A DNA stretch of 64,000 nucleotides, from positions 320,890 through 384,889 of the forward strand of contig CAKUVI010000001.1 in NCBI GenBank assembly GCA_934699095.1. Reading direction: 5' to 3'. Numbering within the stretch: position 1 is the first letter of the stretch; each line of letters begins with the position of its first letter. Made by a program: the position numbers and the translations under genes. Positions 1 to 64,000 of the stretch are shown one piece after another. This DNA is from an uncultured Bacteroidales bacterium (GTDB taxonomy: Bacteria > Bacteroidota > Bacteroidia > Bacteroidales > WCHB1-69). The notes beneath the pieces are model-generated. The model saw nothing but the letters and a program-made list of their open reading frames with translations, searched no databases and was not told the origin of the DNA.

Positions 1-105
1 CGCTTCAAGGCCGCGGGCACTTACCATCTTACCGTTTACCGTCGCGCCGAAAAAGCCGACAACTATGGCTTTAAAGAACTCACAGCCAAGGTTAAACCCT
101 CTTAA
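1..105 (+). CDS. 3' end of an unidentified CDS (partial, starts outside the window)
   Basis: Frame 1 is open from the window edge to TAA at 103-105 (..RFKAAGTYHLTVYRRAEKADNYGFKELTAKVKPS*). No motif recognised. Confidence 0.3.
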   Translation, partial: RFKAAGTYHLTVYRRAEKADNYGFKELTAKVKPS

Positions 106-371
106 AAGACAATACCCTGTAGTCTTTTTGCCAATCAATTAGCCACCACGAAATAAACAAGGTCTGTCGTGATGTAGGGCGACTGTGCCTGATGTTTTGT
201 TACGGGAAATCATGTCACCTTGTCCAATTCTATTCCTAATTTTGTGGTCATGTATCTTCTCGTTAAGTTATTCTTTTGTATGGTATTTTTTTTTTGACTT
301 CTTGATAATCAGGTAGCTAAAACTTATTTTGGCCAAAAATAATTTAGGGTGTGATGTATCAGAAAAAAATG

Positions 372-379
372 TATTTTTG
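372..379 (+). promoter_or_regulatory. Bacteroidota -7 promoter box (TATTTTTG) for acpP
   Basis: Exact TAnnTTTG match 27 nt upstream of the acpP ATG. Confidence 0.5.
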
Positions 380-405
380 CCGTCAAATTTTAAAATTCGA
401 AGATT

Positions 406-648
406 ATGTCAGAAATTTTAGAAAAAGTACAATCCATCATTGCTGATAAGTTAAGTATGGATGTTGCTGAAATCACTCCAGATAAGAGTTTTACAAACGA
501 CTTAGGAGCAGATTCATTGGACACAGTAGAACTGATCATGGAATTTGAGAACGCTTTTGGCGTCAAGTTCCCTGAGGAAGAAGCAGAAAATATTTCAACA
601 GTAGGTGATGCTGTTGCCTTTATTGAAAATCTTCTCAAATCCAAGTAG
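406..648 (+). CDS. acpP: acyl carrier protein
   Basis: 80 aa with the phosphopantetheine attachment motif GADSLDTVEL. Lies immediately upstream of fabF. Confidence 0.95.
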   Translation: MSEILEKVQSIIADKLSMDVAEITPDKSFTNDLGADSLDTVELIMEFENAFGVKFPEEEAENISTVGDAVAFIENLLKSK

Positions 649-672
649 AATCGTTTACAAGATACGTTTGTG

Positions 673-1923
673 ATGAACCTCAAACGCGTTGTTGTAACAG
701 GATTGGGTGCAATAACACCCATAGGTAAAAATGTGGCTGAGTATTGGAGCAACCTTTTAAAGGGGGTGTCCGGTGCCGGCCATATTTCTTACTTCGATAC
801 CTCGAAGTTCAAGACTAAATTTGCATGTGAACTGAAGGGTTACGAGCCACGCGACTATTTCGAGCAGAAGGAGTTGTCGAAGTTGGACCGTTGTGCTCAA
901 TATGCGCTTATCAGTGTCAAAGAGGCTCTTGAGGACTCTGGTTTAGACTTAGACAAGGCTGATAAGGACAGAATAGGTGTGATTTTCGGCACGGGCATAG
1001 GCGGATTGACCTCCTCTGAAGAGGCGGTTCAGAGCTATATGGTGCAGGAAAAGACCCCCAGGTTCAGTCCATATCATCTTCTGAGAGTGCTTCCAAATAC
1101 TGTCTCAGGGGCTGTGGCGCTGAAATACGGCTTCGCTGGCCCTAATTATGTCACGTCGTCGGCGTGCGCCTCGTCGGCAAATGCCATCCTCGACGCCTGC
1201 TATGCTGTGGCTCTCGGGATCTCCGACATTGTAGTCACTGGAGGGTCGGAGTCTTCCATCAATGAGTTGGCTATAGGGGGCTTCAACGCGATGCGCGCCC
1301 TGTCAACCAGGAACGATGATCCGCAAGGTGCGAGCCGTCCGTTCGACAGAGACCGTGACGGATTCGTGATGGGGGAGGGCGCAGCCACCCTTATTCTTGA
1401 AAACCTCGACAGTGCTGTCCAGCGCAACGCCAAGATATATGGTGAAGTGATAGGGGTTGGTATGTCGGCCGACACTTTCCATATAGCCGCTCCAGAACCT
1501 AACGGTCACGCTGCCGTCACATCCATGATCAACGCACTTAAATCTGCCCATATCCGTCCGGAACAGATCGACTATATCAACACTCACGGTACATCTACCC
1601 CGTTAGGCGACCTCTCCGAATGCCGCGCCATAGAAAAAGTGTTCGGTGATTATTCGCCTAAAATCGCCATCAATTCTACTAAATCTATGACTGGACATCT
1701 GCTCGGAGCTGGTCCGGCTGTTGAAAGTGTCGCAATCCTTTGCTCAATGAGAGACAGTCTCGTTCATCCTACAATAAATCTCCATAACCTTGATCTAAGC
1801 ATACCGCAAAATTGGAACTTCGTGTCTGGTGAGGCTCAGACCTGCGATGTTAACTTCGCGCTAACCAACTCCTTTGGCTTCGGAGGTCACAATGTATCAC
1901 TGGTATATCAAAAGTTCAAGTAG
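673..1923 (+). CDS. fabF: beta-ketoacyl-ACP synthase II
   Basis: Active-site context SSACASSANAI, plus NTHGTSTPLGD and a C-terminal GFGGHN. The ORF track begins at GTG 670; ATG at 673 is the likelier start. Confidence 0.95.
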   Translation: MNLKRVVVTGLGAITPIGKNVAEYWSNLLKGVSGAGHISYFDTSKFKTKFACELKGYEPRDYFEQKELSKLDRCAQYALISVKEALEDSGLDLDKADKDRIGVIFGTGIGGLTSSEEAVQSYMVQEKTPRFSPYHLLRVLPNTVSGAVALKYGFAGPNYVTSSACASSANAILDACYAVALGISDIVVTGGSESSINELAIGGFNAMRALSTRNDDPQGASRPFDRDRDGFVMGEGAATLILENLDSAVQRNAKIYGEVIGVGMSADTFHIAAPEPNGHAAVTSMINALKSAHIRPEQIDYINTHGTSTPLGDLSECRAIEKVFGDYSPKIAINSTKSMTGHLLGAGPAVESVAILCSMRDSLVHPTINLHNLDLSIPQNWNFVSGEAQTCDVNFALTNSFGFGGHNVSLVYQKFK

Positions 1924-1926
1924 AAA

Positions 1927-2622
1927 ATGGAGTTGTCAGACAAACAAATCCGTTCTTATTTCAAGAATATTTTCGGGTTTAGAGTGCGGCACGTGGATCT
2001 TTACCGCACGGCTCTTTTGCATAAATCACTTCACTCGTCAACAAATATTGGGACCAAGAACAATAATGAACGTCTTGAGTTTCTGGGAGATGCAGTCTTA
2101 GGCGCTATTGTGGCGGATTTCCTCTGCCATAAGTACCCTATGGAATCCGAAGGTGTGCTTACACAGATGCGTTCCAAGATGGTCAATCGTGGACGCCTCA
2201 ACGAACTTGCACGCAAACTCGGCCTCCATCAGATGATCACTGCGAACGGGATTATGCAGACCTCGAATATCAACGGAAACGCTTTTGAGGCTGTCGTTGG
2301 GGCCATGTACCGCGATTGCGGCTACAAAAAAACTGCAGATATCATCATCAACAAGATTTTTACCGTCCATTACGATATTGATGAGATCTTTGAGGAAAAC
2401 AAAGACTTCAAAAGCCAGTTGCTTATATGGTCACAGCAAAAGAAGCACACCACTGTGTTTACCCACGAGACAGTGCCAGATGAAAAACATGAGCTCTTCA
2501 AGGCATTTGTTGAAATTGATGGCAAAACAGTGTCGGAAGGTGTCAGCACTTCTGTGAAACGCGCGGAACAGCGTGCAGCCGAGATAGCAATGTCCCAGTT
2601 GGATGTTTTTGGAGGAAAATGA
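1927..2622 (+). CDS. rnc: ribonuclease III
   Basis: RNase III signature ERLEFLGDAVLG with a C-terminal dsRBD-like tail (KRAEQRAAEIA). Conserved fabF-rnc synteny. Confidence 0.9.
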   Translation: MELSDKQIRSYFKNIFGFRVRHVDLYRTALLHKSLHSSTNIGTKNNNERLEFLGDAVLGAIVADFLCHKYPMESEGVLTQMRSKMVNRGRLNELARKLGLHQMITANGIMQTSNINGNAFEAVVGAMYRDCGYKKTADIIINKIFTVHYDIDEIFEENKDFKSQLLIWSQQKKHTTVFTHETVPDEKHELFKAFVEIDGKTVSEGVSTSVKRAEQRAAEIAMSQLDVFGGK

Positions 2623-2643
2623 TTCCCCCATTCTTTTTTTTTG

Positions 2644-2651
2644 TAAATTTG
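2644..2651 (+). promoter_or_regulatory. -7 promoter box (TAAATTTG)
   Basis: TAnnTTTG match 23 nt upstream of the ATG at 2674. Confidence 0.45.
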
Positions 2652-2673
2652 CGCTCTTTTTAGAAGTTAGGAT

Positions 2674-3318
2674 ATGAAAAAGTATCTCGTGTGTTTTTTA
2701 TTGTCAGTTGCTACTCTTTTTGTTGGAGCCCAACAAATTGCCCTTCTGAAATACAATGGCGGCGGCGACTGGTATGCAAACCCGACATCGTTGCCGAATC
2801 TGATAAAATTCTGCAATCAGCAACTGGGGATGTCGCTCGATGCCAAACCTGCAACGGTGGAAGTTGGCAGCGCCGATATCTTCCGATATCCGTTTGTACA
2901 TATGACAGGTCACGGAAATGTCAGCTTCTCTGACGCTGAGGCTGAAAATCTTCGGAACTATCTCATCGCCGGCGGCTTCCTGCATGCAGATGATAACTAC
3001 GGAATGTCAACATATATCAGATCCCAGATGAAGAAAGTGTTTCCAGAACTCGAACTTGTAGAACTTCCGTTCAATCACCCGATATTCCACCAGAAGTACA
3101 ATTTTCCCAACGGTCTGCCTAAAATCCATGAGCATGACTACAAGCCACCGCAGGCATTCGCCCTATTTTGGGAAGGCAGAATGGTATTCCTTTTTACTTA
3201 CGAGTGTGACCTCGGTGACGGTTGGGAAGATTACATTGTACACAAAGATTCGGAAGCCACCCGAACCAAGGCTCTCCAGATGGGGGCTAATATCATTCAG
3301 TACGTTTTTACCAACTAA
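2674..3318 (+). CDS. DUF4159 domain-containing protein
   Basis: Signal peptide, then IALLKYNGGGDWYANPTSLPNL, which I recall as the DUF4159 N-terminal hallmark. Confidence 0.65.
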   Translation: MKKYLVCFLLSVATLFVGAQQIALLKYNGGGDWYANPTSLPNLIKFCNQQLGMSLDAKPATVEVGSADIFRYPFVHMTGHGNVSFSDAEAENLRNYLIAGGFLHADDNYGMSTYIRSQMKKVFPELELVELPFNHPIFHQKYNFPNGLPKIHEHDYKPPQAFALFWEGRMVFLFTYECDLGDGWEDYIVHKDSEATRTKALQMGANIIQYVFTN

Positions 3319-3332
3319 TTGATAGATAGAAT

Positions 3333-4178
3333 ATGAAATTGATCAAATCTTTGTCTTCAGTTTTATTTTGTTGTCTCTGCTTGACATCGTTCGCACAAAA
3401 GCAGAGTGATTCAGTGTCAGTGATTTCTTTCAATATCCGTCTGAATACTGCAGATGACGGAGTGAACATCTGGGATAACCGCAAGGCAAATGTTCTGAAT
3501 ATGGTGAACGTTGAAAATCCTGATTTTCTGTGCATACAAGAGGCCTATTTTGTGCAACTTGACTATCTTGACAAAAACCTTAAGGATTTTTCATATATCG
3601 GAGTTGGCAGAGACGACGGTGAACACGGTGGTGAGCATATGGCTATTCTGTATAATAAAAAACGTTTCAAAGTTGAAGATCATGGCGATTTTTGGCTGAG
3701 TGAAACGCCTGATGTATGCTCTCGGGGTTGGGACGCTGCCTGCCATAGGATTGTGACATGGGGCTATTTTGTTGACAATCAAACAGGCAAACATGTTTAC
3801 TGCTTTAATACGCACTTAGACCATGTGGGTGAGGTTGCGCGTCGCGAATCTTTGAAACTGATATCCAAACGCATAAAAACGATTGTTAAAGATAAAAAAG
3901 CACCTGTTTTCCTCACAGGAGACTTTAATTCGGATATCAATAATGAAATCTTCGATCCTCTGAAGAAAATTATGAAGCAGGCCCGTAAGGATGCGCCAGT
4001 TACAGACAATAAGGGAACTTTCAACGGATGGGGCTCAGCACCTAACAACATTGTTATCGACCATATTTTTTACAATAATGCCAAACCGATTTTCTTCAAG
4101 ACATTGAATCAAAACATATATGGCCGTCAGCTGATCTCCGACCACTATCCAATCAAGGCTGTTTTTGTGGGAAAATAA
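3333..4178 (+). CDS. secreted endonuclease/exonuclease/phosphatase (EEP) family protein
   Basis: Signal peptide, ISFNIR near the N-terminus, and C-terminal SDHYPI typical of the EEP fold. Confidence 0.8.
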   Translation: MKLIKSLSSVLFCCLCLTSFAQKQSDSVSVISFNIRLNTADDGVNIWDNRKANVLNMVNVENPDFLCIQEAYFVQLDYLDKNLKDFSYIGVGRDDGEHGGEHMAILYNKKRFKVEDHGDFWLSETPDVCSRGWDAACHRIVTWGYFVDNQTGKHVYCFNTHLDHVGEVARRESLKLISKRIKTIVKDKKAPVFLTGDFNSDINNEIFDPLKKIMKQARKDAPVTDNKGTFNGWGSAPNNIVIDHIFYNNAKPIFFKTLNQNIYGRQLISDHYPIKAVFVGK

Positions 4179-4181
4179 AGT

Positions 4182-5564
4182 TTAGCGGTTGCAAAGGTAG
4201 TGGGCTGCAATCATGCTTACAACCTCCTTCTCGCGATAATCAGATAGTTTTATGGTGTAATATCTGTCGTAGTCTTGGTGTAAAACACACAAGATCATTG
4301 ATGAAATATGCATTCCGTATTCATGCTCCAAAATATATTTGTAAAAGCTTTGTTGCAGCTCGTAGTGATAATAGCTTGAGTTTTCCAAATGTGAAAGTAT
4401 GGACAGGCCCTTCCCGAAGCCGTATTTCTTCGGATAGCCGTTTACTATAAGGTTTTTGCTGCGTTTCCAGTCAACCATTACAAAATCACCGTTAGGCTTT
4501 TGGAAGAGGGCGTCAACTGTGCCGGCTATGTTAAATTGCGGATAGATGATCTGTTTTTCGGCATCAAAAAATTTCAGTCCACGACGCTCAATCTGTTCTT
4601 TGTAAAAATTCTTGAACAGATCAAATTCTTTGAAATCCTCATTATGCTCTTTGCCTTTAAGGAAAAATTCAATCTGTTCGTGCATTTTTGTGCCGAGTCT
4701 GGAGGGCTCGTTTTTCTTTTCAATAACCTCTTCACGCGTTTTCCCCTGAGCTATAAACTTCTGAATATAAGCCTCTTCGTCGAAATATGGAAAAAATTTC
4801 TCAATCAAGGTTGTAACAGAGATGTAGTTGGCAGCCCCGGAGGTGTCGCGCTCATCGGTGTAAATGTGCTTTTCTTCATTGAAAATAACATTTGGTGCCT
4901 CGGTGTCGCTGTTATGCTCGGTTGAAACAACCGTATTTTCTGCATCTTCAATGAAAAACGGCCTATTGAACCGTTGGATGTGAAGGTACGATTCGCGTCG
5001 GAATTCCTTTTCCCAAGCTATGGCTTCTGTGATGTCCCATCTGTTTTCAGGGTTAAAAATCACGGGCTCAAATTCCTTTTGAATTAGTTCGAGAACAATG
5101 TTCCGAAGCAGTTTGATGCATTCATCAGGTTTCGTGATTATCTGTTCTTCCGAAAAATGGATTACATACCAACCATTATTCTTGAAGAAAATGTCTTTGT
5201 TTTGGTTACTGTAAGATATTTCTCCTGTTACAACATCTTTTGTCCTGTAATTAAGCGGGAAACGATAGTATTGATGATAGGGTTCGTCTATTTCAACAGC
5301 TAAATAAAGATTCAAGTTGCTGTCATATAGTGTGATTTCAGGTTCGTAAGGGGTTGATCTGCCAATAGTTGGAAGAGAAAAACCAATAGATGAACTGATT
5401 GGAAAGTCTGAGTCTTTCAGATGTTCAAAGAATGTCTTTGTAGAGTATGAGAATATATCTGACCGTGAATTATCTGGCAGAGAAACCTTTGAGTCGTGAT
5501 CTGGAGAAACTATGTAAGGATAAATATTGCAATTGCAGTAATTTGTAATATTTGATGTTCTCAT
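4182..5564 (-). CDS. two-module PD-(D/E)xK-like nuclease protein (N-terminal DUF559/Vsr-like, C-terminal Cas4/RecB-like)
   Basis: N-terminal half: LAVEIDEPYH ... NNGWYVIHFSEEQI, matching the ExDx..H / G-W-x-V-x-R/H-F pattern of DUF559-type endonucleases. C-terminal half: HIYTD..YISVTT, GTKMHEQIE, VDALF..VMVDWKRSK and YELQQSFY (D/DxK/QxxxY). Confidence 0.6.
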   Translation of the reverse strand: MRTSNITNYCNCNIYPYIVSPDHDSKVSLPDNSRSDIFSYSTKTFFEHLKDSDFPISSSIGFSLPTIGRSTPYEPEITLYDSNLNLYLAVEIDEPYHQYYRFPLNYRTKDVVTGEISYSNQNKDIFFKNNGWYVIHFSEEQIITKPDECIKLLRNIVLELIQKEFEPVIFNPENRWDITEAIAWEKEFRRESYLHIQRFNRPFFIEDAENTVVSTEHNSDTEAPNVIFNEEKHIYTDERDTSGAANYISVTTLIEKFFPYFDEEAYIQKFIAQGKTREEVIEKKNEPSRLGTKMHEQIEFFLKGKEHNEDFKEFDLFKNFYKEQIERRGLKFFDAEKQIIYPQFNIAGTVDALFQKPNGDFVMVDWKRSKNLIVNGYPKKYGFGKGLSILSHLENSSYYHYELQQSFYKYILEHEYGMHISSMILCVLHQDYDRYYTIKLSDYREKEVVSMIAAHYLCNR

Positions 5565-5573
5565 GGTTTCAAA

Positions 5574-6074
5574 TTATTGGTGATTTTTAGTGTTATCTTC
5601 TACAAAATTTTCCAGAACGATGCCGAAATTGCTTATTCCCATCAAAGTGTCGGTTCTCATGCCATGTGTTACCGTGAAGGTGTATTCACCGTTGAAGGGG
5701 AATCTGACTTTGGGTTGGAAGAGGAACTTGTTGTCTTTGAGACGTCCGTGACCTTTACCGGTCCAGTTTCCGAATTTGTCGCAAAGGATGAAACCTAAAG
5801 TGTCTTGCTCTGTGTGGCCGTCGGGGTATTGGGTCTTCATGAACACATACAGGTTTTGGGTTTCGAAATCGGTTGTATTTCTCACGAGGAAGTACATATT
5901 GAAATACTGCATCGAGTCTTCGATGTTAAGTTTGAAGGTCAGCGGGGCGTCGATGGCCCATTTCTCTTTTGGTATAGATTGCACTTCACTGTAGTAGTTT
6001 TTCTTGGTACAGGAGCAGAGTGTTGCAATCGTAAGTGATAAAATGAGTGTTTTATGTAAAATATTCATAATCAA
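5574..6074 (-). CDS. gldH: gliding-motility/T9SS-associated lipoprotein GldH
   Basis: Lipobox LCSC. Size (~160 aa) and sequence pattern (W..PL.F...I.D....YN..F.VRN...Y...NL) recalled as the GldH family. Confidence 0.7.
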   Translation of the reverse strand: MIMNILHKTLILSLTIATLCSCTKKNYYSEVQSIPKEKWAIDAPLTFKLNIEDSMQYFNMYFLVRNTTDFETQNLYVFMKTQYPDGHTEQDTLGFILCDKFGNWTGKGHGRLKDNKFLFQPKVRFPFNGEYTFTVTHGMRTDTLMGISNFGIVLENFVEDNTKNHQ

Positions 6075-7459
6075 GAATCTGCAATATGTTTAAGTTCATC
6101 AGGGGTAGCTGTGTTGCCCTCTTCCATCTTCCTTTGGTTCACGATGGCGAAGTCCTCAAGTTTTTCAGGTTGTTTTCCTTGTTCGTTGAGTTTGATTATG
6201 TGTTTGACTTTGTCGAGTGGGATGGAAAAAATGGTAGAAGGGTCGTTTTCGTAGGAGTACCATACCAATTTTTTGAAGATATCTATCTTGTTGTAGATGC
6301 CTTTTCCCTTTTGGGTTTTGAGGACAACATTAGAAGATGGGAATTCTTGGAGTTCGCGTTGGTAGGTCTCTTGTTCAAAATTGAGGCAGCATTTGAGTTT
6401 GCCGCACATTCCGGCGAGTTTTTGAGGGTTTAGTGAGAGTTGTTGGGTGCGTGCGGTGTTAGTGGAGACGGATTGGAAGTTTGTGAGCCATTGCGAGCAG
6501 CAGAGTTCGCGGCCGCACGACCCTATGCCGCCGAGGCGGGCGGCTTCCTGGCGTACACCAATCTGTCGCATCTCTATTCGGATACGAAATTGTTCGGCCA
6601 ATATCTTGATGAGCTCGCGGAAATCAACGCGCTCTTCAGCTGAATAATAGAAGATGGCTTTTGTTCCATCACCTTGATATTCAACATCATTGACCTTCAT
6701 CTTGAGGTTCAAATCCCAAGCGGTATAGCGGGAGGAAAGCATCGTGGTGTACTCTTTGTCAACGGTGGCTATCCACTCTTCGATGTCTGCATAACGTGCG
6801 TGACGGTACAGCTTCTTTGTCACATTTTCGATATTGACGTGTTTTGCCTGCATCTGGCGTTGCACCTGCATGCCCAGCATTGAGATGATGCCTATGTCAT
6901 GGCCTGGATTGGCCTCAACAGCAACAATGTCACCCACTTTGAATACAGTGTCGGGAGGGAGTAGGAAGAAGTCTTTGTGACTGTTTTTGAATCTTACTTC
7001 AGCAATGGGGAAGTCAAGATAGTCGAGACTTATGTTCATTTTCTCAATCCAGTTGTATGAAGGGAGTTTGCATGAGCTGTAGCAGTATTGTTCGCAGTGC
7101 GAGTGCTCAGGATTTGGAGTGTTGTTCAGACCGCGTGTATGGAAGATGTTGGCAGCAATGTCATTGGCTTCGTAAGAAACGCCAGTTCGGATGTCCATAT
7201 CCAAATATTGTTCCCAATCTTCGCCTTGTGGAACGTTGCTTTCCAGGTCCTGACGGTCCAGCTGGTTTATTTTCCGTTTCATGGCCTTGGTCACTTCTTC
7301 AAGTTCCTCAGCCGTCATTGTATCTAAATATTCGCGTTCTTCGTCATTTTCGGATTCGTTGTGCACGAGTTCGGGATCTTTGAGCAGACGTTCACCGTTT
7401 ACTTTCGGTTTCGGGCGTCTCTTATCGTTTCTTCTGTTTTTATTATTGTCGTTCTTCAT
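6071..7459 (-). CDS. PSP1 domain protein (RicT/YaaT-like)
   Basis: PSP1 C-terminal domain with the Cys-rich stretch GGIGSCGRELCCSQWL...GMCGKLKCCLNFE. Start moved to MKNDNN at 7459 because a -7 box sits at 7476-7483, inside the longer ORF. Confidence 0.8.
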   Translation of the reverse strand: MKNDNNKNRRNDKRRPKPKVNGERLLKDPELVHNESENDEEREYLDTMTAEELEEVTKAMKRKINQLDRQDLESNVPQGEDWEQYLDMDIRTGVSYEANDIAANIFHTRGLNNTPNPEHSHCEQYCYSSCKLPSYNWIEKMNISLDYLDFPIAEVRFKNSHKDFFLLPPDTVFKVGDIVAVEANPGHDIGIISMLGMQVQRQMQAKHVNIENVTKKLYRHARYADIEEWIATVDKEYTTMLSSRYTAWDLNLKMKVNDVEYQGDGTKAIFYYSAEERVDFRELIKILAEQFRIRIEMRQIGVRQEAARLGGIGSCGRELCCSQWLTNFQSVSTNTARTQQLSLNPQKLAGMCGKLKCCLNFEQETYQRELQEFPSSNVVLKTQKGKGIYNKIDIFKKLVWYSYENDPSTIFSIPLDKVKHIIKLNEQGKQPEKLEDFAIVNQRKMEEGNTATPDELKHIADS

Positions 7460-7475
7460 TTTCAAAAAAATTGTG

Positions 7476-7483
7476 CAAAGATA
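7476..7483 (-). promoter_or_regulatory. -7 promoter box (TATCTTTG on the minus strand)
   Basis: Exact TAnnTTTG 17 nt upstream of the ATG at 7459. Confidence 0.5.
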
Positions 7484-7515
7484 CAAAAAAAGAGTTTGAT
7501 GAGATACAACGAGTT

Positions 7516-7911
7516 TCACTCGGTTGTAGTTTCAGTTTCTGACAGTGCTTGTTCGTTGCGTTTGTTGATGATGATTGCAGATGCGTCGTTCAGCAGTTTT
7601 TCGGCCGATTTCTCTTCACTCACGTAGTATGCGATAGATGATTCGAACTGTTCGTTGGTTATTTTGTATCTGTCGAACAGGTCTTTATAGTAGCGTCGTG
7701 CAAGTTCGTCCTTGGGAATTGTGTCGTCGGGTGTCATCTGCAGTGTGCTTTCGATGAGGTAGCTTTCGGCAAGTATGTTGACGAGGGTGATTCTGTTGAT
7801 TAGGTGTTCAGGCCGTTCCATGACCTGCTTTTTGCTTTTGCAGCCGGCAAAAAACGTCAATAGCGCAACGAGTATGAGTGTTATAGGTCTTAATTTTTTC
7901 ATTTTTGGCAT
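7516..7911 (-). CDS. DUF4296-like lipoprotein
   Basis: Lipobox FFAGC. Small helical protein in the position usually held by DUF4296 in Bacteroidota; family assignment is from memory. Confidence 0.45.
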   Translation of the reverse strand: MPKMKKLRPITLILVALLTFFAGCKSKKQVMERPEHLINRITLVNILAESYLIESTLQMTPDDTIPKDELARRYYKDLFDRYKITNEQFESSIAYYVSEEKSAEKLLNDASAIIINKRNEQALSETETTTE

Positions 7912-7912
7912 G

Positions 7913-9337
7913 TTAGGTTAAAGGTTCCAGACCGAGTTCGCGACCTGTTTCAATCATTTTGTTGAGTGCGGCTTCGCGGGTGTTCTCAATGCAGCCGTCT
8001 AATATGGCGTTGCACACTGCGTCTTTGATTTCACCCACCAATTTGCAGGGCTCAAGGTTGAAAGTGCTCATGATATCTTGTCCGTCGATTGGCGGTTTCC
8101 AGTTGCGAAGACGGTCTTTTTCTTCTATTTCGATGAGTTTTTGTTGTACTATCTCAAAGTTTTGGTGGTAGCGTTTGATTTTTTCGGAGTTTTTTGAGGT
8201 TATGTCGGCCTGGCACAGTAGCATAAGGTCATCTATGTCGTCGCCTGCTTCGAAAAGCAGTCGCCGAACAGCGGAATCCGTTATGTTGTCTTCAACTAAA
8301 GCGATTGGGCGCAGGTGCAGGTTGATGAGTTTTTGTACGTATTTCAGTTTTTCGTTATTTGGAAGATGCAGTCTTTTGAATATCGAGTAGGCCATTTTGG
8401 CACCGAGCACTTCGTGGCCGTGGAAAGACCATCCGTGTATGGGGTCGAAGCGTTTTGTCGCGGGCTTGGCGATGTCGTGTAGTAGTGCGGCCCAGACGAG
8501 CCAAAGGTTAGTGGTTGTCATAGCCACGTTGTCAACCACTTCCAAAGTGTGCAGGTAGTTGTCTTTATGGCCTTTGCCGTTGATTGTCTGGGTGCCTTTC
8601 AGAGCGATCAGTTCAGGGAAGAAGAGTTCCAGCAACCCGCAGTTGTCGAGCATTTTGATGCCTCGTGACGGCCTAATGCAGAGGAGTATCTTGTTGAATT
8701 CCTCCATGATGCGTTCATTGGAAATTATGTTGAGGCGATGAGCGTTGCGTTTGATGGCCTCAAAGGTGTCGGGGTGGATGTTGAAGTTGAGTTGGGTCGC
8801 GAATCTCACGGCGCGCATCATCCTGAGAGGGTCGTCGGAGAAGGTCTTGTCGGGGTCGCAGGGGGTGCGTATAATCTTGTCGGCGATGTCCTGTATGCCG
8901 TTGAACGGGTCGATGAGGTGGTGAATGTTGTCGCCGTTCAGTGCGATGGCCATGGCATTGATAGTGAAGTCGCGGCGCAGCTGGTCGTCCTCAAGGGTGC
9001 CGTCTTCAACAAACGGTTTCCGTGAATCGGAGCTGTATGATTCGCGGCGCGCCCCCACAAATTCGATGATAGAGCCTTCGAAGTTGAACTGTGCTGTGCC
9101 AAAGCTGCGGTAAACATTGACGTTGATGTTTGGGGATATCAGTTCGGCTGTGCGGCGCGCCAACTCTATGCCGCTGCCCACAGTCACTATGTCGATGTCG
9201 GTGTTATGGCGCCGCATTATTATGTCTCTTACAACCCCTCCAACCACGTATGCGTCAACACCAAGCCCATCTGCAGCTCTCCTGACATATTCATACACTG
9301 GGTGCGTTAGATGTTTTTCGTATGTTAAGTCGTTCAC
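7913..9337 (-). CDS. tRNA nucleotidyltransferase (CCA-adding)/poly(A) polymerase family protein with HD domain
   Basis: Head-domain motif YVVGGVVRD..DIDI, plus HD motif LLHDIAKP. Confidence 0.85.
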   Translation of the reverse strand: MNDLTYEKHLTHPVYEYVRRAADGLGVDAYVVGGVVRDIIMRRHNTDIDIVTVGSGIELARRTAELISPNINVNVYRSFGTAQFNFEGSIIEFVGARRESYSSDSRKPFVEDGTLEDDQLRRDFTINAMAIALNGDNIHHLIDPFNGIQDIADKIIRTPCDPDKTFSDDPLRMMRAVRFATQLNFNIHPDTFEAIKRNAHRLNIISNERIMEEFNKILLCIRPSRGIKMLDNCGLLELFFPELIALKGTQTINGKGHKDNYLHTLEVVDNVAMTTTNLWLVWAALLHDIAKPATKRFDPIHGWSFHGHEVLGAKMAYSIFKRLHLPNNEKLKYVQKLINLHLRPIALVEDNITDSAVRRLLFEAGDDIDDLMLLCQADITSKNSEKIKRYHQNFEIVQQKLIEIEEKDRLRNWKPPIDGQDIMSTFNLEPCKLVGEIKDAVCNAILDGCIENTREAALNKMIETGRELGLEPLT

Positions 9338-9407
9338 AGCCCGTAATTTACTATTTTCTTTCTCTATATATTCACTCCACAGTCTGTAACAAGCAGACTG
9401 CGAACCG

Positions 9408-9415
9408 CAAAGATA
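9408..9415 (-). promoter_or_regulatory. -7 promoter box (TATCTTTG on the minus strand)
   Basis: TAnnTTTG match 71 nt upstream of the ATG at 9337. Confidence 0.4.
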
Positions 9416-9472
9416 CTATTTTAATTCAAAGTATCCGTGAAAAAATAGGAGGAAGAGGGAAAAAAGTGCGAA

Positions 9473-10051
9473 TTATTTGAATTTCAGGTTTATGCCGACG
9501 CCCCATGCAGGTTGCCGCGAAGCCAATGTCGGTACCATCGAGGGACTCCATTGCAATGACAAATCATCTGATACATCGAAATAGAAAAGGTGTGCATCCA
9601 CCATGGCATCGATGATATTCAGTGCATAAATCACAGCAGAAGCAGCAATGAAAATCTCCATGTTCCTTTGTGCTGTCTGTTTTGAGGCAAGTATGTTGGC
9701 ATCGGTTTGGTTTGCAAACTGTGGGTTCAGCAGTTCGGTATGACCGTCCCTGCGGTTTATGAATTCCGTTTTCAAGGTTTTCATCTGAGATGCATAGTGG
9801 TATGTGAAGTATCCGGTTGTACCTAATGCGGCATAGATGATTGGTATTTTCCAGTATTTCCTGTTGTAAATCTGACCGCCGCCGGGGATGATGGAGTATA
9901 GCATGGCGGTTGTAGGGTTGTGTTTTGATACCTTCACAGAGTCTGTTTTCTTCACTTTGGATGTGTTGTCGGCGGTTATTTCCTGTGCGCAGACAAACAG
10001 ACCCATTGAGAGCAGCAAAATAGTGCACAAGATCTGTTTGGTATGTCTCAT
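9473..10051 (-). CDS. DUF5683 domain-containing protein
   Basis: YSIIPGGGQIYNRKYWKIPIIY motif typical of DUF5683. Conserved position after parB. Start set at MRHTKQ (10051), which gives a signal peptide; the longer ORF reaches 10081. Confidence 0.65.
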   Translation of the reverse strand: MRHTKQILCTILLLSMGLFVCAQEITADNTSKVKKTDSVKVSKHNPTTAMLYSIIPGGGQIYNRKYWKIPIIYAALGTTGYFTYHYASQMKTLKTEFINRRDGHTELLNPQFANQTDANILASKQTAQRNMEIFIAASAVIYALNIIDAMVDAHLFYFDVSDDLSLQWSPSMVPTLASRQPAWGVGINLKFK

Positions 10052-10092
10052 TTTTCTGATTTGAACGGAAATAGAACGCAAGAATCGTCTGT

Positions 10093-10965
10093 TTATTGCA
10101 AAAGAGCAAGGATTCTCTTCAATTCGTCGTCGGAGTTGAAGGGTATTTGGATAGTACCTTTTCCGGAGATGTCTTTTTTGATGTTGATTTTAGAAGAGAG
10201 CCGTTTGGAAATGTTGTTTTGGGCATCGCGAATCTCGTCGGAAAGAGTAATCTTGACCTTTGTTTTTTTGTTCTTGGATCCTTCGATGGCCTTTTTCACC
10301 AGAGTTTCAGTCTGACGGACGGAGAGTTGTTCTTTAATGATCTGGTCAACCAGTTTTGCTTGGAGGTGTTCATCTTCAACAGTCACAAGAGTGCGGGCAT
10401 GTCCCATCGAGATGAGGTTGTCGCGCACTGCGACCTGCGCGGGGGTGGAGAGTTTCAGCAGTCGGAGATAGTTGGATATGGTAGTGTTGGTCTTTCCGAC
10501 TTTCTCGCCGAGTTCTTCTTGTGTGAAATGGCATTCATCGATGAGCATTTTGTAGCTCATGGCTATTTCAATGGCGTTTAGGTCGGCTCTTTGTATGTTT
10601 TCGACGAGAGCCATCTGGATGGACAGGGCGTCGTCAACGGTGCGCACGAATGCTGGGATTTCGGTAAGACCTGCCATCTGTGCCGCTCTGAAGCGTCGTT
10701 CGCCGGAGATGAGTTGGTATTTCCCGTTTTCGGCTGGGCGCACGGTTACGGGTTGAATCAGGCCATAGGTTTTGATAGAGTCGGCGAGTTCCTGCAGGGC
10801 CTGTTCGTCGAACTTGGTGCGTGGCTGATAAGGGTTGGTCTCTATAGACTCGATGCGGATTGTGCTGTTGCCGCTCACAATATGGCTGCCGCCTTTGCTC
10901 GGAATCTCAATGTCACCGAGCATAGCCCCTAAACCGCGTCGTTGCAATTTGTCGTTCTTCTGCAT
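10093..10965 (-). CDS. parB: chromosome partitioning protein ParB
   Basis: ParB box LISGERRFRAAQMAG and an HTH (TQEELGEKVGKTNTTISNYLRL). Confidence 0.9.
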   Translation of the reverse strand: MQKNDKLQRRGLGAMLGDIEIPSKGGSHIVSGNSTIRIESIETNPYQPRTKFDEQALQELADSIKTYGLIQPVTVRPAENGKYQLISGERRFRAAQMAGLTEIPAFVRTVDDALSIQMALVENIQRADLNAIEIAMSYKMLIDECHFTQEELGEKVGKTNTTISNYLRLLKLSTPAQVAVRDNLISMGHARTLVTVEDEHLQAKLVDQIIKEQLSVRQTETLVKKAIEGSKNKKTKVKITLSDEIRDAQNNISKRLSSKINIKKDISGKGTIQIPFNSDDELKRILALLQ

Positions 10966-10983
10966 AATATTTTGTTTTGAAAA

Positions 10984-11757
10984 TTATATTGTGTAACCGT
11001 TTTTCAGAAGGAATTCTTTTGCCAAGTTCATGTAGTTGACATGTCCTACGGATTTTATGTCATACACGGCGATGGGTTTGCCGTAACTCGGGGCTTCGCT
11101 GAGGCGTACGGTTCTGGTGATCACAGTGTCGAAAACTATGTCGCGGCAGTGGAATTTCACATCTTCGTAAACAGCGTTCGCTGATTTGAAGCGGTTGGTG
11201 TACATGGTCATCAGGATGCCTTCGATGGAGAGTTCAGGGTTCATGTTGGATTGGACGATACGGACGGTGTTGAGGAGTTTGCCGAGACCTTCGAGGGCGA
11301 AGTATTCGCATTGCACGGGTATTATGACCGAGTCGGCTGCAACCAACGCGTTCAGTGTCACCAAACCGAGTGACGGTGCGCAGTCGATGAATATGAAGTC
11401 GTAGTCGTTTTTGATGCTGCTGAGCACATCTCTCATGCGGTATTCGCGGCGGTCGTAGGATATCATCTCTATTTCAGCGCCAACAAGATGTATGGTGGCC
11501 GGCATGAGGTAGAGGTTCGGTGTTTCGGTCTCAACGACTGCTTCGGAGGCCATTTTGCCACCGACAATGCAGTCGTAGATACTGATTGTAGAATCATCTG
11601 GGTACACTCCCACACCGCTTGAAGCGTTGCCCTGCGGATCGGCATCAACCAAGAGCACACGGAAGTCAAGCAACGCCAACGATGCCGCTAAGTTCACTGC
11701 AGTGGTGGTCTTGCCCACACCGCCCTTCTGGTTTACAATGGCAACTATCTTCCCCAT
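10984..11757 (-). CDS. parA: chromosome partitioning ATPase ParA/Soj
   Basis: Deviant Walker A NQKGGVGKTTTAVNLA. Confidence 0.9.
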   Translation of the reverse strand: MGKIVAIVNQKGGVGKTTTAVNLAASLALLDFRVLLVDADPQGNASSGVGVYPDDSTISIYDCIVGGKMASEAVVETETPNLYLMPATIHLVGAEIEMISYDRREYRMRDVLSSIKNDYDFIFIDCAPSLGLVTLNALVAADSVIIPVQCEYFALEGLGKLLNTVRIVQSNMNPELSIEGILMTMYTNRFKSANAVYEDVKFHCRDIVFDTVITRTVRLSEAPSYGKPIAVYDIKSVGHVNYMNLAKEFLLKNGYTI

Positions 11758-12107
11758 TATAATGATAAGTCTATATCGTCAAAACTAATGTCGTTGATGT
11801 CATCGGTCTCCGTCTCTTTCGCAAAAGAATTTGACTCGAAGAAATCATCTTCGGGAACAGTCCCGAATTCGATGAAATCAATAACACCTGAAAGAGCGTT
11901 TTTGAATTTTTCAAAGTCCTCCTTGTACAGGAAGATCTTGTGTTTTTCATAGAAGAAATTGCCTGTTTCCGGGTCGGTTTTACGTTTGCTTTCCGTAATA
12001 GTAAGGTAGAGTTCTTCGTTTCTGCTTTTCTTTACGTCAAAGAAATAGGTTCTTTTGCCAGCTTTCACTGCTCTTGAAAGCACTTCGTTTTTGTCTTGAT
12101 TCTCCAT
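11757..12107 (-). CDS. DUF3276 (PUR-alpha-like) protein
   Basis: KAGKRTYFFDVKKSR...LYLTITESKR...KIFLYKEDFEKF pattern recalled as DUF3276. Its stop overlaps the parA ATG by 1 nt (TAATG). Start set at MENQDK. Confidence 0.6.
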   Translation of the reverse strand: MENQDKNEVLSRAVKAGKRTYFFDVKKSRNEELYLTITESKRKTDPETGNFFYEKHKIFLYKEDFEKFKNALSGVIDFIEFGTVPEDDFFESNSFAKETETDDINDISFDDIDLSL

Positions 12108-12184
12108 AGTAGTTTTTCTTTTTAGTCGCTTTTCCAAGCGCAAAAGTACTTAAATTTTATAAAACGAACGTATTTGTTGATAAT

Positions 12185-14128
12185 TTATTTTCTTTTTTGT
12201 TGTTGTTGCTGTTGCTTAAGCATTTGGGCCTGTTGTTTCTGCAATTCCTCCATTTTCAGTTCCCATTTAGACTTCTTCACGGGTTTTTTCATGTTCTGTT
12301 GGAGTGTGGCGTGAAGTTTGTCCTCGTTCACTGCAACGCGGAAAATCCACATCTGGATGAATGTGAAAATGTTGAACAAGAGGTAGTAGTAGGTGAGTGC
12401 GGATGAGAAATTGTTGAACATGAACAGGAACATGATAGGCATCGAGTACATCATGATGTTCATCATGCGCTGCTGGTCTTTGTTGCCTTGTGTTGGGCTC
12501 ATGAGCTTGTTGTTGAGCCAGGTGTAAACGAGTGTCGCTATCGTCATGAGTATAGTGAAGAGACTCATGTGGTCGCCATAGAGTGGGATGGTGCGGCCGA
12601 AGTCCCAGATAGAGTCGTATGTGGAAAGGTCCTCAGCCCACAGGAAAGATTTCTGGCGCAGCTCGTAGGCAGCAGGGAAGAAACGGTACATGGCGATGAG
12701 GATAGGCATCTGGATAAGCATGGGAAGACATCCGCCGGCCGGTTTGACACCCGCACTCCGGTAGAGTGACATCGTGGCCTGCTGCTTCTTCATCATGTCT
12801 TCTTCCTTGGGATACTTTGCGTTGATGGCCTCGATCTCAGGCTTCAAAGCGCGCATCTTCGCAGATGACATATATGTCTTGTAACTGATAGGTAACAAGA
12901 TGATTTTCAATGCTATAGTGAGAAGAAGGATGATTAAGCCGTAATGGAGCCCGAAACTCTCAAGCCAGTTGAAAACCGGTATGATAACACCACGGTTTAT
13001 CCAGTGCAGGAGGAAGAAACCCCAGCCCAGCGGAACCTGGCGCTCCAACTTCATGTCATAACCTTTAAGAATCCGGTACTGGTTGGGACCAGCATACATG
13101 CTCATCCCGAAATGACCTTTGTTGAGGTCGGCTATCTCAAAATCAAGAGCCGCGTTACAATTCTTCAGTATCTTGTCTTTAGGTTCGTCGGGAACCTGCA
13201 CAGACAGACTGCCTGAGTTGAAAGGCACGTCCTTGGCTATGAGGCATGTAGTGAAAAATTGTTGCTTGAAAGACACCCATTTGAGTGGTGATGTGAAATC
13301 CTTCTTGTCTGGTTTCCGTTCATCCAGGTTCTCAACAGAGCCTCCGTTGTCCATATAGTACACGGATGTGATGTTTTTCTCGTAGTCGAAGTTTTTCTCA
13401 ACCGACTTCGGCTGGGCATCCCATTGAAGTGTGAAACTGTGTTTGTTGCGGTACAAATAGGACTCCATGTTGACGAAGTTCACATCGAAGTCGAACTTGT
13501 AGTCGTCAGGTGTGAAGGTATAGACATATTCAATGTAGGATTTTTTGTCCAGAACGCTGCATTGGTTGCTGTCTGCCTTTGCGTTAGGGTAGAGGCGGAG
13601 CACAAGCTTGCGGTTTTTGTCGTTAACCTTAAGGTTATCTCCGTTTTCTGATATGAAATAACAATCGTTGGTGGAGATTTCGCTTTGGTCGCTGAGCATA
13701 AGGTTTAGGCTTATGTTCTCTGAACCACCGTCAAACATGACGAGTGGCAGCTTGGCCGAGTCTTTTGGTGTGTACCTGTAGATGTCTTTCAGTTCAATTT
13801 GTCTGAGAGTGCCTCCTTTTTTTGCAATATGGTAAATGGCCTTGTCAGTTTCAACAATGTAGTCGTCACCATCCGACACCTGTGCGTTTGAGAACTGTTG
13901 AGCCAACGGAAGATTTGCGTTGGCAGTGCCAAGAGCAGATTGGGTTGTGTCAGTCTGATTGTCCAAAGAGAGGGTTTCGGAAGCTTCATTGGCTGTACGC
14001 TCCTCTTCTTTCATCATTTGTTCCTTCTGGGCCTCCTGTTGCTTTTTTACTTGGGATGACTGATAGAAGCTGAATCCCAGAAATAGTAATAAAATCAACA
14101 ATAAACCGATAACCGTGTTCTTATCCAT
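12185..14128 (-). CDS. yidC: membrane protein insertase YidC
   Basis: Long Bacteroidota-type periplasmic domain, then the conserved core GCLPMLIQMPILIAMY and C-terminal TM helices. Confidence 0.9.
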   Translation of the reverse strand: MDKNTVIGLLLILLLFLGFSFYQSSQVKKQQEAQKEQMMKEEERTANEASETLSLDNQTDTTQSALGTANANLPLAQQFSNAQVSDGDDYIVETDKAIYHIAKKGGTLRQIELKDIYRYTPKDSAKLPLVMFDGGSENISLNLMLSDQSEISTNDCYFISENGDNLKVNDKNRKLVLRLYPNAKADSNQCSVLDKKSYIEYVYTFTPDDYKFDFDVNFVNMESYLYRNKHSFTLQWDAQPKSVEKNFDYEKNITSVYYMDNGGSVENLDERKPDKKDFTSPLKWVSFKQQFFTTCLIAKDVPFNSGSLSVQVPDEPKDKILKNCNAALDFEIADLNKGHFGMSMYAGPNQYRILKGYDMKLERQVPLGWGFFLLHWINRGVIIPVFNWLESFGLHYGLIILLLTIALKIILLPISYKTYMSSAKMRALKPEIEAINAKYPKEEDMMKKQQATMSLYRSAGVKPAGGCLPMLIQMPILIAMYRFFPAAYELRQKSFLWAEDLSTYDSIWDFGRTIPLYGDHMSLFTILMTIATLVYTWLNNKLMSPTQGNKDQQRMMNIMMYSMPIMFLFMFNNFSSALTYYYLLFNIFTFIQMWIFRVAVNEDKLHATLQQNMKKPVKKSKWELKMEELQKQQAQMLKQQQQQQKRK

Positions 14129-14149
14129 CTTTCAAATTTAAATTGGCGG

Positions 14150-14157
14150 CAAAGGTA
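14150..14157 (-). promoter_or_regulatory. -7 promoter box (TACCTTTG on the minus strand)
   Basis: TAnnTTTG match 22 nt upstream of the yidC ATG. Confidence 0.5.
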
Positions 14158-14183
14158 CAAAAATATTTATTTCTACACAAATA

Positions 14184-14777
14184 TTATTTGCGTATAAGGT
14201 CAGACAGCATTTGCCAGAGCAGGCGGGTCGGCAGGCCCATGACGTTATAGAAGGAGCCGTGCACTTCGCTGATGCCAACGTAGCCTATCCACTCCTGCAC
14301 GCCGTAGGAGCCAGCCTTGTCGAAGGGCTTGTATGTGTCGATGTAGAAGTCAATCATCTCGTTAGAAATAGGATCAAAAGTGACTTCTGTAGCCCGGTAA
14401 TCGGTGAGTTGGCGGGAGGGTGTGGCCACAGTCAGGCCGCTGAAAACGGTATGTGTGTTGCCTGAAAGCATCCTCAGCATTTCGACTGCCTCGAGCCTGT
14501 CGTGCGGTTTGCCTATGATTTTGCCGTCTCTCACCACGATGGTGTCGCACGTGATGAAGATGGTCTTATCATTATAATCTGAAAGGTTGATGGGGGAGAG
14601 CTTCAGTCTTGAAAGGTGCATCACGATGTCTTGTGGCGAGTCCTCAGGATTGAAGGTCTCATTCACATCGGTGGCGATCACCTCAAAATCCACACCCATG
14701 CCGGCGAGCAGTTCGCGGCGGCGCGGGGATTTTGAAGCGAGATATACTTTATAATCCCTGATGTCGTCAAGCAGCAT
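14184..14777 (-). CDS. maf: Maf-like nucleoside triphosphate pyrophosphatase
   Basis: YLASKSPRRRELL and DKAGSYGVQE motifs. The ATG overlaps the upstream stop by 1 nt. Confidence 0.85.
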   Translation of the reverse strand: MLLDDIRDYKVYLASKSPRRRELLAGMGVDFEVIATDVNETFNPEDSPQDIVMHLSRLKLSPINLSDYNDKTIFITCDTIVVRDGKIIGKPHDRLEAVEMLRMLSGNTHTVFSGLTVATPSRQLTDYRATEVTFDPISNEMIDFYIDTYKPFDKAGSYGVQEWIGYVGISEVHGSFYNVMGLPTRLLWQMLSDLIRK

Positions 14778-15976
14778 TATTCCTTGATTCCTTCCTCTAA
14801 TTGCAGTTTTACATCATTGAGGACATTCATGTAGTTGATGAATGCTTGATAAGGTGAAGAATAGACATCGAAGTTCTTCTTGACAGCGCGGTGTTGGAAC
14901 CACTTGGAACTCATAAAGTTAAAGTGGTCGGCAGCTTGCAGTCTGAGCCAACTCAACTTGGCGTCGTGGTTTTCAGACTTTTGGTACAATGGTTCAAGTT
15001 TAAACAGTTGGCTGAAGGCTTCTTTTTGTAGTTCGTTGCCGAGCCATTCGTTGGTGTCCTTCTCTTCACCAGAGTAAGAAATAGCCCAAGGAGCGTGCAT
15101 TGTGGCTGCGCTTAAATCACTATCAATCACATCTTTAGGGGAAATGAAACTGTAATTGTCGTTTTTGAGAAGACTATCAACCAAGGAGTAGAAGAAGTCG
15201 AAAATGCCAGTGTCGGCGGTGTAGTGTTCGCCTATTGTCTCATAGTCCCAGAACAGATTGATGAGTGGTGATTCATTGTCGTGGTGGCAGTTGTCAAGGA
15301 AGCGCATGTATTTTTCAGCTGTCAGAGGGTATTTGTCCCAACTTTTGTCAGCGAAGCGCAGTGTTATGTCGTCGCAGAGCTGGTAGGAGCGTAGGAGTAG
15401 TTTTACATCAGTCTGGTAGGGGTTGCAGTAGAGGTAAGTGGGACTTTTCCAGCCAAGTATGTGCCTTGCGCCCTCAGTCAGGATTACTTGGTAGCCTGCA
15501 TTGCCGAGCCATTCGCCGATTTCATCTGAGTAGATGATCTCGGTATTGCAGAAGGAGACCGGTTTCACGCCGAAGGTTTCCCAGAGCAGGTTTTCCTGGA
15601 GTTTCACCTGTTCGATGAACGAGGATTCATTGTTGAGGGAAGCCAGGCTGTGGGTGAAGGTGCTGCCTGTTATTTCCACACATCCGGTGGATATTAGTTC
15701 CTTGAAGCTGTCGATGACCTCAGGGCAGTATTTTTTGAAGAGGGTGATGGAGCTTCCGGATATGCTGAAGCTGACCTTGAACTTGTCGGGGTTTTTTCGG
15801 ATGATGTCAAGAAGCATTCTGTTGGCCGGAAGATAGCAGCGTTCGGCCAATCGGCGAGTCAGATATTGGTTCTGGTAGTCGTCGAAGTAGTTGTGGTTCT
15901 GGTTTATGTCGAAAAAACGATAAGTGCGCAGACGGAAAGGCTGGCTAATTTGAAAATGGAAGCATATTTTATTCAT
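14777..15976 (-). CDS. glycoside hydrolase family 57 protein
   Basis: N-terminal ICFHFQISQPFRLR typical of GH57. ATG 15976 overlaps the upstream stop (ATGAATAA); an alternative ATG lies at 15994. Confidence 0.75.
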   Translation of the reverse strand: MNKICFHFQISQPFRLRTYRFFDINQNHNYFDDYQNQYLTRRLAERCYLPANRMLLDIIRKNPDKFKVSFSISGSSITLFKKYCPEVIDSFKELISTGCVEITGSTFTHSLASLNNESSFIEQVKLQENLLWETFGVKPVSFCNTEIIYSDEIGEWLGNAGYQVILTEGARHILGWKSPTYLYCNPYQTDVKLLLRSYQLCDDITLRFADKSWDKYPLTAEKYMRFLDNCHHDNESPLINLFWDYETIGEHYTADTGIFDFFYSLVDSLLKNDNYSFISPKDVIDSDLSAATMHAPWAISYSGEEKDTNEWLGNELQKEAFSQLFKLEPLYQKSENHDAKLSWLRLQAADHFNFMSSKWFQHRAVKKNFDVYSSPYQAFINYMNVLNDVKLQLEEGIKE

Positions 15977-17252
15977 AATGGAGTGTTTTTTCATAAATTA
16001 GTTTTAGTTTTTTTGCCACATATTCCCATTTCAGGCGGTCAACTTCAGCCGAGCCCTGTTCAGCGAAAAGTTTAGACAGGGCGGGGTAGTGGAGCAGGCC
16101 GTAGATGGCGTCGGCGGTGGCGTCGATGTCCCAGAAATCGACCTTTATGGCGTGGGTGAGGACTTCAGAGACGCCCGACTGTTTGGAGATGACCACGGGC
16201 ACTTTGGCTCTCATGGCCTCTAACGGGGATATTCCGAAAGGCTCTGATATTGACGGCATCACATAAACGTCACTCATGCCGAACATGGTGTCGATGTCGT
16301 CGCCGCGTAAGAACCCTGTGAAATGGAAGCGGTCGGAGATGCCGAGTTCGGCGACACGCTCGATGATGTGCGACATCATGTCGCCGTCGCCTGCCAGCAC
16401 GAATCTCACGTTGGGATCTCTCTCCAAGACGCGTTTGGCGGTCTCCACGAAGTAGTCAGGCCCCTTCTGGAAGGTGACTCTACCGAGGAATGTGACGATT
16501 TTCTCCGACACGAATTTTTTCCTGACAACGTTTTTGTTGTTGGGTTCCACGGCGTTGTGCAGGGTGAACACTTTAGAGGCTGGTATTCCGTACCTGTTGA
16601 TTACTATGTTCCTGGTGAGGTCGCTCACGGCGCACACGGCGTCGGCGGCCATCATGCCCTCTTTTTCCATGCCATAGACTATGTCGTTGTAGTTTTCGCC
16701 AGAGCGGTCGAACTCTGTTGCGTGGATGTGCACCACCAATGGCTTTCCGGAGGCACGTTTGGCAGCGATGCCCGCACGGTACGTCAGCCAGTCATGAGCG
16801 TGGATTATGTCAAAGTCCTCGTTCCTGGCAATCTCGGCAGCGATGTTCGCATATTGGTTCACCTCCTGCATGAGGTTGGGACCATATTTGCCGGAAAACA
16901 CATATTTTCGCTTGGTACCATTTGTTTTTTCAAAGATGCCGCTTTCAATTTGGTTCACGACGTTGTAGTAGTCATCCAATCCCACGTACGGGATCAGTTT
17001 GCTGTTCACTTGGATGTAGGAGGTTAGTTCTGTGTTGCGGTAGAGCTCAGAGCTGGGGTCGATTTCAACGTCGCTGCCATTCACGATCTTAACGTAAGAG
17101 GTGTCTTCGTCGCCGGAGGCATTGGGCATAACAAAGGTGACTTTCACACCATTGAGCGCCAAACCCTTGGTTAAGCCGTAGCAGGCTGTCCCCAACCCGC
17201 CTGAGATGTGCGGGGGAAACTCCCATCCAAACATTAGTACTTTAATTGGCAT
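15969..17252 (-). CDS. GT4-type glycosyltransferase (glycogen synthase-like)
   Basis: N-terminal FGWEFPPHISGGLGTA and C-terminal EPFGISPLEAM (GT-B E-x7-E region). Sits in a glycogen gene context. Confidence 0.75.
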   Translation of the reverse strand: MPIKVLMFGWEFPPHISGGLGTACYGLTKGLALNGVKVTFVMPNASGDEDTSYVKIVNGSDVEIDPSSELYRNTELTSYIQVNSKLIPYVGLDDYYNVVNQIESGIFEKTNGTKRKYVFSGKYGPNLMQEVNQYANIAAEIARNEDFDIIHAHDWLTYRAGIAAKRASGKPLVVHIHATEFDRSGENYNDIVYGMEKEGMMAADAVCAVSDLTRNIVINRYGIPASKVFTLHNAVEPNNKNVVRKKFVSEKIVTFLGRVTFQKGPDYFVETAKRVLERDPNVRFVLAGDGDMMSHIIERVAELGISDRFHFTGFLRGDDIDTMFGMSDVYVMPSISEPFGISPLEAMRAKVPVVISKQSGVSEVLTHAIKVDFWDIDATADAIYGLLHYPALSKLFAEQGSAEVDRLKWEYVAKKLKLIYEKTLHYE

Positions 17253-17266
17253 AATCTGAGATTTGT

Positions 17267-19210
17267 CTATTTGTTTGCTTGTTCAATTTTCCATTTCATG
17301 TAAAGTAGGGCTGCAACGCTCCAAGCCTGGGATATGCATCCGTTGGGCTTGAATGGCGGGTCTCCGTCGGTGACTTCCGCCACGGTTGAAACACCGTAGC
17401 TTGTCATGCAGCTGTCGAATTTGTAGAGTATCTTGTTGAGGATCTCGGGTGCGCTTTCCGGATGCACTTTCATGATGCAGTCTGTGAACGGGAAAAGAAG
17501 CCAGGGCCAGGCTGTGCCCTGGTGGTAGGCGGCATCGCGTTGGCTCTGGGAACCGGTGTAGTGCCCCTTGTATTGAGGATCCTTCGGGGAGAGCGTGCGG
17601 ACTCCCTTGCTAATGAGCAGTTCCTCAACGGTGATCTTGAGTATCAGCTGCCTGATCTTCTCGCTGATAGGAGCGAAAGGCAGCGATGCCGCGATGAGCA
17701 TGTTGGGACGTACCTGGAAATTCTTGTAGTCACCGTCAACATAGTCGGCCAAATAGCCCAGCTCCTTTGACCAGAATGTGTCTTTGAACACAGTGGGGAA
17801 GTTCATGACCACAGGCTCCCATTCGATGAGGAAATCCTTGTCGTGGCTCTCGCGGGCTGCATCCAGACTGAACTTGATGGCGTTGTACCATAGAGCGTTG
17901 ATTTCTACCTGGCAGCCGGTGCGCGGCGTTACAGGCTGTCCGTCAACAATGGCGTCCATCCAAGTCAGGGCCAAACCGTCGCCTCCTGCGTATATAAGAC
18001 CATTTTCCAACATCCTGATGTTGTTCATGGTGCCGTCTCTGTAAGCGCAGAGTATGTCTTTTATGATTTCACCGTATTTTGACCACACTTTTTTCGGCTT
18101 GTTGATGTAGTCGCTGTAGATTTGGAGACTGCGTATGAACCATAGGGGCGCGTCAACCGAGTTGTAACTTGAGGATGTCCCGCCAACCATGTTCGGGAAA
18201 AGTCCGCCTTTCAGGTCCGAAGTCATGCTGTCAACTATCTCCTCAAACAGGTCGAATTTGCCGAGTGCAAGCGTTAAGCCTGGCAGCGCGATGAATGTGT
18301 CGCGGCCCCATCTTCCGAACCACGGGTATCCTGCTATGATGTCGGTACGGCCGTTCCTGCGAACTATGAACTGCTCTGCTGCGTTCTGCAGACAATTGGT
18401 GAATGATGTGCGGGCAGTGTGCCTCTGCATTTCTCTCGCGTAAATGTCAGCAATCTCTTTTGTGTCAACAGGCTCGGTGCCGATGCAGAGATAAAGCTCG
18501 CTGCTGTCAACCTTGACAGTGAATGTGCCCGGACACCACAGATCCTCATGACCTTCATAACCCCTCTTTAACTCCTCTTCGTACTCTATATTATAGTACC
18601 AGTCTGGTTTGTGCTCGTAACCAGCAGGCGCAGTGAACTGGAAATATACGGGTGTGTAGTTGTCGTACATGCAAAACCCCGCGCCATTCTCAACAGGGCG
18701 GAATGCTGTGTTTACATTTGGGTTGGCATGTGTCAGACTATGGATGCGGCGGAAGGCAAGAAGAGGCAAGATCTGCAAGCTTACCTCTTTGATGTCGTCT
18801 AAAAACGTGTATTTGATGATAAGCCTGTCGGCATCCTGTTGGAACAAAAGCGATTTCTTGAAATTGAACTTTCCGACCCTGAAATCATATACGGGTACAT
18901 TGTCGGCTGAGAAGTTCTGGAGGTATTTGTTGCCCTTGGGCTCTATCACATTCCCCTTGTATTGGTGTATTCCCAGATGAAAATCCATGTCCTTGACCAC
19001 AATGGTCTCGTCTATCCTCGATACCAAAAGATGACGCTCATGGTCGATGTTGTCTTGCGGTACAATGAATAGGCCATGGTATTTGCGGGTGTTGAGACCG
19101 CACATTGTGGTGGTTGCAAAGGAACCTGTCCTGCTGCAACGGAGTATCTCGCGTTCCTTCGAGTATTCAATGTTAACTAATTTGTCCTTATCAAATGATA
19201 TGTAACTCAT
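17267..19210 (-). CDS. glycogen debranching enzyme (amylo-alpha-1,6-glucosidase family)
   Basis: N-terminal debranching domain plus a C-terminal (alpha/alpha)6 region (GYPWFGRWGRDTFI, AYHQGTAWPW). Confidence 0.8.
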   Translation of the reverse strand: MSYISFDKDKLVNIEYSKEREILRCSRTGSFATTTMCGLNTRKYHGLFIVPQDNIDHERHLLVSRIDETIVVKDMDFHLGIHQYKGNVIEPKGNKYLQNFSADNVPVYDFRVGKFNFKKSLLFQQDADRLIIKYTFLDDIKEVSLQILPLLAFRRIHSLTHANPNVNTAFRPVENGAGFCMYDNYTPVYFQFTAPAGYEHKPDWYYNIEYEEELKRGYEGHEDLWCPGTFTVKVDSSELYLCIGTEPVDTKEIADIYAREMQRHTARTSFTNCLQNAAEQFIVRRNGRTDIIAGYPWFGRWGRDTFIALPGLTLALGKFDLFEEIVDSMTSDLKGGLFPNMVGGTSSSYNSVDAPLWFIRSLQIYSDYINKPKKVWSKYGEIIKDILCAYRDGTMNNIRMLENGLIYAGGDGLALTWMDAIVDGQPVTPRTGCQVEINALWYNAIKFSLDAARESHDKDFLIEWEPVVMNFPTVFKDTFWSKELGYLADYVDGDYKNFQVRPNMLIAASLPFAPISEKIRQLILKITVEELLISKGVRTLSPKDPQYKGHYTGSQSQRDAAYHQGTAWPWLLFPFTDCIMKVHPESAPEILNKILYKFDSCMTSYGVSTVAEVTDGDPPFKPNGCISQAWSVAALLYMKWKIEQANK

Positions 19211-19296
19211 ACTTAACTAAATAGTGAAATAGGTTGTTTTTACTATTGTTCTAAAATAATCTTCGTCTGTATAAATCTTATTTAAAATAGTACCCG

Positions 19297-19304
19297 CAAA
19301 GATA
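19297..19304 (-). promoter_or_regulatory. -7 promoter box (TATCTTTG on the minus strand) for the glycogen operon
   Basis: TAnnTTTG match 87 nt upstream of the ATG at 19210. Confidence 0.4.
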
Positions 19305-19450
19305 TATATTTTATCTTGAAATAAAAAACATGTTTTTTATCAAAAAATGAATTTTTTTTTCACCATAGCTTTGAATTTATATGGTGAAAAGTTATAACTT
19401 TTTGATAATTAGAAAGATGAAAAAGTTATGTTAAAATACTTGGAAGGGTT

Positions 19451-20743
19451 TTAGCGGATTTGGAGGGCTTCACCCACCACGAAACAGCTGCCTGTTATGA
19501 GGATGACATCGTCTCTCTTTGCGTTTGCCTTGGCTGCTCCAACAGCTGTCGCCACAGATCCGTACGTGGTGCATTCCAACCCGGCAGTCTCCATTTTAGA
19601 GGTCAGTATGGAAGGGTCCATTGCCCTTTCAATTTGGGCGCAGCAGACATAGTAGTGGTAGTCTTTTGGGAGTATTTTGACAATGTTGTCGATGTCTTTG
19701 TCCTTGACCATGCCGAAAACCACATGTATTCTTGAGTTTTCAGCAGGCTTTTCCCTGCGGATATATGGCATACTGTATTGGAGGCCTGCGAGATTGTGGC
19801 CCACATCACAGATGGTGACAGGAGAATCAGAAAGTCTCTGCCATCGTCCCATCAGCCCTGTGTTTTTAATAACATTCTGCACAGCGTCTGCAAAAACGTC
19901 CTTTTGGATGTTGAGTACAAATTCGAGTACCTTGACGCATTGCATGAAAGTCACAGTGTTCTTGAGCTGGTATTCGCCTCCGAGTGGAGTTGACGGGAGT
20001 GAGGCAACGGTTTCCCCTTTGCTGTCATACAGCACGATTCCATTGTCTGTTGATTGCATCGAGTAGTTGCTGTCGGCGAGGAAGAGAGGTGCGTTGTGTG
20101 TGTTGGCAATGTCTTCAAACACGGGGAAGCTTTCGGGGTTAAACTCGCCAATCACCACAGGGGTGTTATCCTTTATGATGCCAGCTTTTTCGGCGGCTAT
20201 CTTGGCTATTGAGTCGCCCAAGAGCTGAGTGTGTTCAAGTGATATGTTGGTTATCACGGAAAGGAGGGGTTTGATGACGTTGGTGGCGTCCAATCTGCCT
20301 CCGAGTCCAACTTCAACAATGGCTATGTCAACGTTCTGTTTGTTGAAATAGTCAAAGGCGAGAGCTGTTGTTATCTCAAAGAACGAAGGTTCGAGGTGTT
20401 GGAATTTTTCCTGGTTTATGTCGAAGAACTTCACCACATCGTTTTCGGGTATCATTTGTCCGTTGATGCGTATGCGTTCGCGGAAATCGACAAGGTGGGG
20501 CGAGGTGAAAAGACCGGTTTTGTATCCGAGTTCTTGGAAATAGGATGCGAGCAGAGCCGACACGGAGCCTTTGCCGTTGGAGCCGGCCACGTGGACGCAC
20601 TTGAGTCCTTGTTGGGGATTGTCGAGTATGTTTAGCAGCTCTTCGATGTTTTCGAGGCCTTCCTTATAGGCGGATGAGCCGATTTTATGGTACATCGGGT
20701 AGGCGGAGAATATGTTCTCCAGGATCTCGTGATATGATTTCAT
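19451..20743 (-). CDS. folC: bifunctional folylpolyglutamate synthase/dihydrofolate synthase
   Basis: Mur-ligase P-loop HVAGSNGKGS and overall FolC-like length. Confidence 0.85.
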   Translation of the reverse strand: MKSYHEILENIFSAYPMYHKIGSSAYKEGLENIEELLNILDNPQQGLKCVHVAGSNGKGSVSALLASYFQELGYKTGLFTSPHLVDFRERIRINGQMIPENDVVKFFDINQEKFQHLEPSFFEITTALAFDYFNKQNVDIAIVEVGLGGRLDATNVIKPLLSVITNISLEHTQLLGDSIAKIAAEKAGIIKDNTPVVIGEFNPESFPVFEDIANTHNAPLFLADSNYSMQSTDNGIVLYDSKGETVASLPSTPLGGEYQLKNTVTFMQCVKVLEFVLNIQKDVFADAVQNVIKNTGLMGRWQRLSDSPVTICDVGHNLAGLQYSMPYIRREKPAENSRIHVVFGMVKDKDIDNIVKILPKDYHYYVCCAQIERAMDPSILTSKMETAGLECTTYGSVATAVGAAKANAKRDDVILITGSCFVVGEALQIR

Positions 20744-20752
20744 GTTTAAAGA

Positions 20753-21451
20753 CTATGAGAAGATGATGATGCGGAGTTCTTCCTTGCCGGGGTTGTAAAC
20801 GGCCTGTTTGGCGCGGGCCACGCACTGTTGTTGGGCGTTGCGGTTGGTGATGGTCGTCTTGTGTTTGGCGTTGTTGATCACGCGGGCGTCAATGACATGG
20901 CCGTCGGCTGCGACATGCACCTCGACGCATATCTGTCCTTGTTCGTTGATGGTGGTGTTTATCTGTTGCACCAATCCGCGGTGGCCGGTGCCATATCCCA
21001 CGCCTCCGCCTGAGCCTGCGCCTTCGCCGGGACCCAATCCGGAGCCTGTGCCGCTGCCAATTCCGGAGCCAGAGCCTCCGCCTGAACCTGTGCCTCCGCG
21101 TCCCCTGTACATCGACGACTGGTCGGGTTTAGGCGTTGAAGGTGCCGGTTGTGTGTTGCGGTTGGTGGTTGTGCGGTCGGAGTGGTTGACTGCAGGTGCG
21201 TCCTGTGCGTTTTGAGTGGCAAGATTCTCGCCTGACGAGGGTTTTGGCTTTGATGCCACGTTTGGGGTACCGCCACCGCCGCCGCCGCCTATCGAGGCTA
21301 TGTCAACATACACCATCTTCTTTGGCGGCGGCGGGGGAACTTGAGTCTTGAGACTGCATGCCAGAAGCAAAATCAACATCAATCCCATGGTGCCGACTGT
21401 TATGCACCACGCGATGACTTTGTCTTTTCTATTCTCGTCAGTGTTTTTCAT
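20753..21451 (-). CDS. TonB-like energy transducer
   Basis: N-terminal TM anchor, PPPPPKK, a Gly/Ser-rich linker and a small C-terminal domain. Lies directly after exbB-exbD with a 4 nt overlap. Confidence 0.55.
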   Translation of the reverse strand: MKNTDENRKDKVIAWCITVGTMGLMLILLLACSLKTQVPPPPPKKMVYVDIASIGGGGGGGTPNVASKPKPSSGENLATQNAQDAPAVNHSDRTTTNRNTQPAPSTPKPDQSSMYRGRGGTGSGGGSGSGIGSGTGSGLGPGEGAGSGGGVGYGTGHRGLVQQINTTINEQGQICVEVHVAADGHVIDARVINNAKHKTTITNRNAQQQCVARAKQAVYNPGKEELRIIIFS

Positions 21452-21888
21452 TTGGCTTCTGTGGCTAATACCATTTTATATCTCTGTTCTTCCGGGAAAT
21501 TTTCGTTCAGTTGGTTCAGGATGTCCATCAATGCCACCACGTTTTCGATCGGCACGGATTTGTCGGCCCTGAGTATCACGTTCTTGTCTATCGTGTTGTC
21601 CTGCTCCACTGCAGCCATTAATGTCGGGAGCAGGTCTTCGTAAGCTGTCGGCTGCGCCGAGCTGCCTTCGGGGTTGACATAGTATTGGAGGTCGGCGTCT
21701 ATATATACCTCGAGGTTCTTCGAGGCGAGCTGTTTCTCGGCTGTGCTTTTTGGCAGTACAAGGTTTATGGCGTTCGGTGAAACCATTGTGGAGGTCAGCA
21801 TGAAGAATATCAACAGCAGGAACACAAGGTCTGACATTGAGGTCGCGCTGAAGGTAGCGTCAATCCTATTTTGCATTTTGATAGCCAT
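21448..21888 (-). CDS. exbD: biopolymer transporter ExbD
   Basis: Single TM (DLVFLLLIFFM) plus a periplasmic domain; operon context. Confidence 0.8.
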   Translation of the reverse strand: MAIKMQNRIDATFSATSMSDLVFLLLIFFMLTSTMVSPNAINLVLPKSTAEKQLASKNLEVYIDADLQYYVNPEGSSAQPTAYEDLLPTLMAAVEQDNTIDKNVILRADKSVPIENVVALMDILNQLNENFPEEQRYKMVLATEAK

Positions 21889-21900
21889 AACTACTTGAGT

Positions 21901-22602
21901 TTAAGCGTTTTCGTGAAGAAGGTCCATGAATTCTGTGGTTCGTACTTCCAACATATAAACAACGTTGGAGATCTTTGAAATCAGCAGGTTATGGAACACT
22001 AAGGCTATGATGCCGACTATGAGGCCGCCCACTGTGGTTATCATGGCTGTGTAGATGCCTGATGACAGTGTGCCGATGTTGAAGTTGTTGGGATCTGCCG
22101 CCATGTTGTGGAAAGCTCCCACCATGCCGACCACGGTTCCGAGGAATCCCATCATCGGGGCCACGGCAGCGATAGTCGCAAGTGCCGACACTCCCTTCTC
22201 CAGACGTGCTACCTCAAGGTTGCCTTCGTTCTCGATGGCGGTGCGGATGTCATCCAACGGACGGCCCAGACGTGACAGGCCCTTGTCGATCATTCTTGCT
22301 GTAGGGTTGTTGTTGCCACGGCAGAGCGCAACAGCTGAATCCAGCTTGCCCTCGTGTATGAAATCACGTATGTTGTTCATGAAGTTGCTCTCCTCCTGCG
22401 AGGCCCTATTGACTATTAATAGCTTCTTGACAAAGAAGTATATCGCGAATGCCAACATCAGTATCAATGGGATTATTATCCAAAGACTGTTCACTGCGAA
22501 TACCAATTTGAAATATGAAGTCTCCTCCACATGGGGGGCCGGAACCGCTCCGGTAACTTGCATAGTGTCGTTCAAGACAGCTAATAATGTTGAAAATCTC
22601 AT
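21901..22602 (-). CDS. exbB: MotA/TolQ/ExbB proton channel protein
   Basis: Three TM helices and the conserved C-terminal core (APMMGFLGTVVGM...GLIVGI). Confidence 0.85.
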   Translation of the reverse strand: MRFSTLLAVLNDTMQVTGAVPAPHVEETSYFKLVFAVNSLWIIIPLILMLAFAIYFFVKKLLIVNRASQEESNFMNNIRDFIHEGKLDSAVALCRGNNNPTARMIDKGLSRLGRPLDDIRTAIENEGNLEVARLEKGVSALATIAAVAPMMGFLGTVVGMVGAFHNMAADPNNFNIGTLSSGIYTAMITTVGGLIVGIIALVFHNLLISKISNVVYMLEVRTTEFMDLLHENA

Positions 22603-22619
22603 AGTACAAAAAATTTATG

Positions 22620-22627
22620 CAAAAATA
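22620..22627 (-). promoter_or_regulatory. -7 promoter box (TATTTTTG on the minus strand) for exbB
   Basis: TAnnTTTG match 18 nt upstream of the ATG at 22602. Confidence 0.5.
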
Positions 22628-22728
22628 TATCCTAAACGGGTAGTTTTTCCTTCTTGAAAATTATTTTTTAAACATTTAAATGTTGATATTACGCTTTCAT
22701 ATCTAACTTGATTCTTTCCTAAATATTG

Positions 22729-22736
22729 TATTTTTG
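22729..22736 (+). promoter_or_regulatory. -7 promoter box (TATTTTTG) for ftsK
   Basis: TAnnTTTG match 33 nt upstream of the ATG at 22769. Confidence 0.5.
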
Positions 22737-22768
22737 TTGTTTTATTAAAGTAAAGTTTGTTAAGTTTC

Positions 22769-25414
22769 ATGAAGACTATAAGTCGCAATAAGCCAAAGAA
22801 ATCGGCTACATCCAATATCCAGAAGTTCGCCTCGGCCAAGTCGGGCGGCACTTCCAAATCATCGCGAAAAAAATCGAAGGCCAAGAAAGAGAGCGGACAG
22901 AACCTCTCGGCTGGGAAATTCTTCAGCTTTCTGGGCGGCAAGACCATGTTGATGGTTTATGGGGTCCTGCTGATGCTGTTCGCAGTGACTCTGTTTATCT
23001 CCATGATTTCATTCTATTTCAACGCGGGAAACAATATCTCATACGTGGAAAGCTATGCAGATGGCAATTCCGCCATCGAGGTCTCCAACTGGCTCAAAAG
23101 CGTGGGCGCGTTCCTTGCCTACTATTTCATCAAGCCCTTCGGGGTCTTCTCGATAGGCATACCCGTGTTGCTCTTCCTTTATGCTATGCGCATAATGACG
23201 CACGCCCTTGCAAAAGAGCCGAAATACAACTTGTGGCGCGTAACCTTCAGGACACTGATAATGATGTTCTTCTTGTCTTTCACCATAGGTATATTCAGCT
23301 TCCAGACCCAACACTCTTTTCTTGCCGGCGTGTTCGGGAATTTCGTTGACAAGTTTCTCTTCGACCATGTCGGGATGCTTGGATTGGTGTTTGTTGAGAT
23401 TGCGTTTCTGGCCATAGTGCTCTTCATCTTCCAAGACAGAGAGGGCAATAGCTATCTTGCCAAGTGCGCCGAGGGTGTGGCCGGGGCTGCGGGTATGGCT
23501 TTCTCAGCCGTGAAAGAAAAACGCAACAACCGTCACGCTGCCGACGGTGATGAAACCTCCAAGGTGATATCCGACTTCCAATCGCAGAAGTCTGAACGTG
23601 AGGACCTCGACGACCTCTATATCTCCGACCACGGTGTGCTTAGTAAAGAATATGCGGCCCCAAACGATTTTCTCACCGGAGAACAGCAGCAAGAAAATGC
23701 CGAAGAGGAGATTCCGTTCGAAATAGTCTCAAACAACGGACAAGTTGAAGAAAAACCTTCAGAAAACGACAATCCGCAGGAAGCCGAAGAAGAGATAGTC
23801 ATTGACACGCATGACGACGAAGCGGTGGGGGCACTCACTCCCGAAGAGGTTAAAGACCTGGAACCGTACGACCCGCGCAAAGACCTCTCACTCTTTGAGT
23901 TTCCGCCTGTCGAACTGCTGATGGACCATCCATATACAGCCTCCACAAAAGAACTCATGCGAAAGGAACTGTTGGAAAACAAGCACAATATAGAAAAAAC
24001 CCTTCTCAGCTTCGGTATCGCCATCAAGAGCATTTCTGCAGTCGTTGGTCCAACAGTAACACTTTATGAAATTGTGCCCAAAGAGGGTGTGAGAATAAGT
24101 AAAATCAAGAGTTTGGAGGATGACATTGCATTGAGTCTCGCTGCTTTGGGAATACGTATAATAGCCCCGATACCAGGACGCGGCACAATAGGTATCGAGG
24201 TGCCCAACAAGAAGCCTGAGATCGTGTCGATGCGCGACATAATCACATCCGAAAAATTCAAAAACAATAACTTCGCTTTGCCTATCGGACTTGGCAAGAC
24301 CATCAACAACGAGGCTTTTGTGGTGGATTTGGCAAAGATGCCTCACTTGCTTGTTGCCGGTGCGACCGGACAAGGCAAGTCTGTGGGATTGAACGCTATA
24401 ATCACTTCTCTGCTCTATACCAAACATCCCTCAGAGATGAAGTTCGTGCTGGTGGATCCCAAAAAAGTGGAGTTCACACTATATTCCACGATTGAGAATT
24501 ATTATCTTGCCTCAATTCCGGAAGTTAACGATGGTGACGATAACGAACCTATTATCACAGATACAAAAAAGGTTGTCAGAACTCTCAACTCTCTGTGTTT
24601 GGAGATGGACAACCGTTATGATCTTCTGAAGAAGGCGAAAATGCGTAATTTGAAGGAGTATAACGCCAAGTTCTGCAAGCGTGAATTGTCGCCGGCAGCA
24701 GGTCACCGTTATATGCCTTACATTGTGGTGGTGATAGATGAGTTCGGTGACCTCATAATGACGGCGGGACGCGAGGTGGAGCAGCCTTTGGCTCGTTTGG
24801 CACAGTTGGCACGCGCCATCGGCATACACCTGGTGATTGCAACCCAGCGTCCGTCGGTGAACATAATCACCGGCAGCATCAAGGCCAACTTCCCCGCCCG
24901 TATCGCTTTCCGTGTACAGTCGGGCGTCGATTCCAAGACTATCCTTGATGCTACAGGCGCCAATCAGCTTATAGGCAAGGGCGACATGCTGATATCCACC
25001 GGCAGCGACGTGGTGCGCCTGCAATGCGCTTTCGTGGATACCCCTGAAGTGGAAAAAATCGCCGAATTCATAGGTCAGCAGTCTATCGAACGTCCGCTTG
25101 CACAGCCATACGAACTGCCATACGTTCCCGATACGTCTGAAAAGAGCGAGGCCCGCACTGAAGAATATAGCAACCCCGACGAATTCGACCCTCTGATTGT
25201 GGAGGCGGCTTCTTTGATAATACAGACTCAGCAGGGCTCCACTTCGTCAATCCAGCGCAAGATGAGTATCGGTTATAACCGCGCAGGACGTATCATGGAT
25301 CAGCTCGAAGACCTCAAGATTGTAGGCCCGGGGGCGGGTAGCAAGCCACGTCAAGTGCTCGTGAAGACGGAGATGGAACTTCGCCAACTACTCGCAGAAA
25401 AAGGACTGCTGTAG
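22769..25414 (+). CDS. ftsK: DNA translocase FtsK/SpoIIIE
   Basis: N-terminal TM helices, Walker A VAGATGQGKS, Walker B VVVIDEFGDL, and a C-terminal gamma winged helix (SIQRKMSIGYNRAGRIMDQLE). The ORF track starts at TTG 22757; ATG 22769 is preferred. Confidence 0.9.
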   Translation: MKTISRNKPKKSATSNIQKFASAKSGGTSKSSRKKSKAKKESGQNLSAGKFFSFLGGKTMLMVYGVLLMLFAVTLFISMISFYFNAGNNISYVESYADGNSAIEVSNWLKSVGAFLAYYFIKPFGVFSIGIPVLLFLYAMRIMTHALAKEPKYNLWRVTFRTLIMMFFLSFTIGIFSFQTQHSFLAGVFGNFVDKFLFDHVGMLGLVFVEIAFLAIVLFIFQDREGNSYLAKCAEGVAGAAGMAFSAVKEKRNNRHAADGDETSKVISDFQSQKSEREDLDDLYISDHGVLSKEYAAPNDFLTGEQQQENAEEEIPFEIVSNNGQVEEKPSENDNPQEAEEEIVIDTHDDEAVGALTPEEVKDLEPYDPRKDLSLFEFPPVELLMDHPYTASTKELMRKELLENKHNIEKTLLSFGIAIKSISAVVGPTVTLYEIVPKEGVRISKIKSLEDDIALSLAALGIRIIAPIPGRGTIGIEVPNKKPEIVSMRDIITSEKFKNNNFALPIGLGKTINNEAFVVDLAKMPHLLVAGATGQGKSVGLNAIITSLLYTKHPSEMKFVLVDPKKVEFTLYSTIENYYLASIPEVNDGDDNEPIITDTKKVVRTLNSLCLEMDNRYDLLKKAKMRNLKEYNAKFCKRELSPAAGHRYMPYIVVVIDEFGDLIMTAGREVEQPLARLAQLARAIGIHLVIATQRPSVNIITGSIKANFPARIAFRVQSGVDSKTILDATGANQLIGKGDMLISTGSDVVRLQCAFVDTPEVEKIAEFIGQQSIERPLAQPYELPYVPDTSEKSEARTEEYSNPDEFDPLIVEAASLIIQTQQGSTSSIQRKMSIGYNRAGRIMDQLEDLKIVGPGAGSKPRQVLVKTEMELRQLLAEKGLL

Positions 25415-25443
25415 GGCTTTGTTGCAAGTGGCAAAATTTATTG

Positions 25444-25451
25444 TATATTTG
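25444..25451 (+). promoter_or_regulatory. -7 promoter box (TATATTTG)
   Basis: TAnnTTTG match 24 nt upstream of the ATG at 25475. Confidence 0.5.
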
Positions 25452-25474
25452 CGGACTTTATTTTCGAGTCGTAT

Positions 25475-26695
25475 ATGAACAACAATATAGATGCTGTAAA
25501 ACGCCGTTTCGGTATAATCGGTTTCGACCCTGCATTAGAACACGCCATCGATGTGGCCATGCAGGTGGCTGTGACCGACTTGTCGGTGTTGATAACAGGA
25601 GAGAGCGGTGTTGGTAAAGAGTCGTTTCCCAAAATCATCCATGCTTATTCACCGCGGAAGACCAAGACATACATCGCGGTTAACTGCGGAGCAATTCCGG
25701 AGGGAACGATAGATTCTGAACTTTTCGGACATGAGAAGGGCGCTTTCACCGGTGCGGTGGAGTCTCGCAAGGGCTATTTTGAGGAGGCATCCGGCGGCAC
25801 CCTGTTCTTAGATGAGGTTGCCGACCTTCCACTCGCCACACAAGTGCGCCTCTTGAGGGTCCTCGAAAGCGGAGAGTATATGCGTGTGGGCTCTTCCAAG
25901 GTGCTCAAAACTGATGTGCGCGTAGTTGCAGCCACTAATGTCAATATCGCTGAGAGAATAAAAAAAGGTAAATTCAGGGAGGACCTGTACTATCGCCTTA
26001 ACTCCGTACCGATACGTGTGCCTGCATTGAGAGAACGCAAAGGTGATATTTATCCGCTTTTTATTAAATTCGCATCAGACTTCTCCGACAAATACCATTT
26101 CCCGACCATATCCCTTACGGAGGACGCACAAAAGATGCTGAGCAATTATCGTTGGCCCGGAAACGTGCGCCAGTTGAAAAATGTAACCGAGCAGATTTCC
26201 CTTATAGAAAAGGAACGCATAATCGATGCTGAGGCCCTTAAACCCTATCTTAACGACCCGGTCGGTTCAAATTTGCCCGTTGTTATACAATCAGATTCTG
26301 AAACCCAGGATAACATGCAAAGGGAACTGATATTTAAGGTTATAGCAGAACTGCAACGTGAAGTGCAATCGCTCAAAAGCCAGCTTTCTCATATCTCAAA
26401 TACCGATTCTAATGAATATGGCCAACTTCCGCCAAAAATCGACCAAACAGTCTCCATACCCGAAGGCCATATCGATTATTCTATTTATCACACTGATAAA
26501 ATTGCGAAAAATCCAACATTTGACGACTCTGAATTGGTGGAAGAACCAGATCTTTCGATGGAAAACACCGAAAAACATGCAATTGTACGTGCATTGCAAC
26601 GCCATGGGGGAAACAGGAAATTGGCAGCCAATGAACTGAAAATTTCGGAACGTACTCTGTATAGAAAAATTAAGGAATATGAAATCTCAATATAA
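25475..26695 (+). CDS. sigma-54-dependent transcriptional activator (AAA+ and Fis-type HTH, no N-terminal sensor domain)
   Basis: Walker A GESGVGKE, the sigma-54 contact loop GAFTGA, and a C-terminal HTH (LAANELKISERTLYRKIKEY). The AAA+ core begins about 10 aa from the N-terminus. Confidence 0.85.
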   Translation: MNNNIDAVKRRFGIIGFDPALEHAIDVAMQVAVTDLSVLITGESGVGKESFPKIIHAYSPRKTKTYIAVNCGAIPEGTIDSELFGHEKGAFTGAVESRKGYFEEASGGTLFLDEVADLPLATQVRLLRVLESGEYMRVGSSKVLKTDVRVVAATNVNIAERIKKGKFREDLYYRLNSVPIRVPALRERKGDIYPLFIKFASDFSDKYHFPTISLTEDAQKMLSNYRWPGNVRQLKNVTEQISLIEKERIIDAEALKPYLNDPVGSNLPVVIQSDSETQDNMQRELIFKVIAELQREVQSLKSQLSHISNTDSNEYGQLPPKIDQTVSIPEGHIDYSIYHTDKIAKNPTFDDSELVEEPDLSMENTEKHAIVRALQRHGGNRKLAANELKISERTLYRKIKEYEISI

Positions 26696-27215
26696 AGGTA
26701 GCAGTCTGTTGCGTATAGCATCACCAGTTGTCATCCTGTTCAGTCTTATACTTCTCACAGGGTGCAGGATGTCGGTGTCGCTTACCGGCGGCACCATAGA
26801 CGCCCGTGCCAAGACCGTGGCCATAACCACTTTTCCGAACAATTCATCATTGGTCAACCCGACCTTGAGCCAAAGTTTCACCACTGCCCTCAAGGATAAG
26901 ATTCAAGGCCAGACTCCCTTGACAATAGTAGATAATAATGGAGACTATACATTGGAGGGCGAGATTACATCATATACTGTTAACCCTGTGGCTATACAAG
27001 GCAACGACAGTCCTGCCATGAACCGGTTGACAATCACAGTAAGGGTTCGCTTTTATAACAAATTTGATGAAGCTCAGAATTTCGACCAGACTTTCTCGCG
27101 CTATGCCGACTACCCTGGCACTCAGAATCTGAGCAGTGTGGAAAATTCGTTGGTTACTGAAATCAATGACGCTCTCACCGACGATATTTTCAACAAGGCA
27201 TTCGTCAACTGGTAG
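26679..27215 (+). CDS. LptE-like outer-membrane lipoprotein
   Basis: Lipobox LLTGC, ~170 aa, and a conserved position after the sigma-54 activator in Bacteroidota. Family assignment is from memory. Confidence 0.45.
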   Translation: MKSQYKGSSLLRIASPVVILFSLILLTGCRMSVSLTGGTIDARAKTVAITTFPNNSSLVNPTLSQSFTTALKDKIQGQTPLTIVDNNGDYTLEGEITSYTVNPVAIQGNDSPAMNRLTITVRVRFYNKFDEAQNFDQTFSRYADYPGTQNLSSVENSLVTEINDALTDDIFNKAFVNW

Positions 27216-27217
27216 TC

Positions 27218-29251
27218 TTATTTTACACTTTTCACTGCGTTTTCGGTTGCAATAATCAGCGGTTGGGCTGACAATTCGCTGCCGAGTGCTCGTTGCATCC
27301 AGAGTTTCGGGGTTATCCTGCCGTTTTTGAACATCCTGATAACTTCAGGGCCAATTACTTTTCCCTTGAAATACTCTTCCAATTGAAAATCGATGAGATG
27401 TCCCACTGGATATGCCGCAAGATAAAGAGGATCGATGACCGCGTGCGAGTAAATGGCGAGTATCTCCTGGTCTTTCGACTTGAAAACAGGTGCATAATAT
27501 GCGTTCCACACCTCTTTTGCGATGTCGATATTGGCTTTTTTGAGCTGATCTTCAGTAGCGTTCGGGTTGGCGTAGAGCCATTTCCAAACTTTAATCTCGG
27601 TCAGAGCCACGCCCATTATTTCATAGCAGTTCCAGAAGAGGTCCAAAGTGTTGAGATTCTCGGCATTTGGGTCGTTTCCAGCATCAACGCCCAGAAGATC
27701 CAAATCCTTGCCTTGGAATACAAATGCCAGAGCCTCGGTGAAGGCTGTGTTTGGCACACCGCTGAGGAAATAGTTCGGCACATCGTATAGGGTTATGGTT
27801 TGCTCCACATTATGCCCGAATTCGTGAACGCCAATATTGTAGCCTTTATAGTCCATGCCGTTCTCCCCGATGCGGGTTCTCAGCATGCATGGATCTCCTT
27901 TCATCTTCGACTCGAGTGCGTGACCGGCACCTACTGATGGATCCACATGCACATTTTTGCACACAAGCTGCACTTTGTCTTCCGGAAAGCCCAACTTTCT
28001 CATTATATTTGGAAGATCCTTTGCGAAAGCATCCTTGGTTGGGTATTTTCCCCTTATCAAAGAGTCAAGATAGTCTTGGTTGATGCTGCTTCTGTTCTTG
28101 AAGCCGTCGTACCAAAGATCAAAAGGCTGTAGTTTTCTGCCCAATCTTTTGGAAATGAGGTTCCCAACTTGTTTTACAACAGGTGATGACAACAGGTCTG
28201 TGAACAATTTCTCGGCTTCATCAACAGATATTTCGTATTCATCCTCAAATTTCCTGTCAATGAAATTGCGATTTCCGCTGCAGTACTTGTCGGCAGCCTT
28301 CTCAGCATGGAAGAAATCAAGTATGTATTTGTATCGGAGTTGCTTTTCTTTTCCACGTGAGATATATTCTATTCCGTTGAGCATCAGTTGGTTGGTTGAA
28401 GGATGCCAAGCGAAGTCAAGGTCGTTCTTTGCAACTTCAACCGGAACATCGCAGTTTATGATTCTCTTCATCACATCATAGATGACTTGTTGTTTCTCAA
28501 GGCCGTTTTTCGTGTCTGCGTAAGCAGCCTTCAGTTCGTCACGTAAGCCCCAGTGGGTGATGAGCGGAAGCGAACTGTTCCAGTAAAATTGATTTGTGAA
28601 GCTTCCAACTTGCTTCATGTCAATGTTGTAACTGTCAATATATTGGTTGGCTGCTGCTGATACATTAGAGATATCCTGTTGCACTTTTGAAGGAATGCGG
28701 GAAGTGAACACATCGCCGAGGCGGACATACCCCCACTCGGTTTCTGTCCAATTCTGACCATTGCTGTTTTTCTCTTTAAGAGTGAAGTTCGGAAAGTTCA
28801 GTATGACCAAAAAGGCGAGCTTTGACTCGAACATGTCGTCTTCAAAATGTGCCAATCCGCTGTAAGCGCTGAAGTATTTGTCGGCGATTGTGGAGTTGTA
28901 TCCTGCCACTTGGTCAGGACGTTGAAGGTCGATGCTGACACGGTTGTTGTGACCGAAAATAATCTCGAAGTTGTTGCAAAGCCGTTCGAAAAGCTGCTGT
29001 TTCTCCTCTTTGTCTTTGCAAAAATTCTGCATGCAGAACTGCGCGAACTCCTGTTGTGTTCCGTCTTCTTCTGTCCAGAATGCGGCCGCCTGGCTTACGC
29101 CGCGTTCAATCAGCTGTTTTGAGATTGTTGAATGTTGGACGAGATAATCCACGACCTGATTCCGCGCGCCCTCTGAGATGTTGCTTTTTTGTGCGGAAAT
29201 AGCTGAAACTATGGTCATAACACAGATAATTGAAAGTGTCAGTCTCTTCAT
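27218..29251 (-). CDS. secreted putative gluzincin metallopeptidase
   Basis: Signal peptide. HEXXH motif (VHEFGHNVEQ) followed ~25 aa later by FTEALAF, a candidate third-ligand Glu. Family not identified. Confidence 0.5.
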   Translation of the reverse strand: MKRLTLSIICVMTIVSAISAQKSNISEGARNQVVDYLVQHSTISKQLIERGVSQAAAFWTEEDGTQQEFAQFCMQNFCKDKEEKQQLFERLCNNFEIIFGHNNRVSIDLQRPDQVAGYNSTIADKYFSAYSGLAHFEDDMFESKLAFLVILNFPNFTLKEKNSNGQNWTETEWGYVRLGDVFTSRIPSKVQQDISNVSAAANQYIDSYNIDMKQVGSFTNQFYWNSSLPLITHWGLRDELKAAYADTKNGLEKQQVIYDVMKRIINCDVPVEVAKNDLDFAWHPSTNQLMLNGIEYISRGKEKQLRYKYILDFFHAEKAADKYCSGNRNFIDRKFEDEYEISVDEAEKLFTDLLSSPVVKQVGNLISKRLGRKLQPFDLWYDGFKNRSSINQDYLDSLIRGKYPTKDAFAKDLPNIMRKLGFPEDKVQLVCKNVHVDPSVGAGHALESKMKGDPCMLRTRIGENGMDYKGYNIGVHEFGHNVEQTITLYDVPNYFLSGVPNTAFTEALAFVFQGKDLDLLGVDAGNDPNAENLNTLDLFWNCYEIMGVALTEIKVWKWLYANPNATEDQLKKANIDIAKEVWNAYYAPVFKSKDQEILAIYSHAVIDPLYLAAYPVGHLIDFQLEEYFKGKVIGPEVIRMFKNGRITPKLWMQRALGSELSAQPLIIATENAVKSVK

Positions 29252-29259
29252 TTTTAATC

Positions 29260-31305
29260 CTATTTTTTAAGAAATTTCTTCGTTATAACGCCGTCTTTTG
29301 TGAAGATTTTCACCAAATACAAACCTGATGAAAGGTCCGAGATGTCAAGTTTGGCATTCAGACTGTTACAAGTTGTGATATCAATGGTGCGACCGTCGAG
29401 AGTGAGCGTCTCAATTTTTTCGATAGGACTCGGGTACGCAACAGATAACACACTGTTTGCTGGGTTCGGGTAGATTGATACGCCATTCTCGAAATCGTCA
29501 ATGCCAACGTGGCTTGCAAAATACTCTGCATAGAATCCGTCAGCGGTGCCGGCTTCGTCAGACTCGAACACAACGGTCATGCGACTTGCCTCAAACACGA
29601 CTGTCGTGTCATCAATATGGCCGGTGAGCGAAAGAACTCTGTTGCCCTCGTTGATGGTGTTCTTGTAGAAATGTAGGTAGTCGTGGCCTTCTTCCAAATC
29701 CATGTTGTGGATGTTTATGATGATTGCACTGTAGGTTGTGAGCATGAGACGGTATCTGCAATACGAGAAGTTGTTGTAGTGAGCTTCTCCGCTGCCGTCG
29801 TCAAAGGAGCCTGTGGGAGCGTTGTAGATGACAATACCACCGCAAAATTCGATGTTTTTGGCTGTATAATGGGCTCTGAACCCGGTGTTCTCCGATACTG
29901 TGTCACTCGTGAAGTGCAGGGTGATTTCGGGAGATTCAACCTCTAAAACAAAGGTGCCTGTGTCGTTTGTGATGAAATGTCCGGAGTAGTTGTCTGCAGT
30001 AATCCTGAGTGTGTCACCGGCAGCGATGTGATAGTTGATTTTCAATGAGATGGATTCCAGATTCTCGGTTTCTGGAATTATGTGCCAGGTGTAGTCCATG
30101 TTCTTGGCATAGTTCTCGGCCGTCTGACTCCCATCAGTAAAGGTGCTTTCCATGGAGGTGAGGGTCTTTTCTCCTGTGACAGACTGAGGCACAGGGTATT
30201 CGTATTGTGTGGTGTCAGGATATCCGTTGATGATAAGTTCCTGTGAGAGATTGAAGTTGGAGCCGCCCACATAGAGTGAGTTGGTGTAGAAGTATCCGTC
30301 CATATAGCCGCTCCACCCGAAGTTGAAGTGGAAGTAGTAGTTGCTGTCAACCATCTTGTAGCCGTCGCAGATGAAGCCGTGGCCGTTGATGTTCGGGACG
30401 CTCCATCCGGCATAGTACATTGGGATTTTCCTTTCCAAATGACTGACAATCACGCTGTCCCAATTCACGTCTGTGGAGTCTCTGAAGAGATATTCAGTCT
30501 CAGGTGAATACTTGAAATAGGTGCGAAGCACTTTTGCAGCGCTATGGTTGTACATTCCGGAGCTGTTAGGACCATATACCATATCAACTCCCACTCCGCA
30601 GTGATAGATGAGTTTGGAGATTTCAGTGTTGATGGATGTCGGCACGTCGCACATAGCGTCATAGTTGTATGTTGCCTCGCCATAGTTCACCGACTGAACG
30701 CCGTATTGTTCGTGTGTATATGAATATTGTCCCACACCGCTTTCCGGGAACCTGAAATAGTAGATCAGCTGGCCGAGGGCGGTGGCAACGCAGCCTGTGA
30801 TTGCCCTTCCGTTAGTCCCGGCAGGGTCTTTCGGACAATAGTAGTTGTAAAACTCCGTCTGGTCCCACCTTGAGAAAACGAGCGGTTCTATCTCGGAATC
30901 ATTTCTAAAAGGCTTTCCTTCAAGTGTTTGACTCCAGATGTCCTGATTGTGTGCGTTTGTGATATTGCTTTTTTTAACATAGTCGATTTGCGAAATGTAG
31001 TTGTCAATCCACATGTTGAAAGGAGCAATGGTGTCGGTCTCATTGTAGATTTGGTGGTCGATGTAAGCGAGGACGGGCACGATGTTCTTGTCGCCGGCAA
31101 TCACCACGAAGGCGTTTTCGGCATTGAAGATGTAAAGAAGGCGGTTGTTATCGTCGCCTACAATCTTGGCGCATCTTGACAGGTGCTTGTTCTGACTTTT
31201 GAAGAACGATTCAGCCGCTTTAGAGGCATCGTCGAGACTTACATTTTGAGCGATGGAATTGAAGAAAGCGGGGATTACAAGGAGGAGTGTAAAAAGTTTT
31301 TTCAT
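29260..31305 (-). CDS. C10 (streptopain-like) cysteine peptidase with T9SS C-terminal sorting domain
   Basis: Signal peptide, an N-terminal Spi/I69-like propeptide, catalytic Cys context ITGCVATALGQLIYYF, and a C-terminal SIYPNPA...GLYLVKI...KKFLKK T9SS type A sorting domain. Confidence 0.8.
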   Translation of the reverse strand: MKKLFTLLLVIPAFFNSIAQNVSLDDASKAAESFFKSQNKHLSRCAKIVGDDNNRLLYIFNAENAFVVIAGDKNIVPVLAYIDHQIYNETDTIAPFNMWIDNYISQIDYVKKSNITNAHNQDIWSQTLEGKPFRNDSEIEPLVFSRWDQTEFYNYYCPKDPAGTNGRAITGCVATALGQLIYYFRFPESGVGQYSYTHEQYGVQSVNYGEATYNYDAMCDVPTSINTEISKLIYHCGVGVDMVYGPNSSGMYNHSAAKVLRTYFKYSPETEYLFRDSTDVNWDSVIVSHLERKIPMYYAGWSVPNINGHGFICDGYKMVDSNYYFHFNFGWSGYMDGYFYTNSLYVGGSNFNLSQELIINGYPDTTQYEYPVPQSVTGEKTLTSMESTFTDGSQTAENYAKNMDYTWHIIPETENLESISLKINYHIAAGDTLRITADNYSGHFITNDTGTFVLEVESPEITLHFTSDTVSENTGFRAHYTAKNIEFCGGIVIYNAPTGSFDDGSGEAHYNNFSYCRYRLMLTTYSAIIINIHNMDLEEGHDYLHFYKNTINEGNRVLSLTGHIDDTTVVFEASRMTVVFESDEAGTADGFYAEYFASHVGIDDFENGVSIYPNPANSVLSVAYPSPIEKIETLTLDGRTIDITTCNSLNAKLDISDLSSGLYLVKIFTKDGVITKKFLKK

Positions 31306-31328
31306 AAGATCAGATTTTGATTATGTTT

Positions 31329-32819
31329 TTAAGCGAGGCTCCATTCGGCGCCGTCTTTGGTGTCTTTCACCACAATGCCGGCGGCGTTGAGTTCGTCGCG
31401 GATTTTGTCGGAGAGTGCCCAGTTCTTTTCTGATTTGGCTGTTTTGCGCATATCGAGGATCAGCGACATGGCCTTGTCGAGTGCGTCGTGCTCGCGTGTG
31501 TCGCCTTGGGCCAATTCGGGTTTTATGCCAAGTATGTCGAAGAAGAAGGTGCGGAAGGTGGTTTTCAGCAGTTCGAGGTCATCAGCTGTAAGAGTGGCGT
31601 GGCCGTCTTTCACGGAGTTGATGATGCGTACTGCATCGAACAGTTCAGCAATCACCTTCGGGGTGTTGAAGTCGTCGTTCATGGCCTCATAGCAGCGTTC
31701 CTGCAGGGCCTCGATGTTCTCGGTGGAGGTTGAGCCTGCTTTCAAGTTGTCGAGGTGTCGTTCGGCATCGTATAGTTTCTCAAGTCCTTTCTCGGCGGAT
31801 TGAAGGGCAGCATTGCTGAAGTCCACAGTGCCGCGGTATGAGGCTTGCAAAACGAAGTAGCGGATGGTCATCGGAGAGTATGGTTTCTCCAATTTCGGGT
31901 GGTTTCCGGTGAAGAATTCGTTGAGTGTGATGAAGTTTCCGAGTGATTTGCCCATCTTTTGCCCGTCGATGGTGATCATGTTGTTGTGCATCCAATATCT
32001 CACGGAGCTGTTGCCGTTGGCCACTGTGCTTTGGCATATTTCCGACTCATGGTGCGGGAAAAGCAGGTCCATGCCGCCGCCGTGAATGTCGAATTGTTCG
32101 CCCAAGTATTTGGTGCTCATTGCGGTGCACTCGATATGCCAGCCGGGGAAACCCACGCTCCAAGGTGAGTTCCAGCGCATGATGTGCTCAGGGGATGCCT
32201 TTTTCCACAAGGCGAAATCGGCCGGATTGCGCTTTTCGCTCTGGCCGTCCAGCTCACGTGTGTTTGATATCAGTTCGCTCAGCACGCGTCCGCTCAACTT
32301 GCCGTAGCCGAAATCCCTGTCGAATTTGGCTACATCGAAATATACGGAGCCGTCGGATACGTAGGCGTAGCCTTTGTCGAGGATTTTCTGCACCATCTCA
32401 ATCTGTTCAATGATGTGGCCGGAAGCGCGCGGTTCGATGGATGGCCCCTTCACGTTGAGGGCGTCCATGGCACGATGGTAGCTGTCCATATAATATTGTG
32501 CAACTTCCATTGGTTCAAGTTGTTCCAGGCGTGCCTTCTTTGCTATCTTGTCTTCTCCCTCATCGGCGTCATGCTCAAGATGGCCAACATCTGTGATGTT
32601 GCGCACGTAGCGTACCTTGTAGCCGATGTGCGAAAGGTATCTGAAAACCACGTCGAAGGTGACCGCAGGACGCGCATGACCGAGATGCGGCTCGCCATAA
32701 ACGGTAGGACCGCACACGTAAAGGCCGACATGGTCGGGCGTCAACGGTTTGAATAGTTCTTTTCTCTTTGATAATGTGTTGTATAAGAATACTTTACCTT
32801 TATTATCTGTATTTTTCAT
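31329..32819 (-). CDS. cysS: cysteine--tRNA ligase
   Basis: HIGH-type motif ([10 protein letters not shown]) and KMSKS-type motif (KMGKSLGN). Confidence 0.95.
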
Positions 32820-32852
32820 GTCGGAATTTTATTATGTATTTGATTCAAATTG

Positions 32853-32860
32853 CAAAGATA
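32853..32860 (-). promoter_or_regulatory. -7 promoter box (TATCTTTG on the minus strand) for cysS
   Basis: TAnnTTTG match 34 nt upstream of the ATG at 32819. Confidence 0.5.
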
Positions 32861-32867
32861 CCACTTT

Positions 32868-34628
32868 TTAATTGAAAAGCTTCTCGATTTGTGCCTCGTA
32901 TTTTTTTAAGAGCACGTTTCTCTTCAACTTGAGGGTAGGGGTGAGCTCGCCCGACTGTATTGACCATTCGTGGTTCATCAGCAGGAATCTTTTGACTTTT
33001 TCGGTGTCGCCGAAGAACTTGTTGTAACGATCGACTATCTTTTTGTACTGTTTTTGTACTTCAGGGTGTTCAATCATCTCTTCGTTGGTGGTGTATTTGA
33101 TTCCTTTGTTGGCACACCATCCGCGAAGGTCCTGGAAGTTAGGCACTATCAAGGCGGCGGCGAATTGCTTGTTTTCGCCAACCACCAGGATGTTGTCAAT
33201 CAGCGACTCCTCTGCAAATTTGTTCTCGATGATAGTTGGGACAACATATTTGCCGAAGGCTGTTTTGAACATCTCTTTCTTTCTGCCTGTTATCTTTAGG
33301 CGTCCCTCTGGAGTGAGCTGTCCGAGATCACCTGTATGGAGCCAGCCGTCGGAGTCTATTGTCTCGGCAGTCTGTTCGGGAAGGTTGTAGTAGCCTTTCA
33401 TGACATGAGGTCCCTTGGTCAGGATTTCGCCGTCTTCAGCTATGCGTACGCGGGTGCCGGGAAGCGCCGGTCCGGCTGTGCCTATCTCCATTCCGCCTTC
33501 AAAGAAGTTGCTGACGGCAATCACCGGGGAGGTCTCTGTGGTGCCGTAGCCTTCAAGCACCGGAATGCCCATCGCCCAGAATATCTTGGATATGCGCGGC
33601 TGTATTGCCGCACCGCCGGTCACTATGACCTTGAGGTTGCCTCCAAGAGCCTTGTTCCATTGGTTGAGCACCAACTTGCGGGCCAACTTGAGCCTCCTGT
33701 CGTATTTTTTGCCTGGATTGTCGCCATATTGCAGGGCGATTTCGTTGGCCCAGAAAAATATCTTCCTCTTAGTCTTGGGTAATTTGTGCCCTGTGGCTAT
33801 TATCTTGTCGTAAACCTTCTCCAAAAGACGCGGAACAGTGGTGAAAATGTCTGGCTTGAGCTCCACCATGTTCTCCTGGATTTTGGCAAGACTCTCTGCG
33901 TAGTAAACCGGCAGACCGAGATATTGCCATGCGTAGTTCATCATGCGCTCGTAAACGTGACAGAGTGGCAAGTAGCTGAGTATTCGGTTGTTGAGACTTG
34001 TTGGGATGATGGGGAGCACGGCCTCCACATTGGAAAGGAAATTGCGGTGCGTCAACATCACGCCCTTTGGAAATCCAGTTGTACCGGATGTATAGACCAA
34101 GCTGACAACATCGTCGGGCTGTATGCTGTCTTTGATTTCCTGCAGATATTGCGGGGCCGGATTCGCCTTGCCTAATTCTATAACCTCGTTCAAATGCTTG
34201 TAGCCGAGGAGGTTGCGGAATGTATAGACATTGTCTTTCAGCTTCGGATTGTCATCTAAGATGCTCGTTATCTTTTTCAGGAGGTCCCAACCTGCCACAA
34301 ACACCAACTTCACGTCGGCGTCGTTGAAGATGTATTGGTAGTCGCTCTCGCTGATTGTGGGGTAGATGGCAACGTGTAGCGCCCCGATCTGCATGATGGC
34401 CATGTCTAAAAAGTTCCATTCCGGTCGGTTCGGGGTGATTGTGGCAACACAGTCGCCTTTTTTTATCCCTAACTGCATCAATCCGTACGACAGGTTGTTC
34501 ACTATCTGCACGTATTGTGCCGTACTGTATTTGATCCAAATGCCGTTCTCTTTACAGCATAACGCATCTTCTTTTGGGAACTCCTTGAGATCCCGTTCAA
34601 GAATGTCAAATAGTCGCGTTACTTCCAT
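32868..34628 (-). CDS. long-chain fatty acid--CoA ligase (AMP-binding family)
   Basis: AMP-binding motif YTSGTTGFPKGVMLTH and GYGTTETS. Start moved to MEVTRLF (34628) because a -7 box at 34647-34654 lies inside the longer ORF. Confidence 0.85.
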   Translation of the reverse strand: MEVTRLFDILERDLKEFPKEDALCCKENGIWIKYSTAQYVQIVNNLSYGLMQLGIKKGDCVATITPNRPEWNFLDMAIMQIGALHVAIYPTISESDYQYIFNDADVKLVFVAGWDLLKKITSILDDNPKLKDNVYTFRNLLGYKHLNEVIELGKANPAPQYLQEIKDSIQPDDVVSLVYTSGTTGFPKGVMLTHRNFLSNVEAVLPIIPTSLNNRILSYLPLCHVYERMMNYAWQYLGLPVYYAESLAKIQENMVELKPDIFTTVPRLLEKVYDKIIATGHKLPKTKRKIFFWANEIALQYGDNPGKKYDRRLKLARKLVLNQWNKALGGNLKVIVTGGAAIQPRISKIFWAMGIPVLEGYGTTETSPVIAVSNFFEGGMEIGTAGPALPGTRVRIAEDGEILTKGPHVMKGYYNLPEQTAETIDSDGWLHTGDLGQLTPEGRLKITGRKKEMFKTAFGKYVVPTIIENKFAEESLIDNILVVGENKQFAAALIVPNFQDLRGWCANKGIKYTTNEEMIEHPEVQKQYKKIVDRYNKFFGDTEKVKRFLLMNHEWSIQSGELTPTLKLKRNVLLKKYEAQIEKLFN

Positions 34629-34646
34629 AGTATATATTTTAGGGCG

Positions 34647-34654
34647 CAAAAATA
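34647..34654 (-). promoter_or_regulatory. -7 promoter box (TATTTTTG on the minus strand)
   Basis: TAnnTTTG match 19 nt upstream of the ATG at 34628. Confidence 0.5.
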
Positions 34655-34693
34655 CAAAATATATAATAACGGAGTGACATGGACAAAAGTGCT

Positions 34694-35302
34694 CTATTTC
34701 AGCAGTTTTTCCAAGTCTTTCCTTATGATGTCGGCACCGGTCGTGGGCTCGTAGCGCTTTATTACCTTGCCTTTCTTGTTGATGAGAAATTTTGTGAAGT
34801 TCCACTTTATGTCGGACGATTTGTCGTAATTAGGGTCTTGTTTGCGCATTGCGTCGTCGAGGTATTTCCCGATCGGATTGCTCAGGTCGAAGCCCTGAAA
34901 ACCCTGTTTTGCCTTCAGATATGTGAAGAGCGGGACTGCCCCGTTGCCGTTAACTTCCACCTTGTCGAAAAGAGGAAATGTGGTGTGATAGTTCAATGAA
35001 CAGAATTCCTGAATCTCGAATATGTCGCCGGGAGCCTGCCCGCCGAATTGGTTGCAGGGGAAATCCAAGACCTCAAAGCCCTTGGCCTGATATTCTGAGT
35101 ATAAATTCTGCAATTCGGTGTATTGGGGTGTGAAACCGCACTCGGTCGCAGTGTTCACTATAAGCAATACCTTGCCCTTGTATTCCGACAATGTGATCTC
35201 TCTGCCGTCGGCTTTCTTTACCTTGAAATCATAGACGTTTTTCTGTGAAAATGCAACGGCAGAAAGTGCGAAAATAGCCGTAAAGAGTAATAATCTTTTC
35301 AT
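34694..35302 (-). CDS. glutathione peroxidase
   Basis: LIVNTATECGFTPQY (peroxidatic Cys) and KWNFTKFLI motifs. Start set at MKRLLLF, which gives a signal peptide. Confidence 0.85.
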   Translation of the reverse strand: MKRLLLFTAIFALSAVAFSQKNVYDFKVKKADGREITLSEYKGKVLLIVNTATECGFTPQYTELQNLYSEYQAKGFEVLDFPCNQFGGQAPGDIFEIQEFCSLNYHTTFPLFDKVEVNGNGAVPLFTYLKAKQGFQGFDLSNPIGKYLDDAMRKQDPNYDKSSDIKWNFTKFLINKKGKVIKRYEPTTGADIIRKDLEKLLK

Positions 35303-35330
35303 AAATCTTCTTTTTTGTTGATTGATAATA

Positions 35331-35360
35331 AAAAAAGTCCCGAATGAGCGAGACTTTTTG
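35331..35360. terminator. bidirectional-looking intrinsic terminator downstream of tRNA-Thr
   Basis: AAAAAAAGTC-loop-GACTTTTT: an A-run, a stem and a T-run, so either strand sees a hairpin followed by a U-tract. Confidence 0.45.
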
Positions 35361-35381
35361 TAAATTTGCAAAGTTTTTTTG

Positions 35382-35454
<73 letters not shown>

Positions 35455-35467
35455 TTTTTTTGAGGCG

Positions 35468-35475
35468 CAAAGATA
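35468..35475 (-). promoter_or_regulatory. -7 promoter box (TATCTTTG on the minus strand) for tRNA-Thr
   Basis: TAnnTTTG match 14 nt upstream of the mature tRNA 5' end. Confidence 0.5.
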
Positions 35476-35492
35476 TAATTTTTTCGAAATAT

Positions 35493-36473
35493 ATGAGGTA
35501 TGTAACTTATTTTTTTTACTCATCGGTAATACTGACACTCATTTTCCTGTGTGTTAACCTGTTTTCATACAGCAGATATGACATTAGTATGGCAAAAGGT
35601 GACGCACCATCCAACATTGTGCGTAATTCTTCCGGCAGTTTTGAAAAACTCCCTTTCTATATGTCTCTTAACAATCTGTCCGTTGAGAAATATGGTTCCG
35701 GGAAGGAGAAAAAATTAACAGTATCCGTTTCTTTGAAATATAATGATGAGGTCGAGGATGCGAATTTCAGCCTTAACCACCCATATTATTTTCATCAATA
35801 TGGCATTTATCTGTTTGATTTTGGGAAAAACAAATCGGAAAACGATTTTGTCCATCTCAGGATTACGGAGTCGAGGTTCAGAAACTGTGTTTTTGTCGGA
35901 CTTGTGTTTATAATATTGTCCTCTTTTTGCTTGATGGCGGTGTCTATGATAGAGCTCGCAAAGCGGCGGGGCAGGTGGAGCTTTGCTGTGTTAATGATTT
36001 TGCTTGCTGGAATTGTTGTTGCTGTGATGATGAAGATGAATCCGATGATGCGTAGTGCCGAGGTGCCTCCTATTCTGCGAAGTGTGTGGTTTTTGCCACA
36101 TGTCATAGCCTACATTCTTTCCTACGCGGTGATCATTTACACATGGTTGCGGTCGGGTGTGGTGATGGTTCGTCGCACCGACAACTCAGCTACAATAGCT
36201 CTTTTTGAAACAGGTGTGGCTCTATATACAATCGGTTTGGCGTTAGGCGTCGTATGGGCCCATTATGCATGGGGCACTTTCTGGGGCTGGGATATCAAGG
36301 AGACACTTGCGCTAATAATGTGGGGGTATAGTGTCTTGGCTATGCCGATGATGCGGCGTTTGAAAGATTCACGTGTTGTCGTGTTCATGCTGATCACCGT
36401 GGCAGTTCTGTTGCTGTTGTTGTGCTGGATCGGGCCGTCGTTGCTCCACTTGGGCGGCATGCATAGCTATTAG
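35493..36473 (+). CDS. cytochrome c biogenesis CcsA/ResC-like membrane protein
   Basis: Polytopic membrane protein with the Trp-rich heme-handling motif WGTFWGWDIKETLALIMW. Start moved to MRYVTY (35493) because the longer ORF runs antisense through the tRNA. Confidence 0.7.
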   Translation: MRYVTYFFYSSVILTLIFLCVNLFSYSRYDISMAKGDAPSNIVRNSSGSFEKLPFYMSLNNLSVEKYGSGKEKKLTVSVSLKYNDEVEDANFSLNHPYYFHQYGIYLFDFGKNKSENDFVHLRITESRFRNCVFVGLVFIILSSFCLMAVSMIELAKRRGRWSFAVLMILLAGIVVAVMMKMNPMMRSAEVPPILRSVWFLPHVIAYILSYAVIIYTWLRSGVVMVRRTDNSATIALFETGVALYTIGLALGVVWAHYAWGTFWGWDIKETLALIMWGYSVLAMPMMRRLKDSRVVVFMLITVAVLLLLLCWIGPSLLHLGGMHSY

Positions 36474-36757
36474 TGTTTGTCTCATCGAAAGAATCCTCGT
36501 TCCCGTCAACAACGATTTTCCGTTGTATATCTGACGAGCTTTAACGGTTATAACCGGGAAAAACGGCATAGGTCCCGCTGCCATAGTCAACTGGCTGGTA
36601 GTGCGCCATGCGGCCTGAGCCATGCATTCGGGTGACAACGTGCTGAGCCTGCGCCGTGATGTTCGAAGGGAACGGGTGCTGCCGGCTCCGGACAGCGTCG
36701 GATAGCGATCAGAAGATCGATTTTTTCAGTTCGCCCTACGGCTCGCGGGGTCTGCCG

Positions 36758-37213
36758 TCATATCAAATCCGTCTGGAAGTTAAGCGTCTGTATCTCCATG
36801 TCTATTTGTCGTAGGCGGGCCGAGCAGTCATCTATCTGTTTGCCGAGGGCTTTAACATCAATCACAGTCACGGTTTTGATTTCCGAGCGTGAGTATCTAT
36901 CCTGTCCGGCTGAGGCAGTCTCGAAGATGCTCCGCAGCTGGCCGACGCGCATGGTCATTATGTCCTTTCGGGCCATCAGCTGAGTCAGGGTCACCCCATC
37001 GGCATTTTTGGTCTGCATGTTTGTGGCGTTGATGCGCCAGATGAGATCTTCTAATTGCACGAGACAAGCCTCGAGCTCCTTCATCAGTTCCTCGGGTTTT
37101 TCCATCGGCTGGTCGCCCTCCTGTACTTTAACATTGCTTTGAATGCGCGCACCGATCTGCTGGATGCGCTTCTGCAGGTCTTTGCGTATGCTTAATGCTT
37201 CAGCGAGTTTCAT
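36758..37213 (-). CDS. DIP1984/septicolysin-like family protein
   Basis: ~150 aa all-helical protein starting MKLAEALSIRKDLQKRI. Family assignment is from memory of this N-terminal pattern. Start set at 37213, downstream of the -7 box. Confidence 0.55.
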   Translation of the reverse strand: MKLAEALSIRKDLQKRIQQIGARIQSNVKVQEGDQPMEKPEELMKELEACLVQLEDLIWRINATNMQTKNADGVTLTQLMARKDIMTMRVGQLRSIFETASAGQDRYSRSEIKTVTVIDVKALGKQIDDCSARLRQIDMEIQTLNFQTDLI

Positions 37214-37231
37214 GTGTATCCAATTTGGCGG

Positions 37232-37239
37232 CAAAGATA
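37232..37239 (-). promoter_or_regulatory. -7 promoter box (TATCTTTG on the minus strand)
   Basis: TAnnTTTG match 19 nt upstream of the ATG at 37213. Confidence 0.5.
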
Positions 37240-37295
37240 CGCAAAAATATCGTAGATCTGTTGGAGAATACGATATGGGGAATGGCACACTGGCG

Positions 37296-37526
37296 TCATG
37301 AATGATTGTCCGGGTCTGAAGTCTCGTTCTCCGAGGAACTATCGGAGGATTTTCGATGGAGGCTTTCCGACCACCACGCCCAGATGAGGGTGAAAGTGGA
37401 ACTATAGATGAGGCTGCTGAGGATGGCCTGCCATCCTGTTTTGCTGCCGCCGATCAGGTAATACAACAGCAGACCCGCAAGGACAACCGCCCAAACAATA
37501 AGATAGCGGAGGATTTTATTTTTCAT
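37296..37526 (-). CDS. small two-TM membrane protein (76 aa), unknown function
   Basis: MKNKILRYLIVWAVVLAGLLLYYLIGG...IYSSTFTLIWAWW gives two hydrophobic helices, followed by an acidic/Ser-rich tail. Has its own -7 box at 37552-37559. Confidence 0.4.
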   Translation of the reverse strand: MKNKILRYLIVWAVVLAGLLLYYLIGGSKTGWQAILSSLIYSSTFTLIWAWWSESLHRKSSDSSSENETSDPDNHS

Positions 37527-37551
37527 AACGAAGATTTTTTCAATTACGAGG

Positions 37552-37559
37552 CAAAGATA
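37552..37559 (-). promoter_or_regulatory. -7 promoter box (TATCTTTG on the minus strand)
   Basis: TAnnTTTG match 26 nt upstream of the ATG at 37526. Confidence 0.45.
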
Positions 37560-37696
37560 ATGAATATTTCCTTGCCAGCAATAACAATTGTTTATCCATT
37601 TTTGCAACATTTTCACACATACTGAAAACGCTGCAAAAACATATATAGTGTTTTTGGATATCAATATTGATAGTATTTGTTTATGAGGATTCAAAT

Positions 37697-38749
37697 TCAC
37701 ACTAAACTTTCGTTAGTCTCACACGCCTTCATCCTGTTCTTTTGAACAGCTGCCCTACTTGTATTAGCGTAACAATAGACACACAAATGGTTACAAGTGT
37801 TGTACATACCAATGTCTTTGCTTATCATACATCCGCACACTTTTCGCTGCCCCTTGTCCTTCATCTTTTCGGGTGACAAGGCGGGTCGGCTAAAATCCAT
37901 ACCAAACAAAGAATCATTGTTGGGCAGTTCACCATAATTGAGATAATAGAGCAACTCCTTGTCGTCTGCCCAAAGGCGTTTCATCAGTTCACCGTCGATG
38001 CAGCGGTTGTGGGCGATGCCATACTTGTCGAGGTCGATGTTTTCACCGCAAGTGGCCAGTTCGATGCTCCATCCTTCCGACATCCAGCGGTCGCGGCATT
38101 TGGCGAGCCCATCGGCAATCTCGTTCATTTGCTCCAAGGTGAACTCCGCATCGGCAATGGTATCTTTTGAGAATTGGTTCGTCTCTTTCACAAGGTTATT
38201 CTGCACCTTGCGGTAGCCATTGATGTCGATAAAGCTGAAGACGAGTTTGTCCGTCAATCCTTTGAGTTTGTTGCCTAAGTTCCATATTTTTATGAGCAAG
38301 TTACGAGGCGTGAGTTGTGGCGTAACAATCAGCGGGTCGAAACGCCAGATGACACGTTCTTTGCCCACCATTTCCGTCAGTTCACGAAACGTCTGCACAC
38401 GTTGCTCCACGCTTGGCACGTTAGGTTCGAAATGCTCATTGTCGTAGTCGTTGAGGGTGAATTGGACGTAGTAATGAATGCCACGCTCATCCAATTCGTG
38501 CAACAATGGTAAAAGTGGTCGTGGATTCTTTGTCCAAAAGACTACCACTTTACAGTTTTGGAACGACACGTATGTTGGTTTCTGGTTGAACGGGTTGTAC
38601 CACACGCAATAGCCCGCCCGCAGTCTGTTAATGAACCATTTGGCATAGAACGCAGGAATGTCGGTACTCCTGCTCGCCGAAATGATGACGGGTGCGGTGG
38701 CTTCAACGGTCTGGCCTGATTGGGTGGTGATAAGGATTGTGTTCTTCAT
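37697..38749 (-). CDS. DUF1848 domain-containing protein (radical-SAM/TIM-barrel-like, C-terminal Cys cluster)
   Basis: SRSTDIPAFYAKWF near the N-terminus and the C-terminal CGCMISKDIGMYNTCNHLCVYCYAN cluster, recalled as DUF1848 hallmarks. ATG 38749 lies 4 nt after the upstream stop. Confidence 0.75.
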   Translation of the reverse strand: MKNTILITTQSGQTVEATAPVIISASRSTDIPAFYAKWFINRLRAGYCVWYNPFNQKPTYVSFQNCKVVVFWTKNPRPLLPLLHELDERGIHYYVQFTLNDYDNEHFEPNVPSVEQRVQTFRELTEMVGKERVIWRFDPLIVTPQLTPRNLLIKIWNLGNKLKGLTDKLVFSFIDINGYRKVQNNLVKETNQFSKDTIADAEFTLEQMNEIADGLAKCRDRWMSEGWSIELATCGENIDLDKYGIAHNRCIDGELMKRLWADDKELLYYLNYGELPNNDSLFGMDFSRPALSPEKMKDKGQRKVCGCMISKDIGMYNTCNHLCVYCYANTSRAAVQKNRMKACETNESLV

Positions 38750-38753
38750 AATA

Positions 38754-39524
38754 TTAGTACCTGACACTCTGCTTGTTTTTATCAATAACGTAGAATGCAA
38801 TTGTTTTATTAGTCATACTATTCTTAAATATGATGCCGTCACATTCGGCTGGTAGTTTTTTGGGAATGATAATTTCTTCATTAACATCGAGCGTTATTAA
38901 TATTGGTCTAATGATCTCAAGAAAATACCTTTTGTCTTGATCTGTTTTTTGTGAGAGATAAAAAACCTTGTCATGAGTGTTGTAATATGTTGAAAGCGGC
39001 TCTCCGTTTTCTGAGAGGGCGTAAGAAATATTCTTGTTAGGGAGCAAAACATAATTTGGATTCCTATCTTCTGTTTCTGAGAATTGACTCGACAATAGCA
39101 ATAATTTGGTTTTCGTTTTTACGCGCATACAATTTGGTTTACATTTCAGCAAGTCCATTAACACCTCTATTAGAAGGTTTGCCAATATTGGCTTACTCAT
39201 TTTTTCGTAAGAGTAGATTTTGTTGAGTTGCATTGAAATAAAATTAGCAAGTTCCGGATCCATTGTGCTATTAGAATGCGCCTTCCTCATTCCATTTATT
39301 GCTATTTCTGTGGGTGTTGGTCCGTTCCATTCATCTGTACGATGAGTCAAGTGCCATCCCCCACAAGCTTCACAAAAATACGCTCTTTGAGGTATAACAC
39401 CGGTTTCCTTTTTGATATCGTCGTTATTGAACTTCATAAACGTTAATGCTCTTTTCTCTGTGTCGAAAAGCATCTTTGTACGTCCGCAATCTCGGCAATA
39501 ATATCGATTTTTTGTCGGTTTCAT
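38754..39524 (-). CDS. zinc-ribbon protein, unknown function (cassette gene D)
   Basis: 256 aa with an N-terminal CxxC...CxxC (YYCRDCGR ... YFCEACGGWHLT). The rest is unrecognised. The ATG directly abuts the upstream TAA. AT-rich. Confidence 0.6.
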   Translation of the reverse strand: MKPTKNRYYCRDCGRTKMLFDTEKRALTFMKFNNDDIKKETGVIPQRAYFCEACGGWHLTHRTDEWNGPTPTEIAINGMRKAHSNSTMDPELANFISMQLNKIYSYEKMSKPILANLLIEVLMDLLKCKPNCMRVKTKTKLLLLSSQFSETEDRNPNYVLLPNKNISYALSENGEPLSTYYNTHDKVFYLSQKTDQDKRYFLEIIRPILITLDVNEEIIIPKKLPAECDGIIFKNSMTNKTIAFYVIDKNKQSVRY

Positions 39525-41264
39525 TTAATTATGGGATAAATAATTATTGAACAAAAATTCGTCCATCATTTTTGTTACATTTTCATTCTCGTATAAGACA
39601 CTCGTGAATGTCTTGGGTAAATCTGCAAAACCCTTGCAAGCACCCCAAAGCATAAACGCATAACATTTTTGAACGTATTTCTTATTGAGCATATAACGCT
39701 CTATTTGGTCGAAGCCCAATGGCTTGACGAAAAAAGACATGATTGACTGAAAGACTGGCATATTTTCAGGAATTGAAAACGTATCAGATTTATGCCTTTT
39801 GTACTGATAAAAACCTCTCAGCGTCTGCAAAATGCAATTACGTTTGACAGGGTCGATGTTGGGCATTGTTTTATATTTCTTTGCAGATGTTTCAATTGTA
39901 TGCAAAACAAACACATCAGAAACTACTTTTTCGTGTTCGCTCGACAATATACAACTCAGCAGGACATTGAAATATATGATTTCTTCATTGGTTGACTCTA
40001 CAATTTGGAGTCCGTTGTTTTTACAAACAATAAAACTCATATCTATATTCCCGCTGTCTGTTTCTGAGGAGACATCACGAATCAAATCATTAATAATGTC
40101 GCTGACACGGAAGAACAAAGCGGACAAAGTGGAATCATATTTGTATCTTCCTGTTGATGTATTCTTGATTTGTTCGTCGATGTCATCAAGTTCTGATTTC
40201 AAGATTTTGCAGTCGTTATTGAATTCCTCAAACTCCTTGATTTGGGCTTTGAGTTCCATCTTACGGTTGTATTCAGGAGTCCCCTTCCTGAAATACTCTC
40301 GCTGTTTTCCTTTCTTTATTCCATTGGCTTTTTCTTGTGCTTTTATAAAATCCAACTCGTCAAAATATTCCTTGATACGATTGTCTATCAATATTTTGTC
40401 AAGTTTCTTGACAATGGCAATCTTCTTGCTTTCAAGTTCTTTTCTGACTCTACCGTTTTCGCCAAAATTTTCTTTTTTTATTTCGTTGGCTTTCATCATT
40501 GCCAATTTGCTTATCTCAATGTACTGATGTTTCAATACATCAAAACTATTTGATGCCTCACTCGTTTTTAACAAATACAAATCCCTGCATTTTTCAATCA
40601 AAGGTAAAATTGTCAGGTTTTCAACATATTCATCATTTGTCATTATTTGAGTGTTTAAGGAAGCAAATGTGTTCTTCATATTCTTTAATTCGAAGAGAAG
40701 TTGTTGCCCCTTTTTATCGGATGTTGTCAGCTGTCCGCGTACATAACCTACTATTGCGCCCTTCAATTTGTTGAAACGGTTGTCGTTTTCAACATAGTTT
40801 GATTCTTCAAACGAAATAGTTTCGGAATCACGCTTTAGTTTCAACGAGTTTTTTTTTATGTTTTCTACAACAAAATCCTGCTCATATTTATCGACACATT
40901 TTACTTCGTAAAGGATTTTGGATTCCGATATGAGAGCGTTTTTCAATTCATTGGTGGCAAACCTGAATTGTACTAAACCGTTTTTGTAATATATTGTTTT
41001 ATCATACAAATAAGAGCCTGACTTTTTTGGGCCTGCTGTAAGACATTTCAAATCAAGTAATTGTTCGTCGATACAGATTGAATAGTCTCCACCCAAATCT
41101 TTATCCGTCAAAAGCAAATAGTTGGTTTTGTCATTTTTGTCGTTGATATAACGGCTCAAATTGTTGCCGAAATCCCTTTCCCCATAAAACGAATTTGGAG
41201 AAATGCTTTCAGTAACAAATGATTCCAAAAGATTCCAAGCACTGACGTTGATGTAGTATTTCAT
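39525..41264 (-). CDS. 579 aa protein of unknown function with a central coiled-coil-like region (cassette gene C)
   Basis: Long uninterrupted ORF in an AT-rich cassette. The central K/E-rich heptad-like stretch runs roughly from KANEIKKENFG to IDEQIKN. No catalytic motif recognised. Confidence 0.6.
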   Translation of the reverse strand: MKYYINVSAWNLLESFVTESISPNSFYGERDFGNNLSRYINDKNDKTNYLLLTDKDLGGDYSICIDEQLLDLKCLTAGPKKSGSYLYDKTIYYKNGLVQFRFATNELKNALISESKILYEVKCVDKYEQDFVVENIKKNSLKLKRDSETISFEESNYVENDNRFNKLKGAIVGYVRGQLTTSDKKGQQLLFELKNMKNTFASLNTQIMTNDEYVENLTILPLIEKCRDLYLLKTSEASNSFDVLKHQYIEISKLAMMKANEIKKENFGENGRVRKELESKKIAIVKKLDKILIDNRIKEYFDELDFIKAQEKANGIKKGKQREYFRKGTPEYNRKMELKAQIKEFEEFNNDCKILKSELDDIDEQIKNTSTGRYKYDSTLSALFFRVSDIINDLIRDVSSETDSGNIDMSFIVCKNNGLQIVESTNEEIIYFNVLLSCILSSEHEKVVSDVFVLHTIETSAKKYKTMPNIDPVKRNCILQTLRGFYQYKRHKSDTFSIPENMPVFQSIMSFFVKPLGFDQIERYMLNKKYVQKCYAFMLWGACKGFADLPKTFTSVLYENENVTKMMDEFLFNNYLSHN

Positions 41265-41276
41265 AACATGATGGTT

Positions 41277-42635
41277 TTATATTTTTTCGACATCTTTGTC
41301 ATCAACATTTTTCAGATATGATGTAAGGATACCCGAATACGTTATGTAAAGGCTGCGGGAAGCCCTCGTGCAGGCTACATAAAAAGCATTGACAGAGTCA
41401 ACTTTGCCATTTTCGGCAAAAGGAACGAATACGTTGTCGAACTCGGAACCCTTTGCCGCGTAATAATTGAGAATGCAAGGCAGGTCGTTATTGGAAAAAT
41501 CAAGCGTGTTGATAGTTCTGAAAGGGACTGTCTTACTCGTCCGATAGTGAACTTGCGTTTGGGTAATGCCATTTTGAAGGAAGAAATCCAAAACATACTT
41601 TATGTCTGCCTCATTCGGAACCAAAATGGCTACGTCATCCATATCTTCCGCTTTTATGATGTTTATTATCCATCTCAACTCGTCTTCTTTTGAGCGACAT
41701 TTTTTTATTATAGGTTTAGGATAGTTGGGGTAATCGCTGTCGCCGCCATCCTTGCGATTGTTGGTCATTAAATCATTTTTTTCGTTAGATACAATTCTTT
41801 GAGCAACCTTTGCGATGGATTTAGGCAAACGGTAATTGTAATATAATTCGAATGGCTTGAACCCCTCAAGTTGTTTTTCAATATCTTCCATTTTGCTGCC
41901 GGAAGAGATTAATTTTTGATTGCTATCACCAAGCAAGGTGAGGCTTTTGCCAGCTTGTTGAATAAGCCTATTTTTGTAAGCTAATACATTGAAATCTTGC
42001 GCTTCATCCACGATAATATAGTCGATTACTCCTTCGCAGGGCTTGTATAATATACCAGAGGGGACTAATCCGTAGTGAGGGTTTGATGTGCTAAATTCTT
42101 CGTCCATTGTTACTTCCTCGAACCACGAACACCGCCTGCCCCAAGCATAATAAAAAGCGTCTTCCACCCAATCTGCGAAATCAATGCCGTAGTAGCCTGC
42201 CCCATTATTTGAATGAACAACTGGTGAAACTTTGCGAAATTTACGAATAACATTGCTGTTCACTAAGTAAATAATGCTACTGTCGTCAACAACAATTCGT
42301 TCTCTATCATTTTCAAATTTAGTATGTTGCCTACAATACACATCACCGTTTAGGTCGAACCCCCTGTTACGCCAAGCCCAATCGTATGCAATGCGCTCGC
42401 TGTCAAGCCCAAGTTCTTTCATCCCGTATGCTACCATTCTTCTAAGGGCAACTGTTAGAATCAAAATCGCATACGAACCACCTGCATTTTTAGCCTTTGC
42501 AGCACGGTGAATAGCAAGGTTTGTCTTACCACTTCCCGCAACACCCTTGACTATGATGTTTTTGTCGATGCTCTCGACAATTACTTTGCGTTGGTAATCA
42601 TCAAGATTACTTATAAACCATTTTTCTAACCGCAT
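41277..42635 (-). CDS. compact UvrD/Rep-like SF1 helicase (cassette gene B)
   Basis: Q-motif-like DDYQRKVI, Walker A GVAGSGKT, motif II IIVDEAQD, motif III LLGDSNQKL, motif IV YNYRLPKSI, motif V AAKGSEFDNVFV and motif VI FYVACTRASRSLYI. Confidence 0.8.
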   Translation of the reverse strand: MRLEKWFISNLDDYQRKVIVESIDKNIIVKGVAGSGKTNLAIHRAAKAKNAGGSYAILILTVALRRMVAYGMKELGLDSERIAYDWAWRNRGFDLNGDVYCRQHTKFENDRERIVVDDSSIIYLVNSNVIRKFRKVSPVVHSNNGAGYYGIDFADWVEDAFYYAWGRRCSWFEEVTMDEEFSTSNPHYGLVPSGILYKPCEGVIDYIIVDEAQDFNVLAYKNRLIQQAGKSLTLLGDSNQKLISSGSKMEDIEKQLEGFKPFELYYNYRLPKSIAKVAQRIVSNEKNDLMTNNRKDGGDSDYPNYPKPIIKKCRSKEDELRWIINIIKAEDMDDVAILVPNEADIKYVLDFFLQNGITQTQVHYRTSKTVPFRTINTLDFSNNDLPCILNYYAAKGSEFDNVFVPFAENGKVDSVNAFYVACTRASRSLYITYSGILTSYLKNVDDKDVEKI

Positions 42636-43482
42636 TTATCACCTCCTTTTTTATTATTCTCCAAGCCACTTTGCTTACATCATTGTGCTTATGAGAATGG
42701 GTTATTGTATATATTTGGTTATATCCTTCATTTTTTGAGACCACTTTGCAATATGCTGCTTTCAATCCATTATCCATCATCATGGGTAGCCACTCTTGCG
42801 AAGTGTTGTTGTAAGTGGTTACGTCTTCGAGCAGCATTAAGCCATTGTCGGTAAGTTTGGGCATCAAAAATTTGGCAATATGTTCGTAAGCATTCTGCTT
42901 TTCAAATTGGTCTTTCGTCACAAACTCGCAAATGGCCTTGAAAGAGATTATTAGGTCAAACTGTTTGTCCAAAACCTTATTCAGTATGTGCAAATCGTAA
43001 AAATCGTCAATCATGATGGGAGCGGCATTGTTTTCCACTTCAAAACTGATATGAGATTGCGCCTTCTTCAATATTTTCTCATAAATCCTAAGTGCATGTT
43101 GATTCCCGTCTAAAGCCACTATCCGCACCTTTTTAACATGCGGCAAACACTCATCAATGACAGCAAGCAAGCCAATGATTTCACCTCCTGTACCACAACC
43201 GAAGTCGAACACGGAAAGAGCTGTTTGAGTGGCAAATTCGTCTGCATGGTGTTGGAAATATTCACTGAAAATGCAATATGCCTCAGCATAACTGCGAGGG
43301 AAATACGTACCAAGATAATTCAAGGTCTTGGCCTTGTCATCATCAATGTTCGTCATGTCGGAATAAGAAGGACTATATTCCGCCTTTTGTTCTCCAAAAA
43401 TGCAATCGTCAAGCCACTTTGGCAATTCCATTGTTCCCGAATAATCTCCACGGCGACCCCCGACTCCGTACAAATAAATCAT
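42607..43482 (-). CDS. class I SAM-dependent methyltransferase, substrate unknown (cassette gene A)
   Basis: Motif I VFDFGCGTGGE, motif II-like RIVALDGN, and DLIISF. No (D/N/S)PP(Y/F/W) or PCQ DNA-MTase motif seen. Overlaps gene B by 29 nt. An alternative start is MELPKW at 43431. Confidence 0.7.
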   Translation of the reverse strand: MIYLYGVGGRRGDYSGTMELPKWLDDCIFGEQKAEYSPSYSDMTNIDDDKAKTLNYLGTYFPRSYAEAYCIFSEYFQHHADEFATQTALSVFDFGCGTGGEIIGLLAVIDECLPHVKKVRIVALDGNQHALRIYEKILKKAQSHISFEVENNAAPIMIDDFYDLHILNKVLDKQFDLIISFKAICEFVTKDQFEKQNAYEHIAKFLMPKLTDNGLMLLEDVTTYNNTSQEWLPMMMDNGLKAAYCKVVSKNEGYNQIYTITHSHKHNDVSKVAWRIIKKEVINAVRKMVYK

Positions 43483-43500
43483 TCAATTTACCAAACACAA

Positions 43501-43540
43501 TAAAAAAAGCGCGGGAATCTGAACCATCGCTCATCCCGCG
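43501..43540 (-). terminator. intrinsic terminator-like hairpin 18 nt upstream of cassette gene A
   Basis: On the minus strand: CGCGGGA, a 17 nt loop, TCCCGCG, then C and TTTTTTTA. Confidence 0.55.
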
Positions 43541-43634
43541 TATCTGGCCTTCGCAATGCCTTCCTGCCGAGGATAAGCAATGCTGAAGCCCACGCCGTTG
43601 TATATGTAGAACGGATTTTGAATATTCCGCCTGT

Positions 43635-43656
43635 GAGACGCGCCATGGCGCGTCTC
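43635..43656. repeat. perfect 22 bp palindrome GAGACGCGCCATGGCGCGTCTC
   Basis: Self-complementary over all 22 nt, read directly. Lies inside the cassette leader. Confidence 0.9.
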
Positions 43657-43816
43657 TACGGATAATATACACAACCATGGACATTGACCATTGCCTTACC
43701 ACGCAGCAGGATATTGAATTTGCGAAGTTCGATACGCCGCAGATAAGACGTTGACTCAACGCCTTTTTTATATGTCTGCCTCCCTGCAAAAATTATCAGA
43801 ATGCAGAAAAGACCTG

Positions 43817-43824
43817 CAAAAATA
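43817..43824 (-). promoter_or_regulatory. -7 promoter box (TATTTTTG on the minus strand) at the head of the cassette leader
   Basis: Exact TAnnTTTG match. It is part of an 11 bp direct repeat CCTGCAAAAAT (43783-43793 and 43813-43823). Confidence 0.45.
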
Positions 43825-43901
43825 CAAAAAATATTATAAAATGCAAGATTTTTATTCCATCACTTTAATTACTTCCACTGCCCTGCTATTTAAAAAAAAT
43901 G

Positions 43902-43909
43902 TACCTTTG
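43902..43909 (+). promoter_or_regulatory. -7 promoter box (TACCTTTG)
   Basis: TAnnTTTG match 38 nt upstream of the ATG at 43947. Confidence 0.5.
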
Positions 43910-43946
43910 CCACACTTTTTTTAACACAAACTAACACAAAATAAAT

Positions 43947-45143
43947 ATGGAAAAATTTGATCCCGCAACCAACATCCAAGCGTTGGACAAAAAAGACGCC
44001 TACCGCGGCGTGAACCCTGCCATCTGCGACAGCGCAACCTTCATGTTCGAACAAGCTAAAACCATGACCGACACGTTCCATGGTGAGACTGAAGGCTATT
44101 ATCTATATTCAAGACATTGGAACCCAAGTACTTACGCTCTCTGTGAGTCTTTGGCTGCAATGGAAGGCACCGAGGCTGCCTGGGCTACCGGCTCTGGTAT
44201 GGCCGCAATCACCGTCGCTCTCCTCCACGAAGTGAAAGCCGGAGACCATATCCTCTCAAGCATGACAACCTACGGCGGTACCTTCGCTTTCCTCAACAAC
44301 TACATCAAAAAGTTCGGCGTTGAGGTTGACTTTGTGAACATGCAAGACCTTGAGGCTGTTAAAAAGGCTATCAAACCTAACACCAAGGTTCTCTATACCG
44401 AGACAATGAACAACCCGCTCCTGCGCATCGCCAACCTTCCTGAACTGTCGAAGATTGCCCACGCACACGGTGCCAAACTCTTGGTTGACAACACCTTCAC
44501 ACCTATGATTTTCTCTCCTTACCGCCTCGGCGCTGATGTGGTTATCTATAGTATGACCAAATACGTGAACGGCATGAACGACTGCGTTGCAGGTGCTATC
44601 TGCGGTACTGCCGAGTATATCAACTCACTCATCGACGTGAACAACGGAACAGCTATGCTTCTCGGTCCGGTGCTCGACCCAATGCGCTCTTCAAGCATCC
44701 AGAAAAACCTCCATACACTCCATATCCGCATGAAACAACACAGCGCTAATGCAATGTATCTTGCAAAACGTTTCGAAGAGACCGGCTTTAAGTACAACTA
44801 CCCTGGGCTCCCAGAACATCCAGACTATGAGCTCTTTAAGTCGATGATGAACGAGGAATACGGTTTCGGCGGCATGATTTCAATCGACATGGGCACTGCT
44901 GCAAAGGCAAGCGCAATCATGGAGAAAATGCAAGAACTCGGCGTTGGTTACCTCGCTGTAAGCCTTGGCTATTTCAAGACTCTGTTCAGCAACTCCGGAA
45001 AATCAACCTCTTCAGAAGTTCCTGAGGATATCCAGAGAGAGATGGGCATGAGCGAAGGCCTGATCCGCTTCTCTGTTGGTCTCGATAACGATCCTGAACG
45101 CACATTCCAGCTTATCAAACAGGCTATCGAAGCAACAAAATAA
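43947..45143 (+). CDS. Cys/Met-metabolism PLP-dependent enzyme (methionine gamma-lyase/cystathionine gamma-synthase family)
   Basis: YSRHWNPST, GSGMAAI and the PLP-lysine context SMTKYVNG. Confidence 0.8.
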   Translation: MEKFDPATNIQALDKKDAYRGVNPAICDSATFMFEQAKTMTDTFHGETEGYYLYSRHWNPSTYALCESLAAMEGTEAAWATGSGMAAITVALLHEVKAGDHILSSMTTYGGTFAFLNNYIKKFGVEVDFVNMQDLEAVKKAIKPNTKVLYTETMNNPLLRIANLPELSKIAHAHGAKLLVDNTFTPMIFSPYRLGADVVIYSMTKYVNGMNDCVAGAICGTAEYINSLIDVNNGTAMLLGPVLDPMRSSSIQKNLHTLHIRMKQHSANAMYLAKRFEETGFKYNYPGLPEHPDYELFKSMMNEEYGFGGMISIDMGTAAKASAIMEKMQELGVGYLAVSLGYFKTLFSNSGKSTSSEVPEDIQREMGMSEGLIRFSVGLDNDPERTFQLIKQAIEATK

Positions 45144-45176
45144 TTGAAAATTGACAATTGAAAATTGATAATTGGG
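45142..45176. repeat. 14 bp tandem repeat (AATTGAAAATTGAC/T), about 2.5 copies
   Basis: Read directly: aattgaaaattgac aattgaaaattgat aattggg. Confidence 0.85.
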
Positions 45177-45200
45177 CTGCGGTTGCGCAGCCCTTTTTTT
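45174..45200 (+). terminator. intrinsic terminator after the PLP enzyme gene
   Basis: GGGCTGCG, loop gttg, CGCAGCCC, then TTTTTTT. Confidence 0.8.
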
Positions 45201-45237
45201 GTGACAATTATGTTTTCGATCCGTCTTTTCGGCATGG

Positions 45238-45650
45238 AAACAACCGCGTCCACGCGGTTGTATGAACTGTTGCCCAATGTGAATCCCCTGAAGGGGATTG
45301 AATTTTGGCTGGGGATTTTTTCGTCCTACCTGGCTTTATCCCCTAACGGGGATTAATTGATTGAAAATATTGGCTGCTCTCTCCTTCGGAGAGTTTGTCA
45401 GTTATTTCGCACGTAGGCTGGGCTGGCCGACGGACTCTTTCCTCTGCCGCTGTTGTTAGGTTCCGACAGAGCGGGTGGGCTTTAATGTCGGCTTGATTTT
45501 TTTTGTTACTTTTTACATGAACTGCTCTCGCTCGGAAAAGCAAGCAAGCTTTCTTTTCTCTCGCTTAACCGCAGTTTTGATCAAGCAAAAAGTAACATTT
45601 AAAAATGCTTGATGAACTACGCTTATCACAACCGCGGGACGCGGTTGTCT
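45238..45650. repeat. hairpin-dense repeat block bounded by two ACAACCGCG-N3/4-CGCGGTTGT hairpins
   Basis: Hairpins at 45240-45261, 45282-45299, 45338-45353, 45379-45393 and 45628-45648. ATGAACT occurs three times (45262, 45517, 45612). Confidence 0.6.
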
Positions 45651-45907
45651 CCACAAATAATGGCTACATTTAAACCTACGTTTTTATAGTCAGCAATGAA
45701 ACTTAATTGAAGTTTCGCATGTTTGTTTTCAACTACATGTATCTCAGAAAAAAGCCATTTCTTGCAAAGGTGTTGTCATTCCCGATGCCGGACAATTCCC
45801 CTTCTTCAAAAGAAGGGGAATTCGCCCGCGCTGCAGAGGCCTGCTGTGGTCGGAAACATTCTACACATGCTTGTTTTTCCTCTTTTTTAATATGCGAAAC
45901 TTGAAAA

Positions 45908-46696
45908 CTAATAAATGTAGGGGAAGATCTTGTAGCGTTTCAGGGATGTGAACTCCTCGCCGAAAAACTGTGTGTAGCGGGCATAAACCGCCTTTGAGCG
46001 CGGCACAATGTTGGAAAAGCTCCATAACACGAATACGAAGCCGGGAATCGACCAGGTGAGTATCGCAAAACCGACCCATTCGACAATCTCGCCGAAATAG
46101 TTTGCGGAACTGATCTTGTTGAACATCCATCCTTTGGGAAGATAATAGTTGTTGTCTGTCACATCGGAACGCAAATCCCGGATGACACGGTCGGCGTAAA
46201 TGTTGACCACCATCCCGAAAAGGAACACCAAGGTGCCGATTATGAATTGCGGCGACCAGAACCAAGAGATAGGGTAGGCGTCTTCCGGACAGAAGAAAAA
46301 CAGCCATCCGCCCTGCATTATTGCATTGAAAGTGTTGAACACGGCTCCCGTTATGATGATGGAAATCGGCATTTTGCTTTGCCCCTTCATCAGGAGCGGA
46401 AAGATGAAGGATCTCTGGAAATAGTGGAATTCAAAGAACACAAACATCACGCAAGTCACCATGTTGAATGGTTTCACTCCGGTTGCGAATGATATGAAAT
46501 AGAGTATCAGCATTGAGAAAAACACAGGGCATTCCATGATAAACCAGCCCAAGTTGCTTCGTATGGAGACGCCCCACCGGTTGTTGAAAGTCATACCGTA
46601 TGCGGGTGTGATGAATTGCAGAATGATGAAAACCAAAACTCCCAGAATTGTCATCACAGGGAGCAAAATGGAGTAGAATTGAGCGAATAATTCCAT
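45908..46696 (-). CDS. steroid 5-alpha-reductase/DUF1295-like membrane oxidoreductase
   Basis: Polytopic protein with C-terminal ANYFGEIVEWVGFAIL...PRSKAVYARY, matching the SRD5A-family C-terminal pattern. Confidence 0.7.
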   Translation of the reverse strand: MELFAQFYSILLPVMTILGVLVFIILQFITPAYGMTFNNRWGVSIRSNLGWFIMECPVFFSMLILYFISFATGVKPFNMVTCVMFVFFEFHYFQRSFIFPLLMKGQSKMPISIIITGAVFNTFNAIMQGGWLFFFCPEDAYPISWFWSPQFIIGTLVFLFGMVVNIYADRVIRDLRSDVTDNNYYLPKGWMFNKISSANYFGEIVEWVGFAILTWSIPGFVFVLWSFSNIVPRSKAVYARYTQFFGEEFTSLKRYKIFPYIY

Positions 46697-46708
46697 GAAT
46701 ATTAAGGT

Positions 46709-47719
46709 TTATGAGAATGATTTTCCGTCAAATTTGGTTTTTCTTTTAAGATAGTGGAGAAAAACCACGGAGCCCTGATAGCAGTCGCGGAAGGCGATTT
46801 TGGGCATGGTGTTGCGTTTTGCGAAGAATTTCTTGTAGGTTGTGGCGAAGGTGAATATGGCCTTGTAAACGGCGAGGAAATCCTTGAAATGCCCTTGGAA
46901 AAGGAAGGAAAAAGCCGCCACTTGATCCAAGAAAAACCTGAGTATCAGGGTTTTGGTGAGTCTTTCATCAGGGAGATTCTTGATAAGTAGGTAAAGACTG
47001 TTCCTGAAGTTGAGGAAAGTCTTCATGGAGTTGTTTTTGGGAAGTGTGCCGCCGCCGATGTGGTAAACTACCGAGTTGGGGTTGACTTTTATGGAGTATC
47101 CCACATTCTTGATTCTCCAGCAGAAGTCGATCTCCTCCATGTGGGCGAAGAAGTCGTCGTCTAGACCGCCCATGGTATGATAAACGTCGCTGCGCACGAA
47201 CAGGGCGGCACCGGAAGCCCAGAAAATGTCAATGGCGTTGTCGTATTGTCCGTGGTCGGTCTCGAGGTTGCCGAACACGCGGCCGCGGCAGAAAGGATAC
47301 CCGTACTTGTCGATATAGCCGCCGCAGGCTCCCGAATATTCGAACTCGTCGCGCTTGTAGTACGAAAGCAGCTTCGGCTGCACCGCGGCCAAAGTCTCCT
47401 GAGCGTCCATCTGTTCGATGACAGGCTCTATCCAATGGTCTGTGACTTCGATGTCGGAGTTCAGGAGGCAATAATATTGTGCATCAATCTGACGGAGTGC
47501 AAGATTGTATCCCCTGGCAAAACCTTCGTTTCGCTCGTTCTGTAAAAGTCGTATATCAGGGTAATTTTCTCTCAGGAAAGACACGGAATCGTCGGTGGAG
47601 GCGTTGTCGCACACCACAAGCTCAGCGTAGTCAGGGAGCGTGCCTATGAGCTTCGGCAAGAATTGCTCAAGGTATCTCCGACCGTTCCAGTTAAGGATTA
47701 CTACAGATAGTTTCGCCAT
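46709..47719 (-). CDS. family 2 glycosyltransferase
   Basis: N-terminal SVVILNWNG...VVCDNASTD and a DxD-like region (LNSDIEV). Confidence 0.8.
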   Translation of the reverse strand: MAKLSVVILNWNGRRYLEQFLPKLIGTLPDYAELVVCDNASTDDSVSFLRENYPDIRLLQNERNEGFARGYNLALRQIDAQYYCLLNSDIEVTDHWIEPVIEQMDAQETLAAVQPKLLSYYKRDEFEYSGACGGYIDKYGYPFCRGRVFGNLETDHGQYDNAIDIFWASGAALFVRSDVYHTMGGLDDDFFAHMEEIDFCWRIKNVGYSIKVNPNSVVYHIGGGTLPKNNSMKTFLNFRNSLYLLIKNLPDERLTKTLILRFFLDQVAAFSFLFQGHFKDFLAVYKAIFTFATTYKKFFAKRNTMPKIAFRDCYQGSVVFLHYLKRKTKFDGKSFS

Positions 47720-47744
47720 TTTCTGAGTTGTTCAAATCAGGCCG

Positions 47745-47752
47745 CAAAGATA
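47745..47752 (-). promoter_or_regulatory. -7 promoter box (TATCTTTG on the minus strand)
   Basis: TAnnTTTG match 26 nt upstream of the ATG at 47719. Confidence 0.5.
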
Positions 47753-47899
47753 ATAAATTAATCTCTATTTTGAAAATCAAAAATCATCAATTCCCTCTGT
47801 GACCCACTGTTCAGGCTGTTTTTTGATATGTTGGGACTTGATTTGCCGCGGTTTTCAGATAAAAATATTGTCTGGGCGGTTTTTGTCTTGAATTTTGTG

Positions 47900-47907
47900 T
47901 ACATTTG
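47900..47907 (+). promoter_or_regulatory. -7 promoter box (TACATTTG)
   Basis: TAnnTTTG match 40 nt upstream of the ATG at 47947. Confidence 0.5.
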
Positions 47908-47946
47908 CCGCCGTTTTTTTATTACTAACAAATAGTCATAGAAATT

Positions 47947-50013
47947 ATGGAATCACAAGAACTTCTTCACCCGGAAAATTCTGAAATCCAGAACAATGAG
48001 GTGAATCCTGAAGCTGCCCAAGCAGCTCAAACAATTAATGAAAATGCAACTACCGAATCCGCCATGGAACCTGAAAATGCGGAAAATGCTCCACAACCGG
48101 AAGTTGCTGAAGAACACACTCCCGCTGAGGAGCAAAAACAAGAAACCAGCGCCGAAGCTGAAAAACCTGAGGAAACCCTCGAACAAGTTGAAAGCGAGTA
48201 TGCTCCATTCAACCTTGAGCAGTGTGTTCAGGAGATGGAAAGATTAGTTGTTGAACCAAACTTCAACATCATCAAACAACGTGTCGGTGTTCTTCGCGCC
48301 AAAGTGCTCGAATTCCTTCGCGAAAGAAGACGCACACAACAGGCTGAATACGAAGCTGCCAAAGCCGCTGCCCAAAACCAAGTGGCAGAAGATGGACAAC
48401 CAGCAGCTGAAATGCCCGAGTTCACTTACGTGCCCGATGAAGTTGAAAAGCGTTTCAATGCCGCCTTCCAAACATTCAAAGACAACAAGGCTGCCTTCAT
48501 CGAGAACCTCGAACAACAGAAAATCAAGAATCTCGAACTAAAAAATAAAATCATAGACGAACTCAAAAACCTCCTGGATACCGAGACAAACCTCAAGGTC
48601 CTGAACGACAAGGTAAAAGAGTTCCAAGAACAATGGAAAGCCATTGGTCCAGTACCTCAAGCTGAATCTACAAACCTCTGGCAGAACTACCATTTCCATA
48701 TAGAAAAATTCTTCGACATCGTACGCATGAACCGCGAAATGCGTATGCTTGATTACAAGAAGAACCTCGAACAAAAACTCCAACTCTGCGAAAAAGCCGA
48801 GTCGCTTCTCCTTAATGATTCTATCAACCAGTCTTTCAACGAGCTGCAGGAACTTCACCGTCAATGGAAGGAGATAGGACCTGTTCCTGACGACAAAAAA
48901 GAGGAGATTTGGGAACGCTTCAAAACAGCTTCAGACCAAATCAACCAGCGCCGCCGCGAACACTACGACAAGCTTTTCGCAGAAGAACAGAACAACTACA
49001 ACGCCAAGGTCGTACTTTGCGAACAGGCCGAAGAACTCGTTTCAAAACCTGTTGAACAAGTTTCTGAATACAACGAAACCGGCGACAAACTCACCGAGCT
49101 TCTCAACCTCTGGAAAACCCTCGGACCTGCACCTGCAAAACTGAACGACGAGATCTGGATGCGCTTCAAATCCAACCTCGACAAGTTCTTCCAGCAGAAA
49201 AAAGAGTATTTCCAGCAGATAAAGGATGTTCAGATGCAAAATTACAACCAGAAACTGAATTTGGCTATCCAAGCTGAAGGCATCGCTGACAGGACAGACT
49301 GGAAACAGGCCACCGACGAGATCCTCGCCCTCCAGACAGAGTGGAAGACCATCGGCGCCACACCTCGCAAATATTCCGACCAAGTCTGGAAACGCTTCCG
49401 CGCAGCTTGCGACAAGTTCTTCGAAGCAAAGGCCAACTACTATAACAACGCCCAAAACGAAGAACATGAAAATCTTCAAAAGAAGGAAGAACTTATCAAG
49501 AAGATTCAGGAATATCAGTTCGGTGATGACAGAAATGCAAATCTCGATGCCATGAAGGCTTACCAGAAAGAGTGGCTTGAGATAGGTTTCGTTCCCCGCA
49601 GCGAGAAAGACAGAATCTACACTGAATACCGTAACGCCATCAACAAGCGTTTCGCCGAGCTCCAGGTTTCTGCCGAGGATACACGTCACAACCGTTATCA
49701 GTCTCGCCTCGATGACATCATGAGAAATCCTAACGCCGAAAAGCTCATCGACCGCGAAAAGAACCTCCTCACAAACAAACTCGCCCGCTTGAAGGACGAC
49801 ATCGTGTTGTGGGAGAACAACTTGGGGTTCTTCTCCAATTCTAAAAACGCTGACATTCTCACAGCTGAATTCCGCAAAAAAATCGAATCAGCAAAACGTG
49901 AGGTTGCAGACTTGGAATACAAGATCAAAATGATGAACAATCCTAAATCCGAGGAATCTGCCCCTGCTAATGAATCAGAAGCAAAAGCTGAAAATGAAAC
50001 CACAGCTGAATAA
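47947..50013 (+). CDS. DUF349 repeat protein
   Basis: At least five repeats carrying the W(K/L)xIG(P/A/F)xP core (QWKAIGPVP, QWKEIGPVP, LWKTLGPAP, EWKTIGATP, EWLEIGFVP), plus an acidic N-terminus. Confidence 0.8.
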   Translation: MESQELLHPENSEIQNNEVNPEAAQAAQTINENATTESAMEPENAENAPQPEVAEEHTPAEEQKQETSAEAEKPEETLEQVESEYAPFNLEQCVQEMERLVVEPNFNIIKQRVGVLRAKVLEFLRERRRTQQAEYEAAKAAAQNQVAEDGQPAAEMPEFTYVPDEVEKRFNAAFQTFKDNKAAFIENLEQQKIKNLELKNKIIDELKNLLDTETNLKVLNDKVKEFQEQWKAIGPVPQAESTNLWQNYHFHIEKFFDIVRMNREMRMLDYKKNLEQKLQLCEKAESLLLNDSINQSFNELQELHRQWKEIGPVPDDKKEEIWERFKTASDQINQRRREHYDKLFAEEQNNYNAKVVLCEQAEELVSKPVEQVSEYNETGDKLTELLNLWKTLGPAPAKLNDEIWMRFKSNLDKFFQQKKEYFQQIKDVQMQNYNQKLNLAIQAEGIADRTDWKQATDEILALQTEWKTIGATPRKYSDQVWKRFRAACDKFFEAKANYYNNAQNEEHENLQKKEELIKKIQEYQFGDDRNANLDAMKAYQKEWLEIGFVPRSEKDRIYTEYRNAINKRFAELQVSAEDTRHNRYQSRLDDIMRNPNAEKLIDREKNLLTNKLARLKDDIVLWENNLGFFSNSKNADILTAEFRKKIESAKREVADLEYKIKMMNNPKSEESAPANESEAKAENETTAE

Positions 50014-50035
50014 CACAACGTTGAATAGTCCAATT

Positions 50036-50500
50036 TTGAAAATATCAAAATTAATTCTTCTTTTTGCATTTTTCTTTTTTCATAATTCGTCTGCGGCCGC
50101 CCAAACGGGTGCCGCAGACTTGCTTATTGGCACATATTATGTTTCAGACGACACATCAGACGAGCAATGCAAAGTGAAGATAGAGAAGGACAAATCCGGG
50201 ACCTACAGCGGCAGGATGGTGTGGGTCAAAAACCCATATTTCAAGGATGGAACGGAGAAGCATGACATAATGAATCCTGATCCAGCCAAACGCAGTACCA
50301 AGTGGGACAAGATCAAGTTTGTGTATGACTTCAAATATGACTCCAAGAAAAACCAGTGGGTTGACGGGAAAATATATGATCCTGTGCATGGAAAGACATA
50401 CAAGTGCAAGATGTGGTTCGAGAAACCGAACCTCCTGAAGGTGCGCGGCTATATTGGTGTGTCGGCACTCGGCAGGACAATGACATGGAAAAAATTGTGA
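50036..50500 (+). CDS. DUF2147 domain-containing secreted protein
   Basis: IYDPVHGKTYKCKMW...LKVRGYIGVSALGRTMTWKK is typical of DUF2147. A TTG at 50036 gives a clean signal peptide (KISKLILLFAFFFF..AAAQ). The alternative ATG at 49970 overlaps DUF349. Confidence 0.65.
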   Translation: MKISKLILLFAFFFFHNSSAAAQTGAADLLIGTYYVSDDTSDEQCKVKIEKDKSGTYSGRMVWVKNPYFKDGTEKHDIMNPDPAKRSTKWDKIKFVYDFKYDSKKNQWVDGKIYDPVHGKTYKCKMWFEKPNLLKVRGYIGVSALGRTMTWKKL

Positions 50501-50503
50501 TTT

Positions 50504-50905
50504 ATGGAAAACCTAAATGTTAGAATAGACAAATGGTTGTGGATGGTGCGTCTTTTCAAGACCAGGTCCATTGCCACCGAAGCCTGTAACGCCGGCAAGG
50601 TCAAGCTCAATGGTGTGAACGTGAAGCCGTCGCGCGACGTGCGCAAGGGAGAGGTTTACGAAGTTCATATCGGCTCCCTGAACAAGACCGTTGAGGTTGT
50701 TGACGCACCGAAAAGCAGGGTGGGAGCTCCCCTTGTGCCGCAATATTGCAACGACCTGACTCCGCAGAGCGAGTATGACAGGATGAAGACACTCAAAACC
50801 CAGGAGTTCCGCCCGCACGGCCTCGGAAGACCCACCAAGCGCGAACGCCGCCAGTTGGATTATATCAAGGACAACTATTTCGACGGAGAGTGGGAAGATG
50901 AATAA
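50504..50905 (+). CDS. hslR: S4-domain RNA-binding protein (Hsp15/HslR-like)
   Basis: VRIDKWLWMVRLFKTRSIATEACNAGKVKLNG S4 motif. Confidence 0.75.
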   Translation: MENLNVRIDKWLWMVRLFKTRSIATEACNAGKVKLNGVNVKPSRDVRKGEVYEVHIGSLNKTVEVVDAPKSRVGAPLVPQYCNDLTPQSEYDRMKTLKTQEFRPHGLGRPTKRERRQLDYIKDNYFDGEWEDE

Positions 50906-50968
50906 AAATTTGCAATATTAATATAACTTATTCGTTATTGTAGAGTCTTACAAGCTGAATTTTTGACT

Positions 50969-52339
50969 ATGAGGATACATTTTATAGCTATAGGGGGTAG
51001 CGCGATGCATAATCTGGCAATCGCTCTGAAAAACAAAGGTTACGAAATCACAGGGTCGGATGATGAGATTTTCGATCCCGCTAAAAGCCGTCTTGAGAAA
51101 TATGGCATCCTGCCGAAAAAAACCGGCTGGGACCCGCAAAACATAACTCCTGATATAGATGCTGTAATCCTCGGAATGCACGCCCGCGAGGACAATCCCG
51201 AACTTGTGCGAGCCAAAGAGCTGAACCTCAAGATTTTCTCTTATCCGGAATATCTTTATGAACAGTCAAAAGACAAAACTCGGGTTGTGGTTGGCGGAAG
51301 CCATGGCAAAACAACCATTACTTCCATGATTATCCATGTCCTGCAGCACCTCGACATCGACTGTGACTACATGGTCGGAGCCCAATTGGAAGGCTTTGAA
51401 GTCATGGTGCGACTTACTGATTCTGCCAAGATAATGGTGATTGAGGGCGACGAATACCTCACTTCACCCATTGACCGCCGGCCCAAATTCCATGTCTATA
51501 AGCCTAATGTCGGCATTGTGAGCGGAATCGCATGGGACCATGTCAATGTCTTCCCTACGTTCGAAAATTATGTTGAACAGTTCGAGATCTTCGCTAAACT
51601 GATACCTCAGAACGGACAGTTTATATACTGTGACGAGGATGCAGAACTCCGCAAGCTCAGCACTAAAATCACCAACACAACCCTGAAGCCGTATGGAATT
51701 CATCCGTATGTGATAGAAGACGGCGTGACATATCTTGAGACACCTCAGGGCCGCGTTCCATTGATGATATTCGGTAAGCATAACCTTATGAACATCAACG
51801 CGGCACGCCTTGCCTGCAATGCGGTGGGCGTCACCGATGAACAGTTCTATGACGCTATCAGAACTTTCAAGGGCGCATCCAAGCGGCTGGAACTGATAGC
51901 CAAAAACGGAAACCGCGCGGCATATAAGGATTTTGCACACTCACCTTCAAAACTGAAGGCTACGATTAATGCCGTGAGAGAACAGTATCCTAATCGTAAG
52001 TTAGTGGCTTGTATGGAGTTGCATACATTCAGCAGTCTCAGTGAGTCGTTTTTGAAACAGTATGCCGGTACGATGGACGAAGCCGATGTGGCCTATGTTT
52101 ACTTCTCTCCGGCAGCCGTTGCACATAAAAAACTCCCACCCATCTCCACAAAGATGATATATGATGCTTTCAGAAGAGCTGATTTGCATGTTTTCGATGA
52201 TTCTCGCAAGCTTACCGACTCGCTTATCTCTTTGAATTGGGATAATTCGGTGCTGCTGTTGATGTCATCCGGAAATTTTGATGGAATAAATCTGAACGAA
52301 TTTGGTGAAAAAATTGTATTTTCGCGGTCCGCTAATTAG
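50969..52339 (+). CDS. mpl: UDP-N-acetylmuramate:L-alanyl-gamma-D-glutamyl-meso-DAP ligase
   Basis: N-terminal IHFIAIGGSAMHNLAIAL and Mur-ligase P-loop GGSHGKTT. The ORF track starts at TTG 50963; ATG 50969 is preferred. Confidence 0.85.
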   Translation: MRIHFIAIGGSAMHNLAIALKNKGYEITGSDDEIFDPAKSRLEKYGILPKKTGWDPQNITPDIDAVILGMHAREDNPELVRAKELNLKIFSYPEYLYEQSKDKTRVVVGGSHGKTTITSMIIHVLQHLDIDCDYMVGAQLEGFEVMVRLTDSAKIMVIEGDEYLTSPIDRRPKFHVYKPNVGIVSGIAWDHVNVFPTFENYVEQFEIFAKLIPQNGQFIYCDEDAELRKLSTKITNTTLKPYGIHPYVIEDGVTYLETPQGRVPLMIFGKHNLMNINAARLACNAVGVTDEQFYDAIRTFKGASKRLELIAKNGNRAAYKDFAHSPSKLKATINAVREQYPNRKLVACMELHTFSSLSESFLKQYAGTMDEADVAYVYFSPAAVAHKKLPPISTKMIYDAFRRADLHVFDDSRKLTDSLISLNWDNSVLLLMSSGNFDGINLNEFGEKIVFSRSAN

Positions 52340-52412
52340 GTCTGAATATTAGGCGGTATAGGTATAAGTATTTGATTTATAAATAGATATAAAATAATTA
52401 AAATATAAAAAA

Positions 52413-53510
52413 ATGAAAAAATTAAGTCTGTTATTGTTATTGGCTGTGGCATTTGTTTTCAGCTATGCGCAACCAGAAATCAAATTTGAATCAAACACCT
52501 ACGATTTTGGTAAAATCAAGGAAGAGGGTGGCAAAGTTACAGGAAGATTCAATTTTACAAATGTTGGAAACCAGCCTTTGGAGTTGGTAAGTGTGCGTCC
52601 TGGATGTGGCTGTACGGCAGCGAACTACACACACGGACAGATTGCCCCGGGTGAGAGCGGTTACATTGAGGCCACATACAACCCATACAACCGTCCGGGC
52701 GCCTTCACAAAGAACATTCGTGTGACTACCAACGAGCCCAAGTTCCAGGAAAATGATAAGGCAACACCGCACATGATTTTCATCAAGGGTGAAGTCATCA
52801 AACGCCCTCCTACAGAATTTGAAATTGCAGGTTACACCAAGACCGGTGGTATGCTCCGCATCAAAGAACCGGATGTTGCTCACAATGTGCTCAACACACA
52901 GTCTCAGCTTGACACTTTCTATGTTAGAAATTTCTGGAACAAACCTGTTTCAATTCAGTTGGACAACGCTCCTGAGTTCATCAGTGAGGTTAACCGCAAC
53001 TTCGGTTCTGAACTGGCTCCTGGCAAAGAAGGTTTCATAGTGTTGAAATATGATGCATCAAAACGTGGTAAGTTCGGCCAACAGCGCGATATGATCAACT
53101 TCAAGACAAACGATTCTATCGAGCAGACCAAACGCGTTCATTATGCAATGAATATCAAAGAAGATTTCTCAAAGCTTTCAGCAAAGCAACTTAAGAATGC
53201 TCCTGTATCTTCAATAGAGGTTGAAAAGCTCGAGTATGGTGAAGTTGCAAGAAATTCCACTAACACCAAGAGATTTGTGATTAAGAACACAGGTAAAAGC
53301 CCTCTGATCATCAGGGCTCTCGAGTCTTCTTCATCACTCTTCAAGGTAAGTGCTCCTTCAATGGAAGTTCCCGCAGGCGGTTCTCAGGAAATTATCGTTG
53401 TTTTCAAGGCCAACAACAGAAACACCACTCACCGAAGCACAATCGATGTTATCACAAACGATCCTAACCATCCTATCTACAGCGTTTCTGCTTCAGCCAC
53501 TGTGAAGTAA
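52413..53510 (+). CDS. DUF1573 repeat protein (secreted)
   Basis: YDFGKIKEEGGKV...FTNVGNQPLELVSVRPGCGCT is typical of DUF1573, and further Ig-like repeats follow. Confidence 0.75.
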   Translation: MKKLSLLLLLAVAFVFSYAQPEIKFESNTYDFGKIKEEGGKVTGRFNFTNVGNQPLELVSVRPGCGCTAANYTHGQIAPGESGYIEATYNPYNRPGAFTKNIRVTTNEPKFQENDKATPHMIFIKGEVIKRPPTEFEIAGYTKTGGMLRIKEPDVAHNVLNTQSQLDTFYVRNFWNKPVSIQLDNAPEFISEVNRNFGSELAPGKEGFIVLKYDASKRGKFGQQRDMINFKTNDSIEQTKRVHYAMNIKEDFSKLSAKQLKNAPVSSIEVEKLEYGEVARNSTNTKRFVIKNTGKSPLIIRALESSSSLFKVSAPSMEVPAGGSQEIIVVFKANNRNTTHRSTIDVITNDPNHPIYSVSASATVK

Positions 53511-53536
53511 GAGAGTATTGGTTAAACATTATATAG

Positions 53537-53567
53537 AAGGCACCTCGTTGAGAAGGTGCCTTTTTTC
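53537..53567 (+). terminator. intrinsic terminator
   Basis: AAGGCACCT, an 8 nt loop, AGGTGCCTT, then TTTT. Confidence 0.8.
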
Positions 53568-53804
53568 GTTATAAGCAATGATCACTACACCAACCGATCC
53601 TCTAATTACAAGAAATATTGTCATAGGCTGAAAATAAACGTAGGTTTTCGTGCTGCCAATATTAATTAAAAAATCATATTTTAGAAGGCGTGACTGGAAA
53701 TAGGGATGTCAATAGGGAAAAGGTAGATACGCAATCATACTGGAATCATTATTACAATGCAATAAAATTTTATGACTCTATAATATTCAATACGTAAAAT
53801 TTTG

Positions 53805-53812
53805 TACTTTTG
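53805..53812 (+). promoter_or_regulatory. -7 promoter box (TACTTTTG)
   Basis: TAnnTTTG match 22 nt upstream of the ATG at 53834. It lies inside the longer ORF-track start at 53810. Confidence 0.5.
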
Positions 53813-53833
53813 CGCGTTATTAAATTTCTTGAA

Positions 53834-54988
53834 ATGATATATTTAGATAACTCAGCAACATCTTATCCTAAACCTAATGAGGTTTATGAATTCATGGATT
53901 TATTTTATCGTCAGCACGGCGTAAGTCCGGGACGTGCAGGTTATGACGCTGGTATAGAAACAGGCGAAGTGCTGACCGAGACTCGTCGTATGCTCACCAA
54001 ATTGTTCAATGGTGGAACAGATGAGAAAAGACTGACTTTCAGTTATAACGCAACAGACTCTCTCAATATTCTAATTCAAGGCTTGGCGGAGAAGGGCACT
54101 CATGTCATCACTACAATGTTGGAACATAACTCAGTCCTTCGTCCTTTATATCACCTTGAAAAAGAGGGAATCATTGAGGTGACATATCTTCCGTTTGACG
54201 CAGCAGGATATGTACATCCAGAAGATTTCGAGAAAGCCATCAGGCCAAACACCAAGATGGTGGTTTGCACACAGTGCTCAAATGTTATCGGCACAGTGCA
54301 GCCAATCAAGGAGATAGGCAAGGTCTGCAAGGAACATGGCATAATCTTCGTTGTTGACGGCAGTCAGGGAGCAGGTGCTATTAAAATGGATATGATTGAC
54401 TACAATGTTGACGCATACGCGTTTACTGGTCACAAGTGCCTTATGGGACCTACCGGCATCGGTGGCAGCTATGTGCGCGAGGGCATCGAAGTGAAACATA
54501 CCCGCTTCGGCGGAACCGGTGTGAAGTCGGCTGTTCGCGACCATCTTGACGAATATCCTTACCGTCTTGAGGCTGGTACAATTAATATGCTCGGTATCAG
54601 TGGTTTGCATGCAGGTGTGAAATGGATAACAGAAAAGGGTATTGAAAATATCCACGCTCAGGAAATGGCACTTTGGAAGCGCCTCCGCGACGGCATTATC
54701 AATATCCCCGGCGTTATCGTATATTGTGCAACATCTGTGGAAAACCAAAATCCAGTTCTCTCCATCAACATCAAGGGATTCGAAGCCATGGATGTTGGCA
54801 CCATGCTCGATGTTGACTACGATATCGCATGCAGAACAGGTCTCCAATGCGCACCTCTCGTTCACAAGGGCTTGGGTACCTTCGACATAGACGGTACAGT
54901 GCGCTTGAGTATCGGTGCGTTCAACACTGAGGCCGATATCGACGCTTGCATCAATGCAATCAAGGAGATAGCCGCATTGAAAAATTAG
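53834..54988 (+). CDS. class V aminotransferase-fold PLP enzyme (cysteine desulfurase-like)
   Basis: MIYLDNSATSYPKP start and the PLP-lysine context FTGHKCLMGPTG. Confidence 0.8.
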   Translation: MIYLDNSATSYPKPNEVYEFMDLFYRQHGVSPGRAGYDAGIETGEVLTETRRMLTKLFNGGTDEKRLTFSYNATDSLNILIQGLAEKGTHVITTMLEHNSVLRPLYHLEKEGIIEVTYLPFDAAGYVHPEDFEKAIRPNTKMVVCTQCSNVIGTVQPIKEIGKVCKEHGIIFVVDGSQGAGAIKMDMIDYNVDAYAFTGHKCLMGPTGIGGSYVREGIEVKHTRFGGTGVKSAVRDHLDEYPYRLEAGTINMLGISGLHAGVKWITEKGIENIHAQEMALWKRLRDGIINIPGVIVYCATSVENQNPVLSINIKGFEAMDVGTMLDVDYDIACRTGLQCAPLVHKGLGTFDIDGTVRLSIGAFNTEADIDACINAIKEIAALKN

Positions 54989-55010
54989 TTATAGATTTGT
55001 ATCAGAGATA

Positions 55011-55047
55011 TTTAGAGACGCGCTTATGCACGTCTCTAAATTTTTTT
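55011..55047 (+). terminator. intrinsic terminator
   Basis: TTTAGAGACG, a 10 nt loop, CGTCTCTAAA, then TTTTTTT. Confidence 0.8.
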
Positions 55048-55057
55048 AATCTGTATA

Positions 55058-55957
55058 GTGAAAACCAAAAACAACAAATGGATTGGGCATATTTCGGTGA
55101 TAATAACGTATATTATCTTCGGAATCAACCCGAATTGTTCCAAGGCAATCGTGCCTGAGTACGTTTCTCCTGAAGTATTTACAGCCATACGGATGGTGTT
55201 TGCCATGGTTGCATATTGGGGAATCTCATTTTTTTACAAGTCTGAGAAGATAGAGAGAAGGGATATGGCAATGATAGCTTTCGGGGCGGTGTGCTTAGTG
55301 GGCACGCAACTGGCTTTTGCGGAGGCTATGCGGTATATCTCCCCGACTTATGTGTCGCTTATTTCAGCCATGTCGCCGTTGATTGTGATGTTGATGGCGG
55401 CAGTTTTCCTGAAAGAGCCAATCTCCACACGGAAGTCGTTGGGTGTGCTGTTCGGAATAGCTGGAGCCCTGATGATGATACTGTTTTCTTTGCATTCCGA
55501 TTCCCGTTACAGCAACGTGGGTATGGTGCTGTGTGTTGTGAATATAATCTTTTATGCGGCCTATCTTTTAGTCACAAGATCCATCTCGAACAAGTATTCT
55601 CCGGTGAACATGATGAAGTGGATGTTTTTGTACTGTGCGGTTTTGAGTGTGCCGATAGGGATTCCAACGGTAGGGGAGTCGCCGTTGTTGTTTGGCAATG
55701 CGCCTGCGATGGCGTACGTGAACATGGCAATCGTGGCCGTTTTCGCGACGGTGGTTGCCTATTTTCTGCTGCCGGTTGCACTGCGTTACCTGCGCCCCAC
55801 CACGGTGAGTATGTACAGCAACATGCAGCCGATAGTCACAGCTGTGGTGTCAATAGCCATCGGGCAGGACATCTTCACGTGGAACAAGCCTGTGGCGTTG
55901 GCCTTAGTTATAATTGGCGTATTTTTGGTTACAACAAGCAGGGCTAAGGGCGACTAA
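55058..55957 (+). CDS. EamA/DMT family transporter
   Basis: About 10 TM helices with the two-EamA-repeat architecture. GTG start as in the ORF track. Confidence 0.75.
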   Translation: MKTKNNKWIGHISVIITYIIFGINPNCSKAIVPEYVSPEVFTAIRMVFAMVAYWGISFFYKSEKIERRDMAMIAFGAVCLVGTQLAFAEAMRYISPTYVSLISAMSPLIVMLMAAVFLKEPISTRKSLGVLFGIAGALMMILFSLHSDSRYSNVGMVLCVVNIIFYAAYLLVTRSISNKYSPVNMMKWMFLYCAVLSVPIGIPTVGESPLLFGNAPAMAYVNMAIVAVFATVVAYFLLPVALRYLRPTTVSMYSNMQPIVTAVVSIAIGQDIFTWNKPVALALVIIGVFLVTTSRAKGD

Positions 55958-56706
55958 TCTTTGAGTTTGGATTTGTTGTCGATGCGTTCCCACTTGCGGA
56001 ACCAGCTGCGGATCTTGAGTCCTATGACGCCGAATATGGCTTCACGGAATATGCCAGAGCTCATTTTTGATGTTCCTAATGTTCTGTCTTTGAAGATGAT
56101 GGGAACTTCAACAATCTTGAATCCGAGTTTCCATGCAGTGAATTTCATTTCGATTTGGAAGCCGTAGCCGATATGTTTGATTTTGTCGAAATCGATGGCA
56201 TTGAGGGCACTTGCGCGGTAGCAGATAAATCCGGCGGTGGTGTCTTTTACAGGTATGCCCAGGATAACCCTGACGTACATGGAACCGTAGTATGACATGA
56301 GGAGACGTCCCATCGGCCAGTTGAGAACGTTCACGCCTTGACAGTAGCGCGAGCCTATGGCAATGTCGGCATTCTGGTTCTCGCAGGCGTCAAAGAGGCG
56401 TTGCAAGTCGTGCGGGTCGTGCGAGAAGTCGGCGTCCATCTCGAAAAGATAGTCATAGTCGCGTTTCAGTCCCCATTTGAAACCATGGATATAGGCAGTG
56501 CCTAATCCGAGCTTTCCGGAGCGTTCCTCAATGAAAAGACGTCCTTCAAATTCAGGTATCAAAGACTTAACGATGTCGGCGGTGCCGTCGGGGGAGTTGT
56601 CGTCGATGATCAGGATGTGCACGTCGATCAGGGAGAAGATGGCGCGGATGATGTTCTCTATATTTTCTTTTTCCTTGTAGGTTGGTATTATGACAAGACG
56701 TTTCAT
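55954..56706 (-). CDS. GT2 polyprenol-phosphate mannosyl/glucosyltransferase (Dpm1-like)
   Basis: VIIPTYKEKENI, IIDDNSPDGT and MDADFSHDP motifs. Confidence 0.8.
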   Translation of the reverse strand: MKRLVIIPTYKEKENIENIIRAIFSLIDVHILIIDDNSPDGTADIVKSLIPEFEGRLFIEERSGKLGLGTAYIHGFKWGLKRDYDYLFEMDADFSHDPHDLQRLFDACENQNADIAIGSRYCQGVNVLNWPMGRLLMSYYGSMYVRVILGIPVKDTTAGFICYRASALNAIDFDKIKHIGYGFQIEMKFTAWKLGFKIVEVPIIFKDRTLGTSKMSSGIFREAIFGVIGLKIRSWFRKWERIDNKSKLKD

Positions 56707-56713
56707 TATGAAA

Positions 56714-57739
56714 TTATTTTTTCGTTAAAACAATGTAAACAGGCAGGTGGTCGCTGTAGCCGCCCTGGTAGTTGCCGCCCGCGAAGGTGCGGAACGGATA
56801 ATCCATGTACGAGCCTGATTTTGTGAACATATATGATTTTCTGAGTATATGTGCCGATTGGAATTTGTATGTGTTGGGTCGAGCATTTACAAGTCCGCCG
56901 GAGATTATGATGTTGTCGAGCATCTCCCAGGAGTCGCGGTAGGCGTAGGAGCCGAATCCGTCGCGGAAGAGCTTCCACATAGGGTTAAAGAGGTCGTATT
57001 GTGTGAGGTTGTCATCTCGTTTTTGAATGTTCATTTCCTTCACGATGCAAGGTGCGGAAGGATTGTCGTTGAGGTCGCCCATGTAGATGAATTTGGCATT
57101 GGGGCGTGAGTGGAGCACCGAGTCGGCTATTTGACGTGCCAGTTGGCCAGCGGCCATGCGTCCGGGCAGGCTCCTTTTCTCGCCTCCAGATTTGGAAGGC
57201 CAGTGGTTTACGACGATATCAAGGGTGTCGGTTCCGTCGAGGATGCCGGTCATGAGCCATTGGTCTCGAGTTATGAAGTCGGGGTTGCCGGGAACGTTAA
57301 GGGGAAATGCCTTGGTCCCGAGGATCTGGAAGCGGGATGCGTCATAGAAGAAAGCCACATCCACACCGCGTCTGTCGGGAGACTCGTGATGGCATACCGA
57401 AAGATTGTAAGGTTTGAGCAGTTCCGTGGCTGCAAGGTCTTTCATTACCTGTTCATTTTCGATTTCGGAAACACCCAAAACGACCAAGCCTCCCTCCAGT
57501 TTGGCCATTTCTGATATTACTTTCGCCAAATTGTTGAGCTTCGCATGATAGCGATCCGAAGTCCATTGGTAGTCACCGTTTGGCAAAAACTGCTCGTCGT
57601 TCTTGTTTGGATCGTCGATCGTATCAAACAGATTTTCAACGTTATAAAAGCCTATAACCGCCTTGTCGCTTCTGTTTTGGGCAAAAGAGGAGACGACAAA
57701 TAGGGCGGAAAGTAGAATTATTATCGATAATCTCTTCAT
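56714..57739 (-). CDS. secreted endonuclease/exonuclease/phosphatase family protein
   Basis: Signal peptide, IGFYNVENLFD near the N-terminus, and C-terminal YSDHLPV. Confidence 0.8.
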   Translation of the reverse strand: MKRLSIIILLSALFVVSSFAQNRSDKAVIGFYNVENLFDTIDDPNKNDEQFLPNGDYQWTSDRYHAKLNNLAKVISEMAKLEGGLVVLGVSEIENEQVMKDLAATELLKPYNLSVCHHESPDRRGVDVAFFYDASRFQILGTKAFPLNVPGNPDFITRDQWLMTGILDGTDTLDIVVNHWPSKSGGEKRSLPGRMAAGQLARQIADSVLHSRPNAKFIYMGDLNDNPSAPCIVKEMNIQKRDDNLTQYDLFNPMWKLFRDGFGSYAYRDSWEMLDNIIISGGLVNARPNTYKFQSAHILRKSYMFTKSGSYMDYPFRTFAGGNYQGGYSDHLPVYIVLTKK

Positions 57740-57789
57740 CAGGATATTTTTACTGCAAAATTAAAAAATTCTGTAAAGCAAAAAGTTGT

Positions 57790-58776
57790 TTATGATTTTT
57801 TATTGAGCAAATATTGCATTATTTGTACGGCGTTGGTGGCTGCACCCTTTCTCAGGTTGTCGGCTACCACCCACAGATTAAGTGTTTTCGGTTGCGAGAG
57901 ATCGCGACGGATGCGTCCAACGAACACTTCGTCATGATTTTCAGCGAAGCGAGGCATTGGGTAGATGTTCTTGGCTGGGTTGTCCATCACAACAACTCCG
58001 GGCATGTCGTTCAGAAGCTTGAATACGTCGTCAATTTCAAAGTCGTTGTAGAATTCAGCGTTCACTGCTTCCGAGTGGCCGCCGGTGACGGGGACTCTGG
58101 CTACAGTTGCAGTAACTTGTATGTTGTTGTCTCTTAATATTTTACGTGTTTCATTCAGGAGTTTTATCTCTTCAGTGGTATAGCCGTCGTCGGTAAAGGA
58201 TCCGCCGTGAGGGAAGAGGTTGAGGTCTATCTGGTATGGATAGGCCATCTCACATGGTTCGCCCCTGCGCTCGCTCATGAGTTGGTTGACGGCTTTCATG
58301 CCTGTGCCTGTTACCGACTGGTATGTCGAAACCACCAAACGTTTTATGGTGTATTTCTTGTGGAGCGGTGCCAGAGCCATCACCATCTGTATTGTGGAGC
58401 AGTTGGGGTTGGCTATGATTCTGTCGCTGTCGGTGATGACGTCGCCGTTTATTTCAGGCACCACAAGCGGTATGTTGGGGTCGCCGCGCCACGCCGCCGA
58501 ATTGTCAATGACGGTCGTGCCGTTGGCGGCAAACAGAGGGGCATACTGCAGTGAAGCTGCACTTCCCGCTGAAAAAATGGCGAACTGAGGCTTCTGTGCT
58601 ATAGCATCCTCCACGGAGACTATGGAATATTCCTTCTCTCCGAACATGATTTTCTTTCCCACCGATTTTGAAGAGGCTGCAGGAATGAGCTCGCAATCAC
58701 CAAATCCTCTTTCTACCAATACCTTAAGCATCACGCCACCTACGAGTCCGGTGGCTCCGACAAGCGCGATTTTCAT
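57790..58776 (-). CDS. asd: aspartate-semialdehyde dehydrogenase
   Basis: MKIALVGATGLVGG Rossmann start and active-site NPNCSTIQMV. Start moved to 58776. Confidence 0.9.
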   Translation of the reverse strand: MKIALVGATGLVGGVMLKVLVERGFGDCELIPAASSKSVGKKIMFGEKEYSIVSVEDAIAQKPQFAIFSAGSAASLQYAPLFAANGTTVIDNSAAWRGDPNIPLVVPEINGDVITDSDRIIANPNCSTIQMVMALAPLHKKYTIKRLVVSTYQSVTGTGMKAVNQLMSERRGEPCEMAYPYQIDLNLFPHGGSFTDDGYTTEEIKLLNETRKILRDNNIQVTATVARVPVTGGHSEAVNAEFYNDFEIDDVFKLLNDMPGVVVMDNPAKNIYPMPRFAENHDEVFVGRIRRDLSQPKTLNLWVVADNLRKGAATNAVQIMQYLLNKKS

Positions 58777-58829
58777 CTTTGTTTTATTTTTGTTGAGAAA
58801 AATTTTATTAGATACTTGATTTTCCGCTG

Positions 58830-58837
58830 CAAATTTA
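58830..58837 (-). promoter_or_regulatory. -7 promoter box (TAAATTTG on the minus strand) for asd
   Basis: TAnnTTTG match. It sits back-to-back with the plus-strand box at 58839-58846. Confidence 0.4.
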
Positions 58838-58838
58838 C

Positions 58839-58846
58839 TATTTTTG
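58839..58846 (+). promoter_or_regulatory. -7 promoter box (TATTTTTG) for the LTD protein gene
   Basis: TAnnTTTG match 28 nt upstream of the ATG at 58874. Confidence 0.45.
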
Positions 58847-58873
58847 CAGATACAAACATAAAACAAAAATATC

Positions 58874-60604
58874 ATGATAAAACAAAAGATTCAATTATTG
58901 TCGCTGCTTGCTTTTTTTGTGCTCCTATTATTGGCTGTTGAAGCACAAACACCTTGTGTGCCAATTCGATACGATATTATCGTGTCGGAAATAATGGCTA
59001 AACCATCGCCGGAAGTCGGACTTCCGGGCGTCGAATATGTTGAACTCCACAACCGACTGCCTGAGAGATGTGTACTTCGCGACTGGAAAATACAGATTGG
59101 AAACACCGCGAAAGCACTGCCCGAGATAACTATCGACAGTTTTGGATTCGCTGTAGTTGTTGCCCAGAAGAATCTTGAAATCTTCTCTCCTTACTGTCCG
59201 AATCTCTATGCGCTATCCTCGTTGTCGATAACTGATGGAGGGCAATCATTAACTTTGATGAATGACAATAACGAGGTGATTCATCATGTGGTTTTCAAGC
59301 AAAACTGGCACAGTGAGTCCATCAAGGCGGAGGGAGGCTGGTCGTTGGAGATGATAGATTTCGGGAAGCCCTGTGCCGGGAGAGCCAACTGGAATTCCTC
59401 CAAAGACAAACGCGGCGGGACTCCTGGTGCCACCAATTCGATATGCGGCGAGCTTGTGGATGCCATACCGCCAGCGATGTGCGCCGCCACACTGCGCGAC
59501 AGTAATGTGCTCAGGGTCCATTTCAACGAAACAGTTGCCTTTTCGTTCAACCAATCAGGCCAATTGTTCCATGTGAATCCGGAAATCCCCATTTCCAAAA
59601 TCTCTGAGGTTTCCCCTGATTTCAAATCTTTGGATGTTGTCTTCACAGAACCAATCAGACAAGGTGAAATATATGGAGTTGAGATGGTAGGTGTGGTTTC
59701 CGACTGTGCGGGCAACCGATCTCTTCAAGGAGAAGAAATACCGTTCGGGGTGAATTCGGAAATCTTGCCTAAAGATTTGGTTATCAATGAGCTGCTTACA
59801 AGTTCAAAGGATGGTACTGATGCTGATTATGTTGAAATTTTCAATAATACGACGAAAATATTGGATTTGAAGGATTTGAAGATAGGGTATGGTGGGGATT
59901 CCTTGCCGAAAAAGACGATACCGGTCGCATCGCGTGGGATGCAGATGATGCCTCATACCTATGCCGTGTTATGCAAAAACCGCAAGACAACATTGCAGCA
60001 ATATGTTTGCAAAGACGAAAAAACCTTGGTCCAGTGCGATTCGCTCCCGAATTTCGCATCTAACACCGGTGTTGTTTTCTTGTGTGACAAATCATTGCAA
60101 ACGATAGACAGATTTGAGTATAATGAAGATATGCACTACAAGAAACTGTTGAGTACTAATGGGGTTTCGTTGGAACGATTGTCGTTTAACAGGGCGACTC
60201 AGGATGCAAACAACTGGTTTTCAGCTGCTTCCACCGCTGGGTTTGGTACTCCTGGATACGAAAACTCGCAATCTGCTTATCCGGAATCCGTTTTAGAATT
60301 CAGCGTGACTCCTGAGGTGTTCTCACCTGACAACGACGGATTTGAGGATTTTGCGGAGGTGAGTTGCAGGTTCCCCTCGGAGGGAGAACGGGCAAGTGTG
60401 TTTGTTTACAACGATAAAGGGCTGGTTGTTAGGAGTTTGGTTAACAATGACTTATGTGGGATTGAAAATGTCTTTATATGGGACGGATTAGACGACAGGG
60501 GGAATGTTCTGCCGCCAGGATTATATGTTGTGCAGCTTGATAGTTGGAATCCACAGACGGAGCGGCGTGGGCGCAGGCGCAGGGCCGTGGCTATTTATCG
60601 ATGA
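58874..60604 (+). CDS. lamin-tail-domain (LTD) containing secreted protein
   Basis: Two LTD-like segments (ISEIMAKPSP..VEYVELHN and VINELLTSSKDGTDADYVEIFN), plus a signal peptide. Confidence 0.7.
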   Translation: MIKQKIQLLSLLAFFVLLLLAVEAQTPCVPIRYDIIVSEIMAKPSPEVGLPGVEYVELHNRLPERCVLRDWKIQIGNTAKALPEITIDSFGFAVVVAQKNLEIFSPYCPNLYALSSLSITDGGQSLTLMNDNNEVIHHVVFKQNWHSESIKAEGGWSLEMIDFGKPCAGRANWNSSKDKRGGTPGATNSICGELVDAIPPAMCAATLRDSNVLRVHFNETVAFSFNQSGQLFHVNPEIPISKISEVSPDFKSLDVVFTEPIRQGEIYGVEMVGVVSDCAGNRSLQGEEIPFGVNSEILPKDLVINELLTSSKDGTDADYVEIFNNTTKILDLKDLKIGYGGDSLPKKTIPVASRGMQMMPHTYAVLCKNRKTTLQQYVCKDEKTLVQCDSLPNFASNTGVVFLCDKSLQTIDRFEYNEDMHYKKLLSTNGVSLERLSFNRATQDANNWFSAASTAGFGTPGYENSQSAYPESVLEFSVTPEVFSPDNDGFEDFAEVSCRFPSEGERASVFVYNDKGLVVRSLVNNDLCGIENVFIWDGLDDRGNVLPPGLYVVQLDSWNPQTERRGRRRRAVAIYR

Positions 60605-61361
60605 CATAACTCCAGCCGTCGTAGCCTAATGTGACATTTTCCGGCATCAGTTTCATGGCATTAGTGTAGAGACCCATCTCGTGAGACACGTGTGTGAGAA
60701 CAGCGTGTTTGGGTTTAACTGTCTCTATGAAGTGAAGGGCTTGTTCCAGATTGAAGTGGGAGTAGTGCTTCTTGATTCTCAATGCGTTAATGACTAACAA
60801 TTCGAGGTCTTTCAGGTGTTTTAGTTCCGAATCGGGGACGAAGCTGGCGTCAGTGAGGTAGGCTATCTTGTCGATTCTGTATCCAAGGATTGGCAGTGTA
60901 AGATGGTGGATTTGAATCGGCTGGATTTTCACATTGTTGACTGTGAATTCATCGTAGCGAACGGGGTGGAGCAGGAAAGAGGGGACACCGGGGTAGGGGT
61001 GCTCCTTGAAAGCATAGTCAAAGTCTTTGCGGATGACATTCAGCACTCGCTGCATGGCGTAGATATTGATCGGGGCTTTTTGCTTGAAGTATATCGGCCG
61101 GATGTCGTCGAGTCCGGCGAGGTGGTCTTTGTGTTCGTGGGTCACAAGGATTGCGTCAACGGAGGTTATTTTCTCGCGTAGAAGCTGCATTCTCAGGTCT
61201 GGGCCGGTGTCGATGAGAATGCGTGTTCCGTCGGTTTCAATGAAGGCGGAAGTGCGCAGGCGGTTGTCGCGAGGGTCAGTAGATTTGCATACTTCACAGT
61301 TGCAACCGATAATCGGCACGCCCTGCGAGGTTCCGGTTCCTAAAAGGGTGATTTTTTGCAT
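60591..61361 (-). CDS. MBL-fold metallo-hydrolase
   Basis: HxHxDH motif (THEHKDHLAG). Confidence 0.8.
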   Translation of the reverse strand: MQKITLLGTGTSQGVPIIGCNCEVCKSTDPRDNRLRTSAFIETDGTRILIDTGPDLRMQLLREKITSVDAILVTHEHKDHLAGLDDIRPIYFKQKAPINIYAMQRVLNVIRKDFDYAFKEHPYPGVPSFLLHPVRYDEFTVNNVKIQPIQIHHLTLPILGYRIDKIAYLTDASFVPDSELKHLKDLELLVINALRIKKHYSHFNLEQALHFIETVKPKHAVLTHVSHEMGLYTNAMKLMPENVTLGYDGWSYVIDK

Positions 61362-61374
61362 GAAGTACTAACAA

Positions 61375-61403
61375 AGCAATAACGCCACGGAGGCGTTATT
61401 GCT
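61375..61403 (-). terminator. 12 bp-stem hairpin downstream of pepD
   Basis: AGCAATAACGCC, a 5 nt loop, GGCGTTATTGCT. Only a weak U-tract (TTGTT) follows on the minus strand. Confidence 0.45.
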
Positions 61404-61427
61404 TGATGTGAATATGTTGTGATAATG

Positions 61428-62882
61428 TTATTTGAGGAGTCTGAAAAATTCTACCATGAGGTCCCAGCACATCTGCACTGTCTTGATTTCAAGTTTCTCG
61501 TCAGGAGAGTGAACACCGCGGAGTGTGGGTCCGAACGAAACCATGTCCATGTCGGGGTATTTTTCTGAGAAGAGACCGCATTCAAGGCCTGCATGGATTG
61601 CGAGAACCTGAGGATCTTTGTGGAAGATATTTTTGTAGGCGTCAACGAGGACGTTGAGGACTTTGGAGTTCGGGTTGGGGTTCCAGCCCGGATAGCCGTC
61701 AGTGTTGGTTACATCGGCTCCAACCATCCAAAATGCTGTTGAAACCTTGTCCACGATAGCCTGTTTCTTTGATTCAACAGAGCTTCTTTGGCTTGTGGTG
61801 AAGACGATCTCTTTGTCAACAACCTTCACAGAGGCCAAGTTGGTGGAGGTTTCCACGAAGTTGTCTATATCTTGAGACATGGCAACCACACCGTGGGGGC
61901 ATACAACAAGCACGTTGAGCACGTCTATTTGGAAGTTCTCCTCAAACACTTCTTTCACTTTTGCCGCAGGTTCAACGGTCACGGTCACATCCGGGTCGGT
62001 GGCATGGAACTCGTCGCGGTAGGTTTTCTCCATTGTCTTGGTGTAGTTCTTCCAATCATCCACGAGTTCTTTAGGTACTGCAACAATAGCATAGCCTTCA
62101 CGAGCGATGGCGTTTCTGAGGTTGCCGGCTTGTATGTCGGCGATGCGCAGGTCGTAGTCGCTGTAAGAGTTCCACAGGATGCGGGCCAAGAGTTTGACGG
62201 CATTGGCGCGGCCTTTGTTGATGTCGTCGCCGGAGTGACCCCCTTTGAGCCCCTTTACCTCAATCTTGAAGAATTCGCAGTCGTCCTCAGGCTTTTCGTA
62301 TTCGCAGTTTAGCTTTGCGATCGTGTCTTGTCCGCCAGCGCAACCGATGAAGAATTGGCCTTCGTCTTCGGAGTCCAGGTTAAGGAGCATTTTGCCGTTC
62401 ATAAAGCCCGCTTCAACGGCCTTTGCACCAGTAAGTCCTGTCTCTTCATCGATGGTGAAGAGGCATTCTATAGGACCATGTTCTATTGTGTTGTCGTCGA
62501 GAACCGCGAGGGCGAGTGCAACGCCGATGCCGTCGTCAGCTCCAAGGGTCGTCCCTTTTGCTTTCAACCATTCCCCGTCAATATAGGTTTCAATCGCATC
62601 TTTCTCGAAATCGAAGACCTTGTCATTGTTTTTTTCACATACCATATCCATATGTGCCTGCAAAACAACGGGAGTCACATTCTCTTTGCCAGGTGTTGCA
62701 GGTTTGGATATCAATACGTTACCAACTTTGTCTCGTTTTGTCGGGAGACCTAACTTTTTTCCGGTCTTTTCCAACCATAAAGACATTTTCTCCTCCTTTT
62801 TTGAAGGACGCGGGATCTTTGTGATTTCATTGAAATAATAAAAAACCTTTTCCGGTTTTAAGTTTAACATTTCTTCGTTCAT
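61428..62882 (-). CDS. pepD: aminoacyl-histidine dipeptidase (M20 family)
   Basis: LQAHMDMV, TIDEETGLTGA and the overall PepD length. Confidence 0.85.
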   Translation of the reverse strand: MNEEMLNLKPEKVFYYFNEITKIPRPSKKEEKMSLWLEKTGKKLGLPTKRDKVGNVLISKPATPGKENVTPVVLQAHMDMVCEKNNDKVFDFEKDAIETYIDGEWLKAKGTTLGADDGIGVALALAVLDDNTIEHGPIECLFTIDEETGLTGAKAVEAGFMNGKMLLNLDSEDEGQFFIGCAGGQDTIAKLNCEYEKPEDDCEFFKIEVKGLKGGHSGDDINKGRANAVKLLARILWNSYSDYDLRIADIQAGNLRNAIAREGYAIVAVPKELVDDWKNYTKTMEKTYRDEFHATDPDVTVTVEPAAKVKEVFEENFQIDVLNVLVVCPHGVVAMSQDIDNFVETSTNLASVKVVDKEIVFTTSQRSSVESKKQAIVDKVSTAFWMVGADVTNTDGYPGWNPNPNSKVLNVLVDAYKNIFHKDPQVLAIHAGLECGLFSEKYPDMDMVSFGPTLRGVHSPDEKLEIKTVQMCWDLMVEFFRLLK

Positions 62883-62923
62883 GACAATTAATGATTAGGT
62901 TTGTTGATTTCTCTTAAACGTTG

Positions 62924-62931
62924 CAAAGATA
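62924..62931 (-). promoter_or_regulatory. -7 promoter box (TATCTTTG on the minus strand) for pepD
   Basis: TAnnTTTG match 42 nt upstream of the ATG at 62882. Confidence 0.5.
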
Positions 62932-63402
62932 CGAAAATTGTTTAATCTGATGTTTTTGTTTAAATCAACAAACTGAAGTCTTGTATAGACTATTTTTCCT
63001 TCAAAGGGACAAATAATGTGATCCTTATGGATTTGTGATGATGAAGGAGATCCCATGATTCGAAATGGGATTGTTACAAGCAATAATTGTCACCGTTGCG
63101 AAACACGGTGCCGATTGGGGTGTTGTCAGCAGGTCGCGAATTGAGTCTCCCTTTCTCCTCGAATAGTAAATTTCCAATGCTTAAATCCTATTCGGATATT
63201 TGCGAGATTATGTCAAGCCTTTCTAACATAGTGTATTGGATGGAATCATAAAACTGCTGGTCTCGTTTTTCACGTTTCACAATCATTTCCCTGCGGAAAT
63301 TATCCATCCTTTTCTGTATCATCACGAACCACACTGGACAAGGATGGACAAACGCAGGAGACATGCCATATATGCAACACGTTCGCTTTCAAATACAGTG
63401 TG

Positions 63403-64000
63403 TCAACGAATCTGAAACAAGGACCATTCTGGCCATTCAAGGATACAAGAAAAGGCATATCCGTTGTCCCCATAATCATTAGATGTTGCCAGAATGTCAA
63501 CTGTAATATTGGGATTATATACAGCATGAAAAAAGTTTTGAGCTTCATCGGAAAGGTCTGAATATTCTCTATCGAATGAGGTGCTCAAGTAACTGTCGGT
63601 TCCTAATGACAAGTTTGTGTTTTCTGAGCTTGCCCACTTGTCGAGTTCTTGATAGTAGGCTATTGCAGCAGAACCAGCTTCATCATCATGTGTCCATATC
63701 TTTTCCCATCCGGATCCACCAACCTAACAGGGTTATTCGCGCAATACACGTACGGGCTCAATGACGGATATTTGTCACTCATCGGGTCCACACTCAGCCA
63801 AATGGACAGCTCGCTGCTGTAATACCTTGCGTCAAAGTAAGATAGACCGGTTTCGTGGTCGCGTTCCTTGGCGGAGAAGGTGTAAGTGCAATTAGGAGTT
63901 GGGAATGAGGAATTAGGAATTGGGACGCTTGTGGCGGATTGTAGGGCGCGGCATGAAGACGGGCGCACACATTCTGCGGGAATCTGCGCGGTCTGCGGGG
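63403..64000 (-). pseudogene. RHS repeat-associated core domain C-terminus (5' end outside the window) with a frameshifted ~100 aa C-terminal tip
   Basis: FSAKERDHETGLSYFDARYYSSELSIWLSVDPMSDKYPSLSPYVYCANNPVRLVDPDG is the RHS core/DPxG hallmark. That frame stops 14 codons later at 63660, while the -1 frame is open from 63723 to 63403. Confidence 0.75.

Follow-up and report, generated by a model that had tools for sequence, protein, structure and literature searches.

A tightly packed five-gene operon behind a conserved leader RNA in an uncultured Bacteroidales bacterium: a candidate defence locus

The class 1 UG/Abi reverse transcriptases (RTs) UG25 and UG35 were rated inconclusive with regard to a role in defence, enrichment not being established (Mestre et al. 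2022, PMC9226505). UG35 carries an N-terminal methylase part and is partnered by a helicase only (RTasHel), and UG25 is accompanied by a methyltransferase (MTase) and, as its only partner of the two, by a DUF1848 protein (RTasDUF1848). Gabija has a two-gene core of the UvrD helicase GajB and of GajA, an OLD-family ATPase/Toprim nuclease. In Nhi/AbiO-like and "NERD+UvrD" systems (PADLOC Nhi, AbiO, C3a187), nuclease and helicase are joined in one protein acting alone. No publications on the PADLOC candidate PDC-M16 were found in a literature search. The locus compared with these systems lies in a stretch of 64,000 nucleotides (the window) from an uncultured Bacteroidales bacterium and comprises the following features:

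42607-43482, minus strand: ORF of A, class I SAM-dependent methyltransferase; likely start 43431, giving a gene of 42607..43431
41277..42635, minus strand: B, compact UvrD-like SF1 helicase (Pfam, PADLOC, NCBIfam and PDB matches)
39525..41264, minus strand: C, 579 aa, putative new family (no library match; AF2 model)
38754..39524, minus strand: D, 256 aa, N-terminal CxxC...CxxC zinc ribbon, located between C and E
37697..38749, minus strand: E, DUF1848 (TTG ORF 37697-38800, real ATG at 38749)
43817..43824, minus strand: promoter box, Bacteroides-type -7, TATTTTTG (TAnnTTTG), read from the sequence
43494..43783, minus strand: structured leader or ncRNA, ~290 nt (folding, covariation, and an nhmmer match at the same coordinates)
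37591..37647, minus strand: hairpin 50-105 nt 3' of the E stop, surfaced as a spurious mir-511 match

The five ORFs are co-directional, tightly packed and all intact. The junctions given in an earlier sequence-only reading of this DNA were recovered: A and B overlap by 29 nt (-29), B and C are separated by +12 nt, the ATG of D directly abuts the stop of C (0 nt), and D and E are separated by +4 nt (TATT). In related loci (approximately 130, seeded on C or E; counts were made on dereplicated loci), the spacing ranged from -89 to +42 nt between A and B, with one outlier, from -56 to +32 nt between B and C, and from -68 to +32 nt between C and E. Because similarly small gaps and overlaps recur there, the tight junctions are not due to chance. 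A-E form a real, tightly packed five-gene operon whose genes are translationally coupled. The hairpin downstream of E may be the operon terminator; its mir-511 identity was rejected, the match being judged spurious. The G+C content of A-D is 33-42%, against 45-54% in the flanks, in keeping with the AT richness reported earlier; the accompanying values of 57% for DUF1848 and more than 60% for a flanking gene were not reproduced, E averaging 47% (GC3 59%) and no 500-nt stretch of the flanks exceeding 55%. The window copy lies on the chromosome, and no transfer genes are found near it; in the source species, the cassette is flanked by housekeeping genes and was present in 18/18 contigs examined.

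A homologue of B is encoded directly upstream of C in 25/25 dereplicated loci, and B and C are taken as an invariant two-gene core. In B, Walker A (K37), DEAQ and motifs III-VI are readable, consistent with the SF1 motifs claimed earlier. Matches were obtained in Pfam (UvrD_C, AAA_19, UvrD_C_2), PADLOC (GajB, 1.5e-18; RTasHel, 2e-16), NCBIfam (HelD, 6e-21, under the curated cutoff) and the PDB (UvrD, 5e-10), UvrD and HelD being the best named full-length matches. C gave no match in Pfam, PADLOC, NCBIfam or PHROGs, nor by sequence in the PDB. Its AF2 model (pLDDT 82.8) predicts an N-terminal alpha/beta domain (~residues 1-135), a helical coiled coil of ~250 residues, consistent with the coiled-coil-like middle noticed earlier, and a C-terminal helical domain. 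No catalytic fold could be recognised in it, and Foldseek searches against PDB and BFVD returned coiled-coil noise only. The family was represented by 614 cluster representatives at E <= 1e-3, with residues invariant across the superfamily; N-terminal motifs (ES..P..Y..R.G, K, KG..Y..G) and the C-terminal helical domain are conserved. C appears to be a protein of a new family.

The CxxC pairs ascribed to D were located at residues 10-13 and 51-54; Pfam, PADLOC and NCBIfam gave weak sub-threshold matches only, and no family was assigned. Most of its homologues (n=37) share the N-terminal ~75 residues only, and those at 58% identity likewise lie between C and E. D was present in 3/25 C-seeded clusters, plus loci L130-132; in L136, the slot is filled by proteins of 110 and 318 aa in its place. 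D is an accessory of one sub-clade, for which other proteins are substituted in the closest relatives.

A matched Methyltransf_31 (9.6e-8) and also Methyltransf_12/25 in Pfam, in agreement with its reading as a class I SAM methyltransferase; in PADLOC, it matched best to RT_UG35 (5e-9, to the methylase portion at the N-terminus) and to mad2 (3e-6). The true start is probably M18 (ATG 43431, 274 aa), because homologues are 264-273 aa long and MELPKWLD is kept in L130 in the homologue alignment. No DNA-methylase family (N6_N4_Mtase, N6_Mtase, DNA_methylase) matched A, and no (D/N/S)PP(Y/F) motif was readable in it. The earlier term "modification enzyme" therefore holds for a SAM methyltransferase and is unproven in the restriction-modification (R-M) sense. 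E was confirmed as a DUF1848 protein with a Cys cluster (PF08902, 4e-92; PADLOC RTasDUF1848, 3e-39): seven Cys are conserved (234, 250, 305, 307, 319, 323, 326), with a C-terminal CX3CX2C at 319-326. The AF2 model (pLDDT 85) has a predicted (beta/alpha)-barrel-like fold with weak, generic TIM-barrel matches only in Foldseek, and no related solved structure was found by sequence search. Homologues of E are very abundant (>8000 clusters), and many bear the JGI label "DNA repair photolyase", an automatic annotation.

The four-gene core A-B-C-E is present in numerous Bacteroidales of gut and rumen and was found in at least 27 dereplicated loci. A and E were both present in 11/25 dereplicated C-seeded loci and never one alone, and B-C stood without them in more than half. 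A and E are accordingly described here as a putative add-on pair, and the functional unit would be B-C plus this optional pair. Where sequence upstream of an E-seeded locus was long enough, A-B-C lay there in 16/23; in 6/23 E-seeded clusters, E occurred without A-B-C, and it recurs alone in another context. Of the co-occurrence proposed earlier for A-B-C-D(-E), the constant succession of B and C and the A-B-C-E core stood, whereas D was confined to a sub-clade and A+E proved optional. A diverged version with a NERD-MTase fusion, a short helicase, a C-like protein of 700-820 aa and DUF1848 is common in human-gut metagenomes. In cassettes of the L037 type, A, B and C are 25-35% identical to the window proteins with the order A-B-C-E kept, and even in such loci E is 61-77% identical. 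Other variants encode a CoiA_nuc/DUF6035 protein upstream of A. Neighbours of related loci include WYL regulators, a retron RT with HisKin-conflict and iREC, Schlafen-like ATPases (SLFN_AlbA_2/HATPase_c_4 in 10/139 flanking genes), nucleases, Abi_2, Eco47II and an MmeI-like enzyme as well as integrases and Mob relaxases, and B-C cassettes frequently adjoin integrases and Mob or Relaxase genes. The loci are patchily distributed and low in G+C, and A-C diverge rapidly. Such surroundings are characteristic of defence islands and of cargo on mobile elements, and they support the earlier defence reading.

With UG25/UG35 the window cassette shares the similarity of A to the RT_UG35 methylase part, of B to the UG35 helicase partner and of E to the UG25 partner, together with the MTase and DUF1848 pairing of UG25. 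It differs in that no RT or alpha-Rep domain was found in A-E by Pfam domain search, the MTase is encoded as a small protein of its own, helicase and DUF1848 occur together, and the C family is not reported alongside these RTs. Gabija likewise has a core of helicase and partner, and GajB-type helicases are the strongest PADLOC matches of B; however, GajA is missing, C matches no PADLOC model, and B has 452 aa against ~500-650 positions in GajB profiles. The diverged gut cassettes pair an MTase-fused NERD nuclease domain with a short helicase of UvrD type (best PADLOC matches C3a187, 2e-21, and Nhi, 5e-16), but divide between proteins what Nhi, AbiO and C3a187 hold in one, and carry the C family, an MTase and DUF1848 in addition; a NERD domain is absent from the window version. 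PDC-M16A matches the NERD part of L037-type A (3e-35), and window B gives a weak 47-residue match to PDC-M16 (3.7e-6); one domain is thus in common, with C, E and the MTase domain unmatched. No system model in PADLOC-DB 2.0 fits, C and D match nothing there, and, as stated before, the cassette lacks the signature genes of Gabija, BREX, DISARM, Hachiman and comparable systems; it appears to match no described defence system. A, B and E do have relatives among defence candidates, being homologous to the MTase domain, the helicase and the DUF1848 protein that go with UG35/UG25 RTs. The earlier observation is confirmed, and its interpretation is partly supported.

The leader folds into a long, imperfectly paired hairpin whose apex (43635-43656) is a perfect palindrome of 22 nt. 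It ends, at ~43497-43540, in a terminator-like hairpin (GCGGGA...TCCCGC) and a U run, which leaves ~65 nt to the likely start codon of A. The minimum free energy was -124 kcal/mol in sense (z = -6.3) and -95 kcal/mol in antisense orientation. In alignment A7, 77.8% of cells were paired, against 37-45% with partners slid, and 51 pairs were changed on both sides, against 24-28 in slid controls; the observed values were reached by 0/500 shuffles. A single copy was found by nhmmer in the whole window. TAnnTTTG is the consensus -7 box of Bacteroides promoters; it occurs 41-71 nt upstream of the leader-profile 5' end in 13/15 homologous elements, and none was seen by eye inside the window hairpin (the 15-element scan covered the upstream side). 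The same leader is also found ahead of a complete Type III R-M system, an operon of an EF-Tu-like GTPase with a HerA-like protein, and a radical-SAM module. It is a conserved structured RNA common to R-M and other defence-type operons, which is a new observation. The sequence-only reading did not mention it. The closest analogue would be transcription-attenuating leader RNAs (riboswitch/antitermination type), with the same succession of promoter, conserved structured RNA, terminator-like hairpin with U run, and first gene. Unlike these, the window element is a single extended hairpin of ~290 nt in place of a compact fold that binds a ligand, the operons behind it are unrelated and have only their defence-type character in common, and no Rfam family matches it.

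The hairpin could also be viewed as a Frpo-type single-stranded-DNA promoter firing on the transferred strand of a mobile element, the operon being an establishment or anti-defence module whose MTase, helicase and partners are made early and protect incoming DNA. Frpo elements are long hairpins that precede genes of the leading region, orphan MTases prominent among them (PMC11541004), and the ~290-nt conserved structure and the integrase, Mob or Relaxase neighbours of B-C cassettes fit this view. Against it stand the ordinary box outside the hairpin (13/15 copies), the terminal U run, the advantage of 29 kcal/mol for the sense fold, indicative of G-U pairing in RNA, the use of the leader by Type III R-M, itself a defence system, and the chromosomal window copy with no transfer genes nearby; we consider it quite unlikely. 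Nucleic-acid repair or housekeeping modification, in which E would act, as a radical-SAM-like repair enzyme of "DNA repair photolyase" type, with helicase and MTase on damaged DNA or on RNA, is likewise held to be unlikely. The JGI names, the abundance and conservation of E and its recurrence alone, the UvrD and HelD matches of B, and the fixation of the cassette between housekeeping genes argue for it; the patchy distribution, low G+C and fast divergence of A-C, the NERD or CoiA nuclease additions, the WYL and mobile-element contexts, the leader common to R-M operons, the many B-C loci without A and E, and an automatic name combined with generic TIM-barrel matches and no solved relative argue against it.

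A decaying or non-functional RT-less remnant of a UG25/UG35-type system would account for the homologies of A, B and E and for the missing RT domain. It is very improbable: a functional system is indicated because the ORFs are intact, the RT-less layout, with its coupled junctions and a fixed place for C, persists across dozens of divergent loci, and C itself is conserved (614 representative clusters). The G+C step from ~35% in C and D to ~48% in E might suggest a resident host gene beside which A-D were inserted by chance as a separate AT-rich island. E, however, follows C, overlapping or abutting it, in at least 27 dereplicated loci with differing downstream genes, and its G+C and GC3 exceed those of A-C in every related locus compared, so that the higher G+C is a trait of the DUF1848 gene family rather than an island boundary. 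E as an unrelated host gene is effectively refuted.

On balance, and with a slight lean only, we infer that the locus is one transcription unit that encodes a hitherto uncharacterised system for defence against phages or mobile elements. This reading was derived from the synteny and coupling, including the B-C adjacency; the order A-B-C-E kept at low identity of A, B and C; the kinship of A, B and E with RT_UG35, RTasHel, RTasDUF1848 and GajB; the nuclease additions; the neighbouring defence and mobile-element genes, low G+C and patchy spread; and the covarying leader with its promoter box, also found before Type III R-M. Points counting against defence are that no catalytic fold is recognisable in C and no nuclease in the window cassette, that A lacks a DNA-methylase signature, that E sometimes occurs without A-B-C and is, like a housekeeping enzyme, far more conserved than A-C, that defence enrichment of UG25/UG35 was not established by Mestre et al. 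(PMC9226505), and that the source species carries the cassette between housekeeping genes in all 18 contigs examined.

In the proposed defence system, B, with ATPase and helicase motifs intact, and C would form the sensing and effector core, probably as one complex acting on foreign nucleic acid and resembling other helicase-plus-partner systems. A, together with the Fe-S-type barrel protein E, would be a SAM-using chemical module that modifies nucleic acid or a nucleotide, for marking of self or inactivation of the invader, and D an optional zinc-ribbon adaptor. One output may be DNA cleavage, as suggested by variants with an additional nuclease, be it NERD in a fusion with A or a CoiA-like protein encoded upstream. 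Transcription would halt in the leader by default, and some signal would cause read-through; if this is true, very different defence operons with the same leader would be switched together.

ORF analysis of the window recovered all five of the minus-strand genes that the sequence-only reading had assembled into one operon. Their coordinates, together with those of a hairpin downstream of the last gene, are as follows:

42607-43482, minus strand: gene A, SAM methyltransferase (291 aa as ORF)
41277-42635, minus strand: gene B, UvrD-like SF1 helicase (452 aa)
39525-41264, minus strand: gene C, 579 aa protein
38754-39524, minus strand: gene D, putative zinc-ribbon protein (256 aa)
37697-38749 (from the ATG), minus strand: gene E, DUF1848 protein (350 aa)
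37591-37647, minus strand: candidate operon terminator hairpin (about 19 bp), shortly 3' of the E stop codon

The junctions were of the coupling type described before (29 nt overlap of A and B, 12 nt gap between B and C, start of D abutting the stop of C, 4 nt gap between D and E). Translation of A probably begins at M18 (ATG 43431), as the lengths of its homologues and the conservation of MELPKWLD at the start indicate. The hairpin 3' of E, which surfaced as a spurious mir-511 match, is possibly the operon terminator. A small predicted membrane protein (134 aa as ORF, from a GTG overlapping the E stop codon; 76 aa as called in the fetched locus L041) and a DUF6847 protein are encoded 3' of E at 36758-37700 (minus strand) with host-like G+C; since their homologues were found, among the fetched loci, only in the same-species contigs L041 and L042, both were left out of the cassette.

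A computed profile bore out the AT-richness of A-D (33-42% G+C vs. 45-54% in the flanks). The 57% quoted earlier for E was not reproduced, the mean of this gene being 47%. G+C and GC3 were higher in E than in A-C in every locus examined, so that the composition step within the cassette reflects the gene family and does not mark the edge of an island. This pattern, together with the recurring linkage of E in related loci, rules out E as a host gene at an island boundary; placement of E beside an A-D island by chance is refuted.

At least 230 close homologues of C were found, in Prevotella and other Bacteroidales, and a C profile search of 1.84 billion representatives gave 614 clusters at E ≤ 1e-3. 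Related loci were sampled with C as the seed (32 genome loci, 6 IMG/VR loci, and several metagenome contigs) and with DUF1848 as the seed (80 metagenome loci); the ORFs of the fetched loci were labelled by phmmer with the window's proteins, and counts were taken after dereplication. B was located directly 5' of C in 25/25 dereplicated C-seeded clusters, so the synteny of C with the helicase is kept elsewhere. A and E were both present in 11 of these 25 clusters, neither ever without the other, and D was present in three. Where DUF1848-seeded clusters extended at least 4.5 kb upstream, A-B-C was found in 16/23, the helicase only in one, and none of these genes in six. Junction distances in related loci ranged from -56 to +32 nt for B-C and from -68 to +32 nt for C-E. 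The five-gene cassette proposed earlier thus stood in part: the B-C core and the A+E pair recur, and D is absent from 22/25 C-seeded clusters. With B-C invariant, A+E paired and D sparse, the unit is a B-C core with an A+E module.

The slot between C and E is variable: D homologues at 58% identity occupy it, and in the relatives nearest to C (78% identity) the slot holds a 110 aa and a 318 aa protein instead. A diverged form frequent in human-gut metagenomes comprises a NERD-methyltransferase fusion (about 690 aa in most copies), a helicase (340-390 aa), a C-like protein (700-820 aa) that has the N-terminal domain of C, and DUF1848; its counterparts of A, B, and C share just 25-35% identity with those of the window, its E 64-66%. 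DUF1848 also closes other operons preceded by the structured leader element that lies 5' of A in the window, in the orders Hsp70-like/TPR protein, short helicase, 454 aa protein, DUF1848 (L083:3057-9038) and Big_2-repeat protein, DUF1848 (L108:6531-9047), which suggests that it is a reusable terminal module.

The assignment of B as a UvrD-like SF1 helicase was confirmed by family scans and by the motifs readable in its sequence. Among solved structures UvrD and HelD are nearest to it, and its best PADLOC matches were GajB (1.5e-18) and RTasHel (2.3e-16); several GajB profiles matched over partial stretches only, and RTasHel and HelD scored comparably. A fell into generic class I SAM methyltransferase families, as had been read, and the DNA-modification type found no backing: there was no DNA-methylase family match, and no (D/N/S)PP(Y/F) motif was readable in its sequence. 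The nearest solved relative of A is a polyketide O-methyltransferase domain (marginal match), and in PADLOC A best matched the methylase portion at the N-terminus of RT_UG35 (5e-9, positions 43-205 of the 938 in the profile), with a weak match to mad2 (3.4e-6). For E the best PADLOC match was RTasDUF1848 (3e-39). UG35 and UG25 are both methylase-RT fusions, accompanied by a UvrD-like helicase (UG35) or a DUF1848 protein (UG25), and the defence role of each is graded "inconclusive" (Mestre et al. 2022, PMC9226505). From the best matches of A, B, and E, the cassette has three parts in common with UG25/UG35, minus the RT, B and E being the counterparts of the UG35 helicase and the UG25 DUF1848 partner.

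Known defence systems share the same grammar of helicase plus partner, modification-type enzyme, and regulator or leader. The signature genes noted as missing were indeed absent: the PADLOC scan of A-E matched no PglZ/BrxC or DrmB/PLD, nor any REase or, beyond the weak mad2 match of A, mad gene. Restriction-modification, BREX, DISARM, and MADS combine an N6A/N4C or C5 DNA methyltransferase with signature genes, neither of which was matched in A-E. In Gabija, GajA (OLD-family ATPase plus Toprim nuclease) is encoded beside GajB, whereas the cassette is without GajA, which was absent from the PADLOC scan of A-E. UG25/UG35 systems of the DRT type have a UG/Abi RT with an alpha-Rep domain fused to the N-terminal methylase, and retrons an RT with an adjacent msr/msd ncRNA; the cassette has no RT, there being no RVT_1 in A-E and the RT_UG match being confined to the methylase part of RT_UG35. 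The cassette could be read as an RT-less remnant of UG25/UG35, with which it shares those three parts, but this reading is contradicted by the conservation of its architecture. The earlier statement that no named system is matched holds for PADLOC-DB 2.0; a very recent description is possible. No description of the C family or of the gene combination was found in PADLOC-DB 2.0, Pfam, NCBIfam, PHROGs, PDB, or the searchable literature, and literature searches on DUF1848 (PF08902), PDC-M16, and Bacteroides defence gave Mestre et al. 2022 as the one relevant paper.

C matched nothing in family scans, no PADLOC-DB 2.0 model, and nothing in the PDB by sequence profile, in line with the lack of a recognisable motif noted before. 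Its structural model (pLDDT 82.8) has three parts, namely an N-terminal alpha/beta domain, about 250 residues of predicted long helices, to which the proposed coiled-coil-like middle would correspond, and a helical domain at the C-terminus; Foldseek searches of PDB and BFVD gave coiled-coil noise only. In the N-terminal domain, the loop at residues 19-49 is highly conserved and of low model confidence. Residues N11, E19-S20, P23, Y27, R30, G33, K122, K168-G169, Y174, G177, and N198 are invariant in the C superfamily. A PD-(D/E)xK nuclease, hinted at by E...D...ExK in close homologues, was rejected: conservation of the aspartates is lost across the wider superfamily, the ExK lies in a coil of the model, and Foldseek returned no nuclease. 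Some C homologues (fetched proteins P0005, P0063, P0080, and P0102 among them) are named "lantibiotic ABC transporter" in public records (NCBI), which looks like propagated misannotation, no transporter domain being detectable.

D is without a PADLOC-DB 2.0 model, and for its description as a zinc-ribbon protein family scans gave only sub-threshold zinc-ribbon-like matches. E is DUF1848 (family match 4e-92), a family of more than 8000 clusters at 90% identity. Of its proposed radical-SAM-like Cys cluster there stood an invariant CX3CX2C motif, which is C-terminal and not N-terminal; PF04055 was not matched, and an NCBIfam radical SAM model matched over 23 residues only. Seven cysteines are conserved; the three of the motif, C319-x3-C323-x2-C326, are unchanged in all 36-37 aligned sequences and form a candidate [4Fe-4S] site. 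E has no solved relative by sequence; its model (pLDDT 85) gave weak generic TIM-barrel matches in Foldseek (E about 2e-3), the first 50 of which included no radical SAM enzyme. The JGI name "DNA repair photolyase" for E homologues is an automatic annotation.

Neighbourhoods were surveyed through the flanking genes of dereplicated loci. The commonest neighbours were SLFN_AlbA_2/HATPase_c_4 proteins (10/139 flanking genes, Pfam); WYL regulators were found directly 5' of B and CoiA-like/DUF6035 nucleases directly 5' of A, and Abi_2, Eco47II, an MmeI-like enzyme, tyrosine integrases, and Mob_Pre and other relaxases were also present. Some related loci adjoin a retron-type RT and its HisKin-conflict and iREC partners. 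Six IMG/VR contigs have the order integrase, B, C, 75 aa protein, radical SAM protein, 380 aa protein. Such a neighbourhood is typical for defence genes carried as cargo by integrative or mobilisable elements, and the context is not that of phage or ICE structural modules, a possibility raised earlier. In the window's species the cassette lies between housekeeping genes and is present in all 18/18 contigs with an identical flanking PLP enzyme; an empty site, sought among these 18 contigs to define the island ends, was not found.

Just 3' of WYL-B-C at L023:12244-17366 (also in L025, L026, and L035), the gene of a retron-type RT (PADLOC RT-Protease_XI/RT-TIR_XII-like, about 1e-100) precedes those of a HisKin-conflict and an iREC protein; the group resembles a retron whose effectors are an unusual kinase/receiver pair. 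The RT was rejected as a cassette part and treated as a neighbouring system, having its own HisKin-conflict/iREC or 300 aa partners and being missing from most loci. That a recurrent 554/555 aa gene 3' of E encodes the same protein as the Schlafen-like neighbour was not upheld, single-sequence phmmer having given four weak matches only; in view of the 10 flanking genes with SLFN_AlbA_2/HATPase_c_4 in Pfam, it is treated as a frequent neighbour. A further recurrent module (about 75 aa protein, 470-490 aa radical SAM protein of PF04055, 380 aa protein) is found at L044:11769-14602 (also L045-L049) and L153:1710-4856, 3' of B-C or alone behind the leader.

Between A and the divergent PLP-enzyme gene lie 464 nt, in which a leader was found that was missing from the earlier account of the operon. 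The region 43485-43800 folds, on the cassette strand, as one long imperfect hairpin; the elements in it and next to it are as follows:

43494-43783, minus strand: leader (about 290 nt)
43817-43824, minus strand: Bacteroides-type -7 box TATTTTTG, upstream of the leader hairpin
43635-43656: perfect 22 nt palindrome GAGACGCGCCATGGCGCGTCTC at the apex of the leader hairpin, unique in the window

The minimum free energy of the sense strand was -124 kcal/mol (z = -6.3 vs. dinucleotide shuffles) and that of the opposite strand -95 kcal/mol, an asymmetry expected from G-U pairs in RNA. At the terminator-like 3' end, just 5' of A, GCGGGA...TCCCGC is followed by seven U, and a TAnnTTTG box lies 41-71 nt 5' of the leader profile in 13/15 copies. 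The apical region varies among homologues. In a nine-sequence alignment, 77.8% of cells were paired in the long-hairpin structure (37-45% with partners slid), 51 pairs were changed on both sides (24-28 in slid controls), and the covariation score was 0.30 (≤0.13), the observed values being reached by 0/500 shuffles; the tested structure came from one alignment member, which inflates the percentage paired and not the double-sided changes. The local helices that RNAalifold returned for this alignment were rejected as the leader structure, the long hairpin from the single-sequence fold, tested explicitly, being much better supported. An Rfam search of 36500-44200 (both strands) gave no match with E ≤ 1 in 43494-43783, and blastn of the leader against plasmids gave none. 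An integron attC-like element or an invertible promoter was set aside, the hairpin having one copy per locus, no flanking pair, a conserved sequence, and its own promoter and U run.

Leader homologues are located at the following positions in fetched loci:

L116:3656-3951
L047:1482-1779
L083:2701-2996
L108:6189-6482
L152:235-519
L150:388-639
L153:4918-5210

Blastn and nhmmer placed copies directly 5', on the same strand, of A-B-C-D-E, of A-B2-C2-E, and of the Hsp70/TPR protein-helicase-454 aa protein-DUF1848 operon, the Big_2 protein-DUF1848 operon, B-C with the radical-SAM module, and 246 aa protein-228 aa protein-B-C. A pattern scan of IMG/VR gave 19 further copies, followed, where sequence was available, by genes including a complete Type III R-M system (Mod and Res), an EF-Tu-like GTPase with a HerA-like ATPase, and the radical-SAM module on its own. 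Two copies (L119:11228-11503 and L038:9583-9774, minus strand) are aimed at an opposite-strand 102 aa gene about 2 kb 3' of DUF1848. Other long-hairpin sequence families, strongly structured, occupy the same place 5' of the methyltransferase gene in other cassettes:

L136:5503-5712, L013:7440-7637, and L029 around 7560-7700: one hairpin family
L022:3928-4127 and L020:1497-1690: a second family
L021:923-1172: a third family

The folded hairpins of L013, L021, L022, L029, and L136 had z-scores of -4 to -6. A GTAAGTNGAAANCTG stretch is common to L136, L137, and L029, and a similar TGTAAGT...ACTTACAG stem is present in L116; these families may be diverged relatives of the leader.

The locus is judged, with slightly better than even confidence, to be an uncharacterised defence system, the mechanistic details standing much lower. 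Transcription would end in the leader unless some signal permits read-through; B and C might jointly target foreign nucleic acid, A and E could provide a SAM-dependent modification that marks self or damages the invader, and cleavage would fall to the nuclease domains in those variants that have them. More tentatively, and on balance doubtfully, B+C may be an undescribed, widespread Bacteroidota immune core to which A and E, the latter as an Fe-S enzyme, can add an unusual SAM-dependent chemistry on nucleic acids, and the leader a conditional-termination switch that many unrelated defence operons of gut Bacteroidales share.

A long hairpin 5' of the operon is also what would be seen if the genes were an establishment or anti-defence module under an Frpo-like ssDNA promoter (PMC11541004). 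In Frpo-type elements the promoter boxes form in the stem of a long hairpin that the transferred DNA strand makes in the leading region of a conjugative element, whereas here the box is outside and upstream of the hairpin; the U run at the hairpin end, the strand asymmetry of the fold, the presence of an R-M operon after a copy of the element, and the location on a chromosome likewise argue against it, and no oriT or transfer gene was found in the window. A rival of another kind is a repair or housekeeping modification pathway, with which the abundance, conservation, and stand-alone occurrence of E would agree; against it stands the character of the other genes, which are patchily distributed, mobile, quick to evolve, and decorated with nucleases.

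The defence systems of gut Bacteroidales have been poorly mapped next to those of E. coli or Bacillus. Human-gut and rumen metagenomes frequently contain the cassette and its diverged form, and most of the recovered DUF1848 loci carry it; the cassette holds two families without a function, the C superfamily and DUF1848, and ties the methyltransferase, helicase, and DUF1848 partners of UG25/UG35 RTs to an RT-free system. If such a B-C core with A+E chemistry exists, it would give DUF1848 its first function and explain the same parts beside these RTs. The most surprising element is the leader common to unrelated defence operons. It could be used to find further defence genes through the sequence downstream of it and, if regulatory, would offer a testable handle on how immunity is switched on; were it such a switch, it would be the shared signal of a "defence regulon" over the cassette, Type III R-M, HerA-type, and radical-SAM modules.

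Follow-up and report, generated by a model that had tools for sequence, protein, structure and literature searches.

In Bacteroidales, RNA-based regulation is poorly known and Shine-Dalgarno sequences are little used; to our knowledge these bacteria lack Hfq and ProQ. The question raised by the window analysed here (the whole stretch of 64,000 nt, to which all positions refer) is what role is played by the structured region that precedes the methyltransferase-helicase-DUF1848 operon on the minus strand. A sequence-only reading had left it as either an attenuator or an independent small RNA. We propose, with a probability of roughly 0.55, that it belongs to a conserved Bacteroidales family of rod-shaped leaders of ~330 nt and acts in cis as a transcription attenuator. 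The features on which this reading is built are listed in Table 1.

Table 1. Elements of the leader and of the start of gene A, in order of transcription
Feature	Position	Strand	Remarks
Bacteroidetes-type -7 promoter box TATTTTTG	43817-43824	-	exact TAnnTTTG
11-bp repeat CCTGCAAAAAT	43783-43793 and 43813-43823		two copies
5' hairpin P1, GUCUUUUCUGCA / UGCAGGGAGGC	43778-43813	-	-10.6 kcal/mol; at the predicted 5' end
Linker AGACAUAUAAAAAA	43764-43777	-	conserved in the family alignment; constrained folds
Near-invariant 28-mer GGCGUUGAGUCAACGUCUUAUCUGCGGC, regions 1a and 1b	43736-43763	-	two alternative pairings
Rod body, helices 3-7	43541-43735	-	internal loop of ~13 x 9 nt and variable tip; RNAalifold consensus
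Second small hairpin near the rod tip, GGCGGA...UCCGUU	43610-43631	-	MFE fold; in many copies, not all
22-bp palindrome GAGACGCGCCATGGCGCGTCTC, rod tip	43635-43656	-	REP-like, repeated across the genome; situated in the variable tip
Terminator hairpin, region 2 CGCGGGAUGAGC (43529-43540) with region 3 GUUCAGAUUCCCGCG (43510-43524)	43510-43540	-	
U7 tract	43502-43508	-	directly behind the terminator hairpin; A-tract partner in the rod state
Post-terminator hairpin, region 4	43449-43470	-	homologous hairpins ~40 nt past the U-tract
Probable start codon of gene A, MELPKWLDD...	43429-43431	-	70 nt past the U-tract; in frame with 43482

The RNA of the minus strand takes the form of one long rod of ~290 nt (about 43490-43780; 117 pairs, 18 of them G-U) with a minimum free energy of -131.1 kcal/mol, as compared with -93.1 +/- 5.2 for shuffled sequences (z = -7.36; equalled by 0 of 100 shuffles). 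The hairpins that had been listed separately are pieces of this one object. The plus strand folds less well (-97.9 kcal/mol), and in all 48 close and all seven distant copies tested the folding is stronger on the same strand. The consensus is an unbranched rod with no evident junction of the kind found in riboswitch aptamers, and the whole element is an imperfect palindrome.

Covariation was evaluated on 48 aligned copies, with slid pairing partners as the control. The consensus holds 60 pairs, 14 of which show compensatory changes with up to four pair types per pair. Cells of the alignment are paired in 99.3% of cases versus 35-50% with slid partners, and 217 cells are changed on both sides versus 10-17. 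In helices 1 and 2 all one-sided changes preserve the rod pairing (99.5-99.7% of cells paired); within the family these basal helices hardly vary, and covariation there rests on ~15 distant copies.

Among the 152 species genomes of the host's own taxonomic family, about 50 have a full-length homologue, and such homologues also occur in five more families of Bacteroidales, with 68-83% identity conserved across families. In rumen and hindgut MAGs 59 loci were recovered. This genome has a single copy and others have up to five, and several copies lie at contig ends. At least 40 of the 48 aligned copies have a gene on the same strand within ~110 nt downstream, at fixed orientation and distance; L014, L016 and L028 have no nearby downstream gene. 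The operons that follow are unrelated to each other, comprising the methyltransferase cassette of this window, TerY-P triads, sigma/anti-sigma units with a caspase and secreted proteins, and the leader stands in front of AT-rich accessory genes of many kinds. One 226-aa protein family is preceded by it in nine copies. The leader also precedes the methyltransferase gene of G054 and that of the L071 MAG; of the three further genomes with this gene, one, G090, has it under a different leader. A component of the cassette would be expected to co-occur with it and to be absent elsewhere, whereas dozens of copies precede unrelated operons. The suggestion that the RNA belongs to the cassette system has thus to be given up: the leader is a portable module common to unrelated accessory and defence-like operons, and since it stands before so many of them, it probably gates transcription into the cassette.

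The exact -7 box reported on the minus strand is present, and a box is kept at the matching position, ~65-70 nt upstream of the near-invariant 28-mer, in nearly all 48 aligned homologues; its position places the putative transcription start at about 43811-43814. The duplicated 11-bp element was likewise correctly described. Its second copy is included in the 5' hairpin P1, together with a promoter-like box matching at 7 of 8 positions (AATTTTTG, 43787-43794). Other copies of the leader also have a hairpin at the P1 position, with quite different sequences, and this copy and three others have a simpler one than most family members. In the linker that follows P1, constrained folds show an A-tract that is the partner of the U-tract in the rod state, and a GCAGA motif (43775-43779) for which UCUGC (43739-43743) is a potential partner in the terminator state.

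At the opposite end, the stem with U7 terminator claimed at 43501-43540 has proved to be strong and conserved. The hairpin has 12 bp and a predicted stability of -17.4 kcal/mol with U7 directly after it, so that sequence and fold at 43502-43540 show the stable G+C-rich hairpin and immediate U-tract by which an intrinsic terminator is defined; a run of at least five U is found in most of the 48 aligned copies. A simple terminator scan with a loop limit of 3-8 nt missed the hairpin at 43510-43540, because the outer stem presumably encloses more than this limit allows.

Region 2 of this hairpin has two competing partners, namely region 3, with which it forms the terminator, and region 1b of the 28-mer, with which it forms the rod base as its 3' strand. 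The 28-mer, invariant at 25 of its 28 positions across 48 copies, has in turn two alternatives: it can act as the 5' strand of the rod base, in which form it is proposed to be the antiterminator, or fold into a local hairpin of 9 bp (43745-43765, -8.7 kcal/mol). The latter is the small hairpin that had been recognised before, its extent now corrected from 43749-43769. The rod and terminator states are nearly isoenergetic, the difference (rod minus terminator) being -2.9 +/- 4.3 kcal/mol over 55 copies and -2.3 kcal/mol in this copy, and both pairings covary. The cognate duplex is favoured for 1b:2 (-14.0 versus -11.7 for non-cognate partners; 0/5000 permutations) and for 2:3 (-14.9 versus -13.6; 0/5000), and the 1a:3 pairing is marginal (254/5000), this permutation significance being overstated because the sequences tested are related. 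Distant copies provide compensatory variants of 2:3 (CGUGGG:CCCACG, GUGGGA:UCCCAC and ACGGG:CCCGU). An alternative pairing that sequesters one half of a terminator stem, with both structures conserved, is a hallmark of an attenuator. In predictions for the nascent RNA, 26 of 44 copies, this one among them, have region 1b tied up upstream while region 2 stays free. A further extension of the rod past the U-tract (CAUAU with AUGUG) was considered and rejected; the motifs are complementary and conserved, but they show no cognate advantage (435/1000 permutations).

Conserved and covarying structure continues for ~60 nt past the U-tract. A homologue of the region-4 hairpin is found in about 40 of the 48 copies, with a GGGARUC loop and a covarying stem. 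The loop core of this copy, GGGGGUC (43455-43461), has its complement in the GAUUCCC (43513-43519) of region 3, and the two sites vary together elsewhere (GUUUCCC:GGGAAAC, UCUCCC:GGGAGA, GGCUCC:GGAGCC; cognate -10.1 versus non-cognate -8.2, 0/5000 permutations). This 3:4 pairing comes after the terminator and has no role in the attenuator model. An ECF-type promoter inside the region-4 hairpin was also tried as an explanation and is ruled out by the G-U pairs, the covarying stem and the covariation of the loop with region 3.

The position of region 4 bears on the annotation of gene A. The terminator had been placed 18 nt before the first ATG of the gene, and the distance to 43482 is right; this ATG itself is probably wrong, because its 17 codons overlie the conserved RNA hairpin and the homologues start at an ATG equivalent to 43431 (L071, MQLPHWLD; G090, MTLPTWLD). 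Gene A thus probably starts at 43431, within the usual distance of ~56-112 nt between U-tract and start codon. The absence of a second promoter box before the gene holds for the exact motif: a motif search of all 48 copies found no exact TAnnTTTG in the stretch from the U-tract to the following start codon. This copy does have a promoter-like box matching at 7 of 8 positions between U-tract and gene A (TTTATTTG, 43471-43478), which could allow terminator-independent expression here. Since the promoter, the terminator and the structure past the U-tract are conserved and no exact box intervenes, read-through of a conditional terminator, as the sequence-only reading had it, is the best interpretation.

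According to the attenuation model, transcription would start ~6 nt past the -7 box, and the RNA would make the 5' hairpin and then the ~290-nt rod, as fold and covariation show. The last 30 nt of the 3' arm can either close the rod base with the 28-mer or fold into the terminator hairpin followed by U7. The default is probably termination, because the 28-mer would be pre-folded as its own 9-bp hairpin in the nascent RNA, and the product would be a stable RNA of ~310 nt. Opening of the 28-mer hairpin, or time for the rod to zip, would let the polymerase continue; a protein, an RNA or a slow or paused RNA polymerase are candidate triggers. The read-through transcript would then bear the region-4 hairpin, the loop of which pairs with the terminator's 3' half, and after it the start codon at 43431.

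If this is true, one portable RNA module controls whether RNA polymerase enters a large number of operons acquired by horizontal transfer in Bacteroidales of rumen and gut. Anti-phage-like systems, TerY-P triads, secreted proteins and sigma/anti-sigma units linked to caspases are among them, and the control would be exerted by an unusual architecture, a 110-bp rod with a base that doubles as antiterminator, plus a pairing beyond the terminator. The presence of the leader would flag accessory or defence cargo, and the module might be used as an expression switch in Bacteroides engineering. A bolder extension, which we regard as speculative and rather improbable, makes the leader a master switch for the Bacteroidales accessory genome, one global cue flipping the balanced rod/terminator switch and so co-inducing unrelated defence-like and surface-protein operons and the 3:4 pairing serving as a second, post-transcriptional checkpoint. 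Cue candidates in such a scheme are the speed or modification of RNA polymerase, a factor binding the 28-mer, and phage infection or envelope stress.

Like trp-type attenuators (1:2 / 2:3 / 3:4) and riboswitch or T-box platforms, the leader is promoter-proximal, non-coding and structured, with an intrinsic terminator just before a gene; as in attenuators, region 2 has two exclusive conserved partners within an overlapping chain of pairings (1b:2, 2:3, 3:4). Unlike these systems it has no leader peptide, no tRNA- or ligand-binding junction and no Rfam match. In contrast to the trp type, the U-tract lies behind region 3 and not 4, so that 2:3 is the terminator and 3:4 comes after it. The base of a ~110-bp rod serves as the antiterminator, and the genes controlled form unrelated accessory operons in place of one pathway. 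A leader peptide is ruled out by frame-breaking indels in the family alignment. The riboswitch offered earlier as one way of conditional termination does not agree with the rod-shaped body, the lack of an aptamer-like junction and the lack of an Rfam match.

Processive-antitermination and factor-dependent leaders include those of LoaP, the UpxY/NusG-paralogue-dependent 5' UTRs of Bacteroides capsule loci, EAR and HK022 put. These are likewise long 5' regions with internal terminators before accessory clusters, and by analogy the conserved sequence block could be a factor-binding site. Unlike them, the rod leader has no linked NusG paralogue or factor gene, occurs in varied contexts and is present as a single copy here.

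The family has no counterpart among described RNAs in the collections searched. The Rfam search recommended for 43483-43830 was run against Rfam 15 (4227 families) and gave no match for this copy or for eight full-length homologues; the best hits on this copy had E = 2.4 and, at 18 bits against a cut-off of 56, E = 9, and among the homologue loci the sole match up to E = 0.1 falls outside the element. No description of such a leader was found in the literature. Candidate structured RNAs have been identified by comparative genomics in Bacteroidales and in metagenomes of the rumen (Weinberg et al. 2010, PMC2864571; 2017, PMC5737381), and they resemble the leader in habitat and in intergenic covariation evidence; compared via Rfam 15, none of them matches the leader or the eight homologues. 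The family is absent from Rfam and would be an orphan regulatory RNA class if the attenuator reading holds.

Several other explanations have to be weighed. The leader may be a constitutive 5' UTR module, i.e. a stabiliser, a processing site (e.g. for RNase III) and a two-way transcriptional insulator for horizontally acquired operons, with a leaky terminator and nothing sensed. This would agree with the hairpin at the very 5' end of the RNA, the long near-duplex rod, the missing aptamer-like junction, the company of AT-rich accessory genes of many kinds, and the A-tract and hairpin that read as an opposite-strand terminator (plus strand, 43749-43761 and then a T-run). The two exclusive pairings of region 2, covarying and balanced within ~3 kcal/mol in 55 copies, count against it because a passive stabiliser needs none, and conservation of the 28-mer is far above the need of a mere stem strand. 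We consider such a module unlikely.

An independent small RNA gene of ~310 nt, ending at U7 and acting in trans (e.g. by binding a protein, like 6S or CsrB) while the operon is expressed separately or incidentally, is quite doubtful. The conserved promoter and strong terminator of its own, the multiple copies in many genomes and the three copies without a nearby downstream gene speak for it, as does the central internal loop of ~13 x 9 nt. Indeed, in its closing stem, large central internal loop and terminal part, and in having its own promoter and terminator, the rod recalls 6S RNA. It differs from the latter in length (~310 versus ~185 nt), in occurring in up to five copies per MAG, in matching neither 6S nor any other Rfam family, in being tied to a same-strand gene, and in having structure past the terminator; by the marks of 6S RNA (a model match, one or two copies per genome, no tie to a downstream gene) the leader is not one of its members. 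Although termination would yield a stable RNA of ~310 nt, the stand-alone reading is weakened by the conserved, covarying structure ~60 nt beyond the U-tract, by the lack of an exact promoter box for the next gene in all 48 copies and by the downstream gene at fixed distance in at least 40 of them.

It is very improbable that the leader is a selfish repeat, a MITE- or ERIC-like palindromic mobile element that landed upstream by chance and has no function at the RNA level. ERIC, REP and MITE elements are also multi-copy intergenic imperfect palindromes transcribed into hairpins, copies at contig ends and a palindromic design over the whole length would suit such an origin, and the tip of the rod does contain a true REP-like palindrome. 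Unlike them, the leader has strand-specific G-U pairs in every copy tested, compensatory changes in 14 pairs, a promoter conserved at one end only, fixed orientation and distance to the downstream gene, 68-83% identity across families, and stable linkage to the same gene families across genomes (e.g. nine copies before the 226-aa family), and on non-systematic inspection it showed neither terminal inverted repeats nor target duplications; on orientation, distance and compensation it does not fall into the MITE/REP class of mobile repeats.

That the region codes for a small protein is hardly credible: the ORFs of 126, 52 and 47 aa exist mechanically, despite the earlier statement that there is no credible one, and ATG 43482 is in frame with gene A, but the 126-aa ORF has no Pfam match, frame-breaking indels occur throughout the family alignment, substitutions follow RNA pairing, and the 17 extra codons overlie the region-4 hairpin while the L071 and G090 homologues start at the downstream ATG. 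The leader thus probably contains no credible ORF.

A template RNA of the retron or DRT type came into question since the PADLOC matches of the cassette proteins (the DRT-associated RTasDUF1848 and RTasHel, and the N-terminal part of RT_UG35) point to DRT-associated families; it is rejected, as the cassette gave no match to a reverse transcriptase and unrelated operons follow the RNA elsewhere. Guide or bridge RNAs of IscB, TnpB or IS110 are excluded likewise, no such genes lying beside any copy. For this window two points are corrected: gene A is probably annotated with the wrong start, and the RNA is no system-specific ncRNA of the kind of a retron or DRT template.

The tip of the rod is variable, being different or absent elsewhere in the family (e.g. 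in copies L019, L028 and L031). The 22-bp palindrome reported there is perfect and lies where it had been placed, and it is a REP-like repeat of the genome at large, with 23 sites at up to three mismatches versus 0 in the control, and 28 sites at up to four.

The elements that the sequence-only reading had listed as separate features of the leader before gene A (the methyltransferase gene opening the cassette), namely a -7 box, an 11-bp repeat, a small hairpin, a 22-bp palindrome and a stem followed by U7, were all found in place, but they are parts of a single long hairpin. In the minimum free energy (MFE) fold of the minus-strand RNA from 43483 to 43810 this rod runs from about 43780 to 43490, at -131.1 kcal/mol versus -93.1 ± 5.2 kcal/mol in dinucleotide shuffles (z = -7.36). 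The plus strand of the leader reaches only -97.9 kcal/mol and 18 of the 117 pairs of the minus-strand rod are G-U; the structure thus belongs specifically to RNA of the minus strand. The same-strand fold is preferred in 48 of 48 aligned copies and in 7 distant ones. A covariation analysis of homologous leaders, proposed in the sequence-only reading, bears the rod out. The RNAalifold consensus of alignment A1 (48 distinct full-length copies) has 60 pairs in one unbranched rod; compensatory changes occur in 14 of these, where a single pair may show as many as four pair types. Standard pairs are formed in 99.3% of the cells of this structure and in 35-50% when the 3' partners are shifted by 1-3 columns. 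Changes on both sides affect 217 cells versus 10-17, the covariation score is 0.244 versus 0.03-0.05, and 0 of 500 column shuffles matched the observed covariation values. Compensatory changes are located in helices 3 to 5; the two helices at the base hardly vary, and every one-sided change there preserves pairing.

Features of the leader and its surroundings (window coordinates)
Feature	Position	Strand	Remarks
Methyltransferase-helicase-DUF1848 cassette	37697-43482	minus
Intergenic gap between divergent genes	43483-43946		464 bp, houses the leader
Cys/Met-metabolism PLP enzyme gene	43947-45143	plus
Exact -7 box TACCTTTG	43902-43909	plus	37 nt upstream of PLP-enzyme ATG (43947)
-7 box of leader TATTTTTG	43817-43824	minus
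11-bp repeat CCTGCAAAAAT			two copies, the second inside P1
Hairpin P1	43778-43813	minus	-10.6 kcal/mol
Near-invariant 28-mer GGCGUUGAGUCAACGUCUUAUCUGCGGC	43736-43763	minus	regions 1a and 1b
Region 1a GGCGUUGAGUC		minus	partner of region 3 in rod
Region 1b CGUCUUAUCUGCGGC	43736-43750	minus	partner of region 2 in rod
Region 1 hairpin	43745-43765		9 bp, -8.7 kcal/mol
Terminator-like CGTTGACTCAACG then CCTTTTTTAT	43749-43770	plus	complement of leader 5' hairpin and A-tract
REP-like palindrome (GTA)GAGACGCGCCATGGCGCGTCTC(TAC)	43635-43656		22 bp, rod tip
Region 2 CGCGGGAUGAGC	43529-43540	minus	pairs with region 3 in terminator
Region 3 GUUCAGAUUCCCGCG	43510-43524	minus	pairs with region 2 in terminator
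Near-match box TTTATTTG	43471-43478	minus	7/8 positions
Region-4 hairpin	43449-43470	minus	loop core GGGGGUC

The stem with U7 is indeed a strong predicted terminator, a 12-bp hairpin of -17.4 kcal/mol directly followed by the U-tract. Its strands, regions 2 and 3, pair in the rod with regions 1b and 1a, and region 1 can alternatively form a hairpin of its own. In distant homologues from other families the switch segments change in concert: the terminator stem GCGGGA:UCCCGC becomes CGUGGG:CCCACG, GUGGGA:UCCCAC or ACGGG:CCCGU, and the rod partner of region 2 changes to match (ACGGUC with GACCGU at locus L098). Duplex energies were compared between cognate and non-cognate pairs with one representative per distinct word pair. 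Cognate pairs were the more stable for 1b:2 (-14.0 versus -11.7 kcal/mol), 2:3 (-14.9 versus -13.6) and 3:4 (-10.1 versus -8.2), each with 0 of 5000 permutations as good, and for 1a:3 (-7.8 versus -7.4; 254 of 5000), in tests whose independence is overstated since the sequences are related. The 3:4 pairing joins the loop of region 4, the hairpin past the terminator, to GAUUCCC of region 3, and compensatory examples are GUUUCCC:GGGAAAC, UCUCCC:GGGAGA and GGCUCC:GGAGCC. In constrained folding of 55 copies, with totals of -85 to -150 kcal/mol, the full rod and the 5'-hairpin-plus-terminator state are nearly equal in energy, differing by -2.9 ± 4.3 kcal/mol and by -2.3 kcal/mol in this copy. For the RNA at the point where region 3 is about to emerge, 26 of 44 copies, this one included, have an MFE fold in which 1b stays bound upstream, with region 2 left free.

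Read most simply, the leader is a long rod with a balanced terminator/antiterminator switch at its base. Its kinetic default would likely be termination at U7, a direction which we infer, and read-through would occur once something frees region 1b or allows the rod time to zip up. The same rod could belong to a UTR acting constitutively in stabilisation, processing or insulation, which we consider unlikely beside the concerted changes of the switch segments and the balance of the two states. The switch would work much as classical attenuators and riboswitch expression platforms do. The leader differs from these in having the base of a ~110-bp rod as antiterminator, in serving unrelated accessory operons, in a U-tract placed after region 3, so that the 3:4 pairing reaches beyond the terminator, and in the highly conserved 28-mer, whose conservation suggests a trans-acting partner. 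Neither leader peptide nor aptamer junction was found in it, Rfam 15 held no family matching this copy or eight full-length homologues, and literature searches returned no description of such a leader; the RNA family is new and its proposed mechanism of a known kind.

The -7 box is a conserved promoter because TAnnTTTG is kept about 65-70 nt upstream of the 28-mer in nearly all 48 copies. Hairpin P1 directly follows the putative transcription start site in each copy, with a sequence wholly different between subfamilies. The exact box before the PLP-enzyme gene makes two back-to-back promoters in the gap. On the plus strand, the complement of the leader's 5' hairpin and A-tract resembles a terminator, and the leader could also halt antisense transcription emerging from the cassette.

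The absence of a second promoter box between terminator and gene holds for the exact motif TAnnTTTG in 48 of 48 copies, from the U-tract to the next start codon. The near-match box between U-tract and gene A, also present in the copy of genome G054, may be a weak internal promoter, a caveat for this copy. Downstream, usually 56-112 nt past the U-tract, a gene lies on the same strand in 40 or more of the 48 copies, and the conserved RNA continues into this interval with a short AUGUG after the U-tract and, in about 40 of 48 copies, a hairpin ~40 nt past it whose stem covaries, G-U pairs included, and whose loop is GGGARUC. Of the attenuator and the stand-alone sRNA between which the sequence-only reading had wavered, this structure after the U-tract favours the former; an sRNA of ~310 nt, although it would end at the same strong terminator, seems improbable. 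The region-4 hairpin falls within the 17 codons separating ATG 43482 from ATG 43431, and methyltransferase homologues begin with MQLPHWLD (L071) and MTLPTWLD (G090), so that gene A most likely starts at 43431 (MELPKWLDD), 70 nt past the U-tract, and was probably mis-started at 43482. The 18-nt gap reported earlier would thus be an artefact of taking the first in-frame ATG.

When 152 species genomes of the same family were searched at the DNA level, full-length homologues (68-83% identity) turned up in about 50 of them, spread over 8 genera, many at contig ends and often in several copies; any match was found in 77 of the 152, a figure including genomes that match the REP palindrome only. A pattern scan of bacteria and archaea, one genome per species, gave 59 loci, all in uncultured Bacteroidales MAGs from the gut of sheep, goat, yak, buffalo, reindeer, deer and horse; a single MAG can contain as many as five copies. 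Among 400 sampled genomes of the order Bacteroidales, the leader also occurs in five further families. The own genome (a Bacteroidales assembly of 2.4 Mb, 45.5% G+C) has exactly one copy (nhmmer E = 1.4e-85; next match E = 0.018), and the leader, at 47% G+C, is GC-normal as stated earlier, unlike the cassette (34-42%). The palindrome at the rod tip is a genome-wide REP-like repeat with 23 sites at ≤3 mismatches, where the reversed control has 0, and 28 sites at ≤4. Three sites lie within 0.7 kb on contig C8 (G000:C8:4385-5106), others for example at C5:173010 and C4:106740, and some share longer flanks (..ttgcctcc.. / ..ttcccatt..). The rod tip varies across leader copies, with differing REP-like palindromes or none; related palindromes sit at the tip of other copies. 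Multiple copies and the repeated tip might evoke a MITE-like repeat, which is very improbable for a covarying rod with its own promoter, and a coding region is the least credible reading of a sequence whose paired positions change together.

The operons behind the leader are mutually unrelated. They comprise the methyltransferase cassette (this window, G054 and the MAG of L071); complete TerY-P triads of protein kinase, vWA/TerY_C and PP2C phosphatase directly behind the leader (L034, L043, L045, L069); a sigma/anti-sigma-like pair, so labelled from sequence appearance only, then a Pfam-confirmed caspase-domain (Peptidase_C14) protein (L064, L067, L073); a 1178-aa PLD/SNF2-type helicase-like and a J-domain-like protein, both judged by eye; type-IX-secretion cargo proteins and small lipoproteins; and a secreted protein of 226 aa that recurs in 9 copies. 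The methyltransferase gene is present in only 3 of the 152 family genomes; the rod leader precedes it in G054, and G090 has another leader, also ending in a terminator-like hairpin. This makes the RNA a portable leader and not, as one alternative of the sequence-only reading had it, a component of the cassette.

The cassette itself encodes the class-I methyltransferase-like protein, a UvrD/GajB-like helicase, two proteins (579 and 256 aa) without match in Pfam, NCBIfam or PADLOC, and a DUF1848 protein. PADLOC matches of its products were to defence-reverse-transcriptase-associated families, RTasDUF1848 (3e-39), RTasHel and the N-terminal part of RT_UG35; among the cassette's proteins, no domain of a reverse transcriptase was detected. 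The G090 leader, which lies at locus L112 (G090:C1:172000-175794) before the methyltransferase homologue of another genus, is ~240 nt long, with its own TAnnTTTG box and the terminator-like hairpin GGCGAACGCC then U7 ~50 nt before the ATG, and could be a member of a sister family.
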